Origin: a phage
Strand: one strand, 5' to 3'
Length of the DNA stretch: 64,000 bases
Sequence record: PZ179880.1
In this document: one piece after another, positions 1 to 64,000 of the stretch
Layout of the letters: every line of letters begins with the position of its first letter
Numbering within the stretch: position 1 is the first letter of the stretch
Translations under genes and position numbers: made by a program
Notes under the pieces: model-generated
Told to the model about the DNA's origin: nothing
Seen by the model: the letters and a program-made list of their open reading frames with translations, nothing else
Databases searched by the model: none

Positions 1-82
1 AGAATTTAGATGTAGTCAGTTCAGCAGTCATTTTAGAAGTGGAAGCTTTAATCAAACGGGATTTTAAATCTGCAATAGACAT
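1..82 (-). CDS. uvsX: RecA-like recombinase UvsX, N-terminal 27 codons only; gene continues past the window start
   Basis: Minus-strand ATG at 80-82; translation MSIADLKSRLIKASTSKMTAELTTSKF resembles the T4 UvsX N-terminus; position upstream of the beta-gt locus fits the T4 map. Confidence 0.7.
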   Translation of the reverse strand, partial: MSIADLKSRLIKASTSKMTAELTTSKF

Positions 83-159
83 TCATTTTTTCCATAGGCA
101 TCATTATATTTTCCTCACTGGTTAAAGATAGAGTAATTATAACACAATAAATTTAGGCA

Positions 160-1008
160 TTAATCAACTGCTATCGGATGAATAGCATTAAACTTATGAA
201 ATGCTTCTGATTTTTCTTTGCGCGAAACACACATGCGAAGAACCTTTAATGGCTCGTCTTCTTCACCCAACGATTTTCGTTTTTCGATATTAGAAGTTTT
301 CCAACGAGCTTGCTCTGGAAACTCTCTATTGATTTGCTCAAGCGCTCTATTATGTTTAGAATTACTACGAATTGAACTGCACCCGCCAGGAGCTTGTGCT
401 TTTCCAGATACAACCAGATATTTGAACAAGGCCAAATGCGGATAACCTTGATTAATTAAATTGAGAAATGCATACATATCTTCGCATAAATCAATTTTTC
501 CATACCCAATTTGTTCTGTTGTAAGTTTTCCAAGGTCATACCATGTATTCGTGAATCCATATGAATTTTCACGATAATTACCCCAAGATGAAGTAATTTT
601 AAAAATAGGTAGACGAGCATGGCCATGATAATACCCGCAATCCATGGCATCTTCAACGTATTGAATTAATTCATAGAACTGTTCACGGGTTAATTGATTA
701 ATTTTATCTACGCAGCGACGATCATCTTTCTTTCGCATTGAACTCATACGAATAGTAGTATCATCATCGATCATCCAAATTCGCTGACCTGCATACATAT
801 CAGTAATTGCTTTACGAGTTCCAGCAATTCCATTAACATCATCAGGAATAGTTATAATTTTAGCTCTAGACCCATAAGCGTCATAATAAGCTTTTTCTTC
901 GTGTTTACGTACTACAATATGAGGTTCATAATCAGATGGAAACATATCAAGGGCAGAAACTGCCCCTACGCGTTGATAGCTTGGAATTACGAATTGAATC
1001 ATTTCCAC
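160..1008 (-). CDS. Glycosyltransferase, GT-A-like with DxD motif (IWMIDDDTTI), at the locus where T4 carries beta-glucosyltransferase; possibly a beta-alpha-gt-like DNA-modifying enzyme
   Basis: 282 aa ORF between uvsX and gene 42; DDD motif typical of nucleotide-sugar transferases; no resemblance to T4 beta-gt as I recall it. Confidence 0.55.
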   Translation of the reverse strand: MEMIQFVIPSYQRVGAVSALDMFPSDYEPHIVVRKHEEKAYYDAYGSRAKIITIPDDVNGIAGTRKAITDMYAGQRIWMIDDDTTIRMSSMRKKDDRRCVDKINQLTREQFYELIQYVEDAMDCGYYHGHARLPIFKITSSWGNYRENSYGFTNTWYDLGKLTTEQIGYGKIDLCEDMYAFLNLINQGYPHLALFKYLVVSGKAQAPGGCSSIRSNSKHNRALEQINREFPEQARWKTSNIEKRKSLGEEDEPLKVLRMCVSRKEKSEAFHKFNAIHPIAVD

Positions 1009-1739
1009 TCACCGTTATAATCTTTTTTCGCAATATGAGTTTCGCCAGTTTTCCACCAATGGTCAACCAAGTAAAAATGACGGGAATACACATGAAGACT
1101 TCCGACATTCCATATAATGGAACCCGCTTTATACTGGCGAGTTGAATCACCTGCATTCAAATCAGATACTAATTTATCTAGTACGTATTTTTGCCACGCA
1201 TAATCATTGCGGAATCCGAAGACCACGTCATTTGAGCGCATGTTAACTACTGCATTGACTTTCTTATCACGAATCAGATACTGTACTGTATTCGTACACA
1301 TGAAATCTGACATACCATCTTTATTGTAGTCAAACTGCATGGATGGACGAGTATAAATCATGATACCACGCCGAGAATCAGGATTTTGACCAAGTTCAGC
1401 TAAACACATATCATACTGGGCATAGTTATCTTCTGACCAAATAGCCCAACCATAATTCGAGTTAATTTCGCCTTTAGAAGATGCTACCTGCTGCCAAATC
1501 TTTGGTGTTTCACCTGGAATATCTTTAACAAACAAGCTCTTAGATTTATACCATTCAAGTTCGCGCTGAATGTATTCATCATTAAGAGCACCAAAAATAA
1601 ACGGTTCATCTGCTACAAATGATGCGCCAATAATTTCAATAGTTTTAACACCAGTTTTATCAACTACGAAATCTTTTTCTTTTAATGCAAGCCCCAAATG
1701 AAGACGGATTTCTTCAACTGTCATAGAGTCATTAATCAT
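999..1739 (-). CDS. 42: dCMP hydroxymethylase
   Basis: 246 aa, near-identical to remembered T4 gp42 (MI.DSMTVEEIRLHLGLALKEKDFVVDKTG...). Confidence 0.95.
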   Translation of the reverse strand: MINDSMTVEEIRLHLGLALKEKDFVVDKTGVKTIEIIGASFVADEPFIFGALNDEYIQRELEWYKSKSLFVKDIPGETPKIWQQVASSKGEINSNYGWAIWSEDNYAQYDMCLAELGQNPDSRRGIMIYTRPSMQFDYNKDGMSDFMCTNTVQYLIRDKKVNAVVNMRSNDVVFGFRNDYAWQKYVLDKLVSDLNAGDSTRQYKAGSIIWNVGSLHVYSRHFYLVDHWWKTGETHIAKKDYNGEWK

Positions 1740-1892
1740 TTAAACCTCAATTGATACATTCATATTTAACTTGTAACAGTAATAAACTCCACCCTATAAT
1801 AAGCGTTGGAATCATAAGAGGAACCGTTACACTATAGTATATACTTATTATAATCATCAAGATTAAAAGCAACACTGCTATAATTTTGCTTT

Positions 1893-2144
1893 TCATTCCT
1901 TCTCTCTGATGATAATTACTTGGTTTTGCTGTGCAGATTTTTTAGTTTCACCCGCAATTGACCAAATAAATGTAATAAACCAACCAATAATTGACCAGTT
2001 AAACAGTAAAGATGTGAAAAAGATTCCTACTGTCGATTTTGACCCACGCATCAAGGCGATGAACCATGGAAGCATGTATATAATAATAGCCAACACGCCT
2101 GAAACTAAAACCATAAAAATTGAACCTGCTACTAAAGTTTCCAT
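1893..2144 (-). CDS. imm: Superinfection immunity membrane protein Imm
   Basis: 83 aa, two hydrophobic segments, T4 position between 42 and 43. Confidence 0.85.
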   Translation of the reverse strand: METLVAGSIFMVLVSGVLAIIIYMLPWFIALMRGSKSTVGIFFTSLLFNWSIIGWFITFIWSIAGETKKSAQQNQVIIIREKE

Positions 2145-2151
2145 GTTTTCC

Positions 2152-2544
2152 TCACTTAGTCAAATTTTTTACACATGAATTATAAGAATTCACTACATAC
2201 TCCATCGGAGCATTTTTACCAGTACGCCATTGGTAATTATTAGCCCAATTAGCCCAAAGTTCAGCGCAGTAATTTTCAATTTTTTCTTCGCGTGTAATTA
2301 CATCCGAATTACGATATGCTTGAGCAGATTCATCTGGACGAATAGCTTCGTCAAAATTCGCCTGCATTTGTTCTACTGTCTGTTTTGGAGCTTCTTTATA
2401 ACACTTGACATTAGGATTATAAAATTTGCTTGAACAGTTTACAATTTTTCCTACATCAGACTGATTTACTACCGGTCCTTGAGCTACACAACCAGTAAGA
2501 CCTAATGCAATAACCAAAATAGCGATTTTCATTTCATTCTCCAA
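2152..2544 (-). CDS. Predicted lipoprotein (imm.1-like)
   Basis: 130 aa; signal peptide with lipobox LTGC; downstream of an early promoter. Confidence 0.6.
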   Translation of the reverse strand: MENEMKIAILVIALGLTGCVAQGPVVNQSDVGKIVNCSSKFYNPNVKCYKEAPKQTVEQMQANFDEAIRPDESAQAYRNSDVITREEKIENYCAELWANWANNYQWRTGKNAPMEYVVNSYNSCVKNLTK

Positions 2545-2569
2545 ATCCGTATCAGTAGTTGATAGTTGT

Positions 2570-2599
2570 ATAGTACCATGGAAGAACAGGGATGTAAAC
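2570..2599 (-). promoter_or_regulatory. Early sigma70-type promoter
   Basis: Minus strand GTTTAC - 18 bp - TACTAT preceded by TGG. Confidence 0.6.
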
Positions 2600-2716
2600 A
2601 GTTTTGTGAAAAAAATTTTAGGGAATCCAAAGGGTCCAGAATCATCTCTTTTTCATAAGTATAGATTTATATTACTTGTATGAAAAAGGGACCTGGAGGT
2701 CCCTAGATTTATTCTA

Positions 2717-5413
2717 TCAGCCAAACAGGAAGTCTAACGAAGCTTTTTCTTCATAGTCCATACCTGCCGATTCACACATACCCGCAAGCGGTTTAACAAA
2801 CGATTTTTGGAACAAAGTTGAGTAGTCAATCCAAGCCAGTACATCAGAACGAATTTCTTTTGGAAGTTCCGTACCCGATGGCCAAGCAATGCACTTGTCA
2901 CCAAATGGATTTCCCTCACGTAATGGAAGAACCATTACCTTATTTCCATCCAAAATTGGAGCTACACCTAAACCACTAACAGCTCGACGATAAGTTAGCA
3001 CACCGCGAATGTGGAACGGGCATTTAAATCCTGGCCAACCTTTATCATCATATTTCGCTATATCATTCGCAGTTTTTACTTCAGCAATAACTTTATAGTC
3101 AAGTTGACGATATTCTTTCTCAAAGTTCTTGTAGTATTCTTGGACAGACTCTTCGCCTTCCTGAAGAATACGACGAATACTTTCTTCGAGAGCTTCTTGT
3201 ACTGCTTTTGGTGTTGAACTCTGCTGAGTTTCCATACCCATGATTTTTAGATGTGGTTCAGCAAATCGCTTATCTTCCATATCATAAACGTTTAGAGCAT
3301 AACGTTTTTTCGCTTTCCAAAATCCACCAACACCCTTTGAACCAAGCGGAGGACAAGAAATAGCTTCACGGTCCATATGCATCAGATGCTCGCGGTTATT
3401 CATATAATCACATAACTCACGATATGCAACATCAATCATAGGTTCCATCTTTTTCTTACCGAACTGATTCATGAATTCAACTAAATCATTTTGTTCTTTA
3501 AAGCGGTCAAGACCTACTTTTTCAATTACTTTATCTACACAAACATATACCGAATCAGTATCACCTGCTGCGATGAAATCTTCACCATCAGTTCCACATA
3601 CTTTATTCAGATATTCATTAATTTTACGAGCAATCCACTGAATACCAACTTGACCAAAAATTGTGATAGCAGTAGCATTTCGCAAATCATAATAGCGGAA
3701 ATGAATGTTACCAAGAGCACCATAAAGACTGTTAATAAGAATTTTACGGTTCAGCTGATTTGTGTTAGCAAGTGTAGCTGCTTTTTCACATTCTTCGATC
3801 AGACTATTAAGAACAGATTCGGTGTAATTCGATAATTCATTTAAGAAATCATCATTGAACTTAACATATCGTTCAACTTCTGGTTTAGTTGAGCAAGACC
3901 CTGCGCCTTTCATAATAATCTTTTTAATAGCTTCGGCATTCATTTCTTCAGCGAACATTTTCTTTTTCCAATCTTTACGCTGGAAAAATACTTTAGCGAT
4001 TTCCTTTGGAATGATACCTTCTTGATGCTTATCGTACATCCATCCATTCGGGGAACAAGAGTACTCATCACTTGGCTTAGGAGCGGTTCCTGCGATATAT
4101 TCATGAATTGGATGAACTTTAAACTGTCCACGAATAGTTTCAGGACTAATGTTAACCTGACGAATAATGCTAGGATACAGAGACGTCAAGTCAAAACTCA
4201 TAATGTATCGACGAGCAATCGGTTTAGGTTCAAATACAAACGCACCTGGAAAACTCTGTTTAACGTGCGAACCTTGTTGAGGAATAACCTTATGTTCACC
4301 TTTCAATGAGTTAAAAATAATAGCATCCCAAGTTTTAATAGGACTCATTACACCAGAAAAAGGCATTTTAGCGTAATAAGACATACTTAAAACTAGATCG
4401 ATAAACCCACGAATTTTATCAATTGCTTGAACTGATTCTACGTCAATGATGTTATAGCTAATGTATCGTTGATGATTAGTCTCACGAAGTTTATTAATAG
4501 GACCATCATACGGTAATTTACCTTTTTTGGTTTCATGTTGAGCAACTGATTCCAAAGAGAATGATGGCAAATTAGTAAATGCGAATTTCTTGTACAAATC
4601 TAAATAATCAAGAATAGATACGCCATCAATAGAATAAATTTCTTTGCTACCGTACATATTTTGAATTAGTTTAGATTTTACTCGACCGATTGGAGAGAAG
4701 CGTTTCATACTACGTTCACCGAGAACCATTTTAACACGATTCATGATATACGGAACGTCAAATCCCTCAATATTCCAACCGGTAAAAATAGCAGGTCGTT
4801 TCTGTTCCCAGAGATTAATATATTCCATGAGCATATCACGCTCATTATCAAATGGCATATAAATTACTCGGTCAAGAATTTCTTGAGGAACTTCATCACC
4901 ACCTTCACAGTCAAGCTTAGCAGCTAACTTTGCATCCCATTTTGATACTGAACCGTACATTGAATTCAACAAATCAAAGACGTAAAAACGGTCGTCAATT
5001 GAATCATAATGAGTGATAGCATCAATTTCATATTCTGCTTTCATTGGGTCAGGAAATTTATCGCCAGTAACCTCAATGTCACAGTTAGCTACACGAACAA
5101 ATTTTCGGTCATAAACAATTTCTGAACCATATGTATCACTGATATAAGCGAGTTTAAAATCGTTCATACCGAGAGCTTCGAGACCGATGTCTTCCATTCG
5201 TTTCATCCAATCTCGGGCATCTTTCATTGATGGAAATTTTTGAGGAGCGCAGTTTTTACCGTAAATGTCTTTGTATTTTGATTCTTCCTTACAATGTCTA
5301 AACATAGTCGGAAGATATTCTACTTCACGAGTACGTTCCTTTCCATTTTCATCAATATAACGTTCAACAATATTATTTCCGACTGTTTCGATAGAGATAT
5401 AAAATTCTTTCAT
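2717..5413 (-). CDS. 43: DNA polymerase (family B) with 3'-5' exonuclease
   Basis: 898 aa, matches T4 gp43 length and sequence (MKEFYISIETVGNNIVERYID...). Confidence 0.97.
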   Translation of the reverse strand: MKEFYISIETVGNNIVERYIDENGKERTREVEYLPTMFRHCKEESKYKDIYGKNCAPQKFPSMKDARDWMKRMEDIGLEALGMNDFKLAYISDTYGSEIVYDRKFVRVANCDIEVTGDKFPDPMKAEYEIDAITHYDSIDDRFYVFDLLNSMYGSVSKWDAKLAAKLDCEGGDEVPQEILDRVIYMPFDNERDMLMEYINLWEQKRPAIFTGWNIEGFDVPYIMNRVKMVLGERSMKRFSPIGRVKSKLIQNMYGSKEIYSIDGVSILDYLDLYKKFAFTNLPSFSLESVAQHETKKGKLPYDGPINKLRETNHQRYISYNIIDVESVQAIDKIRGFIDLVLSMSYYAKMPFSGVMSPIKTWDAIIFNSLKGEHKVIPQQGSHVKQSFPGAFVFEPKPIARRYIMSFDLTSLYPSIIRQVNISPETIRGQFKVHPIHEYIAGTAPKPSDEYSCSPNGWMYDKHQEGIIPKEIAKVFFQRKDWKKKMFAEEMNAEAIKKIIMKGAGSCSTKPEVERYVKFNDDFLNELSNYTESVLNSLIEECEKAATLANTNQLNRKILINSLYGALGNIHFRYYDLRNATAITIFGQVGIQWIARKINEYLNKVCGTDGEDFIAAGDTDSVYVCVDKVIEKVGLDRFKEQNDLVEFMNQFGKKKMEPMIDVAYRELCDYMNNREHLMHMDREAISCPPLGSKGVGGFWKAKKRYALNVYDMEDKRFAEPHLKIMGMETQQSSTPKAVQEALEESIRRILQEGEESVQEYYKNFEKEYRQLDYKVIAEVKTANDIAKYDDKGWPGFKCPFHIRGVLTYRRAVSGLGVAPILDGNKVMVLPLREGNPFGDKCIAWPSGTELPKEIRSDVLAWIDYSTLFQKSFVKPLAGMCESAGMDYEEKASLDFLFG

Positions 5414-5473
5414 AGATATTCCTTAGTTTATAGCCCGAGTTATTAGGCTCTTGATATATTATACTCCAAATAA

Positions 5474-5487
5474 GGGGCCGAAGCCCC
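5474..5487 (-). promoter_or_regulatory. Intergenic UUCG-tetraloop RNA hairpin between regA and gene 43
   Basis: Plus GGGGC-CGAA-GCCCC; minus-strand RNA GGGGC-UUCG-GCCCC followed by a U-rich tract. Confidence 0.55.
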
Positions 5488-5492
5488 CTTGC

Positions 5493-5861
5493 TTAATTAC
5501 CAATCGTATATTTGGGAACGAGTTTCCATTCATGTTTTTGCTTAAAAGAAATAACTCGGAAGTTATTAGTTAAATCTTTCATAAAAGTTCTTTGACCGGG
5601 AGCGATTTCAATCAGTCCCCAATCTTCTAACAGCCATGCAATCGAATCACGACGAACTTCATCTTCTTCTGTCATTTCAACCTGGCGACCATCCATACGA
5701 AGCATTTCTTTAAAATGAACGATATAGTATAGTCCTTTTTTCTGGAGAATATGACAGGATTGATACAGAACTTTATCTTTATTATTAGCAATTCCCATAC
5801 GAGTCAAAGTTTCTTTTACTTTCAGAAAATCTTCAGGTTTTTTAAGAGTAATTTCAATCAT
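5493..5861 (-). CDS. regA: Translational repressor RegA
   Basis: 122 aa, matches T4 RegA. Confidence 0.95.
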   Translation of the reverse strand: MIEITLKKPEDFLKVKETLTRMGIANNKDKVLYQSCHILQKKGLYYIVHFKEMLRMDGRQVEMTEEDEVRRDSIAWLLEDWGLIEIAPGQRTFMKDLTNNFRVISFKQKHEWKLVPKYTIGN

Positions 5862-5862
5862 T

Positions 5863-6426
5863 TTACCATTCCAATGCTAGTTTTTTGAGTTGTTTCTGTT
5901 CTTTTACGTTCTTAGTCACTTCTTTCAAAAAATCATCCGTGACTAAACCTTTTAGTTCTTTTAATACTAAAGGAAGTTTTCCATTTTTAGTAAGAATTGA
6001 TTTATAGTTAATTGCATCATTTGTATTAACTTGATACCGCTTAGCAAGTAACTTAATAATCAATACTTCGGTAGAATCTTCAACCAGTTTTGCCCATTTA
6101 CCATATCTTTTACCCCGAGGAACAGCAGCCATCAGATAATTAAAATGGGCTTCATCACTTAAACCTGATCCAATTAAATTCATAGCATATACAGCTGGCA
6201 TGCATTCAGGAAATTGTGATAATGCATTCTCAACCATGTATTTTGAATAATCTTTTTGAGCAATAGAGCATTTAGTTTTATTATTAATAGCTCCAATTAT
6301 TTCAAAAAATTCATTTTCAGCTTTTTCTTTAAAAGAATCAGCAGCGGATTGGACAGCTGTCCAATCTTTTGAATACCAAGCAACTTGATGCTCGTTTAAT
6401 TGAATATCATCTTCAAATAAGCTCAT
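5863..6426 (-). CDS. 62: Clamp loader small subunit gp62
   Basis: Start trimmed to internal ATG ([14 protein letters not shown]...) giving 187 aa as in T4; start sits 1 nt after the gene 44 stop. Confidence 0.9.
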
Positions 6427-6427
6427 A

Positions 6428-7387
6428 TCACTTCCACTGCATTTCACATGCCAATTGAATGAAAAGATATGCTAAATGTAATTCAGTATTAGCCGCAATT
6501 CCATGATACTGGTTATTTTCACCAACAATTTCATACATACGAATAATACTTTGCGGAGTTACGCGTGTATAGATTTCTTCGGCAAGTTTACCTACGAACC
6601 ACGAATAATCAGCTGCATATTTTGGTGCTAAAGCTCTGAGCTGTTTAACATCTTTATTTTTGAGAGACTCAAGAACATCATCAATAGCACCACGATCGTT
6701 AGTAACCAGTGATAAAATACCAGCATCCAAAACACCTTTAGATGAATAACTATCGAGCTCACCAATAGTTTTACGAAAATCAGGAAAATTCTTTTTAACC
6801 AAAGCTGCTACAACTTTCATATCAGCTATAGCAATTCCTTCATGCTTACAGATTTCAGTCAATCGACGAATCATCTGCTTCATCATTTCAATTTTATCTT
6901 CATCGGTCGGTTGACCGAACGTAATAACTCGGCAGCGTGACTGAAGTGGTTTAATAATACCATCAATATTATTAGCAGTAATAATAATACTACAGTTTGA
7001 ACTATAAGCTTCCATAAAGGAACGAAGATGTCGCTGAGACTCTGCTAATCCTGAGCGGTCAAATTCATCAATAACGATTACTTTTTGACGACCATCAAAT
7101 GAAGCGGCGCTGGCAAAATTAGTCAAAGGACCGCGAACGAAATCAATTTTACAATCTGATCCATTCACAAACATCATATCAGCATTTACATCATGACACA
7201 ATGCTTTTGCTACAGTTGTTTTACCTGTTCCTGGAGAAGGAGAATGAAGAATAATATGTGGAATCTTACCTTTACTTGTAATAGATTTAAAGGTTTCTTT
7301 ATCAAAGGCGGGAAGAATACATTCATCGATAGTAGATGGACGATATTTCTGTTCAAGAATGTGTTCTTTTTCATTTACGGTAATCAT
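6428..7387 (-). CDS. 44: Clamp loader ATPase subunit gp44
   Basis: Walker A GTGKTT; start trimmed to [17 protein letters not shown] (319 aa as in T4). Confidence 0.93.
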
Positions 7388-7438
7388 AATTTCCTCATTC
7401 AAGTTTTAGTGTAAATTATAAAGGGCCGAAGCCCTTTA

Positions 7439-8125
7439 TTAAAAATCGTGGGTAGAATCAGCTTCAAGAGCTACCACATAATTCGCGTGTTCACCTTCAA
7501 ATTTAGCAGCACCTTGTTTACCTTTTGCCCAGAGCAGAAGTTTATAATTTCCTGGTTGCATTTTCATATTTGCCATATTGATAATGAAATTAAATGTATT
7601 TTCACCATCATAATCACCAAGAGTCAAAGAATATTTAACACGGGTCAAAGCAGAATCTTCTACTTTATTAAAACCGTTAATTACGATTTTACCTTCTTTT
7701 ACTGTGATAGCAATTGTATCAATCTGCAGACCGCGAGATACACGCAACAGCTGTTGAAGGTCTTCAGCTTTAATTTCAGTAACAACAGATGCTACCGGGA
7801 ATGGAATTGGTTTATTAGGAGCAACTACTGTACTCGGATCGGCTGCTGGCCAAAAAATTGTTGAGCGGGCATCAGCAATTTTAATATTTCCATCTTCTGA
7901 CTGGGAAATTTCTGCATCATCATTAACTAGAGACAGAATACCGAGAAAACCGTTCAAATCGTAAATCGCTACATCAAAATCAATAGTGTCAGAAATATTT
8001 GCTTCTGCATAAGTTGTACCATTAACTGCGCGAGTCATAATAAATTGACCAGATTTAAGCATAATACCGGAGTTAATAGTAGCGAAATTTTTAAGCAGAG
8101 CAGTAGTATCTTTAGACAGTTTCAT
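7439..8125 (-). CDS. 45: Sliding clamp gp45
   Basis: 228 aa, matches T4 gp45. Confidence 0.95.
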   Translation of the reverse strand: MKLSKDTTALLKNFATINSGIMLKSGQFIMTRAVNGTTYAEANISDTIDFDVAIYDLNGFLGILSLVNDDAEISQSEDGNIKIADARSTIFWPAADPSTVVAPNKPIPFPVASVVTEIKAEDLQQLLRVSRGLQIDTIAITVKEGKIVINGFNKVEDSALTRVKYSLTLGDYDGENTFNFIINMANMKMQPGNYKLLLWAKGKQGAAKFEGEHANYVVALEADSTHDF

Positions 8126-8180
8126 GTAATTTCCTTCAATTCAAATGAGATTTAATTTTATAACTAATTTAATAAAGCAA

Positions 8181-8570
8181 TTAACGATTAAAATCAGCAG
8201 CAATTGTTTCCGCAACAATTTGAGCAGCAACAATTAGACGTTCATCTGCATTGCCGCAATATTCATCTTCAAGGCGTTCACCACATGAAGTCATAATAAA
8301 TTTAGCACCGGCGTTTAGAGATTCTGTAGTATGTTTGCGCATTAGTTCAATCCATTTATTACTTACTTCACGATCGATAGCTTCATAATACGCATGACGA
8401 GCAGGTGCAGATTTAATTTTGCTCTGAATAACTTCCATTGCGTTATTAGAAAGAGACAAAACCCATGCTCGACGAATTTTATTTTGGTTTTGTGGATTTG
8501 ATTCAGAACGCACGTGTTTTGGCTGAATATCTTTTACATCAACAGTATAATTCACAGTAATTTTAGTCAT
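8181..8570 (-). CDS. rpbA: RNA polymerase-binding protein RpbA
   Basis: 129 aa, T4 position between 45 and 46. Confidence 0.85.
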
Positions 8571-8579
8571 AATACACCT

Positions 8580-8768
8580 TTAGTCATAATAATCAGTAAC
8601 AGTCCAAGCTTCATTTCTGTTGGACATTATTTTCGTATATTCTGATTTAAATGCATTCTTAAGCATAGATTCAGTAACTATATGCTCTTCATTAGAAAAA
8701 TTATTTCTCAGAATATATCGTTTTATTTCAGGAATAGTTAATAGATGCTGTCCAGTTGAATATTCCAT
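8580..8768 (-). CDS. Hypothetical protein (45.2-like)
   Basis: 62 aa ORF at the T4 45.2 position. Confidence 0.55.
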   Translation of the reverse strand: MEYSTGQHLLTIPEIKRYILRNNFSNEEHIVTESMLKNAFKSEYTKIMSNRNEAWTVTDYYD

Positions 8769-8823
8769 GTTTTTCCTCCATAGAGATTATACTCTAATAA
8801 ATTAAAGCATAATCTCTTATAAA

Positions 8824-10506
8824 TTAAACCATTACAGTAAATCGACCAACTTTCTTCATTTGAAGATGCTGACCATATTCTTGCGGGTCATGGTCTTTAT
8901 GCGAAATTATAAAAACATTAGTGTTTTTCATTGAATTTATAATATTAGCTACACCTTTAATACCTTCGGCATCAAATGACCCATCAAACACTTCATCAAG
9001 AATTAATGTACTAATACTAACACCAGATACGATAGAAGCAATATCACGCCAAGTAAATAAAAGAGCAATATCAATTCGTGCCTTTTCACCTTCACTAAAT
9101 GAAGCATAACTAAAATCTTCACGACCACGGGATTTAATTGTCTCATTAAATTCTTCATCTAATGTAAACACATAATCCGCTTCCATTATTTTAAGATAAT
9201 GGTTAATCTGCTTATTAAATAATGGAATGTACTTTTTAATAATAGCACCTTTAATACCAGAATCTTTGAGCATATCAGTCAAAATTCCTCGGTGGTATTT
9301 TTCCATTACTAAATTAGTTTTTGTCTTAACAATTTTATCAAGTTCTTCTTGAAGCAATGCTATTTCATCAGCATGGTCAATAAACTCGGATGATGCTTTT
9401 TCTATAGCTGCTTTAACTTTTTTAGCTTTATCTACCGTCGTGATTAAGGATTGCTTTTTATTGCGAATATCATTTGCCAACGACTGCTGGGTTTTAATAT
9501 TATCTCGGTATTCATCAACAAGAACTTTTAAATTATCACGGTGTGTTGAAAGCTGTTCAAACGAATGCGTACATTCAGAAACTTTATCTTTAATTTTAGA
9601 AACAACTTTATCACCGGAACTTAATTGTGACAAACAGGTTGGACATAATCCACCTTCGTGATACATATTAATGACTTTATTATACGAGTCAATTTTTGAT
9701 TTAATTAAAACTGCTTCTTGACCGATTTTATTAAATGCATCAGTCGGGTCTTCATCTAAAACAATATTAACTAATCTTTCATTAGCTTCTTCTATTTCCG
9801 ATTTTAGCGTTCTAGCTTCTTTTGCCAAATCATCATACATATTTTGAAGACGAGTAAGGTTGTCACCCGTTAATTTTTTCTGGCGTTCAACGTTATCATT
9901 ATATATTTTAATTTGTTGGATAATACTATCTTTTTTAACGTCAAGCACTTGGTTTTGTGAATTTAATTCACGTATTAGTGCTTTATTAAGCTTATCCATT
10001 TCAGCTAATGTTCCTACCTCAAGCAGGTCTTCCACAAGCTTTCTTCGCGCAGGGGTCGACAAACCCATGAAAGGGGTATACCCTGCTGTACCAAGGACAA
10101 CAATCTGCTTGAAACTGGCATATGACATTCCGATAAGCTGTTCAAATTCTGCTTGGAAATCTTTACTGCTGGCAGATTCATTAAGACGTGTACCGTTAAC
10201 GGTGATTTCGAAAACGTTTGGTTTTTGTCCTCTTTTGATATAGTACTTTTTCTCATCATATTCCATCCACAGTTCAACTAAAAGTTCTTTCTTATTTGTG
10301 CTGTTTATTAATTGGCCTTTCTTTACATCACGAAATGGCTTGCCAAAAAGCCCAAATGTGATGGCTTCTAACATAGTAGACTTACCACCGCCATTTCGTC
10401 CAGTAATAAGAGTTTTTTGAACCTTATCTAATTGAATGTCAATAGGATTTCCACCTACTGACATTATATTTTGATATCTAACTCGGTTTAGTTTAAAATT
10501 CTTCAC
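8824..10506 (-). CDS. 46: Recombination endonuclease subunit gp46 (Rad50/SbcC-like ATPase)
   Basis: 560 aa; Walker A GRNGGGKST, central coiled coil, C-terminal signature/Walker B. Confidence 0.95.
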   Translation of the reverse strand: MKNFKLNRVRYQNIMSVGGNPIDIQLDKVQKTLITGRNGGGKSTMLEAITFGLFGKPFRDVKKGQLINSTNKKELLVELWMEYDEKKYYIKRGQKPNVFEITVNGTRLNESASSKDFQAEFEQLIGMSYASFKQIVVLGTAGYTPFMGLSTPARRKLVEDLLEVGTLAEMDKLNKALIRELNSQNQVLDVKKDSIIQQIKIYNDNVERQKKLTGDNLTRLQNMYDDLAKEARTLKSEIEEANERLVNIVLDEDPTDAFNKIGQEAVLIKSKIDSYNKVINMYHEGGLCPTCLSQLSSGDKVVSKIKDKVSECTHSFEQLSTHRDNLKVLVDEYRDNIKTQQSLANDIRNKKQSLITTVDKAKKVKAAIEKASSEFIDHADEIALLQEELDKIVKTKTNLVMEKYHRGILTDMLKDSGIKGAIIKKYIPLFNKQINHYLKIMEADYVFTLDEEFNETIKSRGREDFSYASFSEGEKARIDIALLFTWRDIASIVSGVSISTLILDEVFDGSFDAEGIKGVANIINSMKNTNVFIISHKDHDPQEYGQHLQMKKVGRFTVMV

Positions 10507-10718
10507 AAAAGATTCCTTTTAATGTATCTTTTAGACCATTCTATCATATCATCATAATCTAAAAAGTATTCATCAAATTCAGCCATGCAAACAACGCCTT
10601 GTGCTGTTTTTGATGTAATATAAATTATTCCAACATATCTAGAATCTTCTTCGGTATAATCAATGTTTGCTATGAATTCATCATTAATGTCAAATGTCGA
10701 AAACTTCACAGTATGCAT
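10503..10718 (-). CDS. Hypothetical protein (46.1-like); start uncertain
   Basis: Small ORF between 46 and 47; ORF-track start 10766 would overlap the next ORF, so an internal Met is assumed. Confidence 0.4.
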   Translation of the reverse strand: MHTVKFSTFDINDEFIANIDYTEEDSRYVGIIYITSKTAQGVVCMAEFDEYFLDYDDMIEWSKRYIKRNLL

Positions 10719-10953
10719 CCTTAATACAAGATACGGCCATATCTCGCAATGATTTAGGTGTGTCATTATCTAAAATGTTGAAGTTAAAAGATACAGCCCA
10801 GTCAGTGCAGACCGTGACCTTTTTAATACAATTATCTTCAACCTCTAGCGGTTCAAACCAATATTCAATAATTTCTTTATGCCCAATATCATCTTTTACT
10901 TCGCATTCAAAATGCTGACTCATCATAACATTTTTAAATTCATCAAAAGTCAT
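10690..10953 (-). CDS. Hypothetical protein (46.2-like)
   Basis: 87 aa ORF adjoining the gene 47 stop. Confidence 0.5.
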   Translation of the reverse strand: MTFDEFKNVMMSQHFECEVKDDIGHKEIIEYWFEPLEVEDNCIKKVTVCTDWAVSFNFNILDNDTPKSLRDMAVSCIKDAYCEVFDI

Positions 10954-11969
10954 TGTGTTGCCTCTACATATAACTGATTTGCATATTGAATAAGTGCTTC
11001 ACGGTCAGAATCAGTGATGTCTGGAATTGCATTAATGTATTCTTCCATCAACGTCTGAAGAGATTGAACTTCAACTTCTTCACTGTCATCTGACTCGACA
11101 GAGTTATCAATCTTTGACACAACTCGTAATGAATGCACAACTTTTTCTAGTTCAGATTCGAACTTCGTTAGATTTTTGTCTACTTCAGTTACTATAACAC
11201 GTACTGATAGATTTGTAAAATCTTTATAGTCAATTTTTCCTTTAAATGGATAATGAATTCTACGATGCCAGGTAGTGTTGTTTGGAATAAATTCCATTCG
11301 TTCTGTTTCTGTATCAAACATCCAGAACCCACGAGGGTCATTCTCGTCACCTGCAGTTAGTGTCCATGGTGTCCCAATATATCTGACGTTAGCAGCCTCA
11401 GAGATAGTATGGAAGTGACCAGACCACACCTCTTTATAAGTCTTAAGGAAATCAGGTTCAAGACCGTGAGATTTCATTCCTTTATAAAAATAAAATCCAT
11501 TCAGTTCCCAGTGACCGACGCAAAAAGAAGCAGATGAAGTTTTGATGTGCTCAAGAATTTCACCAGTATTTTCTTCACACATCCAAGGAATTAAATCAAT
11601 TAAACATCCGTCAAAATCTACTGTAGTAGGCTTATCATATACTTTAACATTAGGATATTTAGCCAAAAGCTCAGTAGAGGCATTTGGAGTTAAAGTATTT
11701 TTAAAGTGCATATCATGGTTTCCTACAACAGTATGTAGGGTAATACCAGCATCATCAAGCATTTGAACTATTTCACGAGCGAACTCCATAGTTTTATGCG
11801 TGATTGCTTTTCGCACATCAAAAATATCGCCGTATTGAATCCATGTAGTAATTCCATTTTTCTTAGAATATTCTATTGCTTGTTTAATTCCATCCAACTG
11901 AATGGATTGAACCCACTCATCATCGGCTTTAACGCCTAAATGCCAATCACCTAAATTTAAAATTTTCAT
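10950..11969 (-). CDS. 47: Recombination endonuclease subunit gp47 (Mre11/SbcD-like phosphoesterase)
   Basis: 339 aa; metallophosphoesterase motifs (GDWH, GDIFD, GNHD). Confidence 0.95.
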   Translation of the reverse strand: MKILNLGDWHLGVKADDEWVQSIQLDGIKQAIEYSKKNGITTWIQYGDIFDVRKAITHKTMEFAREIVQMLDDAGITLHTVVGNHDMHFKNTLTPNASTELLAKYPNVKVYDKPTTVDFDGCLIDLIPWMCEENTGEILEHIKTSSASFCVGHWELNGFYFYKGMKSHGLEPDFLKTYKEVWSGHFHTISEAANVRYIGTPWTLTAGDENDPRGFWMFDTETERMEFIPNNTTWHRRIHYPFKGKIDYKDFTNLSVRVIVTEVDKNLTKFESELEKVVHSLRVVSKIDNSVESDDSEEVEVQSLQTLMEEYINAIPDITDSDREALIQYANQLYVEATQ

Positions 11970-12145
11970 ATATCAAGAACCGTCATTGAAATGCAAAATA
12001 AAATTATTGAAATAAACCCATCTGGCGTGCTAAAGAAACCAATCCAGCATGCTCTAGTGAATAGATAAAATGCAAGAAAAAGTATCACATATCCAAGAAA
12101 TATCATTATATCAAACTCCGTATAAAGCTAAAGGGCCGAAGCCCT

Positions 12146-13348
12146 TTATTTTGTAATAATGTCAAACTGTTCTTTAAAGCAGAAGCTTGAATCTTGATGC
12201 TGATACAAAAATTCATATGCTTTTTCTCGCTCACGGTCATAAAGAGCTCGGTCAGATGACAGTTCTTTAATACGTTCAAACGTTGATTCCATATCATTTT
12301 CATCAAACCAAATGATACCGCTATCATGCGAGGTCAAAGGAGTATTATCAACACGGAATTTTAAATTTTCGCCAGTAGATTTCCAAAATACCGGAATTGT
12401 TCCACATGCACCAAGCTCGAGATGAGTATATTCTAAAGAACGTTGTAGATATTTTTTGTCCAACTTACTCAGCTGATAACCAAATCCGGATTTACTCATG
12501 CGTTCAAGCATTTCGCTATTTACATAACGGTCAAGAATTTGCGTTGGCAAATTAGGAGCAATTTTAATTTGGTCTACTTGATGAAGACGATAATACTCGT
12601 ATGGAATTCCTTTTTCTTTAATAGGAATGAACGCTGGAGAACGTTCCAGACCTTCCATAATAGTACTTAGTCCTGCAGGTTTAAGATGTTTTTCATGAAA
12701 ATCAAACATCTGATAAAAACCTTTCCATGTAGTCGTACGACCAATCCAACGGTTGATATTCATGTTAATTTCAGAAACATCTTTCCAGTAGGTTGATCTA
12801 ACCTTCGCAATATCCATAGGAGGCTGAAAGTTATATACTGTCGGCGCTTCTTCAATATCATCAAACAAAGAAACTGTTTCAGGATACCATTCTTTCATCA
12901 GAACTTTATTAAAATCGCCATTATCAGAATGACTAAAAATAACATCAGCTCGACGAACAGTTTCTTCTAATCCCAAATTTCGGCGCAAAGAAAGAGAAGA
13001 ATGGTCATGTTGATAAACTACAACACGAACCGAAGGTTTAATGTTATCAATAATTTTTTTATAGTTATTAATAGTGTCTTCTTCAACTGAAGTAGCAGGA
13101 ACTGAATTGATAATTAGAATATCACAATCATTTACCAGCTTAAGTGTTTTATCGTATTCTTTTGCCAATAAAACCGGAATTGAAAATGATTTATAATCAT
13201 GCGCACAATTACGAGTAAATGATTTATCTTTAGCATAAACCAAAGTTACTTCATGACCATTTTTAATAAACCAATCACGCTGCTCAAGAGAAAATTTAGT
13301 TACACCGCAACCTTCAAGACCTCGAGCCATAAAAATACATACTTTCAT
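12146..13348 (-). CDS. agt: DNA alpha-glucosyltransferase
   Basis: 400 aa, closely resembles T4 alpha-gt (M.V/ICIFMARGLEGCGVTKF...). Confidence 0.92.
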   Translation of the reverse strand: MKVCIFMARGLEGCGVTKFSLEQRDWFIKNGHEVTLVYAKDKSFTRNCAHDYKSFSIPVLLAKEYDKTLKLVNDCDILIINSVPATSVEEDTINNYKKIIDNIKPSVRVVVYQHDHSSLSLRRNLGLEETVRRADVIFSHSDNGDFNKVLMKEWYPETVSLFDDIEEAPTVYNFQPPMDIAKVRSTYWKDVSEINMNINRWIGRTTTWKGFYQMFDFHEKHLKPAGLSTIMEGLERSPAFIPIKEKGIPYEYYRLHQVDQIKIAPNLPTQILDRYVNSEMLERMSKSGFGYQLSKLDKKYLQRSLEYTHLELGACGTIPVFWKSTGENLKFRVDNTPLTSHDSGIIWFDENDMESTFERIKELSSDRALYDREREKAYEFLYQHQDSSFCFKEQFDIITK

Positions 13349-13591
13349 TTAATATCCTCTTTGTTTTGGTTTATTTTACCAAAAATTTATAAAGCAATAT
13401 AGGAGCCGAAGCTCCTATCCACATAATACGCCATACAGAGGCTCGTTAGAACTTTTAAATTTTATGCGCTTATATTTTATAGTTCCTTCTGCTTTAGCTT
13501 TATCATGAGACTCTTTAAAGCGTCTCATCATTTCCTCTTTAGAGGAACGAATTTTATTATAATCTATTTCAGAAGTCTGGGTGTTCATCTT

Positions 13592-13798
13592 TCATAGTTT
13601 CCACCATTTTTTGACTTGATAGGAATCAACCCACACTTTCATATTAGGGTCTGCTCTTACAATAGGAGGATTAACTTCTTTAATTGAACTATCATGGTAT
13701 TCTTTTTCAGAAATTTTCACACAAAGATGACCATTTAAAGATTCAGTAAATCCTGCATTAATTTTAAGACGCTTGAATTTTACGTGTGTAAGCATCAA
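13592..13798 (-). CDS. Hypothetical protein
   Basis: 68 aa ORF between 55 and agt. Confidence 0.4.
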   Translation of the reverse strand: MMLTHVKFKRLKINAGFTESLNGHLCVKISEKEYHDSSIKEVNPPIVRADPNMKVWVDSYQVKKWWKL

Positions 13799-14081
13799 TC
13801 ATATCCTCAATCTGCGATCTAGTAGTCTTCCAAAGAATACTGATGAGTTCATCGTTATATGGCTGTTTCAGAATATCCCGACTTTTCTTGATAGCATATT
13901 CGTATTGAGCAAAATTATTGTTTTCAGCTGCGATCTGAGCGTGCTTATAAAGACGATTCAGTTCGCGTTTGTTTTTAGACAATAACTTATTTGCTTTTCT
14001 TTCTGCTTCAAGACGGTTCTTTTCTTCAATAGAAGAAATAAGCTTTTCCACTTCATCATTAATTTCGGGTTTATCAGTCAT
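13764..14081 (-). CDS. Hypothetical protein
   Basis: 105 aa, charged and helical. Confidence 0.5.
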   Translation of the reverse strand: MTDKPEINDEVEKLISSIEEKNRLEAERKANKLLSKNKRELNRLYKHAQIAAENNNFAQYEYAIKKSRDILKQPYNDELISILWKTTRSQIEDMIDAYTRKIQAS

Positions 14082-14082
14082 A

Positions 14083-14301
14083 TTATTTCTCTAATATAAA
14101 ATAAAAATCATCATCTGTTAAATGATACCGATAGTTTAATTCTACACCATTAGATTTAAAAGCGGTATCATACGGATTTTCTGGATCAATATCAATGTCA
14201 AGAGCTAAAACTTCCCTGAGATACATTTTAAGTAAATAGGGAATAGCTTCAACTTCAGGTATTTCTTCTAAGAATCCGGAGAGGTTAATCGTTAGCCTCA
14301 T
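14083..14301 (-). CDS. Hypothetical protein
   Basis: 72 aa ORF immediately downstream of gene 55. Confidence 0.5.
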
Positions 14302-14848
14302 ATAAAAAATCCAAACTAGGAGAATCGTCTACAACACTTTTCTTTTCAGCCCCCGGTGTTCTATAGGTTGATTCTTCGTAATGCGTCATTTTATCGTAGA
14401 TGTCTTGAATAAAAGTTTCATCTACTAACGCAACCATATCGTCGTCACGACTGTCATAGACATTGTGAACGAAGTAACTGTATTTCTTTGCAACTTCCTT
14501 ACGTTCTTTTTTAATACGTTGGACGAATGCATTAAAACAAGCTTGAGTTATATATGCATGTGGGTTTTTATATTTCGTTTCATCAAAATTATGAAGCCCC
14601 TTAATAGAAGCTTCTATACCATCTGCAATCATTTCTTGTTTCCAGGATTGGGTGTATCCTGAAAAGTTGAAACGTTTAGATAAGCCTTCTGCAATAAGCA
14701 TAATGGCTAATCCGATGGTATCATTCTGACGAACTACTTTATTTGGGTCTTTATTATTTGCTAATTCTGTTTTCCAATCAATAATAGCTTGTAAAAGCTC
14801 TTTATTGTTTACGTAATTATATTTAGGCTTAGTTTCTGACATTTTCAC
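14285..14848 (-). CDS. 55: Late-transcription sigma factor gp55
   Basis: 187 aa, matches T4 gp55. Confidence 0.93.
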
Positions 14849-14920
14849 CTCTTAGCTCAATTCATAGATCTATTATATCATAATATTTGAAGATCTATCT
14901 TAAAGCATAGAGGATATCAG

Positions 14921-15190
14921 TTATCTAAGTAAACAGTATGCTTGGAACACTTTCTCCATCATCTTTTTAAATTCATGAATATCTATGTAATGACTAGTTA
15001 AATCAGCATGATATAAAAAGTCTAAAAACTTTTCATGTGTGCTAACATATTCGCTTTCATTTAATTCAGAAACATGGCTTTCCCAATATCCAACACCAGT
15101 CTTATTTGGGAAAAATGAAATTTTCATGTATTGGTCAACATAGAAAATTCCATAATTTTCAATAGTAATAGAAATATTAATAAATTTCAT
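14921..15190 (-). CDS. Hypothetical protein
   Basis: 89 aa ORF. Confidence 0.45.
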   Translation of the reverse strand: MKFINISITIENYGIFYVDQYMKISFFPNKTGVGYWESHVSELNESEYVSTHEKFLDFLYHADLTSHYIDIHEFKKMMEKVFQAYCLLR

Positions 15191-15402
15191 ACATTCATCA
15201 ACTTAGCCGCTTCGAGAGCTGCATCTAATGAATCAAATTGATCGACATATTCAATTAATTCGCCATAATTAGCATATAACCACCATTGGCTAAATTCATA
15301 CTCAAGGATGAATCCGTTTCCTTCAATTTGAGTTAAACCAATGCCATTTGTATTTACTTCATATCCGGCAAGACGTAAATCGTTAATAAGAGCTTCGTTC
15401 AT
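15187..15402 (-). CDS. Hypothetical protein
   Basis: 71 aa ORF, overlaps neighbours by 4 nt (translational coupling). Confidence 0.45.
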   Translation of the reverse strand: MNEALINDLRLAGYEVNTNGIGLTQIEGNGFILEYEFSQWWLYANYGELIEYVDQFDSLDAALEAAKLMNV

Positions 15403-15404
15403 AA

Positions 15405-15731
15405 TTATACCTTAGTAATTTTCAGGTCTGCAAATTTTTTCTTACGTTGATTTTTCATGCGACGAATAGTTTTATCGGAAATTTCATGCTTTTGATAAGC
15501 TTTAGATTCTACACCAAAAGCTTTAACATCAAATTCTGACAAGATATATTGAACCAACAATTCACGGACAGTATTGCGTCCAATCTTCTGATCATTCTGT
15601 TTCATCGTCTGATGAAGCTCTTTTTCCCATTTATCCAAAATTTGAGGAGTTACAATATCGCCTTTTTCTAGCAAAGAAACTACTTTATCATATGCGTAAG
15701 AATTGATGGCGTTTTTAATTTGAATAGTCAT
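15405..15731 (-). CDS. Hypothetical protein
   Basis: 108 aa ORF. Confidence 0.5.
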   Translation of the reverse strand: MTIQIKNAINSYAYDKVVSLLEKGDIVTPQILDKWEKELHQTMKQNDQKIGRNTVRELLVQYILSEFDVKAFGVESKAYQKHEISDKTIRRMKNQRKKKFADLKITKV

Positions 15732-15783
15732 ACATTATCCTCAATTACGTTAAAATTTTATTATCCAAAAAGGGCCGAAGCCC

Positions 15784-15984
15784 TTAGCTAAACTTTTTGG
15801 CACCCTTCCAGCCTTCGTACATCATTGCGACTGACAATGACAAAGCTCCTTCACATGCTGCATACTTATTATTCCAGAACCAATTTAGAAAAACTTCATC
15901 CTCAATACCATTGTGTTTCATGTTCTGGAAAAATTTGGCGCGTTCTTCAGCAATTCGCTGCGATAATTTAGATTCAGGATTCAT
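15784..15984 (-). CDS. Hypothetical protein
   Basis: 66 aa ORF; UUCG hairpin just downstream. Confidence 0.45.
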   Translation of the reverse strand: MNPESKLSQRIAEERAKFFQNMKHNGIEDEVFLNWFWNNKYAACEGALSLSVAMMYEGWKGAKKFS

Positions 15985-16125
15985 TTAAATTTCCCAATTA
16001 CCATTTTCATCAATAAATTTAATCCAGTCATTTACTGACCATTTAGTTGTATCGCCTTTTGGAGTAGCATTTAAAGTATATAGCCCCCTTGCTTAAAAAG
16101 CATTCGTTTGATATTCATATTTTCC

Positions 16126-16464
16126 TCAGCTGTAACGATAGCACTCGTTTGATTTACGTTTAGCAACTCGTTGAGAAATATTATAATCAAAATCATCGTC
16201 AATGTAAACTGATTTTTTCAACTTTCTTACTTCACCACGTAATTGACGATTCAATTCATTCTTAACCTCTGAATCAACACCTCGCATACGTCGCCATTTA
16301 TCTGAGCGAAAAATGTTTTCAACCATATCTTTATGACTTACACCATCAGGAGCTTTACGCTTTCCGAAATAGTCATAATCACGTACTTTTAAATCTTTAC
16401 GACGATACGTTTTACCCATGGAGTTTAATTTCCTTAGCAACTGAACTAAATACAGCACGGTCAC
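16126..16464 (-). CDS. Hypothetical basic protein
   Basis: 112 aa, Arg/Lys-rich. Confidence 0.5.
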   Translation of the reverse strand: MTVLYLVQLLRKLNSMGKTYRRKDLKVRDYDYFGKRKAPDGVSHKDMVENIFRSDKWRRMRGVDSEVKNELNRQLRGEVRKLKKSVYIDDDFDYNISQRVAKRKSNECYRYS

Positions 16465-16624
16465 AAATCATCTGTTTATGTAACTTAAGTATAAGATAAT
16501 AAACTTCAAAACCGTTTACGTAAGTAACACGAACAACATTACCATTAATAAAATAATATTGTCCCTTTTTAATTTCTTTATCAACCACAACCATATCAAA
16601 TCCTCAAAGGCAATTCATATGTTA

Positions 16625-16654
16625 ATAATACCATAGTTTGAACTTCTTGTAAAC
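16625..16654 (-). promoter_or_regulatory. Early sigma70-type promoter
   Basis: Minus strand GTTTAC - 18 bp - TGG TATTAT. Confidence 0.55.
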
Positions 16655-16752
16655 AACTTTGTGAAAATTATTTTAGGGAATGATAAGAAGGGAACGATAG
16701 CTTAGAATGGTAATATACAGAATGTGAGAAAGAAAGGCCCAGAGGGCCCGTC

Positions 16753-17061
16753 TTAGTCTTCTATGATATCTCTATCATATCCAAGTGAAATGAGAGTTTC
16801 TTTGAAGTGTTTAATGTTCTTTTGTCTAGAATCATTAATGAAAATGACTGGATAACGAATGTTAAGAGATGTGAATCCAGCGCGTTTAGCAAGAGATACA
16901 ATCAGTGGACGATCATACTCAATCTTACCGTTATTTGTAAGAACTTTATAGAAAGTAAAAGGAGCATTGAGCTCCTTTAGAAGTTTTGTAACTGATTGAC
17001 ATCCAGGACAACGACCTACTTCATCTGGAATTCCATAGACTTCAATCTTGTTCTGTTTCAC
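16753..17061 (-). CDS. nrdH: Glutaredoxin-like protein NrdH
   Basis: 102 aa, CPGC redox motif, adjacent to nrdG/nrdD. Confidence 0.85.
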   Translation of the reverse strand: MKQNKIEVYGIPDEVGRCPGCQSVTKLLKELNAPFTFYKVLTNNGKIEYDRPLIVSLAKRAGFTSLNIRYPVIFINDSRQKNIKHFKETLISLGYDRDIIED

Positions 17062-17063
17062 AA

Positions 17064-17300
17064 CTATTCCTTACTAAGAGCAGCATTCAGCGTGTTAGTA
17101 ATTTTATCCAGACGCTCATTGAACTCGCTAGAAGATAGTCCTTTTTCTGGAGAAATTAAGCTAATCACGAAAAATATAGCAATAAAAGGAATAAGAAAAA
17201 TAGCACCAACTGCCATAAACAAAAAGAACGTTACAGTTGTAAGAAAATCAGCTAAACCTTTACGAAATTTATACATATTTACCCTTAATTGATTAACCAA
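17064..17300 (-). CDS. Small membrane protein
   Basis: 78 aa with one hydrophobic helix. Confidence 0.5.
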   Translation of the reverse strand: MVNQLRVNMYKFRKGLADFLTTVTFFLFMAVGAIFLIPFIAIFFVISLISPEKGLSSSEFNERLDKITNTLNAALSKE

Positions 17301-17390
17301 GCATTGATAAGTACTAAACTATACTGCGAATAAAATTCTGGACCAAAATGAAAAATCATATCATTTATAGTATCAATAATATAATTCAGT

Positions 17391-17861
17391 TTAATCATGT
17401 TTCCACACCCCATCGGTATTTGACCAAAGTCGCTGATTATCTGAACCTCGCCACAGCTTTTTGGTCGGAAGATTTTTCTCATACTTCCCATCAATAATAA
17501 CATCAACATATTTAAGCATTTCTAGTTGTTTAATATCTTCAAACTTGTACCCTGTCCACAACCAAATGCTTTTATTTGGATAAAGATTTTTTACTGTTTG
17601 AACAATGCAATGAACAACATCTCGGTTATCAGGATAAAGAGGGTCTCCTCCAGTTATAGTTAATCCTTCTATATAATCATTATTCAAACATTCAATTAAT
17701 TGTTCTAGTGTTTCACCAGTGAATGGAACGCCATTTCTAGCATTCCATGTTGATTTATTATAACACCCTTCACATTTATGCAAACACCCCGTAACGAAAA
17801 GAACGACCCTGCATCCAGGGCCATTCACAAAATCACAGGGATAAAATCTATCGTAATTCAT
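17391..17861 (-). CDS. nrdG: Anaerobic ribonucleotide reductase activating protein (radical SAM)
   Basis: 156 aa; cysteine cluster CLHKCEGC. Confidence 0.92.
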   Translation of the reverse strand: MNYDRFYPCDFVNGPGCRVVLFVTGCLHKCEGCYNKSTWNARNGVPFTGETLEQLIECLNNDYIEGLTITGGDPLYPDNRDVVHCIVQTVKNLYPNKSIWLWTGYKFEDIKQLEMLKYVDVIIDGKYEKNLPTKKLWRGSDNQRLWSNTDGVWKHD

Positions 17862-19675
17862 TGGTGTTTAACCCTATGCATGATTTCTTTATTTTTGCCA
17901 AGATTAAATCCGCGCTCGTTCGGATTTCCCAAATAACCGCAAGTTCTTCTTATTGTGTTCATCTTTTTAGGATCAGTTTCTCCACAAATAGAACAAACAA
18001 ACCCGTTTTCAGTAGGAGTCATTTCATGGGTACTTCCACACGTAAAACATTTATCTACTGGCATGTTAACACCAAAATAATCTAAATGTTGTGCAGCATA
18101 ATCCCAGACAGCCTCAAGACCTTTTAGGTTATTTTTCATATCAGGAAGTTCAACATAAGAAATGTGACCACCTGTCGCAATGAAATGATATGGGGCTTCG
18201 CGAGAAATCTTTTCAAACGGAGTAATATTTTCTTCTACTGAAACATGGAAACTGTTAGTGTACCATCCTTTATCGGTAACATCTTTTACACTTCCATATT
18301 TTTTTGTATCAAGTTTACAGAAGCGATAACAAAGGTTTTCAGCAGGAGTCGAATACAAACTAAAAGCAAACCCAGTTCTTTCAGCCCACTGTTTAAGACG
18401 AGCATTCATTTTAGTTAAAATTTCTTGTCCAATATCACGACCGACAAGAATATTCAATTCATGAATACCAATGTATCCTAAAGACACTGAACTTCTACCG
18501 TTTTTAAATAACTCAATTATGTCGTCATCAGGTTTAAGACGAACCCCGAATGCACCTTCTTGGTAAAGAATAGGAGCAACAGTCGCTTTAACTCCTTTTA
18601 AGGAACTAATTCTACACATCAAAGCTTCAAAACATAAATCCATTCGCTCATTGAACAATTCAGTAAATTTCTGTTCATTGAACTGTGTTCCAATATAAGA
18701 ATCCAACGCAATACGAGGAAGATTCAGTGTTACAACACCAAGATTATTACGTCCATCAAGAATTTCATTACCGGTTGAATCTTTCCACGCGCTCAAGAAA
18801 CTGCGGCAACCCATTGGAGAAACAGGAATAGATGAGCCGGTGATAGCTTTATTGTTCTTAGCTGAAATAATATCAGGATACATCCTTTTGCTTGCACACT
18901 CTAGAGCAAGCTGCTTAATATCATAGTTCGGATCGTCTTTATAAAGATTAACACCTTCTTCAACGAACATAACAAGCTTAGGGAAAATAGGAGTTATCCC
19001 ATCACGACCGAGACCTTTAATACGATTTTTCAGAATTGCTTTCTGAATCATTCGTTCAGTCCAGTCAGTTCCCGTACCAAATGTAATTGTTACAAAAGGA
19101 GTCTGTCCGTTTGAACTAAAGAGAGTATTTACTTCATATTCATAAGCTTGGAATGCATCGTATACATCTTTTTCTGTTTTAGATTGAGCATAATTTAACG
19201 CATCAGCGATTTGCCATTTTTCTGCATCCTCAATATGTTTTGCATAGGTGCGTTTAACATAAGGAGAAAGTACTTTATCTACATTAGCAAAAGTCGTTCC
19301 GCCATATTGATGGGAAGCAACTTGCGCAGTAATTTGTGCCATAATTGCAGTAGCAACGCCAATTGATTTAGGAGTTTCAATCTGCGCATTACCAAGCTTA
19401 AATCCGTTCTCAAGCATTCCTTTTAAATCTACTAAACAGCAATTAGTAAATGGAAGAGCAGGGGAATAATCAATATCATGAAAATGAATAATTCCGCTTT
19501 CATGCGCTTTCATAATAAAAGACGGGACCATATTTTTGGCAATGTGTTTAGACACAATACCAGCCATAAGGTCCCGTTGAGTTGGAAAAACACGAGAATC
19601 TTTATTAGCATTCTCGTTCAAAAGGTCTTTATTAGTTTTATGAATCAATCCTTCAATTTCTTTTTCAATTGTCAT
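17858..19675 (-). CDS. nrdD: Anaerobic ribonucleoside-triphosphate reductase (glycyl radical enzyme), uninterrupted
   Basis: 605 aa continuous ORF; C-terminal Zn-ribbon cysteines and glycyl-radical region. Confidence 0.95.
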   Translation of the reverse strand: MTIEKEIEGLIHKTNKDLLNENANKDSRVFPTQRDLMAGIVSKHIAKNMVPSFIMKAHESGIIHFHDIDYSPALPFTNCCLVDLKGMLENGFKLGNAQIETPKSIGVATAIMAQITAQVASHQYGGTTFANVDKVLSPYVKRTYAKHIEDAEKWQIADALNYAQSKTEKDVYDAFQAYEYEVNTLFSSNGQTPFVTITFGTGTDWTERMIQKAILKNRIKGLGRDGITPIFPKLVMFVEEGVNLYKDDPNYDIKQLALECASKRMYPDIISAKNNKAITGSSIPVSPMGCRSFLSAWKDSTGNEILDGRNNLGVVTLNLPRIALDSYIGTQFNEQKFTELFNERMDLCFEALMCRISSLKGVKATVAPILYQEGAFGVRLKPDDDIIELFKNGRSSVSLGYIGIHELNILVGRDIGQEILTKMNARLKQWAERTGFAFSLYSTPAENLCYRFCKLDTKKYGSVKDVTDKGWYTNSFHVSVEENITPFEKISREAPYHFIATGGHISYVELPDMKNNLKGLEAVWDYAAQHLDYFGVNMPVDKCFTCGSTHEMTPTENGFVCSICGETDPKKMNTIRRTCGYLGNPNERGFNLGKNKEIMHRVKHQ

Positions 19676-20145
19676 TTTAAACTCTTTCTAAGCTGCTTCT
19701 TAAATGAAGCTATTAATTGTGTTTTAGTGTCAGATTCATTATATTCAAATCCTCTTTGAAGCATCTCGGCCATCATTTCCTCTTTTCCTAAACGAGAAAA
19801 TTCCTTTGATTTATCTCCAACAAAGTTAGGGTGAATATTATTTTGGGTGTAATCGGATTTTAAATAAGTAAGTAAATTTTCTAACCATTCAAGATAATCA
19901 ACACCTTGTCCCTTTAAGCCAGAACGATTAAATTTATGCTTCATTTGACCTTCTGCGGCATTGCATAGATTACAAAGCAATCCACGTACCTTTCCTGCTT
20001 TTGGTCCATTTAATTCATGGTCATGATCAAGATGATTAGCTTGAACATCAGGATTTAGTTCTCGTTGGCAAATTAAGCATTTACCGTTTTGCGCATCATA
20101 AAATTTCTGTTTTTCTTCTTTATATAATTTGCCAGTCAATAACAT
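19672..20145 (-). CDS. 49: Endonuclease VII (Holliday junction resolvase)
   Basis: 157 aa, matches T4 endo VII (MLLTGKLYKEEKQKFYDAQNGKCLICQ...). Confidence 0.95.
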   Translation of the reverse strand: MLLTGKLYKEEKQKFYDAQNGKCLICQRELNPDVQANHLDHDHELNGPKAGKVRGLLCNLCNAAEGQMKHKFNRSGLKGQGVDYLEWLENLLTYLKSDYTQNNIHPNFVGDKSKEFSRLGKEEMMAEMLQRGFEYNESDTKTQLIASFKKQLRKSLK

Positions 20146-20177
20146 AATAAAACCCTTACCTTAAATAGATAAGGGTA

Positions 20178-20465
20178 TTTATTATTTTTAAGTATTGTAA
20201 AACATTCGATGCAATCGTTTATACTGTCGAATCATCTTTTTAGTAGGACGAGAATAGGTTCCTACGCAAGTGGTCATATGAGGGTCCGTAGAATGTCCTT
20301 TAATAAAAAGTTTCCAAACCTTACCGCCATTTAACTTTTCAGTATAAACCAATTCGGTTTTCATTAAAATGTCCTGTCAGAAAAAGAATTTTGAGTTTTT
20401 TCAAGTATTGTAAAACATTTGATGCAATCGCTTATATTGCCGAATCTTTTGGTCAGAAAAAGAAA
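20178..20465. repeat. Pair of ~50 bp direct repeats (about 90% identical) spanning the 3' ends of two adjacent ORFs
   Basis: Copy 1 about 20178-20235 and copy 2 about 20395-20455, both TTTTT(C)AAGTATTGTAAAACATT(C/T)GATGCAATCG... Confidence 0.7.
20196..20366 (-). CDS. Hypothetical 57 aa protein sharing its C-terminal 14 residues with the next ORF
   Basis: Hand-translated MKTELVYTEKLNGGKVWKLFIKGHSTDPHMTTCVGTYSRPTKKMIRQYKRLHRMFYNT; not in ORF track (<60 aa). Confidence 0.4.
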
Positions 20466-20904
20466 TTTGAGTTTCAAGCCATTCAATGTACTCTGCGGCA
20501 GCTTGCATCAGGTTACCTTCATAGCCATCGTTATTTTCTTGCGCAGCTAATTTAGCTAATGCGTATGAAATACGTTCACCTTGAAAAGCGGCTTTAGGCT
20601 TCTGAACATCTTGGCTAGTTCTCTCTACAACTTCTTCAATTTCGCCATTTTCAACGGATTCAGTATTCCACAAACACCAGTATGTAATTGGCTTATCATA
20701 GATGTTAATAATCTTTCCGTCGGAAAGTTCAATTTCAATAATTCCAGTATCAGGTTCTATATCATCTTCGCATTCTTTTGCAAGTTCACGAACTTTAAAG
20801 ACAATACCTGCACTAAGTTCAGGCCAGTAATTACACAGCCCTTTATCAGCACGATTAATTCTAAACCACTTATCTACTGTAATCATGTCCCATCTCCATA
20901 TCAA
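20401..20904 (-). CDS. Hypothetical protein at the T4 pin locus (possibly protease inhibitor Pin)
   Basis: 167 aa ORF between 49 and nrdC; product assignment by position only. Confidence 0.45.
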   Translation of the reverse strand: MIWRWDMITVDKWFRINRADKGLCNYWPELSAGIVFKVRELAKECEDDIEPDTGIIEIELSDGKIINIYDKPITYWCLWNTESVENGEIEEVVERTSQDVQKPKAAFQGERISYALAKLAAQENNDGYEGNLMQAAAEYIEWLETQISFSDQKIRQYKRLHQMFYNT

Positions 20905-21008
20905 TTATGTCATTTATTGTAGGTTCATTATATACTGTTTCTTCATCAGTGTAAACCGGTTCTTCCGGCTCTGGCTCCACAGTTTCCCATCTAACCGCCC
21001 ACCAAGGT

Positions 21009-21218
21009 TTAACCCCGAAGCTTATTAAGTTCTTCATAATCAATCCAGGATTCTAGTCCTGATGGCAAATCAGATTCAATTTCCCAAAGAAGTTCTTCAA
21101 TTTTATGAAGACGATCTAATTCTTCAGCTGGAATAGTAACCATTGATGGAGTTCTTGCTACATTAATATCGTAAATCATATTTACCCCAGTTTGACCATA
21201 CAATCGCCGTATTTCCAC
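21009..21218 (-). CDS. Hypothetical protein
   Basis: 69 aa ORF. Confidence 0.4.
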   Translation of the reverse strand: MEIRRLYGQTGVNMIYDINVARTPSMVTIPAEELDRLHKIEELLWEIESDLPSGLESWIDYEELNKLRG

Positions 21219-21397
21219 TTAGAAATAGACTTTTCACCATTAGAATAATAAACTTCAAGTTTAGCACGATTATTTTTAATTTGAATAACCTTGGCTGTCA
21301 TCAAAGTTCCATACCCATAATAAACTGCAACTTCATCACCTACATATACCGCGCTTCCGCGGTAATCATGAATATAGTCAGTTCCTTCGAGCATCAT
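21182..21397 (-). CDS. Hypothetical protein
   Basis: 71 aa ORF. Confidence 0.4.
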   Translation of the reverse strand: MMLEGTDYIHDYRGSAVYVGDEVAVYYGYGTLMTAKVIQIKNNRAKLEVYYSNGEKSISKWKYGDCMVKLG

Positions 21398-21657
21398 TTA
21401 AAATATTCTCGCAGTTGGTCAAATCCACCAATATGACTTCCATCAGGAGCAAATACCTGGGGCATTGTCAAGCCGATTTGAGTATCACGACCTAGTTTAG
21501 TCAGAAGCTCAGCAATTTTCTCATCATCAAAAACACCTTTTTCCGGCATAATGTTGATAAATTCAAACGGCTGTTTCTTCACGGTCAAAAGACGTTTTGC
21601 ATTATCGCAATACACACATTTATGAATGTTGCTATCATAACCATATACTTTAAACAT
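21394..21657 (-). CDS. nrdC: Thioredoxin/glutaredoxin NrdC
   Basis: 87 aa, CVYC active site. Confidence 0.9.
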   Translation of the reverse strand: MFKVYGYDSNIHKCVYCDNAKRLLTVKKQPFEFINIMPEKGVFDDEKIAELLTKLGRDTQIGLTMPQVFAPDGSHIGGFDQLREYFK

Positions 21658-21658
21658 A

Positions 21659-21901
21659 TTATTCCTTAATTCCTAGTACTTGTTTAAAAGTCTCGTCGTA
21701 ATCAAGACTTTGGCCCGTTTGTTCTTTATGTTTGTATATAATATCACTTACTTCTGATAGCATATTTTTATATGAACGAGTTAAAGCAGATTTAAGCACG
21801 CTGTATCTATCAGGAAATTTACCATGTTCATTATAATAAGCTATTGCTAATTCACGGACTGCCTTTTCAGCAGCCTCCATATATTCTTTACGCTTGGTCA
21901 T
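21659..21901 (-). CDS. Hypothetical protein
   Basis: 80 aa ORF. Confidence 0.5.
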
Positions 21902-21903
21902 TT

Positions 21904-22293
21904 TTAATCCAAAATATTATTAGGCATTGGTTGAACACTCACAAGTTCTTTAAAGAACTCAGTAGAGTCAGGCAATTTAACCATTTCCGGAGCATGCTTA
22001 CTGAATTTATGTTTACATTGACGGCATTTATATTCAAGCTCTGGTTTACGCCAGTTAATCAATTGAACTTGTTCAGTACCGCATTCAGGGCAATTAGGAA
22101 CGTTTTTAGAAGCTCTTTCACGTCGTTCAACCATAGCCATAATAGCATCCCATGCTGGAGGTTTAAAATCTAAATCGTCGCAGCCGTGAATCTTTCCACG
22201 CATTTCCATATCATCTTCCTCACCAGCCATAATAATTTTAATTAAACTGGAATTACTTGAAGCTGCAATGTCTTCTAATAAACGCTTTTTCAT
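21904..22293 (-). CDS. Hypothetical protein with Zn-ribbon-like cysteine pairs
   Basis: 129 aa; CPECG ... CRQCKHKF. Confidence 0.5.
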
Positions 22294-23216
22294 TTCAATA
22301 CCTCAATAGCATTACGTAAACCATTTGCTTTGGCGGTTAAAGCCTTAAGAACTTTAGTATGCTCTTCAATCTGTTTTTCAACTTCAATCAAACGGGCACT
22401 GAGATATTCGCGTTCTTCTTTCATAGTATCATTTCCATGATTGGATTTTGGTGTAGGTTTAAATTCACTAGGGTCCTTTAATTTAATAACAAATTTAGTT
22501 TCAAACAGCGAAAGACCATAATTCGTATTATCATCAAAGGATTTGACTACATCCATATCAGATAATAACACGCGTAAATTATAAGCCAAAGAACTAATAG
22601 TTTCATTGTGTTTATTAGCTTCGCGTGGTTTCATATACGGAAGATTTTTATATATCTCGTGCGGAGCACAAATGATAATTGACAATTCAAATTGCCCATT
22701 CTGGGACGATGGAGTGAATTTAGCCGTAACCCAGTCTTTTACATTCACATTAATAGTACGGTTATCACCATGACAAAACAGTCTACGAGAATGCTTAAAA
22801 AGCATATTCACGTTATTATTGAATTCGTGTGAAAATTCACTAGCAAATTTTTCTTTACTATCTTTAGAAAACCATTCTTCTAAATAAGTTCTTTTCACGT
22901 CGTTAATAATATTAAATGTAACAACACTAGCATTTGATACATTAGTCTCAATGTAGCTTGGATACATAAATTTTTTAACATTATTAACAGCTATCACAGA
23001 AGATAGTAATCGGGAACGTTTGAACCACTCGAGCAAAGAACCAAGAGAATGTGAATACGCATTTTGTGTATCTTTACAAATATGGTTTTCCCATCCAATA
23101 TAGTCTAAAAAATCACGAAGAATATTATTGATTACTGCTCTGTGTCCTATCTGATAATTACGATGTTTAGTAATAAGACTGTCAAAATAATCAATATAAT
23201 GTTTACGAGTTTTCAT
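22290..23216 (-). CDS. Hypothetical protein with C-terminal coiled coil (paralogue family member 1)
   Basis: 308 aa; C-terminal heptad-rich helix ending AIEVLK. Confidence 0.6.
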   Translation of the reverse strand: MKTRKHYIDYFDSLITKHRNYQIGHRAVINNILRDFLDYIGWENHICKDTQNAYSHSLGSLLEWFKRSRLLSSVIAVNNVKKFMYPSYIETNVSNASVVTFNIINDVKRTYLEEWFSKDSKEKFASEFSHEFNNNVNMLFKHSRRLFCHGDNRTINVNVKDWVTAKFTPSSQNGQFELSIIICAPHEIYKNLPYMKPREANKHNETISSLAYNLRVLLSDMDVVKSFDDNTNYGLSLFETKFVIKLKDPSEFKPTPKSNHGNDTMKEEREYLSARLIEVEKQIEEHTKVLKALTAKANGLRNAIEVLK

Positions 23217-23268
23217 GTTCTTCTCACTTGGTTAATGATTTATACTCCGAGCCATCCTTGGCTTTAAA

Positions 23269-24270
23269 TTACTTAATTAACTGTAAAGCTTGTTCCAGAC
23301 GATCAAGACGATTAACAGATTCTTCCCAAATCCTTTTAGCCTGCTCATATTCTTTCTGCGCTTTATTAGAAATTTCTAGAACTTCTTTATAAGCTTTTTC
23401 TAGTGCAATAACTTCTGGACGAATTTCTATCGGTTCAGGTGAATCATCAAGACATTCCATTAGTTCCTCAAGGGTAGTTTCTTCTTTAGGAGTATTCACA
23501 ATTTCATCACATTTTTGTTGGTAAATTTCTTTATCAGTAGGTGAATAAGCACATTTCACTTCACGAAGGCTAATTACGAGTTTATATCCTTCCCAACCGC
23601 ATATATTCTTAAAAGGATATGTATGAATATTTTCTACTGTTTCCATACAAAGTAATGCGGTCACTAATTGACGAGTTATAGTGCTAGCAATTGAGAAAAA
23701 TTTATTAATATTCTTTTGGTTAGTTTCTGGTGTAAAAAATCCATAATTCACAAAAATAGATACTTTATTTTTATCAAGTTCATATTCTTTTATGATAATC
23801 ATATCAGAAGCCAAAGGATGAATTTGACGATAATCGCCATAACATAATTTAGAAGCTGATTTTAGAATCTGTCCTTTGAAAAGTCTGAAATTACTAATCC
23901 AACGACGAGTAAAAATATTCTCAGGGTCTTCTTTATTATTAAGATGATAAGAATTAACATCACCGAACCAATTATATCCTACTACATCTTTGGTTCGTTT
24001 AATTTCTTTCCCAAAATTACCAAGAATATCCCGATTAACCAAATATGAAAGAAGACGAGACTCTTTAAAGGTTTTCTTGATAACATCTTTATCTACACGG
24101 CTAGAAATTTTACGAATTTCATGAATAAATTTAGTAGAAGAAACAATACTTGCATCAACACTATTGAGCCATTGATTGATAATAGAAAGAACGCTATTTT
24201 GGCCAAACATCGGTATAGCTTTATCATCAATAACGCTATTGAATGATTTGATATATTCGTTACGAGTCAA
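23269..24270 (-). CDS. Hypothetical protein with C-terminal coiled coil (member 2)
   Basis: 333 aa; N-terminus resembles member 1; C-terminal helix ending ALQLIK. Confidence 0.6.
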   Translation of the reverse strand: MTRNEYIKSFNSVIDDKAIPMFGQNSVLSIINQWLNSVDASIVSSTKFIHEIRKISSRVDKDVIKKTFKESRLLSYLVNRDILGNFGKEIKRTKDVVGYNWFGDVNSYHLNNKEDPENIFTRRWISNFRLFKGQILKSASKLCYGDYRQIHPLASDMIIIKEYELDKNKVSIFVNYGFFTPETNQKNINKFFSIASTITRQLVTALLCMETVENIHTYPFKNICGWEGYKLVISLREVKCAYSPTDKEIYQQKCDEIVNTPKEETTLEELMECLDDSPEPIEIRPEVIALEKAYKEVLEISNKAQKEYEQAKRIWEESVNRLDRLEQALQLIK

Positions 24271-24325
24271 TAATCTCCTCAGTAGAAAGTAAGAACATTA
24301 TACCACATCCTTGTGGCAAAGTAAA

Positions 24326-25354
24326 CTAGTTCAGTGCATTTAGTGCATTGTTCAGTTTAGAACGTTGCTTTGTCAGATTTTGAACCCTTGACTGAGCTTG
24401 TTCTAACGCCTTTTCAGCTTCTAGCATTTCATTGGTCGCTTTAACGAGTTCATCATCTACTGCCTTAAGAGACTTTTCAATCGCATCAGCGTGCCATTTT
24501 TCTACAGGTTTAAAATTTGAATTTTCAGTAGGAAGAAAACTCACTTTATTAAGTTTACATGCATCTATGTTACTTGAACTGTACATCCAACATTTAGGAT
24601 CGTTTGATAAGTAATTGGATAAATTTAAATTTAAGGTATCTTGCACTTCCTGCTTTTTCTCTTGAACAATTTCATCCTTTCTCAAAAATTCATATTTAAA
24701 TGAAACGATCATATCAAGTTCATATGTTGTTGTATGTTCCCAATTTCGCTCAAAACGAGGTAAAATCTTAGATTGAACAGCAGCAACAACATCCATATAC
24801 TTAAATGCTTCTGTCAGCTGTGATTTAAGACATTCACAAATTGAAAGAGAATTTTTAGTATTAGGCTTAAAGCTAATTCGTGCAGTTCTATTATTTTCTT
24901 TTAACGGTCTTACTTCCATCTGAAGAGTATAACCATCAAATTTCAGGTTCTTTAAGTTAATATCAGAGCCTTTTAATCGACTAGCAGTAGACAAAATTTG
25001 CTTTAATTGTTTACGGAATAGAGCAATAAATCTCCATTCAATACGATAATGATTTGGATTGAAAAATCCAGATGATAAATCGACCTTACTTTGACCAACG
25101 CCTTGAACAATCAAAGGATTTTTATAATCAATAGTTTTACAGAAATCGGTGAGCTGTTCACGAGCAGTCATTTGTGTAATATACCCTGCTTTACTAAAAT
25201 TACGCACCCATTCACTGCTATTCGTATACTTAAAGTGATGAATAACACGATTAACTTTATCAGGGTCTAAATTATTTTCACACAAAAATGTCATAACATC
25301 ACGAGTATAGCTGGCATTACGAACCATATCTTCAATTTGAGAACGAGTTTTCAT
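24326..25354 (-). CDS. Hypothetical protein with C-terminal coiled coil (member 3)
   Basis: 342 aa; C-terminal helix ending ALNALN. Confidence 0.6.
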   Translation of the reverse strand: MKTRSQIEDMVRNASYTRDVMTFLCENNLDPDKVNRVIHHFKYTNSSEWVRNFSKAGYITQMTAREQLTDFCKTIDYKNPLIVQGVGQSKVDLSSGFFNPNHYRIEWRFIALFRKQLKQILSTASRLKGSDINLKNLKFDGYTLQMEVRPLKENNRTARISFKPNTKNSLSICECLKSQLTEAFKYMDVVAAVQSKILPRFERNWEHTTTYELDMIVSFKYEFLRKDEIVQEKKQEVQDTLNLNLSNYLSNDPKCWMYSSSNIDACKLNKVSFLPTENSNFKPVEKWHADAIEKSLKAVDDELVKATNEMLEAEKALEQAQSRVQNLTKQRSKLNNALNALN

Positions 25355-25362
25355 GGTGTTCC

Positions 25363-26265
25363 TTAAGATTTAAGTAAATCAACGATTTTAATTAATTTTT
25401 CACGCTCAGATTTAGCTTTACTACTCAATCCAGATAGTCTGAAAATTTCATCATCATATTGCTGAATAGAAATATTTAGCTCTTCAATCTGCTTATTAAA
25501 ATAAGCAATTTGTTCAGAATGTTTTTCATTACTGCGAACTGGTACAGGTTTTGTAGGTAATTTAGTTGAACTGGATTCATCTGGGCGATAAATTAAAATG
25601 CAATTTGAACCAATCGGACATTTAGCACCAGACACATATTCTAATGTTCCGGCTTCTTTTAAAACTTCAAAAGCTAAACAGAGATGATGCCCCATATTAA
25701 CATAATCTGTAGAGCGAGCTCTGATGTAATAATCATCTCCACGAGTACTAAATTTAAAGCATTTAAGGTCTTCTGTATTATTGGTCTTAAAAATCATTTG
25801 TTTATCTAGACCTTTAGCTAATCGAGCGCCTAATGCTAATAATCGTCGTTGATTTTCCCACAAATCCGCAATCATTTGGTCAAATGATAATTTCGGCATT
25901 AGTCGACCATAAAGGTCATATCCTTTATTATAATTGCGAAGGATTTCACTCGCATTAATACGAGACAACGCTCCAATTTTATTAAGGGCTTTCATGATGC
26001 GATTAGATAAACCCATTCCAGATCCGTTTGTTCGTTGCAAATGTTTATCTAATCCAAACCCAATATCAACTTTAAATTTATCTAAAATTTCAGCATGAAC
26101 ATCTCTGTCAATAACATTCAAATCCAAAGTTGGGTTAAATCTATGAAAAAATTTATCTGGCTCTCCACGACGAAGTACAGTCCATTCATTTAATTTTTTA
26201 TTAACTAAAGATTTAATTACTGCATTGACATTATTAATTACTACTGACATATTTTCCTCACTCAA
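25363..26265 (-). CDS. Hypothetical protein with C-terminal coiled coil (member 4)
   Basis: 300 aa; C-terminal helix ending IVDLLKS. Confidence 0.6.
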   Translation of the reverse strand: MSEENMSVVINNVNAVIKSLVNKKLNEWTVLRRGEPDKFFHRFNPTLDLNVIDRDVHAEILDKFKVDIGFGLDKHLQRTNGSGMGLSNRIMKALNKIGALSRINASEILRNYNKGYDLYGRLMPKLSFDQMIADLWENQRRLLALGARLAKGLDKQMIFKTNNTEDLKCFKFSTRGDDYYIRARSTDYVNMGHHLCLAFEVLKEAGTLEYVSGAKCPIGSNCILIYRPDESSSTKLPTKPVPVRSNEKHSEQIAYFNKQIEELNISIQQYDDEIFRLSGLSSKAKSEREKLIKIVDLLKS

Positions 26266-26666
26266 TTTTCAATTTTACTAAATATACAGAATAAGATGGA
26301 ACAGACTATATAAGCACCACACACAGATTGAACTAATACCATTCCAAAGAACCAAACAATATTATCAAACAATGTCTGTTTTACGTCGAAAGGACGTAAA
26401 CTTACAGTAATATTATCACCTTTTTCTATTGAAGAATACATCTCTGGGGAAATATATTCACTAAATCTATAACCGTCTTTGAGTTCATATACAGCAATAA
26501 ACGATAAACTAGACCCCTTTCCTTGAGTTCCTGTAAAGGTATTAACTACAGTAACATCATAATCTTTATAATGCATATAATCATTAATAGCATAATAACC
26601 ATATGCAATTATTATACATAAACAACATATCAATAAATTCAATCTTTTAATTATCAACTGTTTCAT
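26262..26666 (-). CDS. Membrane protein
   Basis: 134 aa with N- and C-terminal hydrophobic helices. Confidence 0.55.
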   Translation of the reverse strand: MKQLIIKRLNLLICCLCIIIAYGYYAINDYMHYKDYDVTVVNTFTGTQGKGSSLSFIAVYELKDGYRFSEYISPEMYSSIEKGDNITVSLRPFDVKQTLFDNIVWFFGMVLVQSVCGAYIVCSILFCIFSKIEN

Positions 26667-26721
26667 AATAATCTCAATTAAAAGGGCTTAGAACCATTAT
26701 ACCATCCTTGGTATAAAGCGG

Positions 26722-27249
26722 TTATGCGAGTACCGTCTTTAACCGTTCTTCAAACTTCCGAAGAGTATTTTGGCGTTCAGCTCTTTGCTTTTTGTAAGTT
26801 TCAATACGCTCTGAAATGAGAGTGTATCGTTCATTTACTGATTCTTTCATAAAATCAGGAATTTCACGAGAAGCTTTAATCTCATCAAATTTATCAATAA
26901 CAGCTTGCTCTTCAGCAATTAAGTTATCATACATCAAAATATCTTTCTTGATGAACTCAATATCTTCTTGAGTTACACGAGATAATTTAGATGCTTTATC
27001 CTTTTTGTACTGTTCATTAGTATCACGAGACCAGTGTAATGTACGATTTTTATTCGTATTCTTGTAAATTTCTACAATACCAATCTCATCGATAATAACG
27101 ATCCAATTCCAACGGGATTTGTAAATTTGTCCTCCATCAACCGTGATTTCACCTCCGATTGAGATGTCATTAAAGAACTTGCTTTGTGCTTCAGATTTAA
27201 ATTTACCATCGTTATAATTTACTAAGTTGAAAATATCTTTAGCGTTCAT
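26722..27249 (-). CDS. Hypothetical protein
   Basis: 175 aa ORF downstream of an early promoter. Confidence 0.55.
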   Translation of the reverse strand: MNAKDIFNLVNYNDGKFKSEAQSKFFNDISIGGEITVDGGQIYKSRWNWIVIIDEIGIVEIYKNTNKNRTLHWSRDTNEQYKKDKASKLSRVTQEDIEFIKKDILMYDNLIAEEQAVIDKFDEIKASREIPDFMKESVNERYTLISERIETYKKQRAERQNTLRKFEERLKTVLA

Positions 27250-27277
27250 TTTCTGTTCCTCCGTAGTTGATAGGGTA

Positions 27278-27307
27278 ATAATACCACAGAGGAACAGTCT
27301 TGTAAAC
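27278..27307 (-). promoter_or_regulatory. Early sigma70-type promoter
   Basis: Minus strand GTTTAC - 18 bp - TGG TATTAT. Confidence 0.55.
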
Positions 27308-27309
27308 CA

Positions 27310-27624
27310 CTAAAAGAAACTTCTTTCACAATTTTTTCCACTGAACCATGCACTTACCGCTTTCTTGGTCTCAGGAGCAGTGTTATCCATAAACCATTCA
27401 AAGGCAGCCTTTTTGTGATTCTGGAGGGCTTCTCGGGCTTTAATCTGCTCACGGTCTATTAACACTAACATATGAGCCTTTCTTGTCACCATGGGCTTCT
27501 TATGATTTTTTGAATACTCCCAGTCATTTGTCCATCGCATTGTCGTTGCGAACTTAAATACTGCTTCTTTAATTTTAGTTTCGTAAATTTCACGAGCCTT
27601 TGAGTATAACATCATTACCTCCAT
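27310..27624 (-). CDS. Hypothetical protein
   Basis: 104 aa ORF. Confidence 0.5.
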   Translation of the reverse strand: MEVMMLYSKAREIYETKIKEAVFKFATTMRWTNDWEYSKNHKKPMVTRKAHMLVLIDREQIKAREALQNHKKAAFEWFMDNTAPETKKAVSAWFSGKNCERSFF

Positions 27625-27713
27625 TCACCAGTTTAATTCTAGTTATCTTTTTAATGGCAGTCCATATAATCTATTTCTGAACTGCCTTTTTGTCATAGAA
27701 GTCCTCTTATGAA

Positions 27714-28694
27714 TTATTTCAGAAGAGTAACCTCAGCAATTTCTTCCCAACCGTTTTTGTCGGTCATAATAAAGTCAGCAAGATAAAGAGCAGTACGCAG
27801 TGAAACATTGCGTAAACGATTAACATTAACTTTCATCCATGATAATGCTTTATAAGTTTCTTCATCAGAAAGACCGCGCTTTTGCATCATGTCAGTTGAA
27901 AGAATAACATCTTCAACCCTGACCATAATTTCTTCATTAGTGTGAACACCCAAATCCAAATAAACCGAGCGGGACACTAATGCTTGTAAATGTGGAGCAA
28001 GTTTAGTACCACGGTCTAATTCGCGGTCAATGTCAACGTTTGTGATAAAAACAATCGTTCCTTTAAATTCAAACTCACGCTCAATGCCTTTTTCTTCTAA
28101 GTAAGAAGATGCGGTGCTCCAGCAGACTTTACGGGTCTCTCCAGTGTCCAGAGCAGCTTTCAGAAGATTAAGAATGTCCATATCAGAGAAAACATCCACA
28201 TCATCAATCAAAAGGACAGAATTCTCTTCACGATTATTCCAAAGCTGCTCATAAAGACCAATACCAGAGATTTTACCATTAATGCTTTTATATTCAATGT
28301 ATCCAATATCATTTGCTTTATTTAAAGCTTTATCTAAAGAATACGTTTTACCAATACCTGCTGCGCCAGAGATAATTAATGAACGAATATTTCCATTAAT
28401 AATACCATTCGTCATCATTCCCATAACATTAAATCTTTTATTAATGCGGGTTTTCATATCTTCATACGATTCTTTAATTTCTTCAACTTTTACACCATCA
28501 TATGAAATATCTGATTTGTAAACCCAAACACCGCGACGTTTACCGTCAATTTCAACAAAAACTTTACCATCTCCTTGTGCATCTACCGGAGCATTATCTG
28601 GGAACCATTCGCCTAAGAGCTCAAAAGTTCCAGAGATTTCTTTACCGAAGTAGATACCCTTATTGATAGTTACAGTTTTCATTTTATTCTCCAA
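27714..28694 (-). CDS. P-loop NTPase (AAA-like ATPase)
   Basis: 326 aa; Walker A GAAGIGKT, Walker B LLIDDVD. Confidence 0.7.
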   Translation of the reverse strand: MENKMKTVTINKGIYFGKEISGTFELLGEWFPDNAPVDAQGDGKVFVEIDGKRRGVWVYKSDISYDGVKVEEIKESYEDMKTRINKRFNVMGMMTNGIINGNIRSLIISGAAGIGKTYSLDKALNKANDIGYIEYKSINGKISGIGLYEQLWNNREENSVLLIDDVDVFSDMDILNLLKAALDTGETRKVCWSTASSYLEEKGIEREFEFKGTIVFITNVDIDRELDRGTKLAPHLQALVSRSVYLDLGVHTNEEIMVRVEDVILSTDMMQKRGLSDEETYKALSWMKVNVNRLRNVSLRTALYLADFIMTDKNGWEEIAEVTLLK

Positions 28695-28718
28695 TTTTAC
28701 ATTTGTTTTGATAGGGTA

Positions 28719-28748
28719 ATAGTATCACACTACTACCCTGCTGTAAAC
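28719..28748 (-). promoter_or_regulatory. Early sigma70-type promoter
   Basis: Minus strand GTTTAC - 18 bp - TGA TACTAT. Confidence 0.55.
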
Positions 28749-28751
28749 AAT

Positions 28752-29015
28752 TTATTTTAATGTTTGCCAAATTTTTACTGCTTCGCGACGAGATACTTCT
28801 ACGGCGCCAAGTTCTATAGCTTTTTGGCGTCGCCGAGCGTGTAAGTCATAATGTTTAATGCGTTTATCTTGAAACCAAGAACGTTTCATTCCTATTGCTT
28901 CTGCCATTTCATGAAGCTCTTCAATATCTCCATCAGTGAACATATGACAATTTTTAGTTGGATGACCGCGAAGTTTCCATCCATGATTCATTAAAACATC
29001 TACGTAAACTGTCAT
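28752..29015 (-). CDS. DUF4031-like small protein
   Basis: 87 aa; motifs CHMFTD ... KRSWFQ ... HYDL recalled as typical of DUF4031. Confidence 0.5.
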   Translation of the reverse strand: MTVYVDVLMNHGWKLRGHPTKNCHMFTDGDIEELHEMAEAIGMKRSWFQDKRIKHYDLHARRRQKAIELGAVEVSRREAVKIWQTLK

Positions 29016-29198
29016 TGATTCTGCTCCAAATATGTTTCTATAATTTTCTGAGCGAGATAAACTGCATTATCTTCAGTTGCATCTTCTAAGAAACTTTCAA
29101 AACACTCTGAAATTTCTTCTGTGTCAATCAACTTTTTTACTTCAATTGGTGTAATTTTCATTTTGTTTTTCCGTTTAAGTGTTTGTTTTGATAGTTGT

Positions 29199-29228
29199 AT
29201 AGTACCATAAAGCTTTATGCTTGTAAAC
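29199..29228 (-). promoter_or_regulatory. Early sigma70-type promoter
   Basis: Minus strand GTTTAC - 18 bp - TGG TACTAT. Confidence 0.55.
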
Positions 29229-29278
29229 AATTTTGTGAAAAATTTTTGAAATAAAAAAGGGAGCCCGAAGGCTCCCTA

Positions 29279-30292
29279 TCATTTATAATAACTTCGGTGG
29301 TTTTCAAGATAAACCCTCTCAAGGAAGTCATCCCAAAAACCCATGTCTACTTTTTGCTGCATACCGTTCTTAGAAGCTTCAGTAGATGCTGCTTCTACTT
29401 GATCGACCACATCTTCCAAAAACTCTTGAACCGTTTTAAATGGATGTTTACCCAACTTCACGTCGAGAATAAATGGAGCATCTTGGAGTGGATAAACCAA
29501 GTCACCAGTTTTGTAAATTTCCAATAGTTGGAGTCCACCACGGCAAGCATGACTCAGAGCTTTCCAGTCAATACCTTCATTGGCTTCGGCCTTACGAGCA
29601 CGTTCACCGTATTCAGCATCTAATTTGTTCAGTGACTGCTTAAGCTCAATAAGAGAAAGCGTTGTCTGATATTTACGACCCAACACTGTGTAGAACGTCT
29701 GTGGGCCTGTTTTCTCATGATTATGGAACACCCATTCACAGAATTCGTTTTCTGGAAGACGATGCTTAATATCTTCAACTTTAGTACGACGCTGCTTAAT
29801 GGAACCGTCTTCTTGGTAATCAACCCATTGCTCAGGGATTTGATTAACTACTTTCAATACATCACGTAATGCAGCCAAACGAGAACCCTTAACGCCGTAT
29901 TTAGAAGCTTGCTTACGGACATATCCTAAATAGGATTTCATGTTAGTCGTATAAAAACGAGAACGGTTGTCTTGAATAAACTTCCACACATCAGGCAAAT
30001 CAGATTTAACCACTAGTTCAGGTGGAGTGTGAAGCATATCTAACGCTACAGTTTCACCATCTGCTGCTAATTTAAAGAAATACTTAAGACTATACAATTC
30101 GTGGTCAATATCATCTTTAGTGTTTTTAGATGATGTGTTGTTAGTGTTTTTACTCATGTGCTCTTTAACATTTCCGATAAGAATATCACGAGCAGGAGGA
30201 ACAAAGATTTCTTTAAAATCTACATCAGATTCTGGGGTAGAAGTTCCATAAAGATGACTACCAAAATAGCTTTTCATTACTGTTTTCATCAT
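29279..30292 (-). CDS. Predicted nucleotidyltransferase (Pol-beta superfamily)
   Basis: 337 aa; N-terminal GS-x10-DxD motif (YGSHLYGTSTPESDVDF). Confidence 0.6.
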   Translation of the reverse strand: MMKTVMKSYFGSHLYGTSTPESDVDFKEIFVPPARDILIGNVKEHMSKNTNNTSSKNTKDDIDHELYSLKYFFKLAADGETVALDMLHTPPELVVKSDLPDVWKFIQDNRSRFYTTNMKSYLGYVRKQASKYGVKGSRLAALRDVLKVVNQIPEQWVDYQEDGSIKQRRTKVEDIKHRLPENEFCEWVFHNHEKTGPQTFYTVLGRKYQTTLSLIELKQSLNKLDAEYGERARKAEANEGIDWKALSHACRGGLQLLEIYKTGDLVYPLQDAPFILDVKLGKHPFKTVQEFLEDVVDQVEAASTEASKNGMQQKVDMGFWDDFLERVYLENHRSYYK

Positions 30293-30750
30293 TCAGCCTT
30301 ATATTCAATAACAGGACATACTTTAGCTTTACGAGCTTTTAAAAATTCGACGATAATCGATTTCTTGGGTTGAATAGGAGGTAAACCTTTATACGCCCTA
30401 TCAATATTTTCTACGTGTAAAGCATAATCCTTTTTCCATTTATAATCTTTATATTTTTCACGCAAATGCGCAGGAATAACAAATGAACCGATAATAAGTA
30501 AAACAAGCAAAATGGCAAGTATAAATGCTGATGGAATAAGAGTCCATAAACTACCAAAAATAAGCCATTTCTGTATGATTTCTGCACAGATGATAGTTAG
30601 ACCTACGAGTATAGTACATCCGAAAAAAGAAACGAAAAATGTAGGGATAACAATAGACCAAAAGTATGCGCATAGTGTCTTAGGTCGTTTCCATTCGTCG
30701 TTAAACATTTTAAATAATTTATAGTGCCAAGAGCTTTCATTAATAATCAT
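30289..30750 (-). CDS. Membrane protein
   Basis: 153 aa with multiple hydrophobic helices. Confidence 0.55.
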   Translation of the reverse strand: MIINESSWHYKLFKMFNDEWKRPKTLCAYFWSIVIPTFFVSFFGCTILVGLTIICAEIIQKWLIFGSLWTLIPSAFILAILLVLLIIGSFVIPAHLREKYKDYKWKKDYALHVENIDRAYKGLPPIQPKKSIIVEFLKARKAKVCPVIEYKAE

Positions 30751-30752
30751 AA

Positions 30753-31274
30753 TTATCCTTTCATTGAAGGTGTAACAGTTGTTAAATACTTAATCATAGC
30801 TTCAGCTTCTGATTTTGATAATGAAATTTCTTCATTGTTTTGACGAATAGAAATAAAATCCGGATGACGGTCACCACCAGCTTTTAAAACACACATATAA
30901 GTATCAGTTTCATCTTCAATATCTGAAATGATTGAAGCAGTTCCACACGAATGTGGTTTTTGATAAATCAATACAGCTTTTCTTCCACCATTTGACTGTT
31001 CATAAACTTTTAATACATCAAACAAATCACTTCTTTTATCAATAGCTAAAATGTTATTTTCATCTTCAATGTTAAATCCTTCGGATACTTCATAAAGTGT
31101 CACCCATAAATCACCTATATCGATAGTAGCATTTTCCTTTCCATGACTTTCAAGAGCATGACAAATTTTCTTAATTTCGTCATAACTCATTTTAATAATA
31201 TCATCTCCTTGAATAAGGAAGATGTCATTTTTAAATTCAACACGAATTAAACCGCTTCCACTTGAAATAAACAT
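30753..31274 (-). CDS. Hypothetical protein (tandem paralogue A)
   Basis: 173 aa; C-terminus EAEAMIKYLTTVTPSM resembles the next ORF. Confidence 0.55.
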   Translation of the reverse strand: MFISSGSGLIRVEFKNDIFLIQGDDIIKMSYDEIKKICHALESHGKENATIDIGDLWVTLYEVSEGFNIEDENNILAIDKRSDLFDVLKVYEQSNGGRKAVLIYQKPHSCGTASIISDIEDETDTYMCVLKAGGDRHPDFISIRQNNEEISLSKSEAEAMIKYLTTVTPSMKG

Positions 31275-31280
31275 ATTTCC

Positions 31281-31835
31281 TCACTTTGAAATCATAGTTG
31301 GAATGACAGAATCAAGATAAGTCTTTAACGCAATAGCTTCGTCTTTGGTAAATGTGACAATATGTGATCGAAAATCGTCAATTTGGCGAATAGTTAAGAC
31401 ATCTCCCTCTTCATAACATTTTGATACATTTAAAAGAGTTTCATCATTCTGATTGCAAGCGTTAGTAATAATAGCATTGCAATTTTTGAGCCATTTTAAA
31501 CTATGTTTTCTTTCATTAGAATAATAAAAATATTTAATCTTAGCTATAAAACTATCCCAATGGATAACTGATAAACACATTGACTCACTTTTAATATTAA
31601 ATCCTGGGCATGAAGAATAAAAATGAATTTTGTGCTCATCATTGATGCTTACTATTTTATCAGTATAAGGATATTCAATTTGGGTTAAATGAATGATTTC
31701 ACTAGGCGTAAAATATAGCATATCGTCTTCTTGCGTCAAACGATACATGTTATTTACTTTTTCTATAGCCAATTCACCAAAAAGCGGACTAACTTCTAAT
31801 ACTAATCGTTTCATATTAATCCTTTTTATTGGCAT
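31281..31835 (-). CDS. Hypothetical protein (tandem paralogue B)
   Basis: 184 aa; C-terminus DEAIALKTYLDSVIPTM. Confidence 0.55.
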   Translation of the reverse strand: MPIKRINMKRLVLEVSPLFGELAIEKVNNMYRLTQEDDMLYFTPSEIIHLTQIEYPYTDKIVSINDEHKIHFYSSCPGFNIKSESMCLSVIHWDSFIAKIKYFYYSNERKHSLKWLKNCNAIITNACNQNDETLLNVSKCYEEGDVLTIRQIDDFRSHIVTFTKDEAIALKTYLDSVIPTMISK

Positions 31836-32094
31836 GAATTTGTTCTAAAATTTTAGAGTATTCCTTTGTATCAGATTTACGTACAATCGATACACTATAA
31901 GGCATACTATCGGTATCTTTTATAAAGCGTTCCAAATGACACTCTAACAAAATTTCTGGGTTATAAATCGTGTACATCAAATTACCTGTTGCTCCACGAT
32001 ATTGACAGATTTCTACTGATTGAGCATCATTCCACAATTTTGTTAAGACTAAATCGCCTACTTCTAATTTAGGAAAGCCCATGTTATTCACCAA
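31816..32094 (-). CDS. Hypothetical protein
   Basis: 92 aa ORF. Confidence 0.45.
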   Translation of the reverse strand: MVNNMGFPKLEVGDLVLTKLWNDAQSVEICQYRGATGNLMYTIYNPEILLECHLERFIKDTDSMPYSVSIVRKSDTKEYSKILEQIHANKKD

Positions 32095-32269
32095 TTAAAG
32101 TTTCAATATAAGAATCAAGATTTACTTTAGCTTCTTCCATAAGAGTTTTGTATTTAATCTTGTTAGCATGTCCGGAGAAAGCTGATTCATCAATAATTGT
32201 TGATGTATGAACAGCTTTACTATACGTCTCAATTAATTCTCTTAATTTAAAAGCCTGCTCACTTGTCAT
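32084..32269 (-). CDS. Small acidic helical protein (small-protein family)
   Basis: 61 aa; N-terminal motif SEQAFKLRELIETY. Confidence 0.45.
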   Translation of the reverse strand: MTSEQAFKLRELIETYSKAVHTSTIIDESAFSGHANKIKYKTLMEEAKVNLDSYIETLIGE

Positions 32270-32430
32270 TACATACTCCTTTGAATAATATCAATAATGT
32301 TGTTCACCAGATTATAAGTAAACATTGGGTAATTATATTGAATCATCACATACACAACAAACAAAACTTTCATTCTCTTCTCCTTGGCAGTTGACAAGAT
32401 TACTATACCATAACCTTGCCAACTTGTAAA

Positions 32431-32604
32431 CCATTAAATGACGTTTTCAATAAAATTCTGAAGCTTTGTATGAGCATCAACCATGATTTTCAATTCTTCT
32501 TTAGCGAAAGCTGTACCTCTTTCACGAGAAGAACATTCATAGTCAGAAACTGCATTAGCATATTCTTCAATTAGCTTCATTAAAAACATCTGCTTTTCAG
32601 TTTT
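32431..32604 (-). CDS. Small acidic helical protein (small-protein family)
   Basis: Hand-translated 57 aa MKTEKQMFLMKLIEEYANAV...; not in ORF track. Confidence 0.4.
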
Positions 32605-32791
32605 CATTATTCCACCTAATCATTTCAAGATATTGAACTAACTTAGCTTTAGATTTATCCAAATCCTTTTTAGCTGCTTCTATACCATCGTATGAATATC
32701 CTTCACAATGCTCAACTGCTAATTGATATGAATCTATTTCAATATCACGTGCTAATTTAATGATTTTTTCAAACTGTTCGCGTGTTAGCAT
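32597..32791 (-). CDS. Small acidic helical protein (small-protein family)
   Basis: 64 aa; MLTREQFEKIIKLARD. Confidence 0.45.
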   Translation of the reverse strand: MLTREQFEKIIKLARDIEIDSYQLAVEHCEGYSYDGIEAAKKDLDKSKAKLVQYLEMIRWNNEN

Positions 32792-32793
32792 AC

Positions 32794-32973
32794 TTACACT
32801 CTCGTATTATGATCGATAATTTCATCAAGAAACATATCTAACGCTTCTACAGCATTATCAACTTTAGCTTCAAATTCTTCAATACCTGATAAGGCAAAGT
32901 TAATGCGTTCCTCATCTGCTTTGCGAATTAAAGCTATCAATTCCTTAATTTTATCCGCTTGTTCAATGCTAGT
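32794..32973 (-). CDS. Small acidic helical protein (small-protein family)
   Basis: Start trimmed to [17 protein letters not shown] (60 aa). Confidence 0.45.
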   Translation of the reverse strand, partial: TSIEQADKIKELIALIRKADEERINFALSGIEEFEAKVDNAVEALDMFLDEIIDHNTRV

Positions 32974-32975
32974 CA

Positions 32976-33164
32976 TTATTCCACCACATATGAAAGAGAG
33001 AATATTGCACACGCCATATGAGTTGCAACTTCATCACACATATCATAACGTTTCTTAAGAAGTTCTACAAGTTCTTCACTAGTGACTTCATCCATGTCGA
33101 CGAAAAAATCACCATTAATGATGACATAGATATTTCCTTCTTGATTAAGTGCTTCAATTTTCAT
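32976..33164 (-). CDS. Small acidic protein
   Basis: Start trimmed to [10 protein letters not shown] with AGGAG ribosome-binding site; ORF-track start lies upstream of the promoter. Confidence 0.45.
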
Positions 33165-33192
33165 GATGTTCTCCTCTTTATCCGATGGTTGT

Positions 33193-33222
33193 ATAGTACC
33201 ACAGCTCAAACGGAAAGTAAAC
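33193..33222 (-). promoter_or_regulatory. Early sigma70-type promoter
   Basis: Minus strand GTTTAC - 18 bp - TGG TACTAT. Confidence 0.55.
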
Positions 33223-33259
33223 CGGTAAAATGAAAAAAGTCTCCCGAAGGAGACTAATG

Positions 33260-33646
33260 TTATTCGAGGGAAAGAAGATACTTACTCTGGTAAAACATTC
33301 CAGTAATATCATCTATCGTGCTTTGGATGGCTGGAGGCATTTCTTTATAAATGCTGTTAGATTGGTCTAGTATGCGATCAATCATTTTAATTGTGTCGGT
33401 AGGAAGTTTACTAGCATCTGGAATTGAAGGTGTGTATTTTCTACCAGAATACCCCAAATATTGCTCACCAAATTTATCAATCAAATCTGGCAACTCGGAG
33501 AAAATAAAATCGTATGCTTTGTGTCTAGCATAACTTTTAGTTTCAAAATGTGCAGAATGAAAATAAGCTTGTGCAGCCATTAATAAACCTAAGTATTCAT
33601 CTGCCTTTGAAGGTTTTCCACTTTGTGAAAAGTCGCTGAATTTCAT
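33260..33646 (-). CDS. Hypothetical protein (rI.-1-like)
   Basis: 128 aa ORF immediately downstream of rI. Confidence 0.55.
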
Positions 33647-33936
33647 TCAGTCTCCAATTTAATGTTCATAATTCTAGCGTATGATTGTGCCATCTCCGCG
33701 CCTCGCTCTATACATTCAAAATCGGAAGAGCACGGGTCATTTTTATAAGTCGTTCGCATAAAACTATAGAACTGTTCAGATGATTCTACGCTTTTGTTTT
33801 CAAAAAGCATATAAACGTGTCTAATACCAGATTCCATAAATTTATCAAAATGAGGATCGACATTCGCTTCAATTGGTGGAGATAAAGCAAACGCTAATCC
33901 TAGCATGGCAAATAGTGCCGTTGCTTTTAAGGCCAT
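33643..33936 (-). CDS. rI: Lysis inhibition regulator RI (antiholin)
   Basis: 97 aa, near-identical to T4 RI (MALKATALFAMLGL...NVDPHFDKFMESGIRHVYMLF...). Confidence 0.93.
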   Translation of the reverse strand: MALKATALFAMLGLAFALSPPIEANVDPHFDKFMESGIRHVYMLFENKSVESSEQFYSFMRTTYKNDPCSSDFECIERGAEMAQSYARIMNIKLETE

Positions 33937-33948
33937 AAAGGCCTCCTA

Positions 33949-34161
33949 TCATTTTTGTCCTGTATTTACTTTATGCCGATGCACGGCCTTAACTTTATCA
34001 AGGTATTTTTCAAAATTTCGCAATCTAGTATAGTCTGCCGGAGATTGGTTGAGTGATACTTCTCGACGCAAAGCTGAAATGATATTTCCAACTTCCCTAC
34101 GAATTTCATCTAATTGAAGAACAGTAAGATTGCGAAGTTGCTTTTCAGTTAATTGTAGCAT
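33949..34161 (-). CDS. Hypothetical protein
   Basis: 70 aa ORF between tk and rI. Confidence 0.5.
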
Positions 34162-34203
34162 ATATACCCCTTTAGTTAGATAAACCTATTTATAACTTTT
34201 GCA

Positions 34204-34785
34204 CTAACCGAGCTTTTTAGTTAATTCATTCCAATGTTTTCTACACAAAGAAACATAAATTTCATCACCAATACAGATTTGATTACCTTCTTTAACTGGT
34301 GTTCCATCTTCCATTAATCGAGCTGTCATAATCGCTTTTTTACCGCAATGACAAACTGCCTTTAGTTCAATAAGTTTATCTGCAATCGCCAAAAGTTCTT
34401 TAGAACCTTCAAATAATTTTCCGGCGAAATCAGTCCTTAGACCATAAGCCATAACAGGAACATTATATGTATCAACAATTCGACTTAATTGATGCACCTG
34501 TTCAGTTTTTAAAAACTGGGCTTCATCTACAAATACACAATGAATATCTTTTTGTGCTTCAGCCCATTTATAGAACTCAAAAATATCCATATCATCCGTA
34601 ATAATATTCGCTTCCTGCTTAATTCCAATGCGAGAAACGACTTCACAGACAGAATCGCGAGTATCAATAGCAGGCTTAAGAACTAATACACCCATTCCGC
34701 GTTCTTTATAATTATGTGCAGCAGTCAAAAGAGAAGCAGATTTTCCAGCATTCATTGCTGCGTAAGTAAAAATTAAACTCGCCAT
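34204..34785 (-). CDS. tk: Thymidine kinase
   Basis: 193 aa; P-loop AAMNAGKS; C-terminal Zn cysteines. Confidence 0.93.
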   Translation of the reverse strand: MASLIFTYAAMNAGKSASLLTAAHNYKERGMGVLVLKPAIDTRDSVCEVVSRIGIKQEANIITDDMDIFEFYKWAEAQKDIHCVFVDEAQFLKTEQVHQLSRIVDTYNVPVMAYGLRTDFAGKLFEGSKELLAIADKLIELKAVCHCGKKAIMTARLMEDGTPVKEGNQICIGDEIYVSLCRKHWNELTKKLG

Positions 34786-34794
34786 ATCACCTTC

Positions 34795-34980
34795 TTAAAG
34801 CATATTCACATAAGCTATTAATTCGTTTTCTTTCTTATCAAACCGATCAGCAAATTCTTCTTGCTGTTCGGGAGATAGCGGGCCGTATTCATCATAAAAG
34901 GTGTTTGCTTCTGTATGCTCATCTAGAAGTTCATGGATAAGCTCAAACAATTTATCTTTTTGTTCTTTACTCAGACTCAT
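34795..34980 (-). CDS. Small acidic helical protein
   Basis: 61 aa; MSLSKEQKDKLFELIHELL. Confidence 0.45.
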   Translation of the reverse strand: MSLSKEQKDKLFELIHELLDEHTEANTFYDEYGPLSPEQQEEFADRFDKKENELIAYVNML

Positions 34981-35146
34981 ATATTAATTTCCAGGAGTTT
35001 TAAAATAATTCGCTTTTGCTTAAATATTTCCATAGTTAAATGACCAGTATCTTTTTGACCGATTCCAATGGCAAAACCTTTATTGACAGCGAGTTCAATT
35101 AAATTATCAAGCTCACGTAACACTTCATACTGTAACTCAAAACTAT

Positions 35147-35359
35147 TCATTTCGGTTTACCTTCTTTAACGAAATCTGGATAAGGATAAAATCCCGAATA
35201 AAATCCTTCACCTTTATGATTGATGCATCCTTTATTAGAACAATAACACCAATAATCGAAATCACAAGCCATTTCATCGTTGCATAAAGCAAAAACAACT
35301 GGCCATTTACACTTTTCACAATGGGCATTTTTAAGAATACTAGTTTGGCTCATAACCAT
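35147..35359 (-). CDS. Small cysteine-rich (likely Zn-binding) protein
   Basis: 70 aa with at least 8 Cys (CEKCKW...CNDEMACDFDYWCYCSNKGC). Confidence 0.5.
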   Translation of the reverse strand: MVMSQTSILKNAHCEKCKWPVVFALCNDEMACDFDYWCYCSNKGCINHKGEGFYSGFYPYPDFVKEGKPK

Positions 35360-35577
35360 GTAACCTTTAAGCAGTATTCTTCTACATGCTGTTTACGACC
35401 TTTCTTATCAATAAAGGTATATTCAACGAATGTTCCAATGTAGTCTTTATCTACATCATGCGGACTATTAATTGGACATTTAGTACGGCAAATGCGTTCC
35501 CATTGACGAATAATTACTGCCTTATTCTTTGGGTCATATGGATGTGGATAATGTATATTCATAATAACGGTTCCCAA
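35350..35577 (-). CDS. Hypothetical protein
   Basis: 75 aa ORF. Confidence 0.45.
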   Translation of the reverse strand: MGTVIMNIHYPHPYDPKNKAVIIRQWERICRTKCPINSPHDVDKDYIGTFVEYTFIDKKGRKQHVEEYCLKVTWL

Positions 35578-36026
35578 TCAACAATCACAATTTCTAATTT
35601 AGAGGAATATGTATCTAAAATCCCCTCAATAATATCCCAGTTCCCTTTACCTATGCCTGCACCAATCCTAGGCATATAGATTGTAGGTTTAATCAGTTTA
35701 TTTTCACCAAACTCATTTAATTCTAACATACAATTCATTAAAGCGGAATACTCAAAATTTGGCCCTGGTTGAAATTGAGTATAAAGGTTGAAGCAATACG
35801 CTTTATGAGTCCTAAAGTATTTTTCATAGACTGAGTAAGAACCGAGTTTAGTTACATCACCCCATTCAGTCTGTAATTTATCAGCTTCCAAAATTTTAGG
35901 GAAAGCTTTGGTTAATTGACCCGCTACGCCTGAACCCATAGTATGAAAACAATTGCATCCATGCGCAATATTTTTACCTTCAGCGAAAAGGGCGACAATA
36001 TCGCCCTTGATATATTTTACAATCAT
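35559..36026 (-). CDS. Macrodomain protein (TARG1/DarG-like predicted ADP-ribosyl hydrolase)
   Basis: 155 aa; GD-x11-AHGCNC-x3-MGSGVAGQL resembles the TARG1/DarG macrodomain signature. Confidence 0.6.
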   Translation of the reverse strand: MIVKYIKGDIVALFAEGKNIAHGCNCFHTMGSGVAGQLTKAFPKILEADKLQTEWGDVTKLGSYSVYEKYFRTHKAYCFNLYTQFQPGPNFEYSALMNCMLELNEFGENKLIKPTIYMPRIGAGIGKGNWDIIEGILDTYSSKLEIVIVDWEPLL

Positions 36027-36370
36027 CTAGTACTCAATCCTCGATTATAAGAATCTACCAAACGGTCAACCATTGAATGACAAGCGGCTTTATCTTTCTC
36101 CTCCGCAACTGAACATTCTAAGGTATTCCACTTTTTAGCATATCGTTTTAATAATGTATCGTTTTTGTATCTGCTTGATTTATCTCTTTCTCCGTCTTTA
36201 TATGCATATATTAATTTCTGCGCAAATTCAGCTTGGCATGCTTTATTTTTCCCACAATAATCTGCCGCAGTGCGATTTACATATTCTCTAATTTCAGTAT
36301 ATGATGTATCTGCTGACGCAGAAGCAGAAAATGAAATTAATCCTATACATAAAACCAAAATTTTAGTCAT
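36023..36370 (-). CDS. Secreted protein with cleavable signal peptide
   Basis: 115 aa; N-terminal MTKILVLCIGLISFSASASA followed by a polar domain with 4 Cys. Confidence 0.55.
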   Translation of the reverse strand: MTKILVLCIGLISFSASASADTSYTEIREYVNRTAADYCGKNKACQAEFAQKLIYAYKDGERDKSSRYKNDTLLKRYAKKWNTLECSVAEEKDKAACHSMVDRLVDSYNRGLSTR

Positions 36371-36908
36371 TTACTATTTCCAAAAGTTTATTATTTTTAA
36401 GGTAATTAGCCTTTTCTAGGACTTCAGAAGCATATTTAGAACCAGCTTTAACATTCCATCCCGAATTATAAGAGGATATTGCTTTTCTTATATCGCCCTT
36501 ATGTATATTTAACCAATAAGAAAGTTCAATGTACGCCCAGGAAGCTGAATTGGATCGTTTATTCAACATTCTTTTTATTTCAGCATCGGTCATATTATAA
36601 CCAAGTTCCTTAACTCTTGCTCGCATAGTAGGCAAATAATTTTGGAACATTCCATAAGCGTGATGCTTTGGTTTAGATTTTAAATTAACTCCGCCAGAGC
36701 TTTCTTGCCATAAAATAGCAGCCATTATATGACCTAATCCGCTCTTGTGGATATTTTTGTGTGTTTTATATTTTCCATCCTTAGAAAATTGTTCCCCGAA
36801 TTGATACGCGTAACGCATGTTATCGAGTTGGACATTACTGAAAGTATGCTCGGAGCTATGTGCCATCATTGAAATGGCCAATAGACCAGCGAGTAGTGCT
36901 TTTCTCAT
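36363..36908 (-). CDS. Periplasmic lytic-transglycosylase-like protein (SLT-like)
   Basis: 181 aa; signal peptide MRKALLAGLLAISMMAHS; motif WQESSGG ... YGMFQ. Confidence 0.5.
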   Translation of the reverse strand: MRKALLAGLLAISMMAHSSEHTFSNVQLDNMRYAYQFGEQFSKDGKYKTHKNIHKSGLGHIMAAILWQESSGGVNLKSKPKHHAYGMFQNYLPTMRARVKELGYNMTDAEIKRMLNKRSNSASWAYIELSYWLNIHKGDIRKAISSYNSGWNVKAGSKYASEVLEKANYLKNNKLLEIVND

Positions 36909-36915
36909 GCTTACC

Positions 36916-37377
36916 TCATTGAGTTTTAATTACTGCTTTAGAAGCCTTTCCTGGTAAACGACGACTGTTGATAATTGCCATCCTACATTGAAGTGACGGG
37001 TCTTTGAACTTCGCGTTAGGTTTACAAACTGTAAATCCAAGCCAAAGATTTCCATCTGTGATTTCTAAACGTCCAGGACGATATTCAACCCCATCAATAA
37101 AATCCTCGTCAATGTCAGGACGCGGAGGCATACTCAGGAATTCATTAACTTCTAAAACATGGTCTTTTATTTTATGGAATAATTCAAAAACATATGTCTC
37201 ATCAATCTCCCGTTGAATTGCACGATCAAGAAGATGTTGAGAATATTTTAGATGAAACGATGAGACTCCTGCTGCTTTTGATGCCTCACGAATCTCATTG
37301 TTAATTTGACGAAACTCCGACTCAAAGTGACGACGAAGCTTATTTCGACGGATAAAAACTTCTGTATTGATAGTCAT
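36916..37377 (-). CDS. regB: Endoribonuclease RegB
   Basis: 153 aa, matches T4 RegB; early promoter upstream. Confidence 0.9.
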   Translation of the reverse strand: MTINTEVFIRRNKLRRHFESEFRQINNEIREASKAAGVSSFHLKYSQHLLDRAIQREIDETYVFELFHKIKDHVLEVNEFLSMPPRPDIDEDFIDGVEYRPGRLEITDGNLWLGFTVCKPNAKFKDPSLQCRMAIINSRRLPGKASKAVIKTQ

Positions 37378-37404
37378 GTTATTCTCCTCTTAACTGATAG
37401 AAAA

Positions 37405-37434
37405 ATTATACCACAGTCAAGAGGAAAAGTAAAC
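37405..37434 (-). promoter_or_regulatory. Early sigma70-type promoter upstream of regB
   Basis: Minus strand GTTTAC - 18 bp - TGG TATAAT (perfect extended -10). Confidence 0.65.
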
Positions 37435-37436
37435 AG

Positions 37437-37757
37437 TTATTCTTTAAATCTAATCAATTTATTCATAGACTTTGAAACTTCTGCACGAACCTCATGTAGA
37501 TTTTTGAGCTGTTCAAGACGCTGTTCATAGTAAGCAATTTCATCTTCTTCGAGACAGTCCTGTGAATCTTCTTTAAGATAACGTGCATAGTCCTGGAAAG
37601 CGTTACGAACTACTTCCTGGAAGTCATCAAGACTTTGAATTTTCTTAGGAGCAACAGATACACGACGAGGGGCAGTATAATACTCATAACCAAACCCTGC
37701 GCTTAATTGAGCCATTAGTATTTTTCCTCTGGCTGGAACACAGCACGACAAGCCCAC
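37437..37757 (-). CDS. Hypothetical protein
   Basis: 106 aa ORF. Confidence 0.45.
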
Positions 37758-37981
37758 ATACTGGCTTCTTTGAGTTTCGTTTTAGCAATAGTTAACTGAT
37801 CGAGGCTTTCAGCATAATTCTTCGCGAATTCACAGTCTTCACAATTATCTAGTGCTTCCCAAAATTCATCGTATAAAGCGTCAAAGATAAGTCCTAATCG
37901 AACTTCAGCGTCTTTGATAGCATTCACTTTACCGATTTTCTTTTCAGTATGCGGTTTATAACCTTTAATATCTTCAATCAT
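37715..37981 (-). CDS. Hypothetical protein
   Basis: 88 aa ORF. Confidence 0.45.
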
Positions 37982-38195
37982 ATTCTACTTCCTCACCCGT
38001 TCCCAAATCATATTCAACTAAACGAATAGGTTCATGAATGCTATATCCTTGAACAGAAATTTCTGTCGTAGGATAAATTCCATTAATATCACCCATATTC
38101 CAAGCTTCATTAAATTGTTGTTCGCCTGAATTACTAAACCACTCTGCGAAAGCATTTAGTACATCTTCAGAACCTTCAATAATTATCTTTGCCAT
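37974..38195 (-). CDS. Hypothetical protein
   Basis: 73 aa ORF. Confidence 0.45.
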   Translation of the reverse strand: MAKIIIEGSEDVLNAFAEWFSNSGEQQFNEAWNMGDINGIYPTTEISVQGYSIHEPIRLVEYDLGTGEEVEYD

Positions 38196-38557
38196 TACAG
38201 ACTCTCAGTAAAGGTACGAGCAATAACGTCGCGCTGCTGTTCCGGAGTCAGAGAGTTAAAGCGAACTGCATAACCGGATACACGGATGGTCAGCTGCGGA
38301 TATTTTTCCGGATGCTTAACTGCATCTTCCAGAGTTTCACGACGCAGAACGTTTACGTTCAGGTGTTGACCACCTTCAATTTTAACTGTAGGCTGTGGTT
38401 CAATTTCAATTTCACGTGCATGCAAACCGCAGAAAATTTCTGGGTCTACAAAAGAGTCCTCTTTAAAGGTTTTAGAGACAATAATTCGCGCTTGAATACC
38501 ATCTTCAAAATAAATAGTACCTTTATGTGTGCCTTCAAGAATTTGATATGCTTTCAT
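38195..38557 (-). CDS. Autonomous glycyl radical cofactor (GrcA/YfiD-like)
   Basis: 120 aa; C-terminal ~60 aa ([60 protein letters not shown]) matches E. coli GrcA as I recall it, including the RVSGY glycyl-radical motif. Confidence 0.85.
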
Positions 38558-38563
38558 ATAACC

Positions 38564-38944
38564 TCAATTAGAAAATAAATTTATCCAAGATTGTTCTTTA
38601 ATTAAAAATGGCTCAGAATCATATGCTATTAAACTTTGGGTGATTAGTCCTTTAAAAGGTCCATCAATAAATTCCATGGTAAAATATGGAATTTTATTCA
38701 TTAATCTTGCATTAGGAGCCGTGCACAAAACTCTGCATCCTTTGAATACGCCTTTTTGTAATTTGTATTGCTTGGGATAAAATTCGCTCAAAATGTTATT
38801 TTTTGCCAAAATTTCAAAATGATTCACCAATTTATTTTTAATAGTTTTTGGCGAAAAATAAAGATATTCGAAAAGCTGAGTGTCTGTCATCATTGCATTC
38901 CGATTACGAAAAACTGTGGACGAGTAATACCACCAATGCAGCAT
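38564..38944 (-). CDS. Hypothetical protein
   Basis: 126 aa ORF. Confidence 0.5.
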   Translation of the reverse strand: MLHWWYYSSTVFRNRNAMMTDTQLFEYLYFSPKTIKNKLVNHFEILAKNNILSEFYPKQYKLQKGVFKGCRVLCTAPNARLMNKIPYFTMEFIDGPFKGLITQSLIAYDSEPFLIKEQSWINLFSN

Positions 38945-39477
38945 TTACTATTGCAACAGTGATGCACAGTTTCAATATGAATATCGTAAATTTTATCCAT
39001 ATCAGGAGATTTAACAGGCTCATCGATTATATACAAAATCCGCGAAAGCGATAAACCTCTGAACTTGCTTCCTTTATTACCGATAAAACTACGGACAGAA
39101 TCGGTAAATAAGCGGAATCGAATATCATCGCTAGAATAACGAGAAAATTCTTTTTTAATGTGGCCCGCAGAAATTTTAGCATAAGCTGAAGTATTAGAAA
39201 GAACAATAACTGTTCCGCCATCATACAGCCAATTAGCAGCGAAGTTAGTCACAGCAGTTGATTTACCGGATTGACGTCCACCATCTAGTCGAAGTGTGCA
39301 ATACTGTTTGAGTAAGTCTTCAAATGGTGGGATATAATCGTTTTTACAAATTTCTTCTACTCTAGCATCAGAATGGTGTGTAAAAGCATTCATCAGGGAT
39401 AGATAAGGACCAGTTAAAAATGTTCTCATTTTGTTATCTCTAAATTTGGGCCATTCCATGGCGCATGAATTTTCCAT
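38890..39477 (-). CDS. Small P-loop NTPase
   Basis: 195 aa; Walker A GGRQSGKST, Walker B-like ILYIIDEP. Confidence 0.55.
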   Translation of the reverse strand: MENSCAMEWPKFRDNKMRTFLTGPYLSLMNAFTHHSDARVEEICKNDYIPPFEDLLKQYCTLRLDGGRQSGKSTAVTNFAANWLYDGGTVIVLSNTSAYAKISAGHIKKEFSRYSSDDIRFRLFTDSVRSFIGNKGSKFRGLSLSRILYIIDEPVKSPDMDKIYDIHIETVHHCCNSKCCIGGITRPQFFVIGMQ

Positions 39478-39582
39478 TTCTGTATTTACCCATTACCGCA
39501 CTTGGGCTCGACCTTATTACAGGTTGGCGGGAATCCCTCATAGAATCATGAGGTCCAGCTTGTTCCCATATTTCTTATTTGC

Positions 39583-40056
39583 TTATTTGAATGATTTGAC
39601 ATACTGAACAGAACCTTTGCTATTCACAAAGGCGATTTTACCATTTTTGTTATACATGGTGGCAGTACGCTGATAGCCATAAGTTTGCTTACCAGATTGA
39701 TAACCAACTAATGCAAAATTATCTTCGCCCATTTTATTCTGCTTAGCGCGGATGCGTTCATGGCCGTGTGCCATAAGAACCTTAGCATCACCAGTTGCAA
39801 TGGATCTACGAGTTTTTTCATCTTCAACTGTATTAACAAAATCGTCAAATGAATCAAATTTAGCATGGGATTTATTATACAGTTTTCCATCTACTGCATA
39901 ATTATATCCCTGTACATCCATCTCAACTTCTGTACCATCATCCAATACAGCAGTGATTTTTTGACCTTTTTTAAATTTCAAAAGATCAGTAAAAGATTCA
40001 GCAATAATTTGAGAATTAATAGCTGCTTCAGTGATAAATTCTTGATATGTTTTCAT
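39583..40056 (-). CDS. Internal head protein with capsid-targeting leader
   Basis: 157 aa; N-terminus MKTYQEFITEA matches the T4 IP capsid-targeting consensus. Confidence 0.7.
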   Translation of the reverse strand: MKTYQEFITEAAINSQIIAESFTDLLKFKKGQKITAVLDDGTEVEMDVQGYNYAVDGKLYNKSHAKFDSFDDFVNTVEDEKTRRSIATGDAKVLMAHGHERIRAKQNKMGEDNFALVGYQSGKQTYGYQRTATMYNKNGKIAFVNSKGSVQYVKSFK

Positions 40057-40065
40057 ATGTTTCCT

Positions 40066-40482
40066 TTAAATGTAAATATTTTTGCCGTAATACTTGTACC
40101 AGTGTGGCTTCATTAAAATTTTTTCATCGAGTCGTTGTTGACTCAATTTAATAGCTGATTTGCATGGATTATAATCATTTTTCCATTCTGCTGGAATATC
40201 GCTGATGTCAGGAACTTCAGTATCTTTTATACTAAACCCACGTTTTAAGCATTCCGTTATAATGTCTGATTGACGCTTTCGCAAAAATTCTAACTTATCG
40301 TAAAAGAACGTAACATGACCAGAACCTAAAATAAACTCGGAAGATATTTTAAAATCTTTAACCCGCTTACCATTTGCCACGTGTTTACGAACTATACCAA
40401 AAACACGTGGCAATTCACGATACTCAGCCATAAGATGTTGGTCGGTCAGTTCAGAAACAAGTGTTAAATTGATACGAGTCAT
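40066..40482 (-). CDS. denV: Endonuclease V (pyrimidine-dimer DNA glycosylase)
   Basis: Start trimmed to [12 protein letters not shown] (138 aa as in T4); GGAGG ribosome-binding site 6 nt upstream. Confidence 0.93.
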
Positions 40483-40509
40483 AATTTCCTCCAAGTAGTT
40501 GATGAATGT

Positions 40510-40539
40510 ATAGTATCAAAGTCCTTGGAGGAAGTAAAC
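40510..40539 (-). promoter_or_regulatory. Early sigma70-type promoter upstream of denV
   Basis: Minus strand GTTTAC - 18 bp - TGA TACTAT. Confidence 0.55.
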
Positions 40540-40540
40540 A

Positions 40541-41343
<803 letters not shown>

Positions 41344-41799
41344 TTAAAAGAGGCTGTTCATTATTCGGTAAAGTGAAGGGCCCATCACATATTGCCACTG
41401 GGTACGAGGAATAAGAGCAAAAGCATCCATCTCTGGAATCATAACGCCATCTTTATTTTCAAAATAAGACTCGCAATAGCAATTTCTAAACATCTCATGC
41501 TCTACTGGAATCGTATAATAAAATAACTGTAGGTCTTTATTACTAGAATATTTAAATACACCTAGGTCTTCTAGAAGGTCTGGATTATAATTGTTAAAAC
41601 CAGTCTCTTCTAAACATTCTCTTCGTGCTGCATCTAATGCGCTTAAATCAGAATTTTCTACACGGCCCTTTGGAATATCCCAGCGATGTGCCATCATTCC
41701 AGGCTTACGAGAACCAGTAACCCGACCCATAAATAAATCTTTATCTTCTGTCATAAAGATAATACCAGCTGATAATGTTTTCATTTTAATTTCCTGCAA
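41344..41799 (-). CDS. nudE: Nudix hydrolase
   Basis: 151 aa; Nudix box GRVENSDLSALDAARRECLEETG. Confidence 0.85.
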   Translation of the reverse strand: MQEIKMKTLSAGIIFMTEDKDLFMGRVTGSRKPGMMAHRWDIPKGRVENSDLSALDAARRECLEETGFNNYNPDLLEDLGVFKYSSNKDLQLFYYTIPVEHEMFRNCYCESYFENKDGVMIPEMDAFALIPRTQWQYVMGPSLYRIMNSLF

Positions 41800-42143
41800 T
41801 CAATCACAAACTCTTTCATTGATTCATTTTCAATATAAGACATGTAGCTATTATATTCTTTTAATTGTATTTTGTAATCCTTTTTTCTTTGCCAATTTAT
41901 TTTAAAATTATCATAATGAAAATATAGAATGATACAAAAGAATGAAAATAATGAAATAATTTTAGTATAGCGAAGTTCACTCCAAACTTCTATTATATTT
42001 ACTGTGCCATCGATGTTTAAAATAAGACAGTCAATTAACAATCCAAAAAGACTACCCGCAAGAGCTGCAGCCAACGCCACAGCAAAAATTAAAAATGACC
42101 CAGGAAGCGAATATTTGACTTTATTTAGTTTTGGCTTTTGCAT
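41781..42143 (-). CDS. Membrane protein
   Basis: 120 aa, hydrophobic helices. Confidence 0.5.
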   Translation of the reverse strand: MQKPKLNKVKYSLPGSFLIFAVALAAALAGSLFGLLIDCLILNIDGTVNIIEVWSELRYTKIISLFSFFCIILYFHYDNFKINWQRKKDYKIQLKEYNSYMSYIENESMKEFVIDCRKLK

Positions 42144-42538
42144 CGTGATTCCTTAACAAATTTCATAATTTCATCAAATTCATACGCAGCAAGTTTAAGC
42201 TGATATTCCTTTTTAATCTTTTTACACTGTGCTTTCCAATCACGTACGCGTTTACGATAATGCCTTCCTTGATACCAGTATCCTACCCAATTTACAGGTA
42301 CTAATAAAAATGGAACTATTAATGGAAGAATTAGCATTAATACAAGTATTTCGCCAGAATCAATATCAGTCATAACATCTAAAACACCTCCAATAATCAA
42401 TAGAATTACAAATGATATGAGTATAACAGGACCTATTAATACATCAGTAGAAATTAGCTGGCGCTTTAATTCATACTTCAAAGGTTTACTTGGAAGGTAT
42501 AGTGATGGCTTTGACATATTCTCTACATTCCTTAACAA
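42125..42538 (-). CDS. Membrane protein
   Basis: 137 aa, two hydrophobic helices. Confidence 0.5.
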   Translation of the reverse strand: MLRNVENMSKPSLYLPSKPLKYELKRQLISTDVLIGPVILISFVILLIIGGVLDVMTDIDSGEILVLMLILPLIVPFLLVPVNWVGYWYQGRHYRKRVRDWKAQCKKIKKEYQLKLAAYEFDEIMKFVKESRCKSQN

Positions 42539-43094
42539 ATTTTTCTAGTAATAAATCGCTTTCAAAATTAGGATTTTCTACGAATTTATCAAAAAGATCA
42601 TCAACAATAGTCAAGATATTCTTTTTACTAAGAATACGCTTATTTTCATATTTTGTTTCAGAGTCAACTATAAGAGTAAAGAAATATTTCTTGCCTTGAA
42701 ATTTTACTGTAGTATCAATATAAAATAAATTTGACTTTTGTAAATTACGTCTAAAACACGCGTCACTTAAACTATAAATGCCAAGATAATCATAATCGTC
42801 GTTTAAATAACAAACTGTCCATTCAGGAGAAATGAAATCAGTAAATTCAACATCAAAATCACATGTCAATGAATGAATTGATTCAATACTGTTAATAAGT
42901 ATTCCAGGACGTATTAAAGACTTTTTACCTCTATAAAATCTTCCAGAAAGACTTTCGTCAGTTTCATACGAAGACCCCCAATAGTAATTACGTCCTTCTG
43001 CCATACGTTTAAGAACATTCAGTAATTGGTCTGGAACATCAACATGTCTTTGGAACTCTTCAAACATTGAATTGAAATCATTTTGCATTCTCAT
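42486..43094 (-). CDS. Hypothetical protein
   Basis: 202 aa ORF. Confidence 0.55.
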   Translation of the reverse strand: MRMQNDFNSMFEEFQRHVDVPDQLLNVLKRMAEGRNYYWGSSYETDESLSGRFYRGKKSLIRPGILINSIESIHSLTCDFDVEFTDFISPEWTVCYLNDDYDYLGIYSLSDACFRRNLQKSNLFYIDTTVKFQGKKYFFTLIVDSETKYENKRILSKKNILTIVDDLFDKFVENPNFESDLLLEKFVKECREYVKAITIPSK

Positions 43095-43135
43095 TCCTAT
43101 TTACTCCAAGTAATAGGGGCCGAAGCCCCTTATCA

Positions 43136-43729
43136 TTATTTCAGAGAATTAATGTATTCCTGAACATCGGCAGAGGTAGTTTCAACCCCAGAAATATTAC
43201 CGTTAAAGGTTTCAACTCGAGCAAGGGTATCTTCAATATCAACCTTAGTCAGTGCTGCAATTTCAACTACATCATCAGCAGTACTAATTCCAAGGGCATT
43301 TGCTGCACGAGTTTCACGGATATATTCCAATTTAACCGCAAGTTCTTGACGAGCATCATCTAACTCAACTACTTTCTTGGCGATTTCAATTCGCATTTCA
43401 GCATAACCGTCAGCCTTAGTAGTCAACTGCTCAGCTGTTCGACGATATAGTAAACCGAGTTTAGCATGCATTGTTACATCTTGGCCTTCGGAAAGAAGTT
43501 TACGAATTTCACGCTCTTTTGATTCGGCCTGTCGATTCTTTTCGATAACAAGTTCACGAATACGTTTTTCTTCGTTAATAGATTTAACAGAAGCAGTTTT
43601 TAGATCTTTAATTTTATCAAGTAGTTTTGCTGCTGCAGCAGTATACTGTTCTTCAACAGATAGATTTTTAGCCATAGCAGAACCAAGTTTAGTGCGAATA
43701 AACTCAACAATTTTCTTCAGTGTGTTCAT
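43136..43729 (-). CDS. Hypothetical coiled-coil protein
   Basis: 197 aa, heptad-rich helices; early promoter upstream. Confidence 0.55.
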
Positions 43730-43756
43730 AGTATTTCCTTAGGTTGATATAATTAG

Positions 43757-43786
43757 ATAATATCATGTTTCTAATAGATTGTAAAC
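43757..43786 (-). promoter_or_regulatory. Early sigma70-type promoter
   Basis: Minus strand GTTTAC - 18 bp - TGA TATTAT. Confidence 0.55.
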
Positions 43787-44122
43787 TTATTCTTCGTCTA
43801 GTTCGTCGATAAAGACGTTGATGGCCTCGACAATGGCATCGTTAATAGCCAGTAAAATAAAATCGTCGTCAGTACCTTTATAAGATTCTGAAGCATTGAT
43901 ATATGCTTGATTGGCGAGTTCCCAAGCCTTTTTAAAATAAGGAGCTTCATCATCAGGACAAATATCCCGCACACCTTCAAAGATACGATTGGCATAATCT
44001 AACACCCATTGTACAGGCATGTTTTGAGAACGTTCATTAAACTCTTTAAAGTCCTTAGATTCAAAAAGCTCTTCAGGATAATCATTTCTATTACAAAAAT
44101 CTTTGCTAAAGTTGCGTTTCAT
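43787..44122 (-). CDS. Hypothetical acidic protein
   Basis: 111 aa; early promoter upstream. Confidence 0.5.
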   Translation of the reverse strand: MKRNFSKDFCNRNDYPEELFESKDFKEFNERSQNMPVQWVLDYANRIFEGVRDICPDDEAPYFKKAWELANQAYINASESYKGTDDDFILLAINDAIVEAINVFIDELDEE

Positions 44123-44148
44123 AATATTTTCCTCATTTGTATAGGCTC

Positions 44149-44178
44149 ATAATATCTCAATCATGAGCCCGTGTAAAC
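44149..44178 (-). promoter_or_regulatory. Early sigma70-type promoter
   Basis: Minus strand GTTTAC - 18 bp - TATTAT. Confidence 0.5.
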
Positions 44179-44442
44179 TTATTTCATATTATTGAAATAT
44201 TCTTCTGCGATTTCATCATTATCGTGGTAAACTTTAGAAGACAGTTTAACATAACCTTCAGCAGTGAACATGTTAATCACAACTTTTACAGTATACCACT
44301 GACCGTCTTCATTACCCATTACTGCGTAAGTTTCAAACATCGGATGGTCAGGACCGATAACTTTAATATCATTCACTGTACGACCGAAATCTTCTGAAAC
44401 GCATTTCATAAAGAAGTTGAACAGTTCGCCGTAATTATCCAT
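44179..44442 (-). CDS. Hypothetical protein
   Basis: Start trimmed to MDNYGELF (GGAG ribosome-binding site); ORF-track N-terminus is a read-through of the promoter. Confidence 0.5.
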   Translation of the reverse strand: MDNYGELFNFFMKCVSEDFGRTVNDIKVIGPDHPMFETYAVMGNEDGQWYTVKVVINMFTAEGYVKLSSKVYHDNDEIAEEYFNNMK

Positions 44443-44485
44443 TTTATTCTCCAAGTTGTTTTCTGTATCAGTAGTTGATAGTTGT

Positions 44486-44515
44486 ATAGTACCATGGAAG
44501 AACAGAGATGTAAAC
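44486..44515 (-). promoter_or_regulatory. Early sigma70-type promoter
   Basis: Minus strand GTTTAC - 18 bp - TGG TACTAT; almost the same sequence as the promoter at 2570-2599. Confidence 0.55.
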
Positions 44516-44671
44516 AGTTTTGTGAAAAAATTTTTAGGGAATTCTAGGGCAGAGAGGGGCAATTAAAGGATAGGATAATATATTATAAAGGGTAGAAACT
44601 AAATGATGCTTAGAGAGGTCCAGAAAGGCCTAGATACCAAAAAGCCCTATCATTTAGATAGGGATTTAAAA

Positions 44672-45235
44672 TTATTTACCTAGTTTAGTTATTATAGCTT
44701 CGGCAGCAGCTTTTAGTTTAGATGCGGTGTTAATACGATTTTTAATTTCAGTATACGCATCGCCAAGAACGTCAAGGCTATCAGAATAAACACTTACACT
44801 ATTGCGTTCGCTATTTGAAATAGAACCTTTAGTTTTACGATCAAAATCGGTGTACACGTCTTGAAGATCACGGGCTGCCTTCTTTGCATCATCCAATGCA
44901 TCAAGAGCTTTATTCAAAGCATTAACATATTTTTTAGTGTCAAACATATTCTTAGAAATTTTAACAGGTGCACGTTCAGGAGTAGCTAAGGCAGATTTAG
45001 GAACCTGAGCGCCTGATGCTAATTTCTTAGAAATTTTGAAAAATGCTTTATTGAATTTATTTTCTTGACTCATCGTAAAAGAACTATTATCAATGTTATA
45101 CATTTCAATAGCTTTAGCTTTCCACTTAAGAAAATCGCCACGGTCTTTTGGGTCCAATTGGAAGAATACTTTAGTAAGATCTGCTTCAGATGGTAATTTT
45201 GCTGCTTCGGTTAAAAATTCGGCATAGGTTTTCAT
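44672..45235 (-). CDS. Internal head protein with capsid-targeting leader
   Basis: 187 aa; N-terminus MKTYAEFLTEAAKL. Confidence 0.65.
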   Translation of the reverse strand: MKTYAEFLTEAAKLPSEADLTKVFFQLDPKDRGDFLKWKAKAIEMYNIDNSSFTMSQENKFNKAFFKISKKLASGAQVPKSALATPERAPVKISKNMFDTKKYVNALNKALDALDDAKKAARDLQDVYTDFDRKTKGSISNSERNSVSVYSDSLDVLGDAYTEIKNRINTASKLKAAAEAIITKLGK

Positions 45236-45325
45236 TTAAAATCCTTGAAATAATTTATCGGTTGGTTATTAATTATTTATTACTTTGTTATTATCCGTAA
45301 CAGCATTCTCTATGTGATTCAAACT

Positions 45326-45352
45326 AAAAAGCCCCAACCTTTCGGTCGGGGC
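45326..45352 (-). terminator. Intrinsic terminator (9 bp stem, then U-run on the minus-strand RNA)
   Basis: Plus-strand AAAAA-GCCCCAACC-TTTC-GGTCGGGGC; minus transcript reads hairpin followed by UUUUU. Confidence 0.55.
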
Positions 45353-45356
45353 TAAG

Positions 45357-45660
45357 CCTTGCGGCAACCTTGTCGGGGTTCCACCTGCTAAGGCAAGTGT
45401 TTGTACGAAACGCCGGGATTCGAACCCGGTTATTAAGTAGTTGACGCTACTCAATATTTTTAAAAGGCCATATCTCGACCATATCCGAACGTTCCGTCAA
45501 AAACGCTACTCGGCTTACGGCAAAGATATTTCCTCGAATCGATAATTCGGTGCGCCGTTTCTGCTGTGATAGTAAAGAGCCAGAACACAGTAAAACTGTG
45601 GGAGGAAACTATACTCCAGGGAACATCAGTCCGACGACTTACCGGTAGCGACCCGGTTTC
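45357..45660 (-). ncRNA. Candidate stable RNA region (position analogous to T4 species 1/2 RNAs) with a tRNA-like T-arm motif
   Basis: ~300 nt without a credible ORF; CCGGG-ATTCGAA-CCCGG at 45413-45429; terminated by the hairpin at 45326-45352. Confidence 0.35.
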
Positions 45661-46011
45661 TTAATATTCTTTTAAAGAATCAATATATTCACGGCGTTTA
45701 CGCCACAAATCAATTGCTTCATACGCGGATTCAGCATTTCGAATTAGCCGGCATTTATGTAAAGACTTATGATTTTGATATTGTGTAGATAACGGAATTG
45801 TATCTAAAAGGTCTTTACGATCAAAATATTCGTAACCATCTAAACCAAATGAACGATTTTTGAGAAATTGCCAATGACCATATTCGTTTTCGACATAAAC
45901 ATAATCTGCATGCTGATAAAGCAAATTAATTACACGTTCAGAAATAACAGTATCATTATGATTAAAATAGAATGTTAAATCATGAACTACTAAATAAACA
46001 TTACCTTTCAT
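45661..46011 (-). CDS. Hypothetical protein
   Basis: 116 aa ORF between tRNA-Arg and the noncoding RNA region. Confidence 0.5.
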   Translation of the reverse strand: MKGNVYLVVHDLTFYFNHNDTVISERVINLLYQHADYVYVENEYGHWQFLKNRSFGLDGYEYFDRKDLLDTIPLSTQYQNHKSLHKCRLIRNAESAYEAIDLWRKRREYIDSLKEY

Positions 46012-46029
46012 ATTTTCCTCACTTATAAT

Positions 46030-46105
46030 TGGTCGAGGCAGTAGGGATCGAACCTACGACCTAGGACTTAGAAGGTCCTTGCTCTTCCTTCTGAGCTATG
46101 CCCCG
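46030..46105 (-). tRNA. tRNA-Arg (anticodon TCT), CCA encoded
   Basis: Hand-folded cloverleaf: acceptor CGGGGCA/TGCCTCG, anticodon loop CTTCTAA, T-loop TTCGATC. Confidence 0.85.
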
Positions 46106-46109
46106 TAAT

Positions 46110-46184
46110 TGGGTGACCGATGGGAGTCGAACCCATGACTACGAGAATCACAATCTCGAGTTCTACCAACTGAACTACGGCCAC
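46110..46184 (-). tRNA. tRNA-His (anticodon GTG) candidate
   Basis: Acceptor GTGGCCG/CGGTCAC, D-stem GTTC/GAAC, anticodon loop TTGTGAT; no G at -1, so His identity is tentative. Confidence 0.65.
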
Positions 46185-46298
46185 ATTAATACCTACTCCA
46201 ACAATCAAGATGTCTTCACACGAAATTAAGAGAAGAGTGATCAGTTCAACCCCTATAATCGCGTCAAGTAGGTATTAATGTGACAGTTGTCACAAATT
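46185..46298 (-). ncRNA. Structured spacer inside the tRNA cluster (candidate small RNA or processing element)
   Basis: Flanking inverted repeat TAATACCTACT / AGTAGGTATTA and palindrome TGTGACAGTTGTCACA; no ORF. Confidence 0.3.
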
Positions 46299-46374
46299 TG
46301 GCGGACGTGATAGGATTCGAACCTATAACCAATCGCTTAACAGGCGATCGCTCTGCCATTGAGCTACACATCCA
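46299..46374 (-). tRNA. tRNA-Asn (anticodon GTT), CCA encoded
   Basis: Acceptor GGATGTG/CACGTCC, anticodon loop CTGTTAA, T-loop TTCGAAT. Confidence 0.8.
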
Positions 46375-46378
46375 AATT

Positions 46379-46465
46379 GGTGGGGAGTGGTGGAGTCGAA
46401 CCACCCGAGTCGCAATGACAATGGATTTACAGTCCACACCGCTACCTCTACGGGATAACTCCCCC
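46379..46465 (-). tRNA. tRNA-Tyr (anticodon GTA), type II with long variable arm
   Basis: 87 nt; acceptor GGGGAGT/ACTCCCC, anticodon loop CTGTAAA, CCA encoded. Confidence 0.8.
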
Positions 46466-46475
46466 AAATTAATTT

Positions 46476-46550
46476 GGTGGCCCTGGGTGGAATTGAACCA
46501 CCATCTGGCGATTATGAGTCGCTTGCTTGAACCTTCCAGCTACAGGGCCT
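46476..46550 (-). tRNA. tRNA with CAT anticodon (Ile2-type by T4 position, or Met)
   Basis: Acceptor GGCCCTG/CAGGGCC, anticodon loop CTCATAA; 1 nt from tRNA-Thr (dimeric precursor). Confidence 0.8.
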
Positions 46551-46551
46551 T

Positions 46552-46627
46552 GGTGCTGATTGACGGAATCGAACCGCCGACCTTCTCATTACAAGTGAGT
46601 TGCTCTACCTACTGAGCTAAATCAGCA
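46552..46627 (-). tRNA. tRNA-Thr (anticodon TGT)
   Basis: Acceptor GCTGATT/AATCAGC, anticodon loop CTTGTAA, T-loop TTCGATT. Confidence 0.85.
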
Positions 46628-46632
46628 AAACT

Positions 46633-46722
46633 GGCGGAGGCGATAGGATTTGAACCTATGAGTCGCCGGAGCGACTGCCGGTTTTCAAGACCGGTGCATT
46701 AAACCACTCCGCCACGCCTCCA
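46633..46722 (-). tRNA. tRNA-Ser (anticodon TGA), type II
   Basis: 90 nt; acceptor GGAGGCG/CGCCTCC, anticodon loop CTTGAAA, long variable arm. Confidence 0.85.
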
Positions 46723-46724
46723 GT

Positions 46725-46798
46725 CTCCGTGGCAGGATTTGAACCTACGACATTCTGCTCCCAAAGCAGACGCTCTACCAAACTGAGCTACACGGAGT
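46725..46798 (-). tRNA. tRNA-Pro (anticodon TGG), CCA not encoded
   Basis: Acceptor CTCCGTG/CACGGAG, anticodon loop TTTGGGA; 2 nt from tRNA-Ser (dimeric precursor). Confidence 0.85.
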
Positions 46799-46807
46799 AA
46801 ATTAAAT

Positions 46808-46882
<75 letters not shown>

Positions 46883-46887
46883 AATTT

Positions 46888-46974
46888 GGTGCGAGAAGTG
46901 GGACTCGAACCCACAAGGAAATCATTCCGCAGCATTTTAAGTGCTGTGCCTTTACCAATTTGGCCATTCTCGCG
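46888..46974 (-). tRNA. tRNA-Leu (anticodon TAA), type II
   Basis: 87 nt; acceptor GCGAGAA/TTCTCGC, anticodon loop CTTAAAA. Confidence 0.85.
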
Positions 46975-46975
46975 C

Positions 46976-47048
46976 TGGGAATAAAGGACTCGAACCTTTG
47001 CATCCTGGAATCAAAATCCAGTGCCTTACCAACTTGGCTAATTCCCAA
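46976..47048 (-). tRNA. tRNA-Gln (anticodon TTG), CCA not encoded
   Basis: Acceptor TGGGAAT/ATTCCCA, anticodon loop TTTTGAT; 1 nt from tRNA-Leu (dimeric precursor). Confidence 0.85.
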
Positions 47049-47144
47049 TTATTAACAAAGGCTCTTAAGCAAGAACCCTTGATGATAGAGGGTATTAATC
47101 AGTGCGATATGAGTTAATAATAACAAATAATTCTTAAAGCATAT

Positions 47145-47432
47145 TTACCATTTATAATAATACATATTTACGATGCATTCAAGACCCAAAGGATTCTTGA
47201 AAATATCATATTCAAGAGGACCTTTTTCTGTTTCAATAAAGAAATCAAAATTTACTGTATTAAATTTACGTTCTTCCTTCACTAATTTAACTTGAGAAGA
47301 TGAACGGTCAATGTAAACCTTTTCAACTTCAAAACATGTTAAAATGCCATAATCATCAATCAAAGCTTTAGCCGCGTCTTGATCATATTTATATCCATTT
47401 TCAATGGATGATACTTTCGCATAAAGAATCAT
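47145..47432 (-). CDS. Hypothetical protein
   Basis: 95 aa ORF. Confidence 0.5.
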   Translation of the reverse strand: MILYAKVSSIENGYKYDQDAAKALIDDYGILTCFEVEKVYIDRSSSQVKLVKEERKFNTVNFDFFIETEKGPLEYDIFKNPLGLECIVNMYYYKW

Positions 47433-47434
47433 TA

Positions 47435-47833
47435 TCAGCCTTCATCAACAATAGTGTGAGTATTAGCATTTACGATTTGCCACCAATCAAAGCGATTAGA
47501 ATCCATCGGTTTGTTTTCATTTTCTTTGATAATGTCACGGAGTTCATCTTCAGAGAATGCTTTAGCAATTAAATCGGTATACCCACCACGGGGATAATAA
47601 TTATCACCTGCAAACAAAAGGAAATTTACCTTCCCGGAAGCAACATATGCTTCCTTAGGATACTTGTTTCCTGCGTGGTCAACCACTTCAATATAACGGT
47701 AAGGAATATCGGTTCTTTCAACCCATTGCCATGCCGCCGCAGGGGAATCGAAAGCATCTACACCTAAACGATTATCTTCATCTTTAGACGGATTATTTTC
47801 GTAATCCGCATATACATAATATTCAACGTTCAT
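47435..47833 (-). CDS. Hypothetical protein
   Basis: 132 aa ORF. Confidence 0.5.
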   Translation of the reverse strand: MNVEYYVYADYENNPSKDEDNRLGVDAFDSPAAAWQWVERTDIPYRYIEVVDHAGNKYPKEAYVASGKVNFLLFAGDNYYPRGGYTDLIAKAFSEDELRDIIKENENKPMDSNRFDWWQIVNANTHTIVDEG

Positions 47834-48018
47834 TATTCACCTTTAGAAATTTTATCCATAACAATAGCAATTAAACCAATTAAAAATGCTACTACAAGTG
47901 AAAAAACATTTTCTGCCGTAGTCAATAATCCGCATATAAATCCAACAAACATTGAAAAACTGAAAGCGGAAGCAGAAATTGCAATAGCAACATTTCGAAT
48001 TAATTCACAACGTTTCAT
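47833..48018 (-). CDS. Small membrane protein
   Basis: 61 aa, hydrophobic. Confidence 0.45.
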   Translation of the reverse strand: MKRCELIRNVAIAISASAFSFSMFVGFICGLLTTAENVFSLVVAFLIGLIAIVMDKISKGE

Positions 48019-48046
48019 TTTATTCTCCTCAGTAGTAGATAGGGTA

Positions 48047-48076
48047 ATAGTATCACTACCCTATCTAAAAGTAAAC
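48047..48076 (-). promoter_or_regulatory. Early sigma70-type promoter
   Basis: Minus strand GTTTAC - 18 bp - TGA TACTAT. Confidence 0.55.
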
Positions 48077-48310
48077 TTATTTTTTACGAAAAATTGATTT
48101 ATTTTCTGCTGCCCATTTTTCAATAACTGCAGCAGGACCAGTAACAACAATTTTATCACCGTAATCTTCTGCGGCGAGTTGACCGAAATTATCTAATGCA
48201 TCACGAAGAACTCCATGAGGCATTTCACCCATTTTATCTTTCTTGCCAGTGTAAATAAACTCAACTTTTACATCAGCAGTTTCAGCAATAAATTCTTGGT
48301 AAGTTTTCAT
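48077..48310 (-). CDS. Internal head protein with capsid-targeting leader, at the ipI locus
   Basis: 77 aa; N-terminus MKTYQEFIAE is the T4 capsid-targeting consensus; early promoter upstream. Confidence 0.7.
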   Translation of the reverse strand: MKTYQEFIAETADVKVEFIYTGKKDKMGEMPHGVLRDALDNFGQLAAEDYGDKIVVTGPAAVIEKWAAENKSIFRKK

Positions 48311-48340
48311 TTTATTTTCCTAATTAATTTTGATGAGGTA

Positions 48341-48370
48341 ATAATATCACTACCTCATCAGTATGTAAAC
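48341..48370 (-). promoter_or_regulatory. Early sigma70-type promoter upstream of the ipI-locus internal protein
   Basis: Minus strand GTTTAC - 18 bp - TGA TATTAT. Confidence 0.55.
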
Positions 48371-48382
48371 AACTTTGTGAAA

Positions 48383-49067
<685 letters not shown>

Positions 49068-49068
<1 letters not shown>

Positions 49069-49793
49069 TATAGTACCTTTAGTGTATTTTTAATTTTAGA
49101 AAAAAGTTCTTCAAGAGAACCATCGTTTGTAATTACTAAATCGCCATCACGAATTGGCAATCCAGCTTCTGTAATATGTGTATCATTGGATTTTTGACCA
49201 GGACGAACTACATGAATTACTGTAGCACCCATCGCCCTAGCCGCATCCATTTCATGATCTTGACGGGTATCAGGAACGATATAATAATCATAACCTGAGT
49301 TAAATTTATCAAGATAATCTAAAGCAAATAATTTTACCCAATACATGCGGTCGAAGTTATTAACAATCAAATCCGTACCTAGGGCTTGCATCAGACGACG
49401 GACTGACCATTGATCTTCAATATTATTTATAACGTCAATAATCTTGTTACATGCTACGGAATCAACTGATTCTTGTCCTTCGTCCTCAAAAACACACACA
49501 CCCTTAATTGGGCTTTTACCGTTAAGATAGCAAAATGCTTGTTCCATAATCGTAATTACTTCTGATTTAGTCAGATTTAAATTAGTCTCACGATCATAGT
49601 CAATTCCTTCAAACTCTTTGCGAGTTAAGCAAGGATAGTCAGTGTTTGTTGCAAATACACCCCACGCATAAGCCAATGCATCCTTAATAGGACCAGCAAG
49701 TTGATATTTAACTGCAGAATAATTATTCATGATAAAATCTGCAGTAGTATCTTTTCCACTACGCTTTACACCACTTAAAAAGATTAGTTTCAT
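49068..49793 (-). CDS. 1: Deoxynucleoside monophosphate kinase
   Basis: 241 aa; P-loop GVKRSGKDT. Confidence 0.93.
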
Positions 49794-49842
49794 ATGTTTC
49801 TCCTCAAATTTAGTTAAGATTATAACACATGAAACTGAAGCA

Positions 49843-50373
49843 TTAAACTTCTGCTATAATTTTGCCATCTTTTTCTACTTGAAAATACGTATAAGGAATC
49901 GTTGCTGTACATACTAAAGCTGGGTCTGAATCTTCAGTGTAGCTAAATTCTACTTCAGACAGGTCAGAAACCCAAGGCTTATAAAAATTTATTGACATCA
50001 CGATTTCAGTTTTACTATTATCTAAAATGTAAAGCGTAATGTATTCAGGACCTGTTTTTTGGGCAGTATTTTCGCCTGTAAGATAGTTACTAGTTCCTAG
50101 CATCCATTCATACATTCCTATCCACGACTTAAGTTCTTCATCAACTATAAATCTCACGATGAGTGGATCGTACTCAAATGTAACACCTGGACGTTGTGCT
50201 CGGCCCAGTCCAAACGGCCCAGTCACGGTATCAGTAACAGGTATCCTAATTCCTGGAATAGGAACTGACTGAGCATTTAAAGTAAAAGCAGATGTAGTAT
50301 TACTATGCGGTATTGATACTACAAAGTTAGTTGTATTTGCTTGGTTAAAAATTTGTTGTAGTGCTTGCGACAT
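49843..50373 (-). CDS. 3: Tail completion / sheath stabiliser gp3
   Basis: Start trimmed to MSQALQQIFNQ (176 aa as in T4); GAGGAA ribosome-binding site. Confidence 0.8.
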   Translation of the reverse strand: MSQALQQIFNQANTTNFVVSIPHSNTTSAFTLNAQSVPIPGIRIPVTDTVTGPFGLGRAQRPGVTFEYDPLIVRFIVDEELKSWIGMYEWMLGTSNYLTGENTAQKTGPEYITLYILDNSKTEIVMSINFYKPWVSDLSEVEFSYTEDSDPALVCTATIPYTYFQVEKDGKIIAEV

Positions 50374-50479
50374 ATATTCCTCATAATGCTTTATAAATGT
50401 TGGTGGTATAATGGGTCTAAGTCCCTTCCATTCAATTTCAATTAGAACAAACAATAGAAAAGAATGGAAGATAATAGAA

Positions 50480-51154
50480 TTAATTTATTAGACTTCTTAA
50501 ACGAGCAGAAGTCATAAATGGAAATTTTTCTAAAGTTGGCTTTCGCCAATATCTTGGATGACAAGTTGATTTAAAATCAAGAACAATTTTCTTTGCTTCA
50601 TCAATAGTGCTAACTCCAAAGTTATCTAACATTATTTTCTTTTCTTTTTCCCACCGTTTATTAGCTAAAGCAGATTGAAGCTTTTTGTTTTTAAATGTAT
50701 CATTTTTTCTAGAATGAGTTGTGCCTTGTGTCGGACTCCATCCTCTTCCTAAAATAAATCCCTCAGGAATTATATCTCCATCATGCAATTTTATACATCT
50801 TTTACCATTATTATAATATTTTCGTCCAGTTTGTGTATTTGAAATATTATTTGCATGTTTTCTTTTTAACCAACCATAAACTTTATTATTTCTCCTAACA
50901 TATTTAGTTGAAACCGTCATTTTTATGGCCGCATAAGATAATTTTAAAGAATTTGGGTGTATTTTTACTAATAGTTGATGTGCAACATAATGCTCTTCTG
51001 GAGTTAAATCAACCAAGTTAGAAGCATCATTACTACCGCCTAAACATTTCGGAATAATATGATGTCTTTCTTTATATCCAGTAAGGGCTCTATTGCGAGC
51101 CCTATCAATTAGTGAATTATAAATTTTTTCATAATTCATCGTACATTGCTCCAA
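50480..51154 (-). CDS. HNH homing endonuclease (free-standing)
   Basis: 224 aa; motif [36 protein letters not shown]; inserted between genes 3 and 2. Confidence 0.8.
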
Positions 51155-51963
51155 ACTTTGTTTGCAGAGAAACGTTTTCCTTTGGAGTAGAAGCTTTGGA
51201 GTGGCATTAACACAACGTTCGCCCAGTCTTTCGGGGCGATTTCAACAAGGCTACCCATGATATTACCAGGTATATATGCCTTAATCATTTGATCTGCACC
51301 CCTAAATCCTTTCACTTGACTCCAATCAATTTTTAATTTCGTTTTATTAGTAATAGTAGGTGTATTTGAATATTGCTTTAAAAGCTCTTCTAGAAACTGT
51401 TGACGAGCTTTAGGTGGAATATAGTGCAAGTTCAATCCATACATTAAATTATGTTTACCTAAACCGAGGTAAATTATCAAAGGAAATTTATCCCAATAAG
51501 GAAGAGTTTCCTTGTGTTTAGCATCGTAAGCAAAAGCATATATTCGTCCCGGCTGCGGGCGAACAACTTTATGTCCTTTTACCTGCTTAATAGTTTCAGC
51601 AAACCACTTTCTGGTTTTATTATTAATTGCTGCACCTTCATTACGAATTTTATCACGCAACGTTTGCCTGAATGAATTTATCATAAGCAGTTGTCTTTCT
51701 TGCTTATTGAGTTTATTCATTGGTTTTGATTCAAGCTTTTGAATCTTTTCAGCTGTTTTAATTCCTGAAGCATATTTTGACATTGCCGAAGTAAACGTAG
51801 AATATTTAATTCCTTTTTCTTCAGCAAATTGCTTTCCTGTCATTCCTTTTGCTTTGGCCTTTTTGTATTCAAGACCTATCTGAATCCATTTCTTTTCGTT
51901 TAATGATTGCTTAACCTTTGGAACTTGGGGAGTGCTTTCATTAATTATTTGAAAAATAGCCAT
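51136..51963 (-). CDS. 2: DNA end-protector protein gp2
   Basis: 275 aa basic protein at the T4 gene 2 position. Confidence 0.8.
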
Positions 51964-52415
51964 TATGCCCCCTTAAAGCCAAGAGCTCGTAATCCATCTT
52001 CTGTTAAAATTCTAAATTTTATTCCACGCTTTTCAGCTAAAGATTGTGCTGCTTTCCATTTGTCAGTATTAACGGAATATGTATAGATTTCATTCATAAA
52101 TCTTTTCTTCGCTGCAGTTGTTAGATGTGCTGGTTTAACTGGTGGTTGTGTTTCTTTTTTAGGTTTTATTTCAATAAAAAATTCTTGTCCAGAAGAATCT
52201 TTCATCCAAATATCCATGAAGTATCTACGTTTTTTCCCTTCTGCATTACAAAAATAAGGAATTACTGCTGTTTCACTACCCCATGCAATAATTTCTGGAT
52301 TTTTATCTAACCATTCAAAAAAGAATTTTTCCCAATTTGATCTATACGTAATTTTTTTAGGGTCACCTCTATATTTTGATATATTTTTAGGAACCCATTT
52401 TCCAGAATATGCCAT
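51963..52415 (-). CDS. 4: Head completion protein gp4
   Basis: 150 aa as in T4; late promoter upstream. Confidence 0.85.
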
Positions 52416-52426
52416 TGGATTCTCCT

Positions 52427-52450
52427 TATAAATAGATAATATATTTATAA
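52427..52450. promoter_or_regulatory. Divergent late promoters between gene 4 (minus) and gene 53 (plus)
   Basis: TATAAATA at 52427-52434 on plus; TATTTATA at 52442-52449 on plus (TATAAATA on minus). Confidence 0.7.
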
Positions 52451-52462
52451 ACAGGAGGGCCC

Positions 52463-53053
52463 ATGCTCTTTACATTTTTTGATCCGATTGAATATGCGGC
52501 CAAAACGGTGAATAAAAACGCGCCGACTATTCCTATGACAGATATTTTTAGAAACTATAAAGACTATTTCAAACGTGCTCTTGCGGGATATCGCTTACGT
52601 ACTTATTATATTAAAGGTTCACCACGCCCGGAAGAATTAGCAAATGCTATATATGGAAATCCACAGTTGTATTGGGTTTTATTGATGTGTAATGATAATT
52701 ATGATCCGTATTATGGATGGATTACTTCACAGGAAGCTGCTTATCAAGCATCTATACAAAAATACAAAAATGTAGGTGGAGACCAAATAGTATATCATGT
52801 GAATGAGAATGGTGAAAAATTTTATAATTTAATATCATACGATGATAATCCATATGTTTGGTATGATAAAGGCGATAAAGCTAGAAAATATCCTCAATAT
52901 GAAGGAGCACTTGCTGCTGTTGATACGTATGAAGCTGCTGTTCTTGAAAATGAAAAACTTCGTCAAATAAAAATAATAGCAAAATCAGACATCAATTCAT
53001 TTATGAACGACCTTATACGTATAATGGAGAAATCTTATGGAAATGATAAGTAA
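52463..53053 (+). CDS. 53: Baseplate wedge protein gp53
   Basis: 196 aa as in T4; late promoter upstream. Confidence 0.9.
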   Translation: MLFTFFDPIEYAAKTVNKNAPTIPMTDIFRNYKDYFKRALAGYRLRTYYIKGSPRPEELANAIYGNPQLYWVLLMCNDNYDPYYGWITSQEAAYQASIQKYKNVGGDQIVYHVNENGEKFYNLISYDDNPYVWYDKGDKARKYPQYEGALAAVDTYEAAVLENEKLRQIKIIAKSDINSFMNDLIRIMEKSYGNDK

Positions 53054-54764
53054 TAACCTTAATTGGTTTGTTGGTGTTGTTGAAGATAGAATGGACCCAT
53101 TAAAATTAGGTCGTGTTCGTGTTCGTGTGGTTGGTCTGCATCCGCCTCAAAGAGCACAAGGTGATGTAATGGGTATTCCAACTGATAAATTACCATGGAT
53201 GTCAGTTATTCAACCTATAACTTCGGCAGCAATGTCTGGAATTGGAGGCTCCGTTACTGGTCCGGTAGAAGGAACTAGAGTTTATGGTCATTTTTTAGAC
53301 AAATGGAAAACTAACGGAATTGTCCTTGGCACGTATGGTGGGATAGTTCGCGAAAAACCTAATAGACTCGAAGGATTTTCTGACCCAACTGGACAGTATC
53401 CTAGACGTCTAGGAAATGATACTAACGTATTAAACCAAGGCGGAGAAGTAGGATATGATTCGTCTTCTAACATTATCCAAGATAGCAATCTAGACACTGC
53501 GATAAATCCCGATGATAGACCACTATCAGAGATTCCAACTGATGATAATCCAAATATGTCAATGGCTGAAATGCTTCGCCGTGATGAAGGATTAAGACTA
53601 AAAGTTTATTGGGATACCGAAGGATATCCGACAATTGGTATTGGTCATCTTATCATGAAGCAGCCAGTTCGTGATATGACCCAAATTAATAAAGTTTTAT
53701 CAAAACAAGTTGGTCGTGAAATTACCGGAAATCCAGGTTCCATTACAATGGAAGAAGCGGTAACTTTATTTGAACGCGATTTGGCTGATATGCAACGTGA
53801 CATTAAATCACATTCTAAAGTTGGCCCAGTTTGGCAAGCAGTTAATCGTTCTCGTCAAATGGCGTTAGAAAATATGGCATTCCAAATGGGCGTTGGTGGC
53901 GTAGCTAAATTTACCACAATGTTAACTGCTATGTTAGCCGGAGATTGGGAAAAAGCATATAAAGCCGGTCGTGATTCATTGTGGTATCAACAAACAAAAG
54001 GCCGTGCATCCCGTGTTACCATGATTATTCTTACAGGGAATTTGGAATCATACGGTATTGAAGTTAAAACACCAGCTAGGTCTTTGTCAGCAATGGCTGC
54101 TACTGTAGCAAAGTCTTCTGACCCGGCTGACCCTCCTATTCCGAATGATTCGAGAATTTTATTCAAAGAACCTGTTTCTTCATATAAAGGTGAATATCCG
54201 TATGTTCACACAATGGAAACTGAAAGCGGTCATATTCAGGAATTTGATGATACTCCGGGGCAAGAACGATACAGATTAGTTCATCCAACTGGAACGTATG
54301 AGGAAGTATCACCATCAGGAAGAAGAACGAGAAAAACTGTTGATAATTTGTATGATATAACAAATGCTGATGGTAATTTTTTGGTAGCCGGCGATAAAAA
54401 GACTAACGTCGGTGGATCAGAAATTTATTACAACATGGATAATCGTCTTCACCAAATAGATGGAAGCAATACGATATTTGTGCGTGGAGATGAAACCAAG
54501 ACGGTTGAAGGTAATGGAACTATCCTAGTCAAAGGTAATGTTACTATTGTAGTTGAAGGTAATGCTGACATTACAGTTAAAGGGGATGCTACCACTTTAG
54601 TTGAAGGAAATCAGACTAATACAGTAAATGGAAATCTTTCTTGGAAAGTTGCTGGAACAGTTGATTGGGACGTTGGCGGTGATTGGACAGAAAAAATGGC
54701 ATCTATGAGTTCTATTTCATCTGGTCAATACACAATTGATGGATCGAGGATTGACATTGGCTAA
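53037..54764 (+). CDS. 5: Baseplate hub and tail lysozyme gp5
   Basis: 575 aa; lysozyme domain (MAEMLRRDEGLRLKVYWDTEGYPTIGIGHLI) and C-terminal VxGxxxxx beta-helix repeats. Confidence 0.95.
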   Translation: MEMISNNLNWFVGVVEDRMDPLKLGRVRVRVVGLHPPQRAQGDVMGIPTDKLPWMSVIQPITSAAMSGIGGSVTGPVEGTRVYGHFLDKWKTNGIVLGTYGGIVREKPNRLEGFSDPTGQYPRRLGNDTNVLNQGGEVGYDSSSNIIQDSNLDTAINPDDRPLSEIPTDDNPNMSMAEMLRRDEGLRLKVYWDTEGYPTIGIGHLIMKQPVRDMTQINKVLSKQVGREITGNPGSITMEEAVTLFERDLADMQRDIKSHSKVGPVWQAVNRSRQMALENMAFQMGVGGVAKFTTMLTAMLAGDWEKAYKAGRDSLWYQQTKGRASRVTMIILTGNLESYGIEVKTPARSLSAMAATVAKSSDPADPPIPNDSRILFKEPVSSYKGEYPYVHTMETESGHIQEFDDTPGQERYRLVHPTGTYEEVSPSGRRTRKTVDNLYDITNADGNFLVAGDKKTNVGGSEIYYNMDNRLHQIDGSNTIFVRGDETKTVEGNGTILVKGNVTIVVEGNADITVKGDATTLVEGNQTNTVNGNLSWKVAGTVDWDVGGDWTEKMASMSSISSGQYTIDGSRIDIG

Positions 54765-55293
54765 TATACTTCCAATGAGCGCTGATTTAGGAGAATCCAT
54801 GGAAGGTTCTTCTATCGACGTCACCTTTACCGCTCAATTAGAAACAGGTGAAACGTTAGTATCTATAAATATAACTAGTTACGAAGAAACTCCTGGGGTT
54901 TTAGTAGAAGAAAATCGCTTATACGGAACGTATGAATCTGTATTTGGATTTGGAAATGACGCATTGAAATATCGTTTAGATGATGAATTTAAAACTGCTG
55001 CTTCATGGGAAGACCTTCCAACTGATTCTAATACTCAGTTATATCTATGGAAAGCTCCTCAAAACCTCCAGAAGACATTCACTTATGAAGTAACATTAAT
55101 ATATGACTACCAAGAACAAAGTGAATCTGGAGGTTCTGGCAGTAATTCTAGGTCATCTTCTGATACTACTGAACCAACGGATCCTCCTGCTCCAATAAGA
55201 AAAACTCTTGTTAAAAATTACACAAAAACTATAGTTGGAAATTGGAGCCGTTGGGCTAATAAATTGAGAAGCTACGTATATGAGAGGCAATAA
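54736..55293 (+). CDS. Hypothetical baseplate-region protein (5.1-like); start uncertain
   Basis: 185 aa ORF overlapping the gp5 3' end. Confidence 0.55.
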
Positions 55294-55586
55294 TGTCAGG
55301 ATTAAGTTATGATAAGTGTGTTACTGCTGGCCATGAAGCGTGGCCTCCAACAGTTGTGAATGCTACACAAAGTAAAGTATTCACTGGAGGAATTGCTGTT
55401 CTCGTAGCAGGTGATCCAATTACAGAACACACAGAAATTAAAAAGCCATATGAAACACATGGCGGAGTGACACAACCTAGAACTTCTAAGGTATATGTCA
55501 CTGGAAAGAAAGCTGTTCAAATGGCTGATCCAATATCATGCGGTGATACTGTGGCTCAGGCATCATCTAAAGTATTCATTAAATAG
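55293..55586 (+). CDS. 5.4: PAAR-repeat spike-tip protein gp5.4
   Basis: 97 aa as in T4. Confidence 0.85.
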
Positions 55587-55594
55587 GATTTAAA

Positions 55595-57577
55595 ATGGCA
55601 AATACCCCTGTAAATTATCAATTAACAAGAACAGCAAATGCTATTCCCGAGATATTCGTCGGGGGTACATTTGCTGAAATAAAACAAAACCTCATTGAAT
55701 GGCTTAATGGTCAAAATGAATTTTTGGATTATGATTTTGAAGGCTCAAGATTAAACGTTCTGTGCGACCTTTTGGCTTATAATACATTGTACATTCAACA
55801 GTTTGGTAATGCTGCCGTGTATGAAAGCTTTATGCGTACTGCTAACTTACGTAGTTCAGTAGTTCAAGCGGCACAAGATAATGGATATTTACCTACTTCA
55901 AAATCAGCTGCTCAAACTGAAATTATGCTAACTTGTACAGACGCATTGAATAGAAATTACATTACTATTCCTCGTGGTACTCGCTTTTTAGCATATGCAA
56001 AGGATACTTCTGTTAATCCTTATAACTTTGTCTCTACTGAAGATGTTATTGCTATTCGTGATAAAAATAACCAATATTTTCCACGTTTAAAATTGGCCCA
56101 AGGACGTATAGTAAGAACTGAAATCATTTACGATAAATTAACACCTATTATCATTTATGACAAAAATATAGATAGAAACCAAGTTAAACTATACGTTGAT
56201 GGAGCAGAATGGATTAACTGGACAAGAAAGTCAATGGTTCATGCTGGTTCTACATCAACAATTTACTACATGCGTGAAACTATTGATGGAAATACTGAAT
56301 TTTATTTTGGTGAAGGTGAGATTTCTGTTAACGCGGCAGAAGGAGCATTGACCGCTAATTATATTGGAGGTCTTAAACCTACCCAGAACTCTACGATTGT
56401 TATTGAGTACATCAGTACTAACGGTGCAGATGCGAATGGTGCAGTCGGATTTTCATACGCAGATACATTAACAAATATAACTGTCATCAATATTAATGAA
56501 AACCCAAACGATGACCCAGATTTTGTTGGGGCAGATGGCGGCGGTGACCCAGAAGATATTGAACGTATTCGCGAATTGGGTACTATTAAACGTGAAACCC
56601 AACAACGCTGCGTAACTGCGACTGATTATGATACATTCGTTTCAGAAAGATTCGGTTCTATTATTCAAGCGGTTCAGACTTTCACTGATTCTACTAAACC
56701 TGGTTATGCATTTATTGCTGCTAAACCTAAATCAGGACTATATTTAACTACTGTACAACGTGAAGATATTAAAAATTATCTAAAAGATTATAATTTAGCT
56801 CCTATTACACCATCAATTATTTCTCCTAATTATCTTTTTGTTAAGACTAATTTAAAAGTAACATATGCTTTAAATAAGCTGCAAGAATCAGAACAGTGGC
56901 TAGAAGGTCAAATAATTGATAAAATTGATCGTTATTATACCGAAGATGTAGAAATTTTTAACTCATCTTTCGCTAAATCTAAGATGTTGACATATGTAGA
57001 TGATGCAGATCATTCTATCATTGGCTCATCCGCGACAATTCAAATTGTCCGTGAAGTACAAAACTTCTATAAAACGCCTGAAGCGGGTATTAAATACAAT
57101 AATCAAATAAAAGATCGTTCTATGGAATCTAATACGTTTTCATTTAATTCTGGACGAAAGGTTGTAAATCCTGATACTGGTTTAGAAGAAGATGTATTAT
57201 ATGACGTTCGTATAGTATCAACAGACCGAGATTCTAAAGGAATTGGCAAAGTTATTATTGGTCCATTTGCTTCTGGCGATGTTACAGAAAATGAAAACAT
57301 TCAGCCATATACAGGCAATGATTTTAATAAATTAGCAAGTTCCGATGGACGTGACAAATACTATGTTATCGGTGAAATAAATTATCCAGCTGACATGATT
57401 TATTGGAATATCGCTAAAATTAATTTAACATCCGATAAATTTGAGGTTCAGACTATTGAGCTATATTCTGATCCAATAGACGATGTTATTTTCACGCGCG
57501 ATGGTTCACTGATTGTATTTGAAAATGATTTACGTCCACAATACTTAACTATCGATTTGGAGCCTATATCACAATGA
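55595..57577 (+). CDS. 6: Baseplate wedge protein gp6
   Basis: 660 aa as in T4. Confidence 0.93.
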   Translation: MANTPVNYQLTRTANAIPEIFVGGTFAEIKQNLIEWLNGQNEFLDYDFEGSRLNVLCDLLAYNTLYIQQFGNAAVYESFMRTANLRSSVVQAAQDNGYLPTSKSAAQTEIMLTCTDALNRNYITIPRGTRFLAYAKDTSVNPYNFVSTEDVIAIRDKNNQYFPRLKLAQGRIVRTEIIYDKLTPIIIYDKNIDRNQVKLYVDGAEWINWTRKSMVHAGSTSTIYYMRETIDGNTEFYFGEGEISVNAAEGALTANYIGGLKPTQNSTIVIEYISTNGADANGAVGFSYADTLTNITVININENPNDDPDFVGADGGGDPEDIERIRELGTIKRETQQRCVTATDYDTFVSERFGSIIQAVQTFTDSTKPGYAFIAAKPKSGLYLTTVQREDIKNYLKDYNLAPITPSIISPNYLFVKTNLKVTYALNKLQESEQWLEGQIIDKIDRYYTEDVEIFNSSFAKSKMLTYVDDADHSIIGSSATIQIVREVQNFYKTPEAGIKYNNQIKDRSMESNTFSFNSGRKVVNPDTGLEEDVLYDVRIVSTDRDSKGIGKVIIGPFASGDVTENENIQPYTGNDFNKLASSDGRDKYYVIGEINYPADMIYWNIAKINLTSDKFEVQTIELYSDPIDDVIFTRDGSLIVFENDLRPQYLTIDLEPISQ

Positions 57578-60500
57578 CAGTAAAAGCACCTTCAGTCACT
57601 AGTCTCAGAATTTCCAAGTTATCCGCAAATCAGGTGCAAGTACGCTGGGATGACGTTGGTGCTAATTTCTACTATTTTGTAGAAATCGCTGAGACAAAAA
57701 CAGACTCGGGGGAAAATCTCCCGAGTAATCAATACAGATGGGTTAACTTAGGATATACTGCAAATAACAGCTTCTTTTTTGATGATGCCGACCCATTGAC
57801 ATCATACATTATTAGAGTAGCCACAGCTGCGCAAGATTTTGAGCAGTCTGATTGGATTTATACCGAAGAGTTTGAAACTTTTGCTACAAACGCTTATACA
57901 TTTCAAAACATGATTGAAATGCAATTAGCTAATAAATTCATTCAAGAAAAATTTGCTCTTAATAATTCTGACTATGTTAATTTTAATAATGATACTATAA
58001 TGGCTGCATTGATGAATGAATCATTCCAATTCAGCCCATCATATGCTGATGTTTCATCAATAAGTAATTTTATTATTGGTGAAAATGAGTATCATGAAAT
58101 ACAAGGTTCTATTCAGCAAGTATGTAAGGATATTAACCGAGTTTATTTGATGGAATCAGAAGGGATTCTATATCTTTTTGAGCGTTATCAACCTGTAGTT
58201 AAAGTATCTAATGATAAAGGACAAACCTGGAAAGCTGTAAAGCTCTTCAATGATCGTGTAGGATATCCTTTATCTAAGACTGTATATTACCAATCTGCAA
58301 ACACAACATACGTTCTAGGATACGACAAGATTTTCTACGGCCGCAAATCTACTGATGTTAGATGGTCAGCTGATGATGTTAGATTTAGTTCGCAGGATAT
58401 AACATTTGCTAAACTTGGAGATCAACTTCATTTGGGATTTGATGTTGAAATATTTGGTACTTATGCTACATTACCAGCGAATGTATACCGCATTGCAGAA
58501 GCTATTACTTGCACCGATGATTACATTTACGTTGTCGCCAGAGACAAAGTTAGATACATAAAAACGAGTAATGCACCTATAGATTCTGATCCATTATCTC
58601 CAACATATTCGGAAAGACTTTTTGAACCTGATACAATGACTATAACCGGAAATCCTAAAGCAGTATGCTATAAAATGGATTCTATCGGTGATAAAGTTTT
58701 TGCTCTTATTATTGGTGAAGTTGAAACATTAAATGCTAATCCTAGAACATCAAAAATAATTGACTCTGCTGATAAAGGAATATATATTTTAAATCATGAC
58801 ACGAAAACATGGAAAAGAGTTTTTGGCAACACTGAAGAAGAAAGAAGACGTATTCAACCTGGATATGCGAATATGTCAACTGACGGTAAATTAGTTTCTC
58901 TATCTTCGAGTAATTTTAAATTTTTAAGTGATAACATTGTTAATGACCCTGAAACTGCAGCGAAATATCAGTTAATCGGTGCTGTTAAATATGAATTTCC
59001 TCGTGAATGGCTAGCTGATAAGCATTATCATATGATGGCATTTATAGCAGATGAAAAATCTGATTGGGAAACTTTTACGCCTCAGCCGATGAAATACTAT
59101 GCAGAACCATTCTTTAACTGGTCTAAAAAATCTAACACACGCTGTTGGATAAACAACTCTGACAGAGCTGTAGTAGTTTATGCTGATTTAAAATATACCA
59201 AAGTTATTGAAAATTTTCCAGAAACATCGCCAGATAGATTAGTTCATGAATACTGGGATGACGGCGATTGCACTATAGTAATGCCAAATGTTAAATTCAC
59301 GGGATTTAAAAAATATGCGTCTGGGATGCTTTTTTATAAATCTTCTGGTGAAATAATTTCTTACTATGATTTTAACTATCGAGTGAGAGATACGGTTGAA
59401 ATAATTTGGAAGCCAACTGGAATATTTTTAAAAGCATTTTTACAAAACCAAGAGCGTGAAACTCCTTGGTCACCGGAAGAAGAGCATGGATTAGCTGATC
59501 CTGATTTAAGACCATTGATTGGCACAATGATGCCTGATTCTTATTTGCTACAGGATTCTAATTTTGAGGCATTCTGCGAAGCATATATTCAGTATCTTTC
59601 TGATGGATATGGAACTCAGTATAATAATTTACGAAATTTAATTCGTAACCAATATCCGCGAGAAGAGCATGCATGGGAATATTTGTGGTCAGAGATATAT
59701 AAAAGAAACATTTATTTAAATGCTGATAAACGTGATGCTGTTGCAAGATTTTTTGAATCACGTAGCTATGATTTTTATTCTACTAAAGGAATTGAAGCAT
59801 CATACAAATTTCTTTTTAAAGTTCTTTATAATGAAGAAGTTGAAATTGAAATTGAATCTGGGGCTGGTACTGAATATGATATAATCGTTCAATCTGATTC
59901 TTTGACTGAAGATTTAGTAGGACAAACGATTTATACTGCTACAGGAAGATGTAATGTTACTTATATAGAAAGAAGCTATTCCAATGGCAAATTGCAATGG
60001 ACCGTAACTATTCATAATCTTTTGGGAAGATTAATTGCCGGTCAAGAAGTTAAAGCAGAAAGACTCCCTAGTTTCGAAGGCGAAATTATTCGCGGGGTTA
60101 AAGGAAAGGATTTGCTTCAAAATAATATAGACTATATTAATAGAAGTAGATCATATTATGTAATGAAAATTAAATCAAATTTACCTTCTTCCCGCTGGAA
60201 ATCTGACGTTATTCGTTTTGTTCATCCAGTAGGATTTGGATTTATAGCAATTACTCTTTTAACAATGTTTATTAATGTCGGTTTAACTCTTAAACATACA
60301 GAGACTATAATTAATAAATACAAAAACTACAAATGGGATTCTGGATTGCCTACTGAATATGCTGATAGAGTAGCTAAATTAACTCCAACCGGTGAAATTG
60401 AGCATGACTCAGTTACAGGCGAAGCAATTTATGAACCTGGCCCAATGGCTGGTGTAAAATATCCTCTTCCTGATGACTATAATGCTGAAAATAATAATTC

Positions 60501-60672
60501 AATATTTCAAGGTCAATTGCCGTCTGAACGACGTAAATTAATGAGTCCTCTATTTGATGCATCTGGAACAACATTTGCACAATTTAGGGATTTAGTTAAT
60601 AAACGTCTAAAAGATAATATAGGAAATCCAAGAGACCCTGAAAATCCAACACAGGTTAAAATAGATGAATGA
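57574..60672 (+). CDS. 7: Baseplate wedge protein gp7
   Basis: 1032 aa as in T4. Confidence 0.93.
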   Translation: MTVKAPSVTSLRISKLSANQVQVRWDDVGANFYYFVEIAETKTDSGENLPSNQYRWVNLGYTANNSFFFDDADPLTSYIIRVATAAQDFEQSDWIYTEEFETFATNAYTFQNMIEMQLANKFIQEKFALNNSDYVNFNNDTIMAALMNESFQFSPSYADVSSISNFIIGENEYHEIQGSIQQVCKDINRVYLMESEGILYLFERYQPVVKVSNDKGQTWKAVKLFNDRVGYPLSKTVYYQSANTTYVLGYDKIFYGRKSTDVRWSADDVRFSSQDITFAKLGDQLHLGFDVEIFGTYATLPANVYRIAEAITCTDDYIYVVARDKVRYIKTSNAPIDSDPLSPTYSERLFEPDTMTITGNPKAVCYKMDSIGDKVFALIIGEVETLNANPRTSKIIDSADKGIYILNHDTKTWKRVFGNTEEERRRIQPGYANMSTDGKLVSLSSSNFKFLSDNIVNDPETAAKYQLIGAVKYEFPREWLADKHYHMMAFIADEKSDWETFTPQPMKYYAEPFFNWSKKSNTRCWINNSDRAVVVYADLKYTKVIENFPETSPDRLVHEYWDDGDCTIVMPNVKFTGFKKYASGMLFYKSSGEIISYYDFNYRVRDTVEIIWKPTGIFLKAFLQNQERETPWSPEEEHGLADPDLRPLIGTMMPDSYLLQDSNFEAFCEAYIQYLSDGYGTQYNNLRNLIRNQYPREEHAWEYLWSEIYKRNIYLNADKRDAVARFFESRSYDFYSTKGIEASYKFLFKVLYNEEVEIEIESGAGTEYDIIVQSDSLTEDLVGQTIYTATGRCNVTYIERSYSNGKLQWTVTIHNLLGRLIAGQEVKAERLPSFEGEIIRGVKGKDLLQNNIDYINRSRSYYVMKIKSNLPSSRWKSDVIRFVHPVGFGFIAITLLTMFINVGLTLKHTETIINKYKNYKWDSGLPTEYADRVAKLTPTGEIEHDSVTGEAIYEPGPMAGVKYPLPDDYNAENNNSIFQGQLPSERRKLMSPLFDASGTTFAQFRDLVNKRLKDNIGNPRDPENPTQVKIDE

Positions 60673-61669
60673 TTCAAGTGTTATCTATCGTGCGATAGTT
60701 ACTTCAAAATTTAGAACAGAAAAAATGTTGAATTTTTATAATTCAATTGGAAGTGGTCCGGATAAAAACACTATCTTTATTACATTTGGAAGATCAGAAC
60801 CGTGGTCATCAAACGAAAACGAGGTGGGATTTGCCCCACCTTATCCCACCGATTCTGTGTTAGGTGTAACTGACATGTGGACTCATATGATGGGAACCGT
60901 GAAGGTTCTTCCATCTATGCTTGATGCAGTTATTCCTCGTCGAGATTGGGGAGATACTAGATATCCGGATCCATACACATTTAGAATTAACGATATTGTA
61001 GTGTGTAACTCAGCTCCTTACAACGCTACCGAATCAGGCGCAGGCTGGTTAGTATATCGTTGTTTAGATGTTCCTGATACCGGAATGTGCTCAATTGAGT
61101 CTTTAACTAATAAGGATGAATGCCTTAAGCTAGGTGGAAAATGGACTCCTTCTGTTAGGTCAATGACTCCTCCTGAAGGTCGAGGAGACGCGGAAGGAAC
61201 AATCGAACCTGGAGACGGGTATGTATGGGAATATCTTTTTGAGATTCCGCCTGATGTATCTATAAACAGATGCACGAATGAATATATCGTGGTTCCTTGG
61301 CCTGAGGAATTAAAAGAAGATCCGACTAGATGGGGGTATGAAGATAACCTCACTTGGCAGCAAGATGATTTTGGATTAATTTACCGGGTTAAGGCAAATA
61401 CTATTCGTTTTAAAGCATACTTAGATTCAGTTTATTTTCCTGAAGCTGCATTGCCAGGAAATAAAGGATTTAGACAAATATCGATAATCACGAATCCTCT
61501 TGAAGCTAAAGTTCATCCAAATGACCCAAACGTTAAAGCTGAAAAGGATTACTATGATCCGGAAGATTTAATGAGGCATTCGGGCGAAATGATTTATATG
61601 GAAAATAGGCCACCTATTATTATGGCAATGGACCAAACAGAAGAAATCAATATTCTGTTTACATTTTAA
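60665..61669 (+). CDS. 8: Baseplate wedge protein gp8
   Basis: 334 aa as in T4. Confidence 0.93.
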   Translation: MNDSSVIYRAIVTSKFRTEKMLNFYNSIGSGPDKNTIFITFGRSEPWSSNENEVGFAPPYPTDSVLGVTDMWTHMMGTVKVLPSMLDAVIPRRDWGDTRYPDPYTFRINDIVVCNSAPYNATESGAGWLVYRCLDVPDTGMCSIESLTNKDECLKLGGKWTPSVRSMTPPEGRGDAEGTIEPGDGYVWEYLFEIPPDVSINRCTNEYIVVPWPEELKEDPTRWGYEDNLTWQQDDFGLIYRVKANTIRFKAYLDSVYFPEAALPGNKGFRQISIITNPLEAKVHPNDPNVKAEKDYYDPEDLMRHSGEMIYMENRPPIIMAMDQTEEINILFTF

Positions 61670-61674
61670 ATTAA

Positions 61675-61698
61675 GGGAGCCCATGGGCTCCCTTTTTC
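61675..61698 (+). terminator. Intrinsic terminator after gene 8
   Basis: GGGAGCC-CATG-GGCTCCC hairpin followed by TTTTTC. Confidence 0.7.
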
Positions 61699-61700
61699 TT

Positions 61701-61708
61701 TATAAATA
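61701..61708 (+). promoter_or_regulatory. Late promoter for gene 9
   Basis: TATAAATA about 25 nt upstream of the gene 9 start. Confidence 0.7.
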
Positions 61709-61732
61709 CTATAAACTCATAAGGAAACCGCT

Positions 61733-62599
61733 ATGTTCATTCAAGAACCAAAGAAATTGATTGATACCGGCGAAATTGGTAACGCTTCTACTGGTGATAT
61801 CTTATTCGACGGTGGTAATAAAATTAATAGTGATTTTAATGCAATTTATAACGCGTTTGGCGATCAGCGTAAAATGGCAGTAGCAAATGGCACTGGTGCT
61901 GACGGCCAAATTATCCATGCTACTGGATATTATCAAAAGCATTCTATCATAGAGTACGCAACTCCGGTGAAAGTTGGTACTAGACATGATATTGATACCT
62001 CTACTGTAGGTGTTAAAGTTATCATTGAAAGAGGCGAACTTGGCGACTGTGTTGAATTTATTAACTCAAATGGATCAATATCAGTTACTAATCCTTTAAC
62101 GATTCAAGCTATTGATTCAATTAAAGGTGTTTCGGGTAATTTGGTAGTAACTAGCCCATATAGTAAAGTTACTTTACGTTGTATTTCATCTGATAATTCT
62201 ACGTCAGTTTGGAATTATTCTATTGAAAGTATGTTTGGCCAAAAAGAATCACCGGCCGAAGGTACATGGAATATTTCTACATCTGGGTCAGTTGACATTC
62301 CATTGTTTCATCGTACTGAATATAACATGGCTAAATTGTTAGTTACATGCCAATCAGTAGATGGAAGAAAAATTAAAACGGCAGAAATAAATATTCTTGT
62401 AGATACTGTTAATTCAGCGGTCATTTCTTCTGAATATGCTGTCATGCGAGTTGGGAATGAAACCGAAGAAGACGAAATCGCTAATATTGCATTTAGTATT
62501 AAAGAAAATTATGTAACGGCGACTATAAGTTCTTCAACTGTCGGTATGAGAGCAGCAGTTAAAGTTATCGCTACGCAGAAAATCGGGGTGGCTCAATAA
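61733..62599 (+). CDS. 9: Baseplate protein gp9 (long tail fibre socket)
   Basis: 288 aa as in T4; late promoter TATAAATA at 61701-61708. Confidence 0.93.
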   Translation: MFIQEPKKLIDTGEIGNASTGDILFDGGNKINSDFNAIYNAFGDQRKMAVANGTGADGQIIHATGYYQKHSIIEYATPVKVGTRHDIDTSTVGVKVIIERGELGDCVEFINSNGSISVTNPLTIQAIDSIKGVSGNLVVTSPYSKVTLRCISSDNSTSVWNYSIESMFGQKESPAEGTWNISTSGSVDIPLFHRTEYNMAKLLVTCQSVDGRKIKTAEINILVDTVNSAVISSEYAVMRVGNETEEDEIANIAFSIKENYVTATISSSTVGMRAAVKVIATQKIGVAQ

Positions 62600-62608
62600 T
62601 GAAACAAA

Positions 62609-64000
62609 ATATTAATATCGGTAATGTTGTTGATGATGGTACCGGTGACTACCTGCGTAAAGGTGGTATAAAAATAAATGAAAACTTTGATGAACTTTAT
62701 TATGAACTTGGTGATGGAGATGTTCCATATTCAGCCGGTGCCTGGAAAACTTATAATGCTTCATCTGGACAAACACTAACGGCAGAATGGGGAAAATCAT
62801 ATGCCATTAATACTTCGTCTGGAAGAGTAACTCTACAACTTCCTAAAGGAACTGTTAATGATTACAACAAGGTAATTAGAGCTAGAGACGTATTCGCTAC
62901 ATGGAACATCAATCCAGTTACTTTAGTAGCTGCTTCCGGAGATACAATTAAAGGGTCGTCATCATCGGTTGAAATTAATGTTCAATTTAGTGATTTAGAG
63001 TTAGTTTATTGCGCTCCAGGACGTTGGGAATATGTCAAAAACAAACAAATTGACAAAATTGTTAGTTCAGATATTAGTAATGTAGCTCGCAAAGAATTTT
63101 TAGTTGAAGTTCAAGGACAAACTGACTTTTTAGATGTTTTCAATGGAACTAGTTATAATGTTAATAACATAAGAGTGAAGCATCGTGGTAACGAATTATA
63201 TTACGGTGATGTATTTAGTGAAAATAGCGACTTTGGCTCTCCAGGGGAAAATGAAGGCGAATTAGTTCCTCTTGATGGATTTAATATTCGATTAAGACAG
63301 CCATGTAATATTGGTGACACCGTTCAAATTGAAACATTTATGGATGGTGTATCACAATGGAGAAGTTCATATACAAGACGCCAAATAAAAGTACTAGATT
63401 CAAAACTAACATCAAAGACTTCATTAGAAGGAAGTATTTACGTTACTGATTTATCAACGATGAAATCAATTCCATTTTCCGCTTTTGGATTAATTCCTGG
63501 TGAACCTATTAATCCTAATTCTCTTGAGGTTCGTTTTAATGGAATTTTACAGCAGCAGGCTGGAACAGCTGGATATCCTCTGTTTTTGTGTGAAGGCGCT
63601 AATTCAGATACGCAAGAAGGATGTATATCTCTTGGCGGCGAATGGAAAGAATCAAACACGGATTATTCTATAGAATATGAAGACGGAAAACCTATCAGTC
63701 TTTTATTTGATAGAAAATTTGAATCCGGCGACATTATCGTTATAACATGGTTCAATAACGATTTAGGAACTCTTTTAGAAAAAGATGACATTATTGAATT
63801 AACAGATGACCGTTATGTTAGCAAAGGATCATCTACTGAAGTTACTGGTGATGTGGCCTTAACAGATTTTGATAAAATCGGCTGGCCAAATGTTGAAAAA
63901 GTTGATTCTTATACTAGAACGTATAATTCAATATCATCTATTTTCGATAGCATTTATCCTGTAGGTTCAATTTATGAAAATGCTATAAATCCAAATAATC
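62609..64000 (+). CDS. 10: Baseplate protein gp10, N-terminal ~463 codons (continues past window end)
   Basis: Hand-read start MKQNINIGNVVDDGTGDYLRKGG matches T4 gp10; no stop before window end. Confidence 0.85.

Follow-up and report, generated by a model that had tools for sequence, protein, structure and literature searches.

DNA ADP-ribosylation is an established bacterial weapon against phages, and phages answer it with eraser enzymes. The minus strand of the window (the whole stretch of phage DNA analysed, 64,000 nucleotides, record PZ179880.1) encodes, at 35559..36026, a protein of 155 aa that consists of a single macrodomain. The question raised by this locus is whether the protein is such an eraser and, if so, with which type of active site it works.

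The tk.4 gene and its surroundings

The gene was assigned as tk.4 (adfM) from the list of open reading frames, identity to T4 Tk.4, a match to the Pfam Macro family and a structure model. A sequence-only reading of the DNA had pointed to the pattern GD-x11-AHGCNC-x3-MGSGVAGQL in this 155 aa frame, and the translation contains it exactly (G8-D9, 11 residues, AHGCNC at 21–26, 3 residues, MGSGVAGQL at 30–38). At the protein level, identity to ORF 60.5 of T4 is 100%; this ORF, from the 1986 sequence X04567, appears as tk.4 in the reference genome AF158101 (60922..61389). The DNA flanking tk.4 in the window is ∼98% identical to T4, and the gene order vs / tk.4 / tk.3 is the same in the window and in the T4 annotation, so that by sequence and synteny the two genes are orthologues. 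A 2-kb query from the window found matches in 663 phage records (99.8% for the top one), and the window belongs to a T4-like Tequatrovirus. Since 34786..35348 is dissimilar to T4 tk.1–tk.2, the DNA derives from a close relative of T4 and not from T4 itself.

Sequence reading and the ORF coordinates place the start codon of tk.4 in an ATGA overlap with the stop codon of vs (36023..36026, minus strand). Likewise, the stop codon of tk.4 overlaps the start of tk.3 (DUF7202, 70 aa) in a second ATGA (35559..35562, minus strand), a layout also found in the T4 annotation. Judged by these stop/start overlaps only, the genes regB, vs.1, vs, tk.4 and tk.3 may be co-transcribed and perhaps translationally coupled, and tk.4 would probably share an upstream promoter with regB, vs.1 and vs. 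A scan of 34700..37700 for sigma-70 promoters and terminators gave no excess over shuffled controls (10 promoter-like sites, with 12.6 expected). A perfect TATAAT occurs within the 3′ end of vs (36044..36049, minus strand), 18 nt ahead of the tk.4 start codon, and X04567 annotates a potential promoter there. This hexamer was rejected as a standard sigma-70 promoter, the nearest −35 hexamer (TTGACC) having a spacing of only 14 nt, and no MotA box was found at the proper distance from it.

The upstream gene vs (36023..36370, minus strand) is annotated as ‘valyl-tRNA synthetase modifier’ and its product gave no Pfam match. The N-terminus of Vs is a signal-peptide-like segment (MTKILVLCIGLISFSASASA), an odd start for a supposed modifier of a cytoplasmic synthetase. 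Of the T4 genes, vs showed the strongest conditional requirement in minimal medium according to the HIDEN-SEQ preprint (bioRxiv 10.1101/2025.11.20.689424). The product of vs.1 (36363..36908, minus strand) combines a signal-like N-terminus with an SLT lytic transglycosylase domain. Downstream of tk.3, a three-gene cassette (34786..35348) takes the place of T4 tk.1–tk.2, which it does not detectably resemble at the DNA level. The exchange runs between the start codon of tk and the stop codon of tk.3, and the flanks on both sides are ∼98% identical to T4. The ORFs of the cassette, all on the minus strand (34795..34980, 34977..35150 and 35147..35359), encode proteins of 61, 57 and 70 aa: the first is a DUF7438 protein, the second gave no Pfam match, and the third, which has 7 cysteines, belongs to PF23895 (‘Phage zinc binding domain’).

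Relatives of Tk.4 were detected by tblastn in 2,751 of 50,697 phage records, spread over many genera, and an exhaustive profile search returned 1,238 clusters at E ≤ 1e-30 and 8,958 at E ≤ 1e-10. A search for bacterial, non-phage homologues accompanied by DarT led back to phages: both candidates that bear a bacterial MAG label reside on contigs of T4-like phages, which carry Rnl1, PNKP, a T4 spanin and dCMP deaminase and from which DarT is absent. The context of a 246-aa homologue was uninformative. In the cases examined, the members of the Tk.4 clade are orphan phage genes. On a contig of a distant T4-like phage (GCA_051648945.1, L004 41..2397), the homologue directly follows a DUF4326 gene, an Rnl1-type RNA ligase and a 131-aa ORF; it lies near PNKP, inside an RNA-repair cluster and away from vs and tk.

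Fold, family and active site

The sequence-only reading had proposed an HMM search against Pfam Macro as a check, and the search bore it out: PF01661 matches residues 22–132 of Tk.4 at 27.7 bits, above the curated gathering cut-off of 22. The predicted structure (pLDDT 95.9) has the three-layer α/β/α fold with a six-stranded sheet that characterizes macrodomains, and the GxG loop 1 and the Gly-rich diphosphate loop 2 are both conserved in the clade. Tk.4 is a member of the macrodomain superfamily, with ADP-ribose binding itself as a prediction. Its nearest structural and sequence neighbours belong to the ALC1/TARG1-like class, well apart from the MacroD, viral and PARG classes. A profile of 45 sequences run against the solved structures of the PDB matched BT1257 (1e-17), TARG1 (2.5e-14), Poa1p (3.7e-14), SCO6735 (7e-14) and the DarG proteins of M. 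tuberculosis (1.9e-13) and T. aquaticus (7e-11), with the other macrodomain classes at 2e-3 or weaker.

The A1pp (macro) domain in tk.4 orthologues was reported in 2006 (PMC1524935), and several GenBank records already name the gene product ‘macro domain protein’ or ‘ADP-ribose binding module protein’. PHROG 335, which matches Tk.4 at 1e-65, is labelled ‘phosphatase’, a label widespread in phage records of the family; it is probably a carry-over of the old A1pp domain name and misleading as to function. One phage record names a small gene next to a tk.4 homologue ‘ABC transporter ATP-binding protein’.

Residue equivalences were derived from the profile-to-PDB alignment and a MAFFT cross-family alignment. 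The TARG1 sequence used was 100% identical to PDB 2LGR, the DarG, BT1257 and SCO6735 sequences were taken from the PDB alignments, and the SCO6735 numbering reproduces V25, N27, Q85, G87 and K89 of its paper. A single-sequence phmmer alignment to BT1257 was discarded, as it misplaced the Gln motif and both the profile alignment and MAFFT gave another register. Conservation was assessed in 119 retrieved homologues and in a set of 140 representatives, 139 of them additional and each from its own 50%-identity cluster (259 in total).

By translation check, G8-D9 (36000..36005, minus strand) occupies the position of TARG1 G19-D20 and aligns with the TARG1 ‘KGD’, a position that presumably has a role in adenine binding; G8 is found in 97% of homologues and residue 9 is D or N in ∼99%. 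Loop 1 (M30-GSGVAGQL-38; 35913..35939, minus strand) matches the Pfam Macro profile as the GxG loop lining the ADP-ribose cleft, its G33 and A35 being ∼99–100% conserved. The diphosphate-binding loop 2 (P119-RIGAGIGKG-128; 35643..35672, minus strand) aligns with the TARG1 ‘PRIGCGLD’ and has invariant P119, I121, G122 and G124.

The active site itself centres on two motifs. In the first, H22-G-C-N25-C26 (35949..35963, minus strand), HGCNC aligns with ‘HVCND’ of SCO6735, ‘HICND’ of BT1257 and ‘NTVN’ of DarG, and both alignment and conservation make Asn25 the equivalent of SCO6735 Asn27; the same residue aligns with TARG1 Ser35. In the second, N80-L-Y82-T83-Q84 (35775..35789, minus strand), alignments and conservation place Gln84 at the position of TARG1 K84, DarG K80 and SCO6735 Gln85. 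Both alignments have Gln in this column in the Tk.4 clade (YTQ), SCO6735 and BT1257 (IGQ), and Lys in TARG1 (ITK84), both DarGs (PTK80) and PhiKZ gp104 (PTK). Every clade member (259/259) carries Gln84 at the column of the TARG1/DarG catalytic Lys. Among the 119 homologues, Q84 and Y82 are kept in all, and N25, C26 and D49 in 118; G23, N25, C26, D49, Y82, Q84, G122 and G124 are 100% conserved in the 139 cluster representatives. At the position of TARG1 Asp125, Tk.4 has Gly126 and the clade as a whole has Ala or Gly.

Three further residues stand out. Asp49 (35880..35882, minus strand), in the helix 44–52, is a clade-specific invariant acidic residue (118/119 and 140/140 sequences), and Cys26 (35949..35951, minus strand) and Tyr82 (35781..35783, minus strand) are clade-invariant. 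Across the 259 homologues these three are as invariant as Gln84 and Asn25, and they have no counterparts in SCO6735, DarG or TARG1.

The description of the protein as a TARG1/DarG-like macrodomain stands for the fold and, from the order of the profile matches, for the ALC1/TARG1-like class, but fails for the Lys-type active site (Gln84, Gly126). Taken literally, the absence of catalytic residues, which the sequence-only reading had named as counting against itself, is what was found for the TARG1/DarG Lys (Gln84) and for TARG1 Asp125 (Gly126). On these alignments Tk.4 is not a DarG/TARG1-type enzyme, the catalytic Lys being replaced by Gln84. However, the missing Lys is no argument against activity, because the SCO6735 sub-branch, which uses the same Gln, actively hydrolyses thymidine-ADPr on DNA (PMC9411070). 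Although the catalytic residues of TARG1/DarG are missing from SCO6735, the enzyme removes thymidine-linked ADP-ribose from DNA; its Q85A and Q85E mutants are inactive and N27S nearly so, Gln85 positioning the distal ribose, Asn27 positioning the Gln, and a backbone-held water acting as the catalyst (PMC9411070). Its activity has been confirmed on synthetic substrates (PMC12879935). What the present analysis adds is that the aligned Gln84/Asn25 pair of Tk.4 matches the Gln85/Asn27 arrangement of SCO6735.

Protection against DarTG2

The anti-DarTG2 role of tk.4 is already known. In the HIDEN-SEQ preprint, a T4 transposon library was screened on a DarTG2 host with tk.4 as the single significant match, and a clean tk.4 knockout was sensitised to DarTG2, whereupon the gene was renamed adfM (anti-DarT factor Macrodomain); tk.4 was dispensable on plain K-12 and needed only with DarTG2 (bioRxiv 10.1101/2025.11.20.689424). 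The same preprint, which is not peer reviewed, noted the similarity of Tk.4 to M. tuberculosis DarG and, on enzymatic removal of ADP-ribose from DNA, said no more than that it ‘seems likely’ (bioRxiv 10.1101/2025.11.20.689424). The protein has been detected in T2-infected cells (bioRxiv 10.64898/2026.06.19.733364). The need for tk.4 in DarTG2 resistance comes from the preprint genetics; the present work contributes the identity of the gene, its fold, the pattern of its active site and the conservation across the clade. Together, these genetics, the identity of the gene and the SCO6735-like active site support the suggestion, made from the sequence alone, of a phage eraser directed against host DarT-type DNA ADP-ribosylation.

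We infer that protection is enzymatic de-ADP-ribosylation of DNA and, with it, a catalytic mechanism. With a probability of roughly 0.8, Tk.4 is a Gln-type DNA thymidine-ADP-ribosyl glycohydrolase that reverses the damage done by DarT2 to replicating phage DNA. Once host DarTG2 is triggered, DarT2 would put ADP-ribose on thymidine in single-stranded DNA and phage replication would stall; the macrodomain cleft of Tk.4 would hold the ADP-ribose while the thymine–ribose bond is hydrolysed, and the restored DNA would allow T4 to replicate. The chemistry would most likely be of the SCO6735 type and not of the DarG/TARG1 lysine type, with Gln84, held by Asn25, positioning the distal ribose and with a water molecule, not a Lys side chain, effecting catalysis.

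A more speculative extension, which we consider possible but hold only tentatively, is that the clade forms a third mechanistic subtype of the ALC1-like class, combining a short DarG-like loop with Gln84/Asn25 and with Asp49, Cys26 and Tyr82. Asp49 might then take the acid/base role of the DarG Lys, and the substrates might be ADP-ribosylated bases or nucleic acids more broadly than DarT2 products, including the hydroxymethyl-cytosine context of T4 DNA. Such a broader range, if true, could explain the large size of the clade in phages.

Several points count against a DNA thymidine-ADP-ribosyl glycohydrolase. Tk.4 has neither the DarG/TARG1 Lys nor the Lys89-bearing mobile loop that supports DNA activity in SCO6735 (PMC9411070), the clade is very large (1,238 clusters at E ≤ 1e-30), phage macrodomains have been argued from comparative genomics to act mostly on small ADPr-derived molecules (PMC9503650), and the N-terminal half of Tk.4 resembles the Appr-1″-p phosphatase Poa1p (HSCNC motif). 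The last two of these points, and the generic labels of the family, favour the view that the main substrate is a small ADP-ribose derivative (ADP-ribose-1″-phosphate, O-acetyl-ADP-ribose or an immune signalling nucleotide), with a secondary or indirect DarTG2 phenotype. We regard this as improbable. The labels are generic carry-overs of the ‘A1pp’ name, and of the residues mutated in the Poa1p structures (H23 and S30) the first has a well conserved equivalent (H22, 95%) while that of Ser30, T29, is only ∼50% conserved; moreover, Poa1p has Ser and not Gln at position 84. The DarTG2-specific loss of tk.4 mutants points instead to thymidine-ADPr DNA, as does the invariant Gln/Asn pair shared with the DNA-active SCO6735 (PMC9411070).

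Protection might also occur without catalysis, Tk.4 inhibiting DarT2 by binding it in the manner of an antitoxin or shielding the ADP-ribosylated DNA. Such a role has a precedent in AdfB of ICP1, which binds DarT directly (PMC11481870), and would fit both the loss of the canonical catalytic Lys and the occurrence of a Gln at the Gln84 position in ALC1, a binding-only macrodomain. The Gln is, however, catalytically essential in SCO6735 (PMC9411070), and Tk.4 has no DarG-like C-terminal DarT-binding domain. The strict conservation of N25, Q84, G122 and G124 in 259 diverse sequences also fits an enzyme, and a purely binding role appears very unlikely.

T4 encodes three ADP-ribosyltransferases of its own, Alt, ModA and ModB, which form arginine-linked ADPr, a linkage cleaved by ARH-type enzymes and not known to be cleaved by macrodomains. 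We give least credence to Tk.4 erasing or tuning their modifications on host proteins or RNA–protein conjugates, a use also considered in the sequence-only reading and unsupported here: the arginine linkage lies outside macrodomain chemistry as generally known, tk.4 showed no linkage to alt or to mod genes, and it is dispensable on plain K-12 and required only with DarTG2. In favour of such a use are the very presence of these three enzymes and the ability of SCO6735 and TARG1 to take off Glu-linked protein ADPr as well (PMC9411070).

Comparison with known systems

The DarG of DarTG2 (PDB 5M31/5M3E/5M3I/7OMU) has the catalytic Lys80 in ‘FPTK’, a C-terminal DarT-binding domain and an adjacent darT, all of which Tk.4 lacks. 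The NCBIfam DarG equivalog NF048014 gave Tk.4 only 30.3 bits against a cut-off of 250, matching model positions 2–146 of 338, and the PADLOC DarG model likewise matched through its macrodomain half only. The C-terminal DarT-binding domain is absent from the 155 aa of Tk.4, and darT is not among its neighbours (vs and tk.3).

A second phage protein, PhiKZ gp104, has independently been named ‘AdfM’ and takes DarT2-made ADP-ribose off an oligonucleotide in vitro (Cell Rep 2026, PMC13309987). Like T4 Tk.4 it is an orphan phage macrodomain with an anti-DarTG2 role; unlike Tk.4 it is a close relative of DarG (E 9e-25 to M. tuberculosis DarG) that keeps the ‘FPTK’ Lys, and it is imported into the phage nucleus. 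The two were rejected as orthologues, their BLASTP alignment spanning only 23 residues (E 0.005). As judged from their sequences, the name AdfM covers two independently recruited macrodomain lineages, a Gln-type one (T4) and a Lys-type, DarG-like one (PhiKZ), and this collision of names between two groups makes annotation errors likely. Because the two active sites differ (Gln and Lys, respectively), the residues to mutate in T4 AdfM are Gln84 and Asn25, and also Asp49, Cys26 and Tyr82, and a DarG-like lysine should not be sought. The remaining interest in Tk.4 is mechanistic, namely its Gln-type active site and the invariant Asp49, Cys26 and Tyr82.

Other phage counter-defences against DarT toxins are AdfN, AdfA and AdfB. 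AdfN of T4 (gene 30.3, NADAR) is an orphan, antitoxin-like eraser of the guanine-ADPr made by DarT1 and acts against DarTG1 (PMC11825919); its NADAR fold is unrelated to the Tk.4 macrodomain. Together with PhiKZ gp104 it sets a precedent for the eraser role proposed for Tk.4, likewise an orphan. AdfA and AdfB are non-enzymatic, AdfB binding DarT and not being a hydrolase (PMC11481870).

In human TARG1/OARD1 (PDB 4J5S), the dyad Lys84/Asp125 corresponds to Gln84/Gly126 of Tk.4, and Ser35 to Asn25. With the Gln-type ALC1-like proteins SCO6735 (PDB 5E3B) and Bt_1257 (2FG1/2AFC), Tk.4 has in common the Gln at the Lys position and the Asn, at an identity of only about 21–29%. It differs from them in lacking their 5-residue longer mobile loop with Lys89, the Tk.4 loop being short as in DarG and TARG1, and in its clade-specific invariant Asp49, Cys26 and Tyr82. 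Furthermore, SCO6735 and Bt_1257 are chromosomal and DNA-damage-induced, whereas Tk.4 is phage-borne.

Follow-up and report, generated by a model that had tools for sequence, protein, structure and literature searches.

Host grcA sequence in the radical domain of a T4-type vs.6 gene suggests repeated replacement by recombination

How does a gene of a lytic phage come to hold a block of DNA that is almost identical to the chromosome of its host? To our knowledge, accounts of T4 and its relatives usually state that their DNA has no similarity to that of the host. The question is raised by one open reading frame in a 64-kb window, by which we mean the whole stretch of phage DNA that was analysed. 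The phage is a Tequatrovirus, and its nearest record, Escherichia phage ECO07P4, is 99.7% identical over the gene concerned. The frame proposed at 38195–38557 in the original prediction exists; it lies on the minus strand, encodes 120 amino acids and is accompanied by the following features.

38195–38557, minus strand: GrcA-type coding sequence of 120 amino acids, assigned as the vs.6/Y06I ortholog from its ATG-to-TAA open reading frame and its identity to T4
38562–38565, minus strand: GAGG ribosome-binding site of the GrcA gene, read from the sequence; it overlaps the stop of the vs.7-like upstream open reading frame
38273–38275, minus strand: codon of Gly95 in RVSGYAV, the predicted radical glycine, placed by alignment to YfiD and to PFL 697–759
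37974–38195, minus strand: vs.5-like open reading frame of 73 amino acids, 3′ of the GrcA gene, with an ATG that overlaps the TAA of the GrcA gene (TAATG)

On homology, the product is assigned as a GrcA/YfiD-type autonomous glycyl radical cofactor (TIGR04365, IPR011140) and as the ortholog of T4 vs.6. The T4 protein (Y06I), which RefSeq labels ‘autonomous glycyl radical cofactor GrcA’, is identical to the window protein at 118 of 120 residues, and the gene lies between homologues of vs.7 and vs.5 on one strand, with regB and denV nearby, which is the position of vs.6 in T4. A Pfam search places the Gly_radical domain at residues 61–101 (E = 3e-18) and returns no family for the vs.5-like frame at 37974–38195. 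The nearest solved structure is E. coli YfiD/GrcA (PDB 6OWR, E = 7.5e-42), with a radical domain that is 100% identical; the second-best solved relative is the C terminus of PFL, of which residues 697–759 align with residues 58–120 of the window protein (E = 4e-26) and share an identical RVSGYAV. GrcA TIGR04365 is the top NCBIfam family, at 154.3 bits, a score that lies under the equivalog cut-off of 170 (E. coli GrcA reaches 233.9) because the N-terminal half has diverged. We take Gly95 here to be the counterpart of Gly102 in GrcA and of Gly734 in PFL.

At the level of DNA, the gene is divided into a phage-type 5′ half, a host-like tract and a short phage-type tail.

38380–38557, minus strand: phage-type 5′ half, gene nt 1–178, residues 1–59, with AT-rich phage codon usage and ~45% nucleotide identity to E. 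coli grcA
38205–38379, minus strand: tract read as host-derived, gene nt 179–353, residues 60–118, comprising the entire glycyl radical domain; 174 of 175 nt equal E. coli grcA
38222, minus strand: gene nt 336, T (ATC>ATT), by alignment the sole within-tract difference from E. coli in the window phage
38195–38204, minus strand: phage-type tail, GAG AGT CTG TAA, with bases that are common to phages and absent from hosts

Pairwise alignment with E. coli grcA gives a perfect run of 157 nt (gene nt 179–335, window 38223–38379), followed by three synonymous differences up to the end of the gene; nt 336 is C in 78 of 78 host-type metagenome contigs. The original prediction that the C-terminal ~60 residues match E. 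coli GrcA exactly is borne out, as residues 61–120 equal GrcA residues 68–127 at 60 of 60 positions, RVSGYAVRF included. With blastn, gene nt 179–363 (window 38379–38195) matches grcA in all 5,426 of 5,426 complete E. coli genomes, with 98.4% identity among the matches listed. A megablast of the whole 64-kb window against E. coli genomes returns a protein-coding match only at the tract, together with weak tRNA matches. The identity of the tract to E. coli grcA in individual phages is given below.

Shfl2: 100% (175/175)
Window phage: 99.4% (one C>T, nt 336)
Mosigvirus RPN187: 99.4%
T4: 98.9% (173/175)
Mosigvirus ChristianSchoenbein: 97.7%

The tract also stands out in composition. GC rises from 0.35 in the 5′ half to 0.486 in the tract, and GC3 from 0.20 to 0.41; none of the 11,122 in-frame 59-codon windows taken from the 49 long open reading frames of the window reaches the GC of the tract (maximum 0.475). 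All five of its Leu codons are CTG (background 6%) and all three of its Pro codons are CCG (background 15%). The DNA at 38195–38380 had been described beforehand as richer in G+C, with E. coli-style codons. The GC step and the CTG and CCG codons are indeed there, the compositional break falls within the gene, and the boundaries proposed for the host-like part are correct to ~10 nt. GC alone was dropped as a diagnostic, since phage homologues without host-level identity also have 0.44–0.49 GC in this region. The deciding evidence for host origin is nucleotide identity, which in blastn against E. coli grcA is far above that of other phage homologues.

The 5′ half and the tail indicate what kind of event could have produced this arrangement. 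A BLASTP alignment with E. coli GrcA covers residues 22–120 and so reaches into the N-terminal half; judged by this similarity, the 5′ half is a diverged GrcA N terminus, unlike unrelated phage sequence. Its nucleotide identity is 88–97% in Tequatro/Mosigvirus, 71% in Jiaodavirus and 60% in Slopek/Pseudotevenvirus. Because the 5′ half is itself GrcA-like, the mosaic is explained by homologous replacement (gene conversion) within an old phage grcA homologue, not by fusion. The suggestion that the gene was built by capturing the 3′ end of host grcA is thus right in that the 3′ half holds host DNA, and has to be revised in that gene conversion takes the place of a fusion. Nor does the host-like part run to the stop codon, as had been supposed: the host tract ends ~10 nt earlier, and the last bases are of phage type. 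Two of these bases, G354 and T357, are also present in distant phage homologues, and the genes of Jiaoda-, Slopek- and Pseudotevenvirus end likewise, in GAG AGT/GCA CTA. The tail overlaps the start (TAATG) of the vs.5-like gene 3′ of it, and its GAGAG is a likely Shine-Dalgarno sequence of that gene. The left junction and the G354/T357 tail are common to all Tequatro/Mosig phages compared, and the right junction differs slightly among T4, the window phage and Mosigvirus. In some Mosigviruses, the host tract seemed to reach E. coli nt 162; this was a chance blastn extension, and on inspection the junction is unchanged.

How widely is the tract spread? At ≥95% identity, the E. coli-type tract is found in 637 phage records, including T2, T4, RB, Shigella and Yersinia phages. 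In the same search, the host 5′ half is found in 0 phage records, and no match covers more than 58% of the E. coli gene. The view that this phage had made a recent capture of its own is contradicted by T4 and the 637 records, which share the tract, and by a Klebsiella-type tract that occupies the same place in other phages. Tequatroviruses isolated on Yersinia, Salmonella or Citrobacter retain the E. coli-type tract; exchange would thus be too slow to always mirror the host of isolation. The GrcA homologues of other phages (Slopekvirus, Pseudotevenvirus, Krischvirus, Karamvirus, Biquartavirus, T5-like and jumbo phages) encode near-identical proteins with 70–86% nucleotide identity to any of 81 sampled host grcA genes.

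The Klebsiella-type tract provides a second case. When grcA of K. pneumoniae (taken from a chromosome mis-filed in a plasmid collection) is compared with the phage collection, it matches 106 Klebsiella-phage records, mostly Jiaodavirus, at 95–98.2% identity. These 106 matches cover just nt 202–369/374 of the gene, which is the corresponding part. The Jiaodavirus tract is 96–97% K. pneumoniae-like and 87% E. coli-like, and the two hosts differ by 13% within the tract; against the GTDB sample, which includes no K. pneumoniae, the tract of Jiaodavirus W1W2-10 is 87% identical to the best host. The Jiaodavirus gene has a phage-type 5′ half (71% to the window phage), the same junction positions and a phage-type tail. 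Between the E. coli-type and Klebsiella-type tracts two residues differ (E/K versus L/E), with more than 20 silent differences alongside, and silent differences that travel with two residue changes are the pattern expected from recombination itself. Because two phage lineages each nearly match their own host, a single capture followed by divergence is excluded for the two together, and at least two replacements are needed. The comparison indicates that host DNA has taken over the 3′ half at least twice, through homologous recombination.

The direction of transfer can be read from composition and from linkage. E. coli grcA is uniform, with GC of 0.48 and 0.49 in its two halves, and both halves of host grcA diverge equally between species. 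In Jiaodavirus Nispero, GC goes from 0.365 in the 5′ half to 0.571 in the tract, where GC3 is 0.64; the K. pneumoniae tract has a GC of 0.583 and a GC3 of 0.66. Moreover, the haplotypes of the host tract are in linkage with variants in the host 5′ half, so that they represent native host allele lineages. Transfer appears to have run from host to phage, because the host gene is uniform and the phage gene discontinuous, the tract resembles that of each host, and the host haplotypes are linked.

Whether replacement also recurred within the phages of E. coli can be approached through variation inside the tract. Four E. coli strains vary there only at gene nt 204, 219 and 282. Among 12 Tequatro/Mosig phages, the non-singleton tract polymorphisms are at these three sites only, with the same alleles.

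38354, minus strand: gene nt 204, A here; A/T in E. coli and phages
38339, minus strand: gene nt 219, T here; T/C in E. coli and phages
38276, minus strand: gene nt 282, C here; C/A in E. coli and phages

That all three host sites should fall among the 7 phage-variable third positions of 40 has a chance of 0.0035, before the alleles are required to match. A metagenome scan, with a search pattern that left nt 204, 219 and 282 free, so that other host polymorphisms in nt 181–300 would be missed, yielded 78 host-type and 2 phage-type contigs among 80 stretches read. The haplotypes at nt 204/219/282 are distributed as follows.

ATC: 22 host contigs; 3/14 phages
TTC: 31 host contigs; 5/14 phages
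TCC: 16 host contigs; 1/14 phages
TTA: 8 host contigs; 2/14 phages
TCA: 1 host contig; 1/14 phages
TTT: 0 host contigs; 1/14 phages
TGC: 0 host contigs; 1/14 phages

Since T at nt 282 is present in an Escherichia sp. genome, TGC is the sole phage haplotype without a host counterpart. The alleles T204 and C219 are found in distant phage homologues too. Haplotypes cut across relatedness: the window phage (ATC) has a 5′ half nearer to that of T4 (TTC) than to that of Shfl2 (ATC). Between Tequatro- and Mosigvirus, dS is 0.36–0.48 in the 5′ half and 0.02–0.17 in the tract, ~4-fold lower, and in a 3.3-kb comparison the tract forms the identity peak, at 98–100% with flanks of 65–90%. Within the phages of E. 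coli, this pattern probably reflects repeated replacement from different E. coli alleles. The count of events rests on 14 phages and the three sites shared with E. coli, with modest statistics (p about 1e-4 to 4e-3), and IMG/VR yielded only 6 close relatives, so that the sample of the phage population is small. Phage–phage recombination could also spread alleles after fewer host-to-phage events.

Several other explanations have to be weighed against these data. Purifying selection together with host-optimal codons might have made the DNA converge with no transfer at all, as the radical domain is almost invariant across phage and host homologues and the GC of the region is raised in phages without host identity too. 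However, in other phage genera the same 60 residues, or nearly the same, are encoded by DNA that is only 70–86% identical to any host; with the protein the same there, neither protein constraint nor codon selection can explain 174 of 175 matching bases. The chance of 175 matches at p = 0.86 per base is ~3e-12 (0.86^175). Nor can convergence yield a perfect run of 157 nt, tracts specific to a host species or neutral polymorphisms shared with the host; it is effectively refuted, and we give it barely any credence. We give practically none to an assembly artefact in which host reads were merged into a phage assembly: nothing speaks for it beyond the identity itself, whereas the same junctions are seen in 637 independent records of phages, among them T2, the RB phages and the T4 reference, and in metagenome phage contigs, with an unbroken reading frame and a conserved phage-type tail. 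Transfer in the reverse direction, with the phage tract copied into the chromosomes of E. coli and Klebsiella, for example in survivors of abortive infection, has a precedent in the cyanophage psbA gene, for which exchange has been reported both ways (PMC1484495), and would accommodate the presence of T204 and C219 in distant phage homologues. It is nevertheless highly improbable, given that host grcA is uniform in composition with halves that diverge equally between species, that tract haplotypes and 5′-half variants go together in the host gene, and that the composition of the tract fits each host and not the phage.

A stronger competitor is a single capture in the common ancestor of Tequatro- and Mosigvirus, followed by descent, phage–phage recombination and parallel mutations at the shared sites. 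It would account for the left junction and the G354/T357 tail that all Tequatro/Mosig phages have in common, and for the E. coli type kept by Tequatroviruses isolated on Yersinia, Salmonella and Citrobacter. Yet the Klebsiella-type tract of Jiaodavirus at the same position demands a second event in any case, each of the three sites that vary in E. coli varies in phages too, with the same alleles and with haplotypes in common, dS between the two genera drops ~4-fold in the tract relative to the 5′ half, and the right junctions differ. On balance, we regard a single ancestral capture as unlikely. The reading that we hold to be likely is that the window gene is a copy of vs.6 with a PFL role, the radical domain of which has been overwritten by host grcA at least two times and probably many times. 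With less assurance, we lean towards the further view that at this one locus virulent T-even phages still exchange DNA with the host chromosome, the tract being re-copied from the grcA allele of the current host.

Repeated overwriting of this kind could proceed as follows. The gene has long been carried by T4-like phages and by other phages of enterobacteria; in Tequatrovirus and Mosigvirus, homologous recombination (gene conversion) with chromosomal grcA would have overwritten ~175 bp of its radical-domain DNA. In an infected cell, pieces of host DNA that include grcA may pair with the matching part of vs.6, and the recombination and replication machinery of the phage would copy the paired host DNA into the gene. 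The left border would be set where the 5′ halves of the phage and host genes, which are ~45% identical, become too different to pair, and the right border, ~10 nt short of the stop codon, where homology runs out and the next gene has its start signals. A first replacement would create perfect homology and so favour further exchange, in a process resembling a natural form of plasmid marker rescue. That only the radical domain is identical to the host admits two explanations: either homology limits the exchange, or a fit to the PFL and activase of the host is required.

What would the protein do for the phage? According to the account of Wagner et al. (2001) that is given in PMC8683613, T4 Y06I rescues host PFL that has been cleaved by oxygen: PFL activase of the host installs a radical on Y06I, which then stands in for the C-terminal domain lost from PFL; PMC8683613 counts only YfiD and Y06I as biochemically validated. 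With 98% identity to T4 Y06I, the window protein should likewise take a glycyl radical from PFL activase and replace the C-terminal domain of oxygen-cleaved PFL. From the same identity we infer that PFL repair may sustain fermentative production of acetyl-CoA and ATP in a low-oxygen infection. The original prediction had proposed a spare radical domain for oxygen-damaged phage NrdD or host PFL and had pointed to NrdD and NrdG in the same window, where both were located: NrdD at 17858–19675 and NrdG at 17391–17861, each on the minus strand, ~19 kb from the GrcA gene. Its PFL half agrees with the role reported for the T4 ortholog, and its NrdD half is unsupported. A spare part for NrdD, activated by NrdG, would suit the presence of the two genes and the membership of NrdD itself in the glycyl radical enzymes; Nolan et al. 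(2006; PMC1524935) pointed out the conservation of the Gly_radical open reading frame and suggested a role in nucleotide metabolism. However, BLASTP of the window protein against the NrdD of the window detects no similarity (E = 8, with the radical loop unaligned), 60 of 60 residues equal the E. coli GrcA domain, the match to PFL 697–759 has E = 4e-26, and T4 Y06I is described as working with PFL and its activase (in the account in PMC8683613). We consider the NrdD role improbable.

The gene and its biochemical role are already known. In our literature searches, which were of partial coverage, so that an earlier description is possible, we met no account of the host tract in the DNA of vs.6, of the corresponding Klebsiella-type tract or of the polymorphisms common to phage and host. 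A 175-bp block that tracks host species and host alleles is at the same time the sole protein-coding match to E. coli in the 64-kb window. If exchange is recurrent, vs.6 offers a natural setting, simple and open to experiment, in which to study how a lytic phage recombines with a host chromosome, and its tract, as E. coli-type or Klebsiella-type, a marker of host species in phage genomes. If exchange is continuing, the tract would be a record of the recent host species of a lineage, and even of the host allele, and would provide a means to measure recombination from chromosome to lytic phage in nature. There are practical consequences as well. The grcA gene has been put forward as a marker for detecting Straboviridae by qPCR (PMC12845203); in its 3′ half, primers or read mapping could also pick up DNA of E. 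coli or Klebsiella, and the phage tract could be mistaken for host sequence by decontamination filters.

Comparison with known systems places the window gene closest to T4 vs.6/Y06I, with which it shares 118 of 120 residues, the same position and a host-like tract (173/175 to E. coli in T4), and from which it differs by C43 versus Y and R73 versus H, by A here versus T at nt 204 and by a slightly different right junction. E. coli GrcA (6OWR) has the same overall architecture, an identical set of 60 C-terminal residues and DNA that is 99.4% identical over 175 nt; the N-terminal 59 residues of the phage protein, in contrast, are only weakly similar, 7 residues shorter, ~45% identical in nucleotides and written in phage codons. 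The Jiaodavirus homologues of vs.6 agree with the window gene in their phage 5′ half (71% nt), junction positions and tail, and differ in having a K. pneumoniae-type tract in place of the E. coli-type one. T4 recombines with short homologous inserts in plasmids, as used in marker rescue and insertion-substitution. There, as proposed here, a short homology in resident cytosine-containing DNA is copied by the phage recombination machinery, although in nature the donor for vs.6 would be the host chromosome. Intragenic recombination between host and phage has been described for cyanophage psbA and psbD (Zeidner 2005; Sullivan 2006, PMC1484495), which are likewise host-derived metabolic genes in T4-like phages, with patchy G+C and exchanged segments (PMC1484495). 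Unlike these, the vs.6 tract is one sharply bounded block that is 99–100% identical to the current host species, and the vs.6 case concerns an enterobacterial model phage, with neutral polymorphisms common to phage and host.

The choice of grcA as the core-gene target of qPCR for Straboviridae (PMC12845203) bears directly on the grcA tract. In the main genera, the 3′ half of the gene shares 95-100% identity with the chromosome of E. coli or Klebsiella, and primers sited there could therefore amplify host DNA. The window features considered here are as follows.

Features of the window, with coordinates and strand
17391-19675 (-), adjacent genes nrdG (156 aa) and nrdD (605 aa), overlapping by 4 nt
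37974-38195 (-), vs.5-like ORF of 73 aa (ORF call)
38189-38578 (+), 129-aa ORF antisense to the entire GrcA gene (ORF call)
about 38900-40060 (-), non-conserved stretch from the vs.7-like gene to denV, with ORFs at 38890-39477 and 39583-40056
46030-47047 (-), 11 clustered tRNA genes, for Arg, His, Asn, Tyr, Met, Thr, Ser, Pro, Gly, Leu and Gln

The antisense ORF is probably a by-product of coding-strand composition and not a gene. On the other side of the vs.7-like gene, conservation of the stretch leading to denV is absent even among close Tequatrovirus relatives; identity to one compared record, L094, drops to 30-50% at roughly 1,050 nt upstream from the GrcA gene and is 94-100% elsewhere in the compared sequence. 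The stretch looks like a local hypervariable spot.

Several database records have anomalies of their own. Three PLSDB entries, CP125156.1 (L172), NZ_OL790696.1 and NZ_CP141089.1, are entire K. pneumoniae or E. coli chromosomes of 4.8-5.4 Mb filed as plasmids, which is a data-quality issue, though a useful one in the present analysis. The vs.6 match in the IMG/VR copy of Klebsiella phage KPV15 (L118) is 359 nt long and out of frame, and an extra A in grcA of K. aerogenes NCTC10006 (L173) truncates the annotated coding sequence; both are probably sequencing errors. Klebsiella phage vB_Kpn_AM_K4 (L179), in which a Jiaodavirus-type vs.6 adjoins tRNA genes, has a length unusual for Straboviridae (288,685 bp), and its assembly may be concatenated or chimeric.

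When the window was compared with the E. coli genome collection by megablast, the sole match among those listed, besides the grcA tract, was 46375-46468, at 89.5% identity; the matching sequence is annotated as tRNA-Tyr and lies on a 102-kb replicon of E. coli O111:H8. This match falls within the tRNA cluster; T4 has 8 tRNA genes.

Other departures from T4 are found on both sides of the GrcA gene and at nrdD. The vs.5-like ORF, which matched no Pfam family, encodes 73 aa in the window phage, compared with 58 aa annotated in T4, and the layout of the variable stretch before denV is unlike the vs.8 layout of T4. Finally, nrdD is a single uninterrupted ORF in the window phage, whereas T4 nrdD contains a group I intron.

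What the first reader, a model, noticed from the sequence alone, without database searches (positions are those of the whole stretch)
45357..45660. 300 nt noncoding stretch with a tRNA-like T-arm, ending at a terminator
No credible ORF lies between the 116 aa gene and the internal-protein gene at 44672-45235. The region contains a perfect T-arm-like motif (CCGGG-ATTCGAA-CCCGG at 45413-45429) and ends at a hairpin plus U-run (45326-45352). In T4 two stable RNAs of unknown function (species 1 and 2) lie next to tRNA-Arg; this may be their counterpart or a different structured RNA.
Basis: partly seen in the sequence, partly recalled or inferred. Interest (0 to 1): 0.45.

Follow-up and report, generated by a model that had tools for sequence, protein, structure and literature searches.

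The report
T4 species 1/2 small RNA genes
The 300-nt "noncoding stretch" is this phage's copy of the two long-known but still function-less stable RNAs of phage T4 (rnaD and rnaC), so the locus is already known; comparing 26 relatives shows that rnaC is a tRNA-shaped RNA whose two loops are built to pair with each other.

Summary
Window 45664..45325 (minus strand) is the orthologue of the phage T4 rnaD (species 2 RNA) – rnaC (species 1 RNA) – terminator block. Against T4, rnaC is 138/139 identical, rnaD 79% (conserved ends, replaced centre) and the trailer plus terminator 95%. The "T-arm" at 45413-45429 is the T arm of rnaC. Rfam has no family for either RNA, so nothing is hit, but comparative structure is strong. 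Across 26 rnaC homologues from at least seven named Straboviridae genera, 97.7% of cells pair and 31 of 51 pairs show compensatory changes. rnaC is a tRNA-like four-way junction with four parts:
- a 7-bp acceptor stem with an invariant tandem U·U;
- a long arm;
- a 10-bp hairpin;
- a T arm.

The long-arm loop (UUGACG) and the hairpin loop (CGUCAA) are exact complements in all 26 sequences. Both change together in Marfavirus (UUGGCG/CGCCAA), which indicates a kissing-loop contact; I found no mention of this in the searchable literature. rnaD is a 5' hairpin plus a long rod with a hypervariable tip. The papers I could read (to 2025) state that the function of both RNAs is unknown. Verdict: already known locus, ordinary member, modest interest.

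The parts
45549..45664 (-). rnaD (species 2 RNA) homologue, about 116 nt. The conserved core begins at 45660, directly after the TAA stop of the 116-aa ORF.
   Evidence: Aligns to T4 rnaD (L001:2498-2616) at 79% overall: the 5' 45 nt and 3' 30 nt are near-identical and the centre is replaced. The consensus fold has 23 pairs, 97.4% of cells paired, and 5 pairs with compensatory change.
45641..45657 (-). rnaD 5' hairpin P1 (ACCGG-GUCGCUA-CCGGU; 5-bp stem, invariant 7-nt loop).
   Evidence: A-U changes to G-C at the closing pair in L017 and L018. The terminator scan picks up its + strand complement.
45543..45548 (-). 6-nt spacer GAAUUA between rnaD and rnaC, the same kind of spacer that separates tRNAs in the array.
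   Evidence: In other genera a tRNA 3' end followed by AAUUA or AACAA precedes rnaC.
45404..45542 (-). rnaC (species 1 RNA) homologue, 139 nt, a tRNA-like four-way junction.
   Evidence: 138/139 identical to T4 rnaC. Covariance model R1 scores 169.7 bits, E = 1e-43. In 26 homologues, 97.7% of cells pair and 31 of 51 pairs show compensatory change; slid controls pair about 40%.
45465..45534 (-). rnaC long arm: about 25 bp with internal loops and a 3-nt GUA bulge, occupying the place of the D and anticodon arms.
   Evidence: 19 of its 22 variable-stem pairs (helices 3 and 4) show compensatory changes. A second sequence class in Klebsiella, Edwardsiella and Citrobacter phages keeps the same helix-bulge-helix-loop layout.
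45495..45500 (-). Kissing loop 1, UUGACG, at the apex of the long arm.
   Evidence: Exact complement of loop 2 in 26 of 26 sequences. Marfavirus has UUGGCG paired with CGCCAA.
45431..45456 (-). rnaC 10-bp hairpin carrying kissing loop 2 (CGUCAA at 45446..45441).
   Evidence: 9 of 10 stem pairs covary while the loop is invariant.
   Evidence: G-C changes to U-A or A-U at the middle pair in 14 of 26 sequences. The loop is non-canonical (UGCAUGC, UGCAUUC) in three lineages.
45406..45412 (-). 3' strand of the rnaC acceptor-like stem (CGUUUCG), pairing with 45541..45535 (CGAUUCG). It contains an invariant tandem U·U and is followed by UA.
   Evidence: A-U changes to G-C at the third pair in 16 of 26 sequences, and the other pairs are invariant.
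45354..45403 (-). Conserved 3' trailer (CAAACACUUGCCUUAGCAGGUGGAACCCCGACAAGGUU plus a small variable hairpin).
   Evidence: Nearly invariant in 14 distinct variants. It is also present where rnaC is absent (IME08 type) and where both RNAs are absent (VR26).
45325..45353 (-). Intrinsic terminator (AGCCCCGACC-GAAA-GGUUGGGGCU followed by UUUUU).

Best explanation
Shown: the interval is the orthologue of the phage T4 rnaD-rnaC block. These are two non-coding RNAs encoded at the distal end of the phage tRNA operon, on the tRNA strand, and the block ends at the operon's intrinsic terminator.

Shown: rnaC is a tRNA-shaped RNA. It has a 7-bp acceptor-like stem with an invariant tandem U·U, stacked next to a 5-bp T arm. 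A long bulged arm of about 25 bp and a 10-bp hairpin take the place of the D and anticodon arms. The two apical hexaloops are perfectly complementary and covary.

Shown: rnaD is a 5' hairpin followed by a long rod. The base of the rod is invariant and its tip is hypervariable.

Inferred, from the architecture and from classical T4 work recalled from memory: both RNAs are cut out of the polycistronic tRNA transcript by the tRNA-processing machinery. RNase P would recognise the acceptor/T minihelix of rnaC and create its 5' end, which also releases the 3' side of rnaD. Exonucleases or RNase E would do the trimming. The tight fold, including the loop-loop contact, would make rnaC nuclease-resistant, so it accumulates as a stable RNA late in infection.

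Inferred, about 0.3: the RNAs act in trans as accessory, host-dependent factors. rnaC would be a tRNA mimic that occupies or titrates a tRNA-binding host or defence factor, and the variable tip of rnaD would be the host-specific surface. They would not act as adaptors in translation.
For: Identity:
- Homology and synteny with annotated T4 rnaD and rnaC.
- 810 phage records carry the block.
- The published T4 RNAC Northern probe template oligo (PMC9697503, read) is identical to the first 58 nt of the window's rnaC. That paper detects RNAC by Northern blot and classes RNAC and RNAD as late RNAs.

Structure:
- rnaC: 97.7% of cells paired, 31 of 51 pairs compensatory, 0 of 500 shuffles as good, slid controls about 40%.
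- Kissing helix: 100% complementary in 26 of 26 sequences, with one double change. Duplex energy is -5.5 kcal/mol, and -7.6 for the Marfavirus variant.
- rnaD: 97.4% of cells paired, 5 compensatory pairs.

Handled like a tRNA gene:
- In Karamvirus, Moonvirus and Winklervirus phages and in Erwinia phage COW86c, rnaC sits inside the tRNA array, flanked directly by tRNA genes with tRNA-type spacers: between tRNA-Trp and tRNA-Gly in most, just upstream of tRNA-Trp in Winklervirus.
- Gene finders sometimes call part of it a tRNA.

Accessory, host-dependent role:
- rnaC and rnaD occur independently of each other.
- Neither motif is found in 185,579 bacterial species genomes.
- A single convergent SNP in rnaD arose in 3 of 3 lines of a T4-like phage adapting to E. 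coli ECOR34 (PMC12685909).
Against: - No expression, end-mapping or processing data exist for this phage. The RNase P step rests on resemblance and on my memory of 1970s-80s T4 work that I could not retrieve.
- The 3' end has no encoded CCA (…CGUUUCG-UA-CAAA). The T loop is non-canonical in three lineages. So faithful mimicry of the tRNA elbow is not universally required.
- The kissing interaction rests on a single independent compensatory event; otherwise both loops are invariant.
- In this window a 116-aa ORF separates tRNA-Arg from rnaD, so the rnaD 5' end cannot arise as in T4, where it lies 1 nt after tRNA-Arg.
- The decoy function has no direct support. Reviews state the roles are unknown (PMC3014915). 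From memory, T4 deletions of the whole tRNA region grow on laboratory hosts.
Confidence: 0.85

Rival explanations
1. The stretch encodes small proteins, as many GenBank records imply by annotating 'hypothetical protein' across it.
For: Short ORFs exist: 61 aa (TTG start), 42 aa (GTG start) and three of 32-34 aa. Several phage records annotate hypothetical proteins over the homologous DNA.
Against: - Substitutions are paired and compensatory across helices.
- Homologues differ by 1-2-nt indels inside the would-be ORFs.
- An 11-codon AUG ORF inside rnaC is not conserved in length or frame (PG7, L008 and class-2 arms).
- T4 produces stable RNAs from this DNA.
Confidence: 0.02
2. The RNAs are decayed tRNA genes or processing by-products with no function of their own. 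They would be retained only because they lie in the tRNA operon or help its maturation as punctuation.
For: rnaC keeps only the acceptor and T half of a tRNA and sits in tRNA arrays. rnaC or rnaD can be missing without loss of the neighbours. From memory, T4 tRNA-region deletions are viable.
Against: - A 33-nt core of the long arm and both hexaloops are invariant across genera, while the surrounding stems turn over by compensatory change. That pattern indicates purifying selection on a folded, sequence-specific molecule.
- An adaptive convergent SNP maps to rnaD.
Confidence: 0.1
3. The region works in cis. It would be a structured 3' end, attenuator or stability element that sets termination or read-through from the tRNA operon into the downstream 187-aa gene.
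For: - The trailer plus terminator is an independent, nearly invariant module, found even without rnaC or rnaD.
- The terminator's 3' strand GGUUGGGG is invariant while its 5' strand varies. An invariant upstream CCCCGAC could pair with that 3' strand instead (my inspection).
- In relatives, a TATAAATA late-promoter motif follows the terminator.
Against: This could explain 45325-45403 only. It does not explain rnaC, which occurs in mid-array far from any terminator, nor the accumulation of discrete stable RNAs in T4. No covariation test of the alternative pairing was possible because both partners are invariant.
Confidence: 0.1
4. rnaC is a functional adaptor-type RNA: a real tRNA, a tmRNA or a Y-RNA-like RNA.
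For: It has a canonical T arm next to a 7-bp acceptor stem. ARAGORN calls a 95-nt 'tRNA-Met' inside the PG7 homologue.
Against: - ARAGORN finds no tRNA or tmRNA here.
- Rfam tRNA, tmRNA and YrlA models give no hit at E <= 10 in 45357-45660.
- There is no D arm, no 7-nt anticodon loop, no encoded CCA and no tag ORF.
- The acceptor stem has a tandem U·U, and the T loop has been lost in some lineages.
Confidence: 0.03

Closest known systems
Phage T4 rnaC (species 1 RNA, 139 nt)
   Same: 138/139 nt identical. Same strand and same place at the end of the tRNA operon, same 6-nt spacer after rnaD, same trailer and terminator.
   Different: Nothing material in the RNA itself. The upstream context differs, because a 116-aa ORF lies between tRNA-Arg and rnaD, and downstream a 187-aa ORF replaces the T4 gap before e.8.
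Phage T4 rnaD (species 2 RNA, 119 nt)
   Same: The 5' 45 nt (P1 hairpin and GUCGUCGGACUGAUG) and the 3' 30 nt (AUCACAGCAGAAACGGCGCACC) are conserved, and the helices at the base of the rod are the same.
   Different: The central 45 nt or so belong to a different sequence type; at least four types exist among relatives. The 3' end reads CACCG rather than the CACCA of T4. It does not abut tRNA-Arg.
tRNA and tRNA-like domains (tmRNA TLD, YrlA Y-RNA-like RNAs, viral TLS)
   Same: A 7-bp acceptor stem continuous with a 5-bp T arm carrying GGUUCGAAUCC. It is embedded in tRNA arrays with tRNA-type spacers.
   Different: No D arm, anticodon loop or CCA. It has a tandem U·U in the acceptor, and it gives no hit to Rfam tRNA, tmRNA or YrlA models.
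phi29 pRNA, and phage-associated ornate RNAs such as ROOL and GOLLD (comparison from memory)
   Same: ROOL and GOLLD are also often next to tRNA genes and assemble through loop contacts.
   Different: No sequence or Rfam similarity. rnaC is much smaller than ROOL or GOLLD. From memory, T4 packaging needs no RNA. Whether the rnaC loops pair within one molecule or between molecules is untested.

Membership tests
T4 rnaC (species 1 RNA) | Sequence homology to T4 rnaC over its full length | tested here: met
   138/139 identical. R1 covariance model scores 169.7 bits.
T4 rnaC (species 1 RNA) | Location at the distal end of the tRNA operon, on the tRNA strand, after rnaD and before the terminator | tested here: met
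T4 rnaC (species 1 RNA) | Conserved secondary structure shared with homologues | tested here: met
   97.7% of cells paired and 31 compensatory pairs in 26 sequences.
T4 rnaC (species 1 RNA) | Accumulates as a discrete stable RNA of about 140 nt in infected cells | not testable with these tools
   Shown for T4 only (Northern blot, PMC9697503).
T4 rnaD (species 2 RNA) | Sequence homology to T4 rnaD | tested here: met
   79% overall. Both ends are near-identical and the centre is a different type.
T4 rnaD (species 2 RNA) | Immediately 5' of rnaC, separated by a 6-nt spacer | tested here: met
T4 rnaD (species 2 RNA) | Stable RNA of about 119 nt | not testable with these tools
   No expression data for this phage.
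tRNA (RF00005) | Full cloverleaf with D arm and a 7-nt anticodon loop, detectable by tRNA models | tested here: not met
   No ARAGORN call. No RF00005 hit at E <= 10 in 45357-45660.
tRNA (RF00005) | 7-bp acceptor stem contiguous with a 5-bp T stem and a UUCRANY loop | tested here: met
   The loop is not kept in three lineages.
tmRNA | tRNA-like domain plus tag-peptide reading frame and pseudoknots | tested here: not met
   ARAGORN finds no tmRNA. There are no Rfam tmRNA hits in the interval, and no conserved ORF.
YrlA / Y RNA-like (RF02553) | Match to the family model (tRNA-like module plus Ro-binding stem) | tested here: not met
   YrlA hits at E <= 10 fall only on the true tRNA genes, none in 45357-45660.
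phi29-type pRNA | Match to the family model, and intermolecular loop-loop oligomerisation on a packaging motor | tested here: not met
   No Rfam hit. Complementary loops are present, but whether they pair within or between molecules is not testable here.

The most novel reading that the evidence does not exclude
The two invariant, mutually complementary hexaloops of rnaC (UUGACG and CGUCAA) may define a new fold class of phage tRNA mimic. There are two versions. In the first, the loops lock the molecule into a compact closed shape, with a sharp kink at the conserved 3-4-nt bulge bringing the long arm back onto the short hairpin. In the second, they link molecules 'hand in hand' into dimers or rings, as in phi29 pRNA or the ROOL and GOLLD cages. 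In either version the particle would act with the hypervariable rnaD as a host-specific counter-measure against tRNA-directed host factors, which would explain a 50-year-old orphan RNA pair.
Probability: 0.15. Interest if true: 0.7.

Novelty: already known. Interest (0 to 1): 0.3.

Why it matters
As a locus it does not change anything. It is the T4 rnaD/rnaC block, 99% identical for rnaC, and should simply be annotated as such. Most deposited T4-like genomes sampled here leave it blank or call it 'hypothetical protein'.

It matters in a limited way because these are among the oldest known phage small RNAs and still have no assigned function or Rfam family. The comparative model gives concrete handles for experiments:
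- the tRNA-like four-way junction;
- the invariant tandem U·U;
- the covarying loop-loop contact;
- the modular, independent distribution of rnaC, rnaD and the trailer;
- the hypervariable tip of rnaD.

A recent report that one SNP in rnaD adapts a T4-like phage to a semi-permissive E. coli strain makes such experiments timely.

Tried and rejected
- Rfam in both modes: no family covers the interval. The weak hits (isrK, anti-hemB, Rev39 UTR, sau-63; E 2.8-8.2) are chance.
- ARAGORN: no tRNA or tmRNA in the interval.
- Degenerate-pattern scans for distant rnaC relatives. IMG/VR gave only one new divergent lineage (L033). The loop and T-arm pattern gave mostly chance hits, all rejected by the covariance model.
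- Bacterial genome scans for rnaC and rnaD motifs: 0 hits, so a host-derived origin at the sequence level is not supported.
- Literature. The classical papers (Paddock & Abelson, Broida & Abelson, Apirion lab; terms 'p2Sp1' and 'species 1 RNA') and Miller 2003 are not in the library. No paper assigning a function was found.
- A small peptide inside rnaC (AUGGUCGAG…UAG, 11 codons): not conserved.
- The GUA bulge as a K-turn or loop-E motif: the flanking pairs are G·U and C-G, not tandem G·A. Rejected by inspection.
- The rnaD helix CUGAUG/CAUCA(CA)G: not supported by the GAAG variants. It is replaced by the [U/A]GUU / AGC[A/U] helix, which covaries.
- Pairing of the rnaD P1 loop (GUCGCUA) with rnaC UAGCG: only 5 nt, and not kept in phages lacking rnaD. 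Dropped.
- My hand-typed dot-bracket evaluation was mis-registered, and I do not use its energy.

Full report
**Context.** The window is a T4-like (Tequatrovirus) genome segment. On the minus strand ARAGORN finds 11 tRNA genes at 47047..46030, in the order Gln, Leu, Gly, Pro, Ser, Thr, Met(CAU), Tyr, Asn, His, Arg. These are followed by a 116-aa ORF (46011..45661), the flagged interval, a terminator, and a 187-aa ORF (45235..44672).

**Observation.**
- The motif CCGGGATTCGAACCCGG is at 45413-45429.
- The T-loop pattern GGTTCRANYCC occurs 11 times in the window, 10 in tRNAs and once here, against 0.24 expected by chance.
- The terminator scan reports a 10-bp stem with GAAA loop at 45353..45330, followed by TTTTT.
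- Only short TTG/GTG ORFs overlap the interval.
- The 346-nt stretch folds with z = -4.76 relative to shuffles.

**Identity.**
- blastn against 50,697 phage records finds 810 records with a match.
- T4 (AF158101.6 70827-71168) aligns to window 45661..45323 at 91% identity, and the features under the match are 'rnaC | rnaD'.
- The annotated T4 locus reads tRNA-Arg, 1 nt, rnaD ('small, stable RNA; species 2 RNA', 119 nt), 6 nt, rnaC ('species 1 RNA', 139 nt), then a terminator.
- Pairwise, rnaC is 138/139 identical, rnaD is 79% (98 of 124 aligned columns; the 5' 45 nt or so and the 3' 30 nt or so are near-identical and the centre is different), and trailer plus terminator are 75/79 identical.
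- Window coordinates: rnaD 45664..45549 (conserved core from 45660), spacer 45548..45543, rnaC 45542..45404, trailer 45403..45354, terminator 45353..45325.

Rfam 15 contains no model for these RNAs, and nothing credible is hit in either mode. So 'no Rfam hit' is uninformative here.

[quoted passage not shown] A 2022 dual-omics study classes both as late RNAs 'of yet unknown functions' and detects RNAC by Northern blot (PMC9697503). Its probe template oligo is identical to the first 58 nt of the window's rnaC. [quoted passage not shown] I could not retrieve the 1970s-80s primary papers or Miller et al. 2003. What I say about RNase P and RNase E processing of the 'p2Sp1' precursor, and about the viability of tRNA-region deletions, is from memory.

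**rnaC structure.**
- I collected homologues by pattern scans of IMG/VR and by blastn with divergent members. I built covariance model R1 and aligned 26 distinct sequences to it. They come from seven named genera (Tequatrovirus, Karamvirus, Moonvirus, Kanagawavirus, Marfavirus, Winklervirus, Dhakavirus-like) plus further unclassified Klebsiella, Erwinia and Citrobacter phages and several unclassified IMG/VR contigs.
- RNAalifold on 16 sequences, before any model fitting, gave a four-way junction. It consists of an acceptor-like stem (CGAUUCG/CGUUUCG, 7 positions with a central tandem U·U), a long arm, a 9-nt A/U-rich linker, a 10-bp hairpin, one nucleotide, and a 5-bp T arm running directly into the acceptor 3' strand, followed by UA.
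- On the 26-sequence alignment, 97.7% of cells form standard pairs and 31 of 51 pairs show changes on both sides. No shuffle out of 500 reaches these values, and sliding the partners by 1-3 columns drops pairing to about 40%. That alignment was fitted to the model and so leans towards it. The unfitted MAFFT alignment had already given 12 compensatory pairs.
- The tandem U·U and the flanking C-G and G-C pairs are invariant. The third acceptor pair switches between A-U and G-C, and the middle T-stem pair among G-C, U-A and A-U.

**Loop-loop contact.**
- The apical loop of the long arm reads UUGACG (45500..45495) and the loop of the 10-bp hairpin reads CGUCAA (45446..45441). They are exact reverse complements.
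- Both are invariant in 24 sequences, even though the stems beneath them turn over. This includes a second class of long arm (Klebsiella, Edwardsiella and Citrobacter phages) that shares almost no sequence with the T4 class. That class keeps the layout of a 4-bp helix, a 3-4-nt 5' bulge, a 5-6-bp helix and a hexaloop.
- In the two Marfavirus sequences the loops read UUGGCG and CGCCAA, a double change that keeps all six pairs.
- Nearest-neighbour duplex energies are -5.5 kcal/mol for the common pair and -7.6 for the Marfavirus pair. The half-changed intermediates give -4.9 (with a G·U pair) and -0.4, so a path through G·U is plausible.
- This is one independent event, so the evidence is suggestive rather than statistical. 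Perfect complementarity of two hexaloops by chance is about 1 in 4,096 (my estimate).
- Helix lengths allow an intramolecular contact if the arm kinks at the conserved bulge: about 19 bp lie below it, against 6 + 6 + 10 stacked bp coming back. Intermolecular pairing is equally allowed. This is inference.
- The T loop is canonical in most sequences (UUCGAAU, UUCAAAU, UUCGAGU) but reads UGCAUGC or UGCAUUC in three lineages. A bona fide tRNA elbow is therefore not universally required.

**rnaC behaves as a tRNA-array gene.** In Karamvirus and Moonvirus phages and in Erwinia phage COW86c it lies between tRNA-Trp and tRNA-Gly, with 5-8-nt spacers and no rnaD. In Winklervirus Kc304 it lies just upstream of tRNA-Trp, which is followed by tRNA-Gly. 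The PG7 record and ARAGORN call its 3' two-thirds a 95-nt 'tRNA-Met', and another record labels it 'tRNA-OTHER'. Conversely, IME08-type phages keep rnaD and the trailer but lack rnaC precisely. VR26 keeps only the trailer and terminator. rnaC, rnaD and the trailer are thus separable modules. Neither the rnaC 3' half nor the rnaD 5' motif occurs in 185,579 bacterial and archaeal species genomes.

**rnaD structure.** Seventeen distinct sequences give the following picture:
- P1 hairpin (A/G)CCGG-GUCGCUA-CCGG(U/C), with A-U changing to G-C.
- An invariant closing helix, GUCGUCG with CGGCG(C)AC.
- A 4-bp helix, [U/A]GUU with AGC[A/U], with six U-A to A-U exchanges.
- A 7-bp helix (UGAAUAAG with CUUAUCA and variants), with three covarying pairs.

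Overall 97.4% of cells pair, against 28-47% when slid. The apical 45 nt or so fall into at least four unrelated sequence types, each forming its own hairpins. The window carries the 'GGAGUAUAG…CACAGUUUUACUGUG' type shared with P922 and L027. In T4 the 3' end reads …CACCA; here it reads …CACCG.

**Trailer.** The 3' trailer CAAACACUUGCC(U)UAGCAGGUGGAACCCCGACAAGGUU is almost invariant in 14 variants. It is followed by a small variable hairpin and the terminator. The terminator's 3' strand GGUUGGGG is invariant while its 5' strand varies (CCCCGACC, CCCCUUCC, CCCCAGCC, CCCUUCC). An invariant upstream CCCCGAC could pair with the same strand. This hints at an alternative pairing, but I could not test it.

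**Mechanism.**
- Shown: homology, synteny, the folds, the modular distribution and the restriction to phages.
- Inferred: the acceptor/T minihelix makes rnaC a substrate for RNase P and the tRNA 3'-end machinery, which excises it and frees the rnaD 3' side. The compact fold confers stability.
- Inferred with low confidence (about 0.3): the RNAs act in trans as accessory, host-dependent factors, with rnaC as a tRNA mimic titrating a tRNA-binding host or defence factor. The dispensable, modular distribution, the invariant recognition-like features (tandem U·U, hexaloops, 33-nt core), the hypervariable rnaD tip and the adaptive rnaD SNP all point that way.
- Against: no CCA is encoded, the T loop is lost in some lineages, and there is no direct evidence of any partner.

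**Rivals.** The alternatives are small proteins, decayed tRNA by-products, a purely cis-acting terminator or attenuator, and a real tRNA, tmRNA or Y RNA. They are weighed in the rival section. None explains the covariation together with the invariant loops as well as the main explanation.

**Flanking genes.**
- The 116-aa ORF is phrog_3355, of unknown function, with no Pfam match. T4 has nothing between tRNA-Arg and rnaD.
- The 187-aa ORF is phrog_2280, 'hypothetical protein' in 165 records. Its N-terminus MKTYAEFLTE resembles MKTYQEFIAE of the 77-aa ORF at 48077-48310, which sits where T4 has ipI. This fits a capsid-targeting sequence (my knowledge of T4 internal proteins) but is not proof.

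**Verdict.** The added value is a covariation-supported structural model with a probable kissing-loop, and the recognition that this RNA is widespread and mostly unannotated.

Noticed in passing
window 46185-46298 (minus strand), between tRNA-Asn and tRNA-His: The 114-nt spacer is not a tRNA by ARAGORN or Rfam, but it folds into a long stem-closed structure (MFE -39.5 kcal/mol, z = -4.48). It is conserved in 356 phage records (Escherichia, Klebsiella, Enterobacter, Salmonella and others) down to about 76% identity, almost always unannotated, and always just 5' of tRNA-His. Six sequences give 7 compensatory pairs, 3 of them in the closing helix. It is a candidate third stable RNA of Tevenvirinae tRNA arrays.
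   Followed up: partly
window 45661-46011 (minus strand): A 116-aa ORF (phrog_3355, unknown function, no Pfam match) sits between tRNA-Arg and rnaD, where T4 has a single nucleotide. Its stop codon abuts the conserved rnaD core, so the rnaD 5' end must be generated differently here than in T4.
   Followed up: partly
window 44672-45235 (minus strand): A 187-aa ORF (phrog_2280, 'hypothetical protein' in 165 phage records) starts MKTYAEFLTE, resembling the MKTYQEFIAE start of the internal-protein-like ORF at 48077-48310. It is a possible extra capsid-targeted internal protein, absent from this position in T4.
   Followed up: partly
window 45354-45403, and L006:1494-1564, L005:1613-1694, L023:3523-3604: The 50-nt trailer before the terminator is nearly invariant and travels independently of rnaC and rnaD. 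It is present in VR26, which has neither RNA, and lies 500 nt downstream of rnaD in L023. The terminator's 3' strand is invariant while its 5' strand varies, and an upstream CCCCGAC could pair with that 3' strand instead, so an alternative-pairing switch is possible.
   Followed up: partly
window 46475-46549 (minus strand): ARAGORN calls this tRNA-Met(CAU). It occupies the slot after tRNA-Thr where T4's annotated tRNA-Ile lies, and ARAGORN likewise calls the T4 gene Met(CAU). It is probably the AUA-reading tRNA-Ile with a modified CAU anticodon rather than a Met tRNA.
   Followed up: no
L003:1554-1648 (Enterobacter phage PG7), and H45 (vB_EcoM_G9062): Public records mis-annotate part of the rnaC homologue as a 95-nt 'tRNA-Met' or as 'tRNA-OTHER'. 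Most of the other phage records sampled leave rnaC and rnaD blank or cover them with 'hypothetical protein' CDSs.
   Followed up: yes
L004:901-1252 (Salmonella phage KM16), L003:1040-1144 (PG7), and downstream of rnaC in L008, L019 and L021: Other long gaps in these tRNA arrays contain further T-arm-like motifs (for example GUGGGUUCAAGUCCCAC in KM16 and GUAGGUUCGAGCCCUA in L008) and GC-rich hairpins that ARAGORN does not call as tRNAs. They may be additional unannotated tRNA-like RNAs.
   Followed up: no

Follow-up and report, generated by a model that had tools for sequence, protein, structure and literature searches.

The ORF at the 3' end of gene 2 in the window, i.e. the whole 64,000-nucleotide stretch of phage DNA analysed here (PZ179880.1), is best explained as a free-standing Mob-type HNH homing endonuclease gene (HEG) that is resident at this position in T4-like phages, and we consider this explanation, including the homing mechanism, to be quite probable. 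For the further reading, that the HEG belongs to a Mob lineage specific for gene 2, whose recognition or nicking site is the conserved block of gene 2 codons for MPLQQFVS, and that this block was rewritten at each invasion, independently in at least four genera of the Straboviridae, the chances appeared evenly balanced. Free-standing homing endonuclease genes abound in T4-like phages, and as a feature the HEG is routine; the added value of the analysis is a precise and replicated target prediction in gene 2. An initial annotation made from the letters of the DNA had read the ORF as a free-standing HNH homing endonuclease, and this was borne out by the invariant HNH residues, the homology to MobB and MobE and the sporadic distribution.

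The ORF extends over positions 50480-51154 of the minus strand and comprises 224 aa when read from a TTG at 51154. As all full-length homologues (24/24) begin with MNY and the counterpart in phage RB32, RB32ORF146c, is annotated with 660 nt, the start was assigned to the ATG at 51139-51137, giving 219 aa and a stop codon (Table 1). Judged from these comparisons, the ATG is almost certainly the true start, and the TTG adds five spurious codons. The initial annotation was correct about the ORF and the HNH motif in it, but not about the start. The match of the HEG to PHROG 655 ('homing endonuclease') was far beyond chance. The gene is more AT-rich than its surroundings (29.8% versus 34.9% G+C), and no paralogues of it were found elsewhere within the 64-kb window. 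The gene order 1-3-(HEG)-2-4-53-5 confirmed that a T4-like gene block is interrupted; genes 53 and 5 lie on the plus strand and diverge from the 4-2-HEG-3 block. T4 has no ORF between genes 3 and 2, as had been stated in the initial annotation, and in T4 (NC_000866, 75955-76060) as well as T2 only a spacer of 106 nt is present there.

Table 1. Features of the HEG and of the surrounding genes in the window
Feature	Position	Strand	Basis or remark
Gene 1	49068-49793	-	followed by 57A and 57B
Gene 3 (tail completion/sheath stabiliser, 176 aa)	49843-50373	-	ORF and profile matches, comparison with T4
Gene 2-3 spacer, 106 nt	50374-50479	-	retained intact from the HEG-less arrangement
HEG CDS	50480-51139	-	PHROG 655 (E = 9e-59); RB32ORF146c; homologues all start with MNY
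Vestige of the old gene 2 terminus, TCTAATAAATTAA (T4: TCAAATATCTAA)	50480-50492	-	now the last HEG codons and stop
C-terminal helical domain, residues 152-218	50486-50686	-	common only to gene-2-linked homologues
HNH beta-beta-alpha core, residues 24-60 (H26, H27, N41, H50, H54)	50960-51070	-	invariant columns, AF2 model, profile alignment
Gene 2 (DNA end protector, 275 aa; presumed target gene)	51136-51963	-	PHROG 429
Cassette-borne replacement of the gene 2 end	51136-51150	-	S N V R stop; T4: S N I stop
HEG-linked substitution patch in gene 2	51184-51208	-	10/25 nt differ from T4; QQFVS to QSFYS
Gene 4	51963-52415	-	
T4 late-promoter box TATAAATA upstream of gene 4	52442-52449	-	likely source of the 4-2-HEG-3 transcript

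Alignment of the interval between genes 3 and 2 with that of T4 defined the boundaries of the insertion. The cassette was inserted after the Trp codon of gene 2 (51153-51151), four codons before the T4 stop, with a net gain of 659 nt. The initial annotation had placed the insertion between genes 3 and 2, which is the right region, but the insertion is not strictly intergenic. On the coding strand, T4 reads AAA GTC TGG, followed by TCA AAT ATC TAA and then TTCTATT. In the window, AAA GTT TGG is followed by the cassette, which begins with AGC AAT GTA CGA TGA ATT and ends with AGA AG, and then by T CTA ATA AAT TAA and TTCTATT. Gene 2 keeps a complete reading frame, and its four-codon end is replaced by AGC AAT GTA CGA TGA. 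In the sequence ATGA, the start codon of the HEG overlaps the stop of this new gene 2 end. The Ser codon AGC of the replacement also gives rise to a GGAG Shine-Dalgarno sequence at 51149-51152, with 9 nt between it and the start codon. The old gene 2 terminus is slightly diverged in the window, while phage Manna keeps the T4-like form. It was re-used as the stop of the endonuclease also in Lazarusvirus, and the alignment of a pair of Serratia phages was similar. The frame of gene 3 remains open over the 81 nt that precede its ATG, and ORF calling extends it to a TTG at 50454 (50374-50454).

The residues H26, H27, C32, G35, N41, E49, H50 and H54 were invariant in 25 full-length relatives with 44-64% identity, so that none of the catalytic His and Asn residues is missing, and the residues were also invariant in a wider set of 42 relatives. 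The spacing of the HNH residues appears to fit the pattern of colicin E9 (H102/H103, N118, H127 and H131). A phmmer search of the PDB with the single HEG sequence gave no match, and a profile of the 25 homologues was needed. With this profile, the HH/N/H/H residues were aligned residue for residue with the solved HNH domain of EcoKMcrA (6ghc, E 0.0076), and also with that of a group II intron maturase (6me0, E 0.0094). The Pfam models HNH (PF01844) and HNH_5 (PF14279) reached 16.5 and 17.8 bits, respectively, and both scores are below the gathering cut-offs of 21.4 and 27.5. Short, divergent HNH motifs are a known weakness of the Pfam HNH models. PF01844 was matched by 29 of the 42 family members at E <= 0.01. 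Because of the residue-level evidence, the assignment to the HNH (His-Me finger, beta-beta-alpha-metal) nuclease superfamily was kept despite the Pfam scores, and the HEG protein is a predicted nuclease of this superfamily. The HNH domain seen in the initial annotation was thus recovered at the profile level with 6ghc and 6me0, with Pfam HNH below its cut-off.

The predicted structure (AF2, pLDDT 89.7) contains strands at residues 24-27 and 42-45 and a helix at 47-60, and the pLDDT of this core block was 95-98. Beyond the core the model shows a helix, a beta hairpin (residues 106-119), a disordered linker at about residues 140-150 and a four-helix C-terminal domain (152-218). A Foldseek search with the model gave Cas8f-HNH domains as the best, weak match (E 0.45, probability 0.89). 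In tblastn searches, residues 1-114 were 45.2% identical to T4 mobB (E 1e-22) and residues 1-111 were 45.5% identical to RB6 mobE (E 1e-20). The T4 record contains five places that match the N-terminal domain, as expected for mobA-E. Mobs at other loci matched only residues 1 to about 115, and full-length matches occurred only adjoining gene 2. Nothing scored above the cut-off in Pfam and NCBIfam, and no NUMOD or other DNA-binding family was found in the C-terminal half; some relatives in the family of the N-terminal domain carry NUMOD3 or NUMOD-like motifs of the I-HmuI kind. The C-terminal domain is presumed to be the DNA-binding and specificity module. The T4 Mob proteins combine a conserved N-terminal HNH domain with a site-specific C-terminal domain (PMC2790892, PMC2988022), and the architecture of the HEG family matches theirs because it joins a homologous N-terminal HNH domain to a C-terminal domain of its own.

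The distribution of the HEG was determined by megablast with positions 49800-52000 of the window as the query, and records with at least 80% query coverage were taken as carriers. Among 514 matching phage records, 37 (about 7%) fell into this class, with 97-99% identity, and the distribution was sporadic. The carriers included RB32, RB33, HY03, vB_EcoM_112, fPS-2 and EC.W14-2. In 38 GenBank records the same gene (97-100% identical) occupies this site, and the HEG protein of EC.W14-2 was 100% identical. The HEG is absent from T4, T2 and RB3, RB5, RB6, RB7, RB9, RB10, RB27, RB55 and RB59. The contrast with the T-even reference genomes that had been implied in the initial annotation therefore holds for T4 and T2, but not for RB32 and RB33, both standard references of the RB series, which carry the ORF at the same site. 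As the ORF of RB32 was annotated in 2006, the feature is not new; it is known and has been in GenBank since that year. The 2006 annotation of RB32ORF146c reads 'similar to mobB; not conserved from T4 position', the first part of which is accounted for by T4 mobB being the best T4 match of the N-terminal domain. The endonucleases of RB32 figure in a tree that has been published for homing endonucleases, the Mob type among them (PMC3468402), and a literature search found no paper in which this enzyme was characterised or tested.

The same figures bear on the proposal that the HEG is a domesticated HNH nuclease that aids gp4 and gp2 in DNA end processing or packaging, or a weapon against competitors that does not home. 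The gene does sit inside the late morphogenesis operon 4-2-3, and in other phages, e.g. those of the HK97 type, terminases are aided by similarly built HNH proteins (PMC10448857). However, about 93% of the close relatives, T4 and T2 among them, lack the gene and are fully viable, and several copies are disrupted, with the phage not lost. T4-type phages, moreover, package their DNA by a headful mechanism. We regard such a function as extremely improbable. A role as a packaging helper of terminase, as for HK97 gp74, was rejected in view of this absence and disruption and because the HEG is not adjacent to the terminase genes.

In Gaprivervirus P479, Lazarusvirus Konradin, two Serratia phages (SP1 and 4S) and five contigs from metagenomes, a homologue with 44-64% identity followed immediately on the 3' side of gene 2. 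Site fidelity was counted for lineages with upstream sequence, and a tenth contig (L069) is outside this count. In one metagenome contig (L064, 92-2221) the order was gp2, a HEG homologue of 46% identity and gp4. As the HEG adjoins gene 2 even where the downstream neighbour is gene 4, the lineage is tied to gene 2 and not to gene 3. Because few close relatives turned up when IMG/VR was scanned with gp2, population counts were based on the GenBank phage collection. Between genes 4 and 2, another homing endonuclease gene was observed in P479 (L004:533-1180) and Konradin (L005:518-1168), so that gene 2 is bracketed by two such genes in these phages. At three IMG/VR loci (L012, L013 and L018) a homologue of the HNH N-terminal domain was located just upstream of gene 2.

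The HEG has the same orientation as genes 4, 2 and 3. On the minus strand, the next late box after that upstream of gene 4 is located at 49424-49431, inside gene 1, and no exact T4 late-promoter box was found inside the HEG or the 2-3 spacer. A sigma-70 scan was not above the shuffled expectation. No terminator-like site was detected in the HEG, and the terminator scan was likewise not above the shuffled expectation. As the cassette has neither a late box of its own nor a terminator, it appears to lie within the late 4-2-3 message. Coupling of the translation of mobE to the upstream nrdA was proposed (PMC2988022), and by analogy the HEG is probably translated by coupling to gene 2.

The gene 2 region adjoining the cassette carried a patch of substitutions (Table 1). 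In this region 10 of 35 nt differed from T4, compared to a background of 1.5%, and elsewhere only 0-4 differences were found per 60 nt. The flanks of the window differed from those of the HEG-less phages W143 and P8 at 18-19 of 1236 nt (1.5%) and from those of HEG-plus RB32 at 29 of 1236 nt (2.3%). The HEG itself differed from that of RB32 at only 5 of 657 nt (4 synonymous changes and 1 non-synonymous change), and no differences at all were present in the patch (0/35) and the adjoining 64 nt. As the HEG and the patch are near-identical while the flanks differ more, a recent transfer of both as one unit is indicated. A T4-type patch was present in none of the 38 records with the gene 2/HEG junction. 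Among HEG-less records, about 450 had the T4-type patch and about 14 records, all of Tequatrovirus, had the HEG-type patch. The latter, with a QSFYS patch and a T4-type terminus, were T4_ev151 (L059) and about 13 others, including EC128, FL12, SG1 and vB_SsoM_113; they are either former carriers or naturally resistant empty sites.

To locate the divergence, mismatches between HEG-plus alleles and the nearest available HEG-minus allele were counted per 30 nt, with positions given relative to the Trp codon of gene 2. In Tequatrovirus 0, 10 and 1 mismatches were found in the bins -90 to -61, -60 to -31 and -30 to -1, respectively. The corresponding values were 3, 8 and 4 for the Serratia phages, 0, 12 and 10 for Lazarusvirus and 1, 11 and 2 for Gaprivervirus. 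The peak was thus in the same bin (-60 to -31), which holds the codons for MPLQQFVS, in four genera or lineages. In Lazarusvirus, an identity of 98-100% stopped abruptly at exactly these codons. The Val residue of QQFVS was present in 0 of 10 HEG-plus alleles and in 6 of 9 HEG-minus lineages (Fisher about 0.003, ignoring phylogeny). Exceptions occurred on both sides: the HEG-plus metagenome alleles L068 and L070 encode QQFLS and QQFMS, peptides that are also found in some HEG-minus alleles, and HEG-type peptides were present in HEG-minus L009 and the T4_ev151 group. The remark in the initial annotation that such endonucleases mark recombination hot spots gained support from this replicated breakpoint signature in gene 2.

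Judged from these alignments, the MPLQQFVS block is likely to be the recognition or nicking region that has been made immune in the carriers, or at least the proximal boundary of co-conversion. The enzyme of the same Mob-type gene may, however, cut elsewhere, be it in gene 3, in the spacer or at a more distant upstream point of gene 2, and the patch would then be co-converted donor DNA or a linked gp2 polymorphism. Within a genus the association of patch and HEG is confounded by their tight linkage: with only about 45 nt separating patch and cassette, linkage alone explains the 0 of 38 in Tequatrovirus. Cutting elsewhere would also agree with the patches in HEG-less records, with the QQF[LM]S peptides of L068 and L070 and with the patch DNA of Tequatrovirus (CAAAGCTTC), which resembles that of HEG-plus L065 and L066, as expected of an imported donor. 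The divergence peak in the same 30-nt bin in four genera and the abrupt end of identity at the MPLQQFVS codons in Lazarusvirus speak against it. Moreover, between patch and cassette Tequatrovirus and Gaprivervirus were near-identical to the HEG-less allele, which would not be predicted by a simple co-conversion tract from a distant cut to the cassette. A cut elsewhere was therefore considered possible, but rather doubtful. If the MPLQQFVS block is the site, its rewriting would include amino-acid changes (Q to S or N, and V to Y, Q or F) in the essential virion protein gp2, and the cassette would always rebuild the gene 2 terminus and turn the old one into its own stop region; in this part of the reading we have a middling degree of confidence.

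A different role of the patch would be in an mRNA hairpin that masks the HEG's ribosome-binding site, as in the mobE hairpin of Aeh1, and not in immunity. CUCCAAA in the patch is complementary to UUUGGAG of the Shine-Dalgarno region, and the two are paired in the minimum-free-energy fold. The complementarity extends over 10 bp with one bulge (51148-51158 with 51185-51199, minus strand). In Konradin and SP1, a complementarity of 7-8 bp was present between CUUCCAG(A) and (U)UUGGAAG or CUGGAAG. The fold z-score was only -1.34, however, and in comparison with synonymous recodings p was about 0.10 for the window, 0.48 for P479 and 0.74 for Konradin. In addition, the register of the 5' arm differed between lineages, and most other HEG-plus alleles had no such complementarity. 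The hairpin was rejected as unsupported, since in all three controls it was no better than synonymous recodings, and we hold it to be very unlikely.

Taking the MPLQQFVS block as the target, homing would proceed as follows. The HEG would be transcribed late from the gene 4 promoter and translated at a low level through coupling to the termination of gene 2, aided by the GGAG that the cassette brings along. In a mixed infection, the protein would bind the HEG-less gene 2 allele and nick or cut it at or near MPLQQFVS, about 50-70 nt upstream of where the cassette is inserted. With the HEG-plus genome as the template, recombinational repair would then copy the cassette together with the adjacent patch into the recipient, and because of the patch the enzyme would act poorly on the new host allele. 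Degenerate copies would represent the phase of decay that is usual in a homing cycle. Precedents are the nicking activities of MobA and MobE and, at mobE, the overlap of stop and start codons (PMC2988022, PMC2790892).

Degenerate copies were found in several phages. Shigella phage CT01 (L003:2181-2354) has an ORF of only 57 aa, in which the first 14 codons are joined to the last 43 or so by an internal deletion, and it retains the HEG-type gene 2 end and the patch. In the Escherichia phages FL23 and FL44 (L071:681-1339) a 1-nt deletion after an A-run, corresponding to position 50960 of the window, splits the HEG past the HNH helix into two CDSs, both annotated as 'homing endonuclease'. The 3' end of the HEG in Salmonella phage Manna (L072:44-1339) is TCAAATATCTAA, as in T4 gene 2, and is 1 nt shorter. 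Because of this T4-like junction the Manna HEG lacks a stop, and its reading frame continues across the 106-nt spacer into that of gene 3, which is possible since the gene 3 frame is open upstream of its ATG. The two are annotated as a single CDS of 431 aa. This could be a real HEG-gp3 fusion, a recombinant junction or a sequencing error. Together with the patch-bearing empty sites, these decay forms fit the cycle of invasion, degeneration and loss of homing endonuclease genes.

As some copies are clearly decaying, the copy in the window could be inactive, though intact. Carried further, the HEG would be an intact-looking but immobile relic, kept since it is harmless and since an imprecise deletion would harm the gene 2 terminus or the expression of gene 3. 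The decayed copies at the same site (CT01, FL23/FL44 and Manna) are consistent with this, as is the functional gene 2 end held by the cassette, which favours its retention. Three of the five T4 Mobs, MobB, MobC and MobD, are likewise without demonstrated activity (PMC2988022). Against a relic, the ORF was intact in most of the 38 records, the changes relative to RB32 were largely synonymous, and the catalytic residues and the C-terminal domain were conserved down to 44% identity. The near-identity of HEG and patch in phages with more divergent flanks also points to recent transfer. We consider the relic unlikely and the mobile Mob-type gene the better account of the window copy.

Among known systems, the RB32ORF146c group (RB33, HY03, vB_EcoM_112, fPS-2 and EC.W14-2) has the same gene at the same site, with 97.8-100% identity of the protein and 97-99% of the DNA over 49800-52000, and the RB32 copy shows no substantial difference (5 nt) from that of the window. 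T4 MobE resembles the HEG in that an N-terminal HNH domain, homologous to that of the HEG (about 110 aa with 45% identity, as matched with RB6 mobE), is joined to a separate C-terminal domain. Like the HEG, mobE is a promoterless cassette in a host operon with a start codon that overlaps the stop of the upstream gene, and its target is thought to lie in a neighbouring conserved gene, with a polymorphic block beside a conserved one. Such a bipartite site in nrdB was proposed (PMC2790892), and the MPLQQFVS block would match it. MobE differs from the HEG in its location between nrdA and nrdB, its C-terminal domain and its target, which is nrdB and not gene 2. Its operon is early/middle, while that of the HEG is late, and the HEG has no internal terminator-like site. 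The nick of MobE was mapped in vivo, whereas the site of the HEG is inferred only. T4 MobB has the nuclease domain in common with the HEG and differs in its C-terminal half and in its location, between alpha-gt and alpha-gt.2; its activity and target have not been established (PMC2988022). Enzymes of the I-HmuI/I-TevIII type also join an HNH module to an extended DNA-binding tail, but the HEG is not in an intron. I-HmuI was not recovered by sequence or fold searches with the HEG, and the HEG protein had no NUMOD match.

To our knowledge, no T4 Mob enzyme has been reconstituted in vitro. Activity has been demonstrated only for MobA and MobE among the T4 Mobs (PMC2988022). The predicted gene 2 site of about 25 nt comes with natural alleles expected to be sensitive and resistant and, if the prediction is true, would be a ready substrate with which a Mob other than MobE could for the first time be dissected biochemically. 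Throughout a virus family, the protein sequence of gp2 would then be shaped directly by a selfish element. The intact, frameshifted, stop-less and deleted copies and the patch-bearing empty sites show the cycle of invasion, decay and loss within one genus. The HEG also marks a point of exchange of gene 2 and its neighbours between co-infecting phages, which bears on mosaicism and on the exclusion of markers in therapeutic phage cocktails.

Two other regions of the window were also noted. Eleven tRNA genes (Arg, His, Asn, Tyr, Met/Ile-CAU, Thr, Ser, Pro, Gly, Leu and Gln) are located on the minus strand at 46030-47047. T4 has 8 tRNAs, with segB between those for Arg and Ile (PMC2988022). In the window the tRNA genes for His, Asn and Tyr fill the segB interval of T4 and leave no room for segB. 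At 48077-48310 on the minus strand, an ORF of 77 aa beginning with MKTYQEFIAE occupies the position of T4 ipI (95 aa) and RB32 Ip5, which is a variable internal-protein slot.
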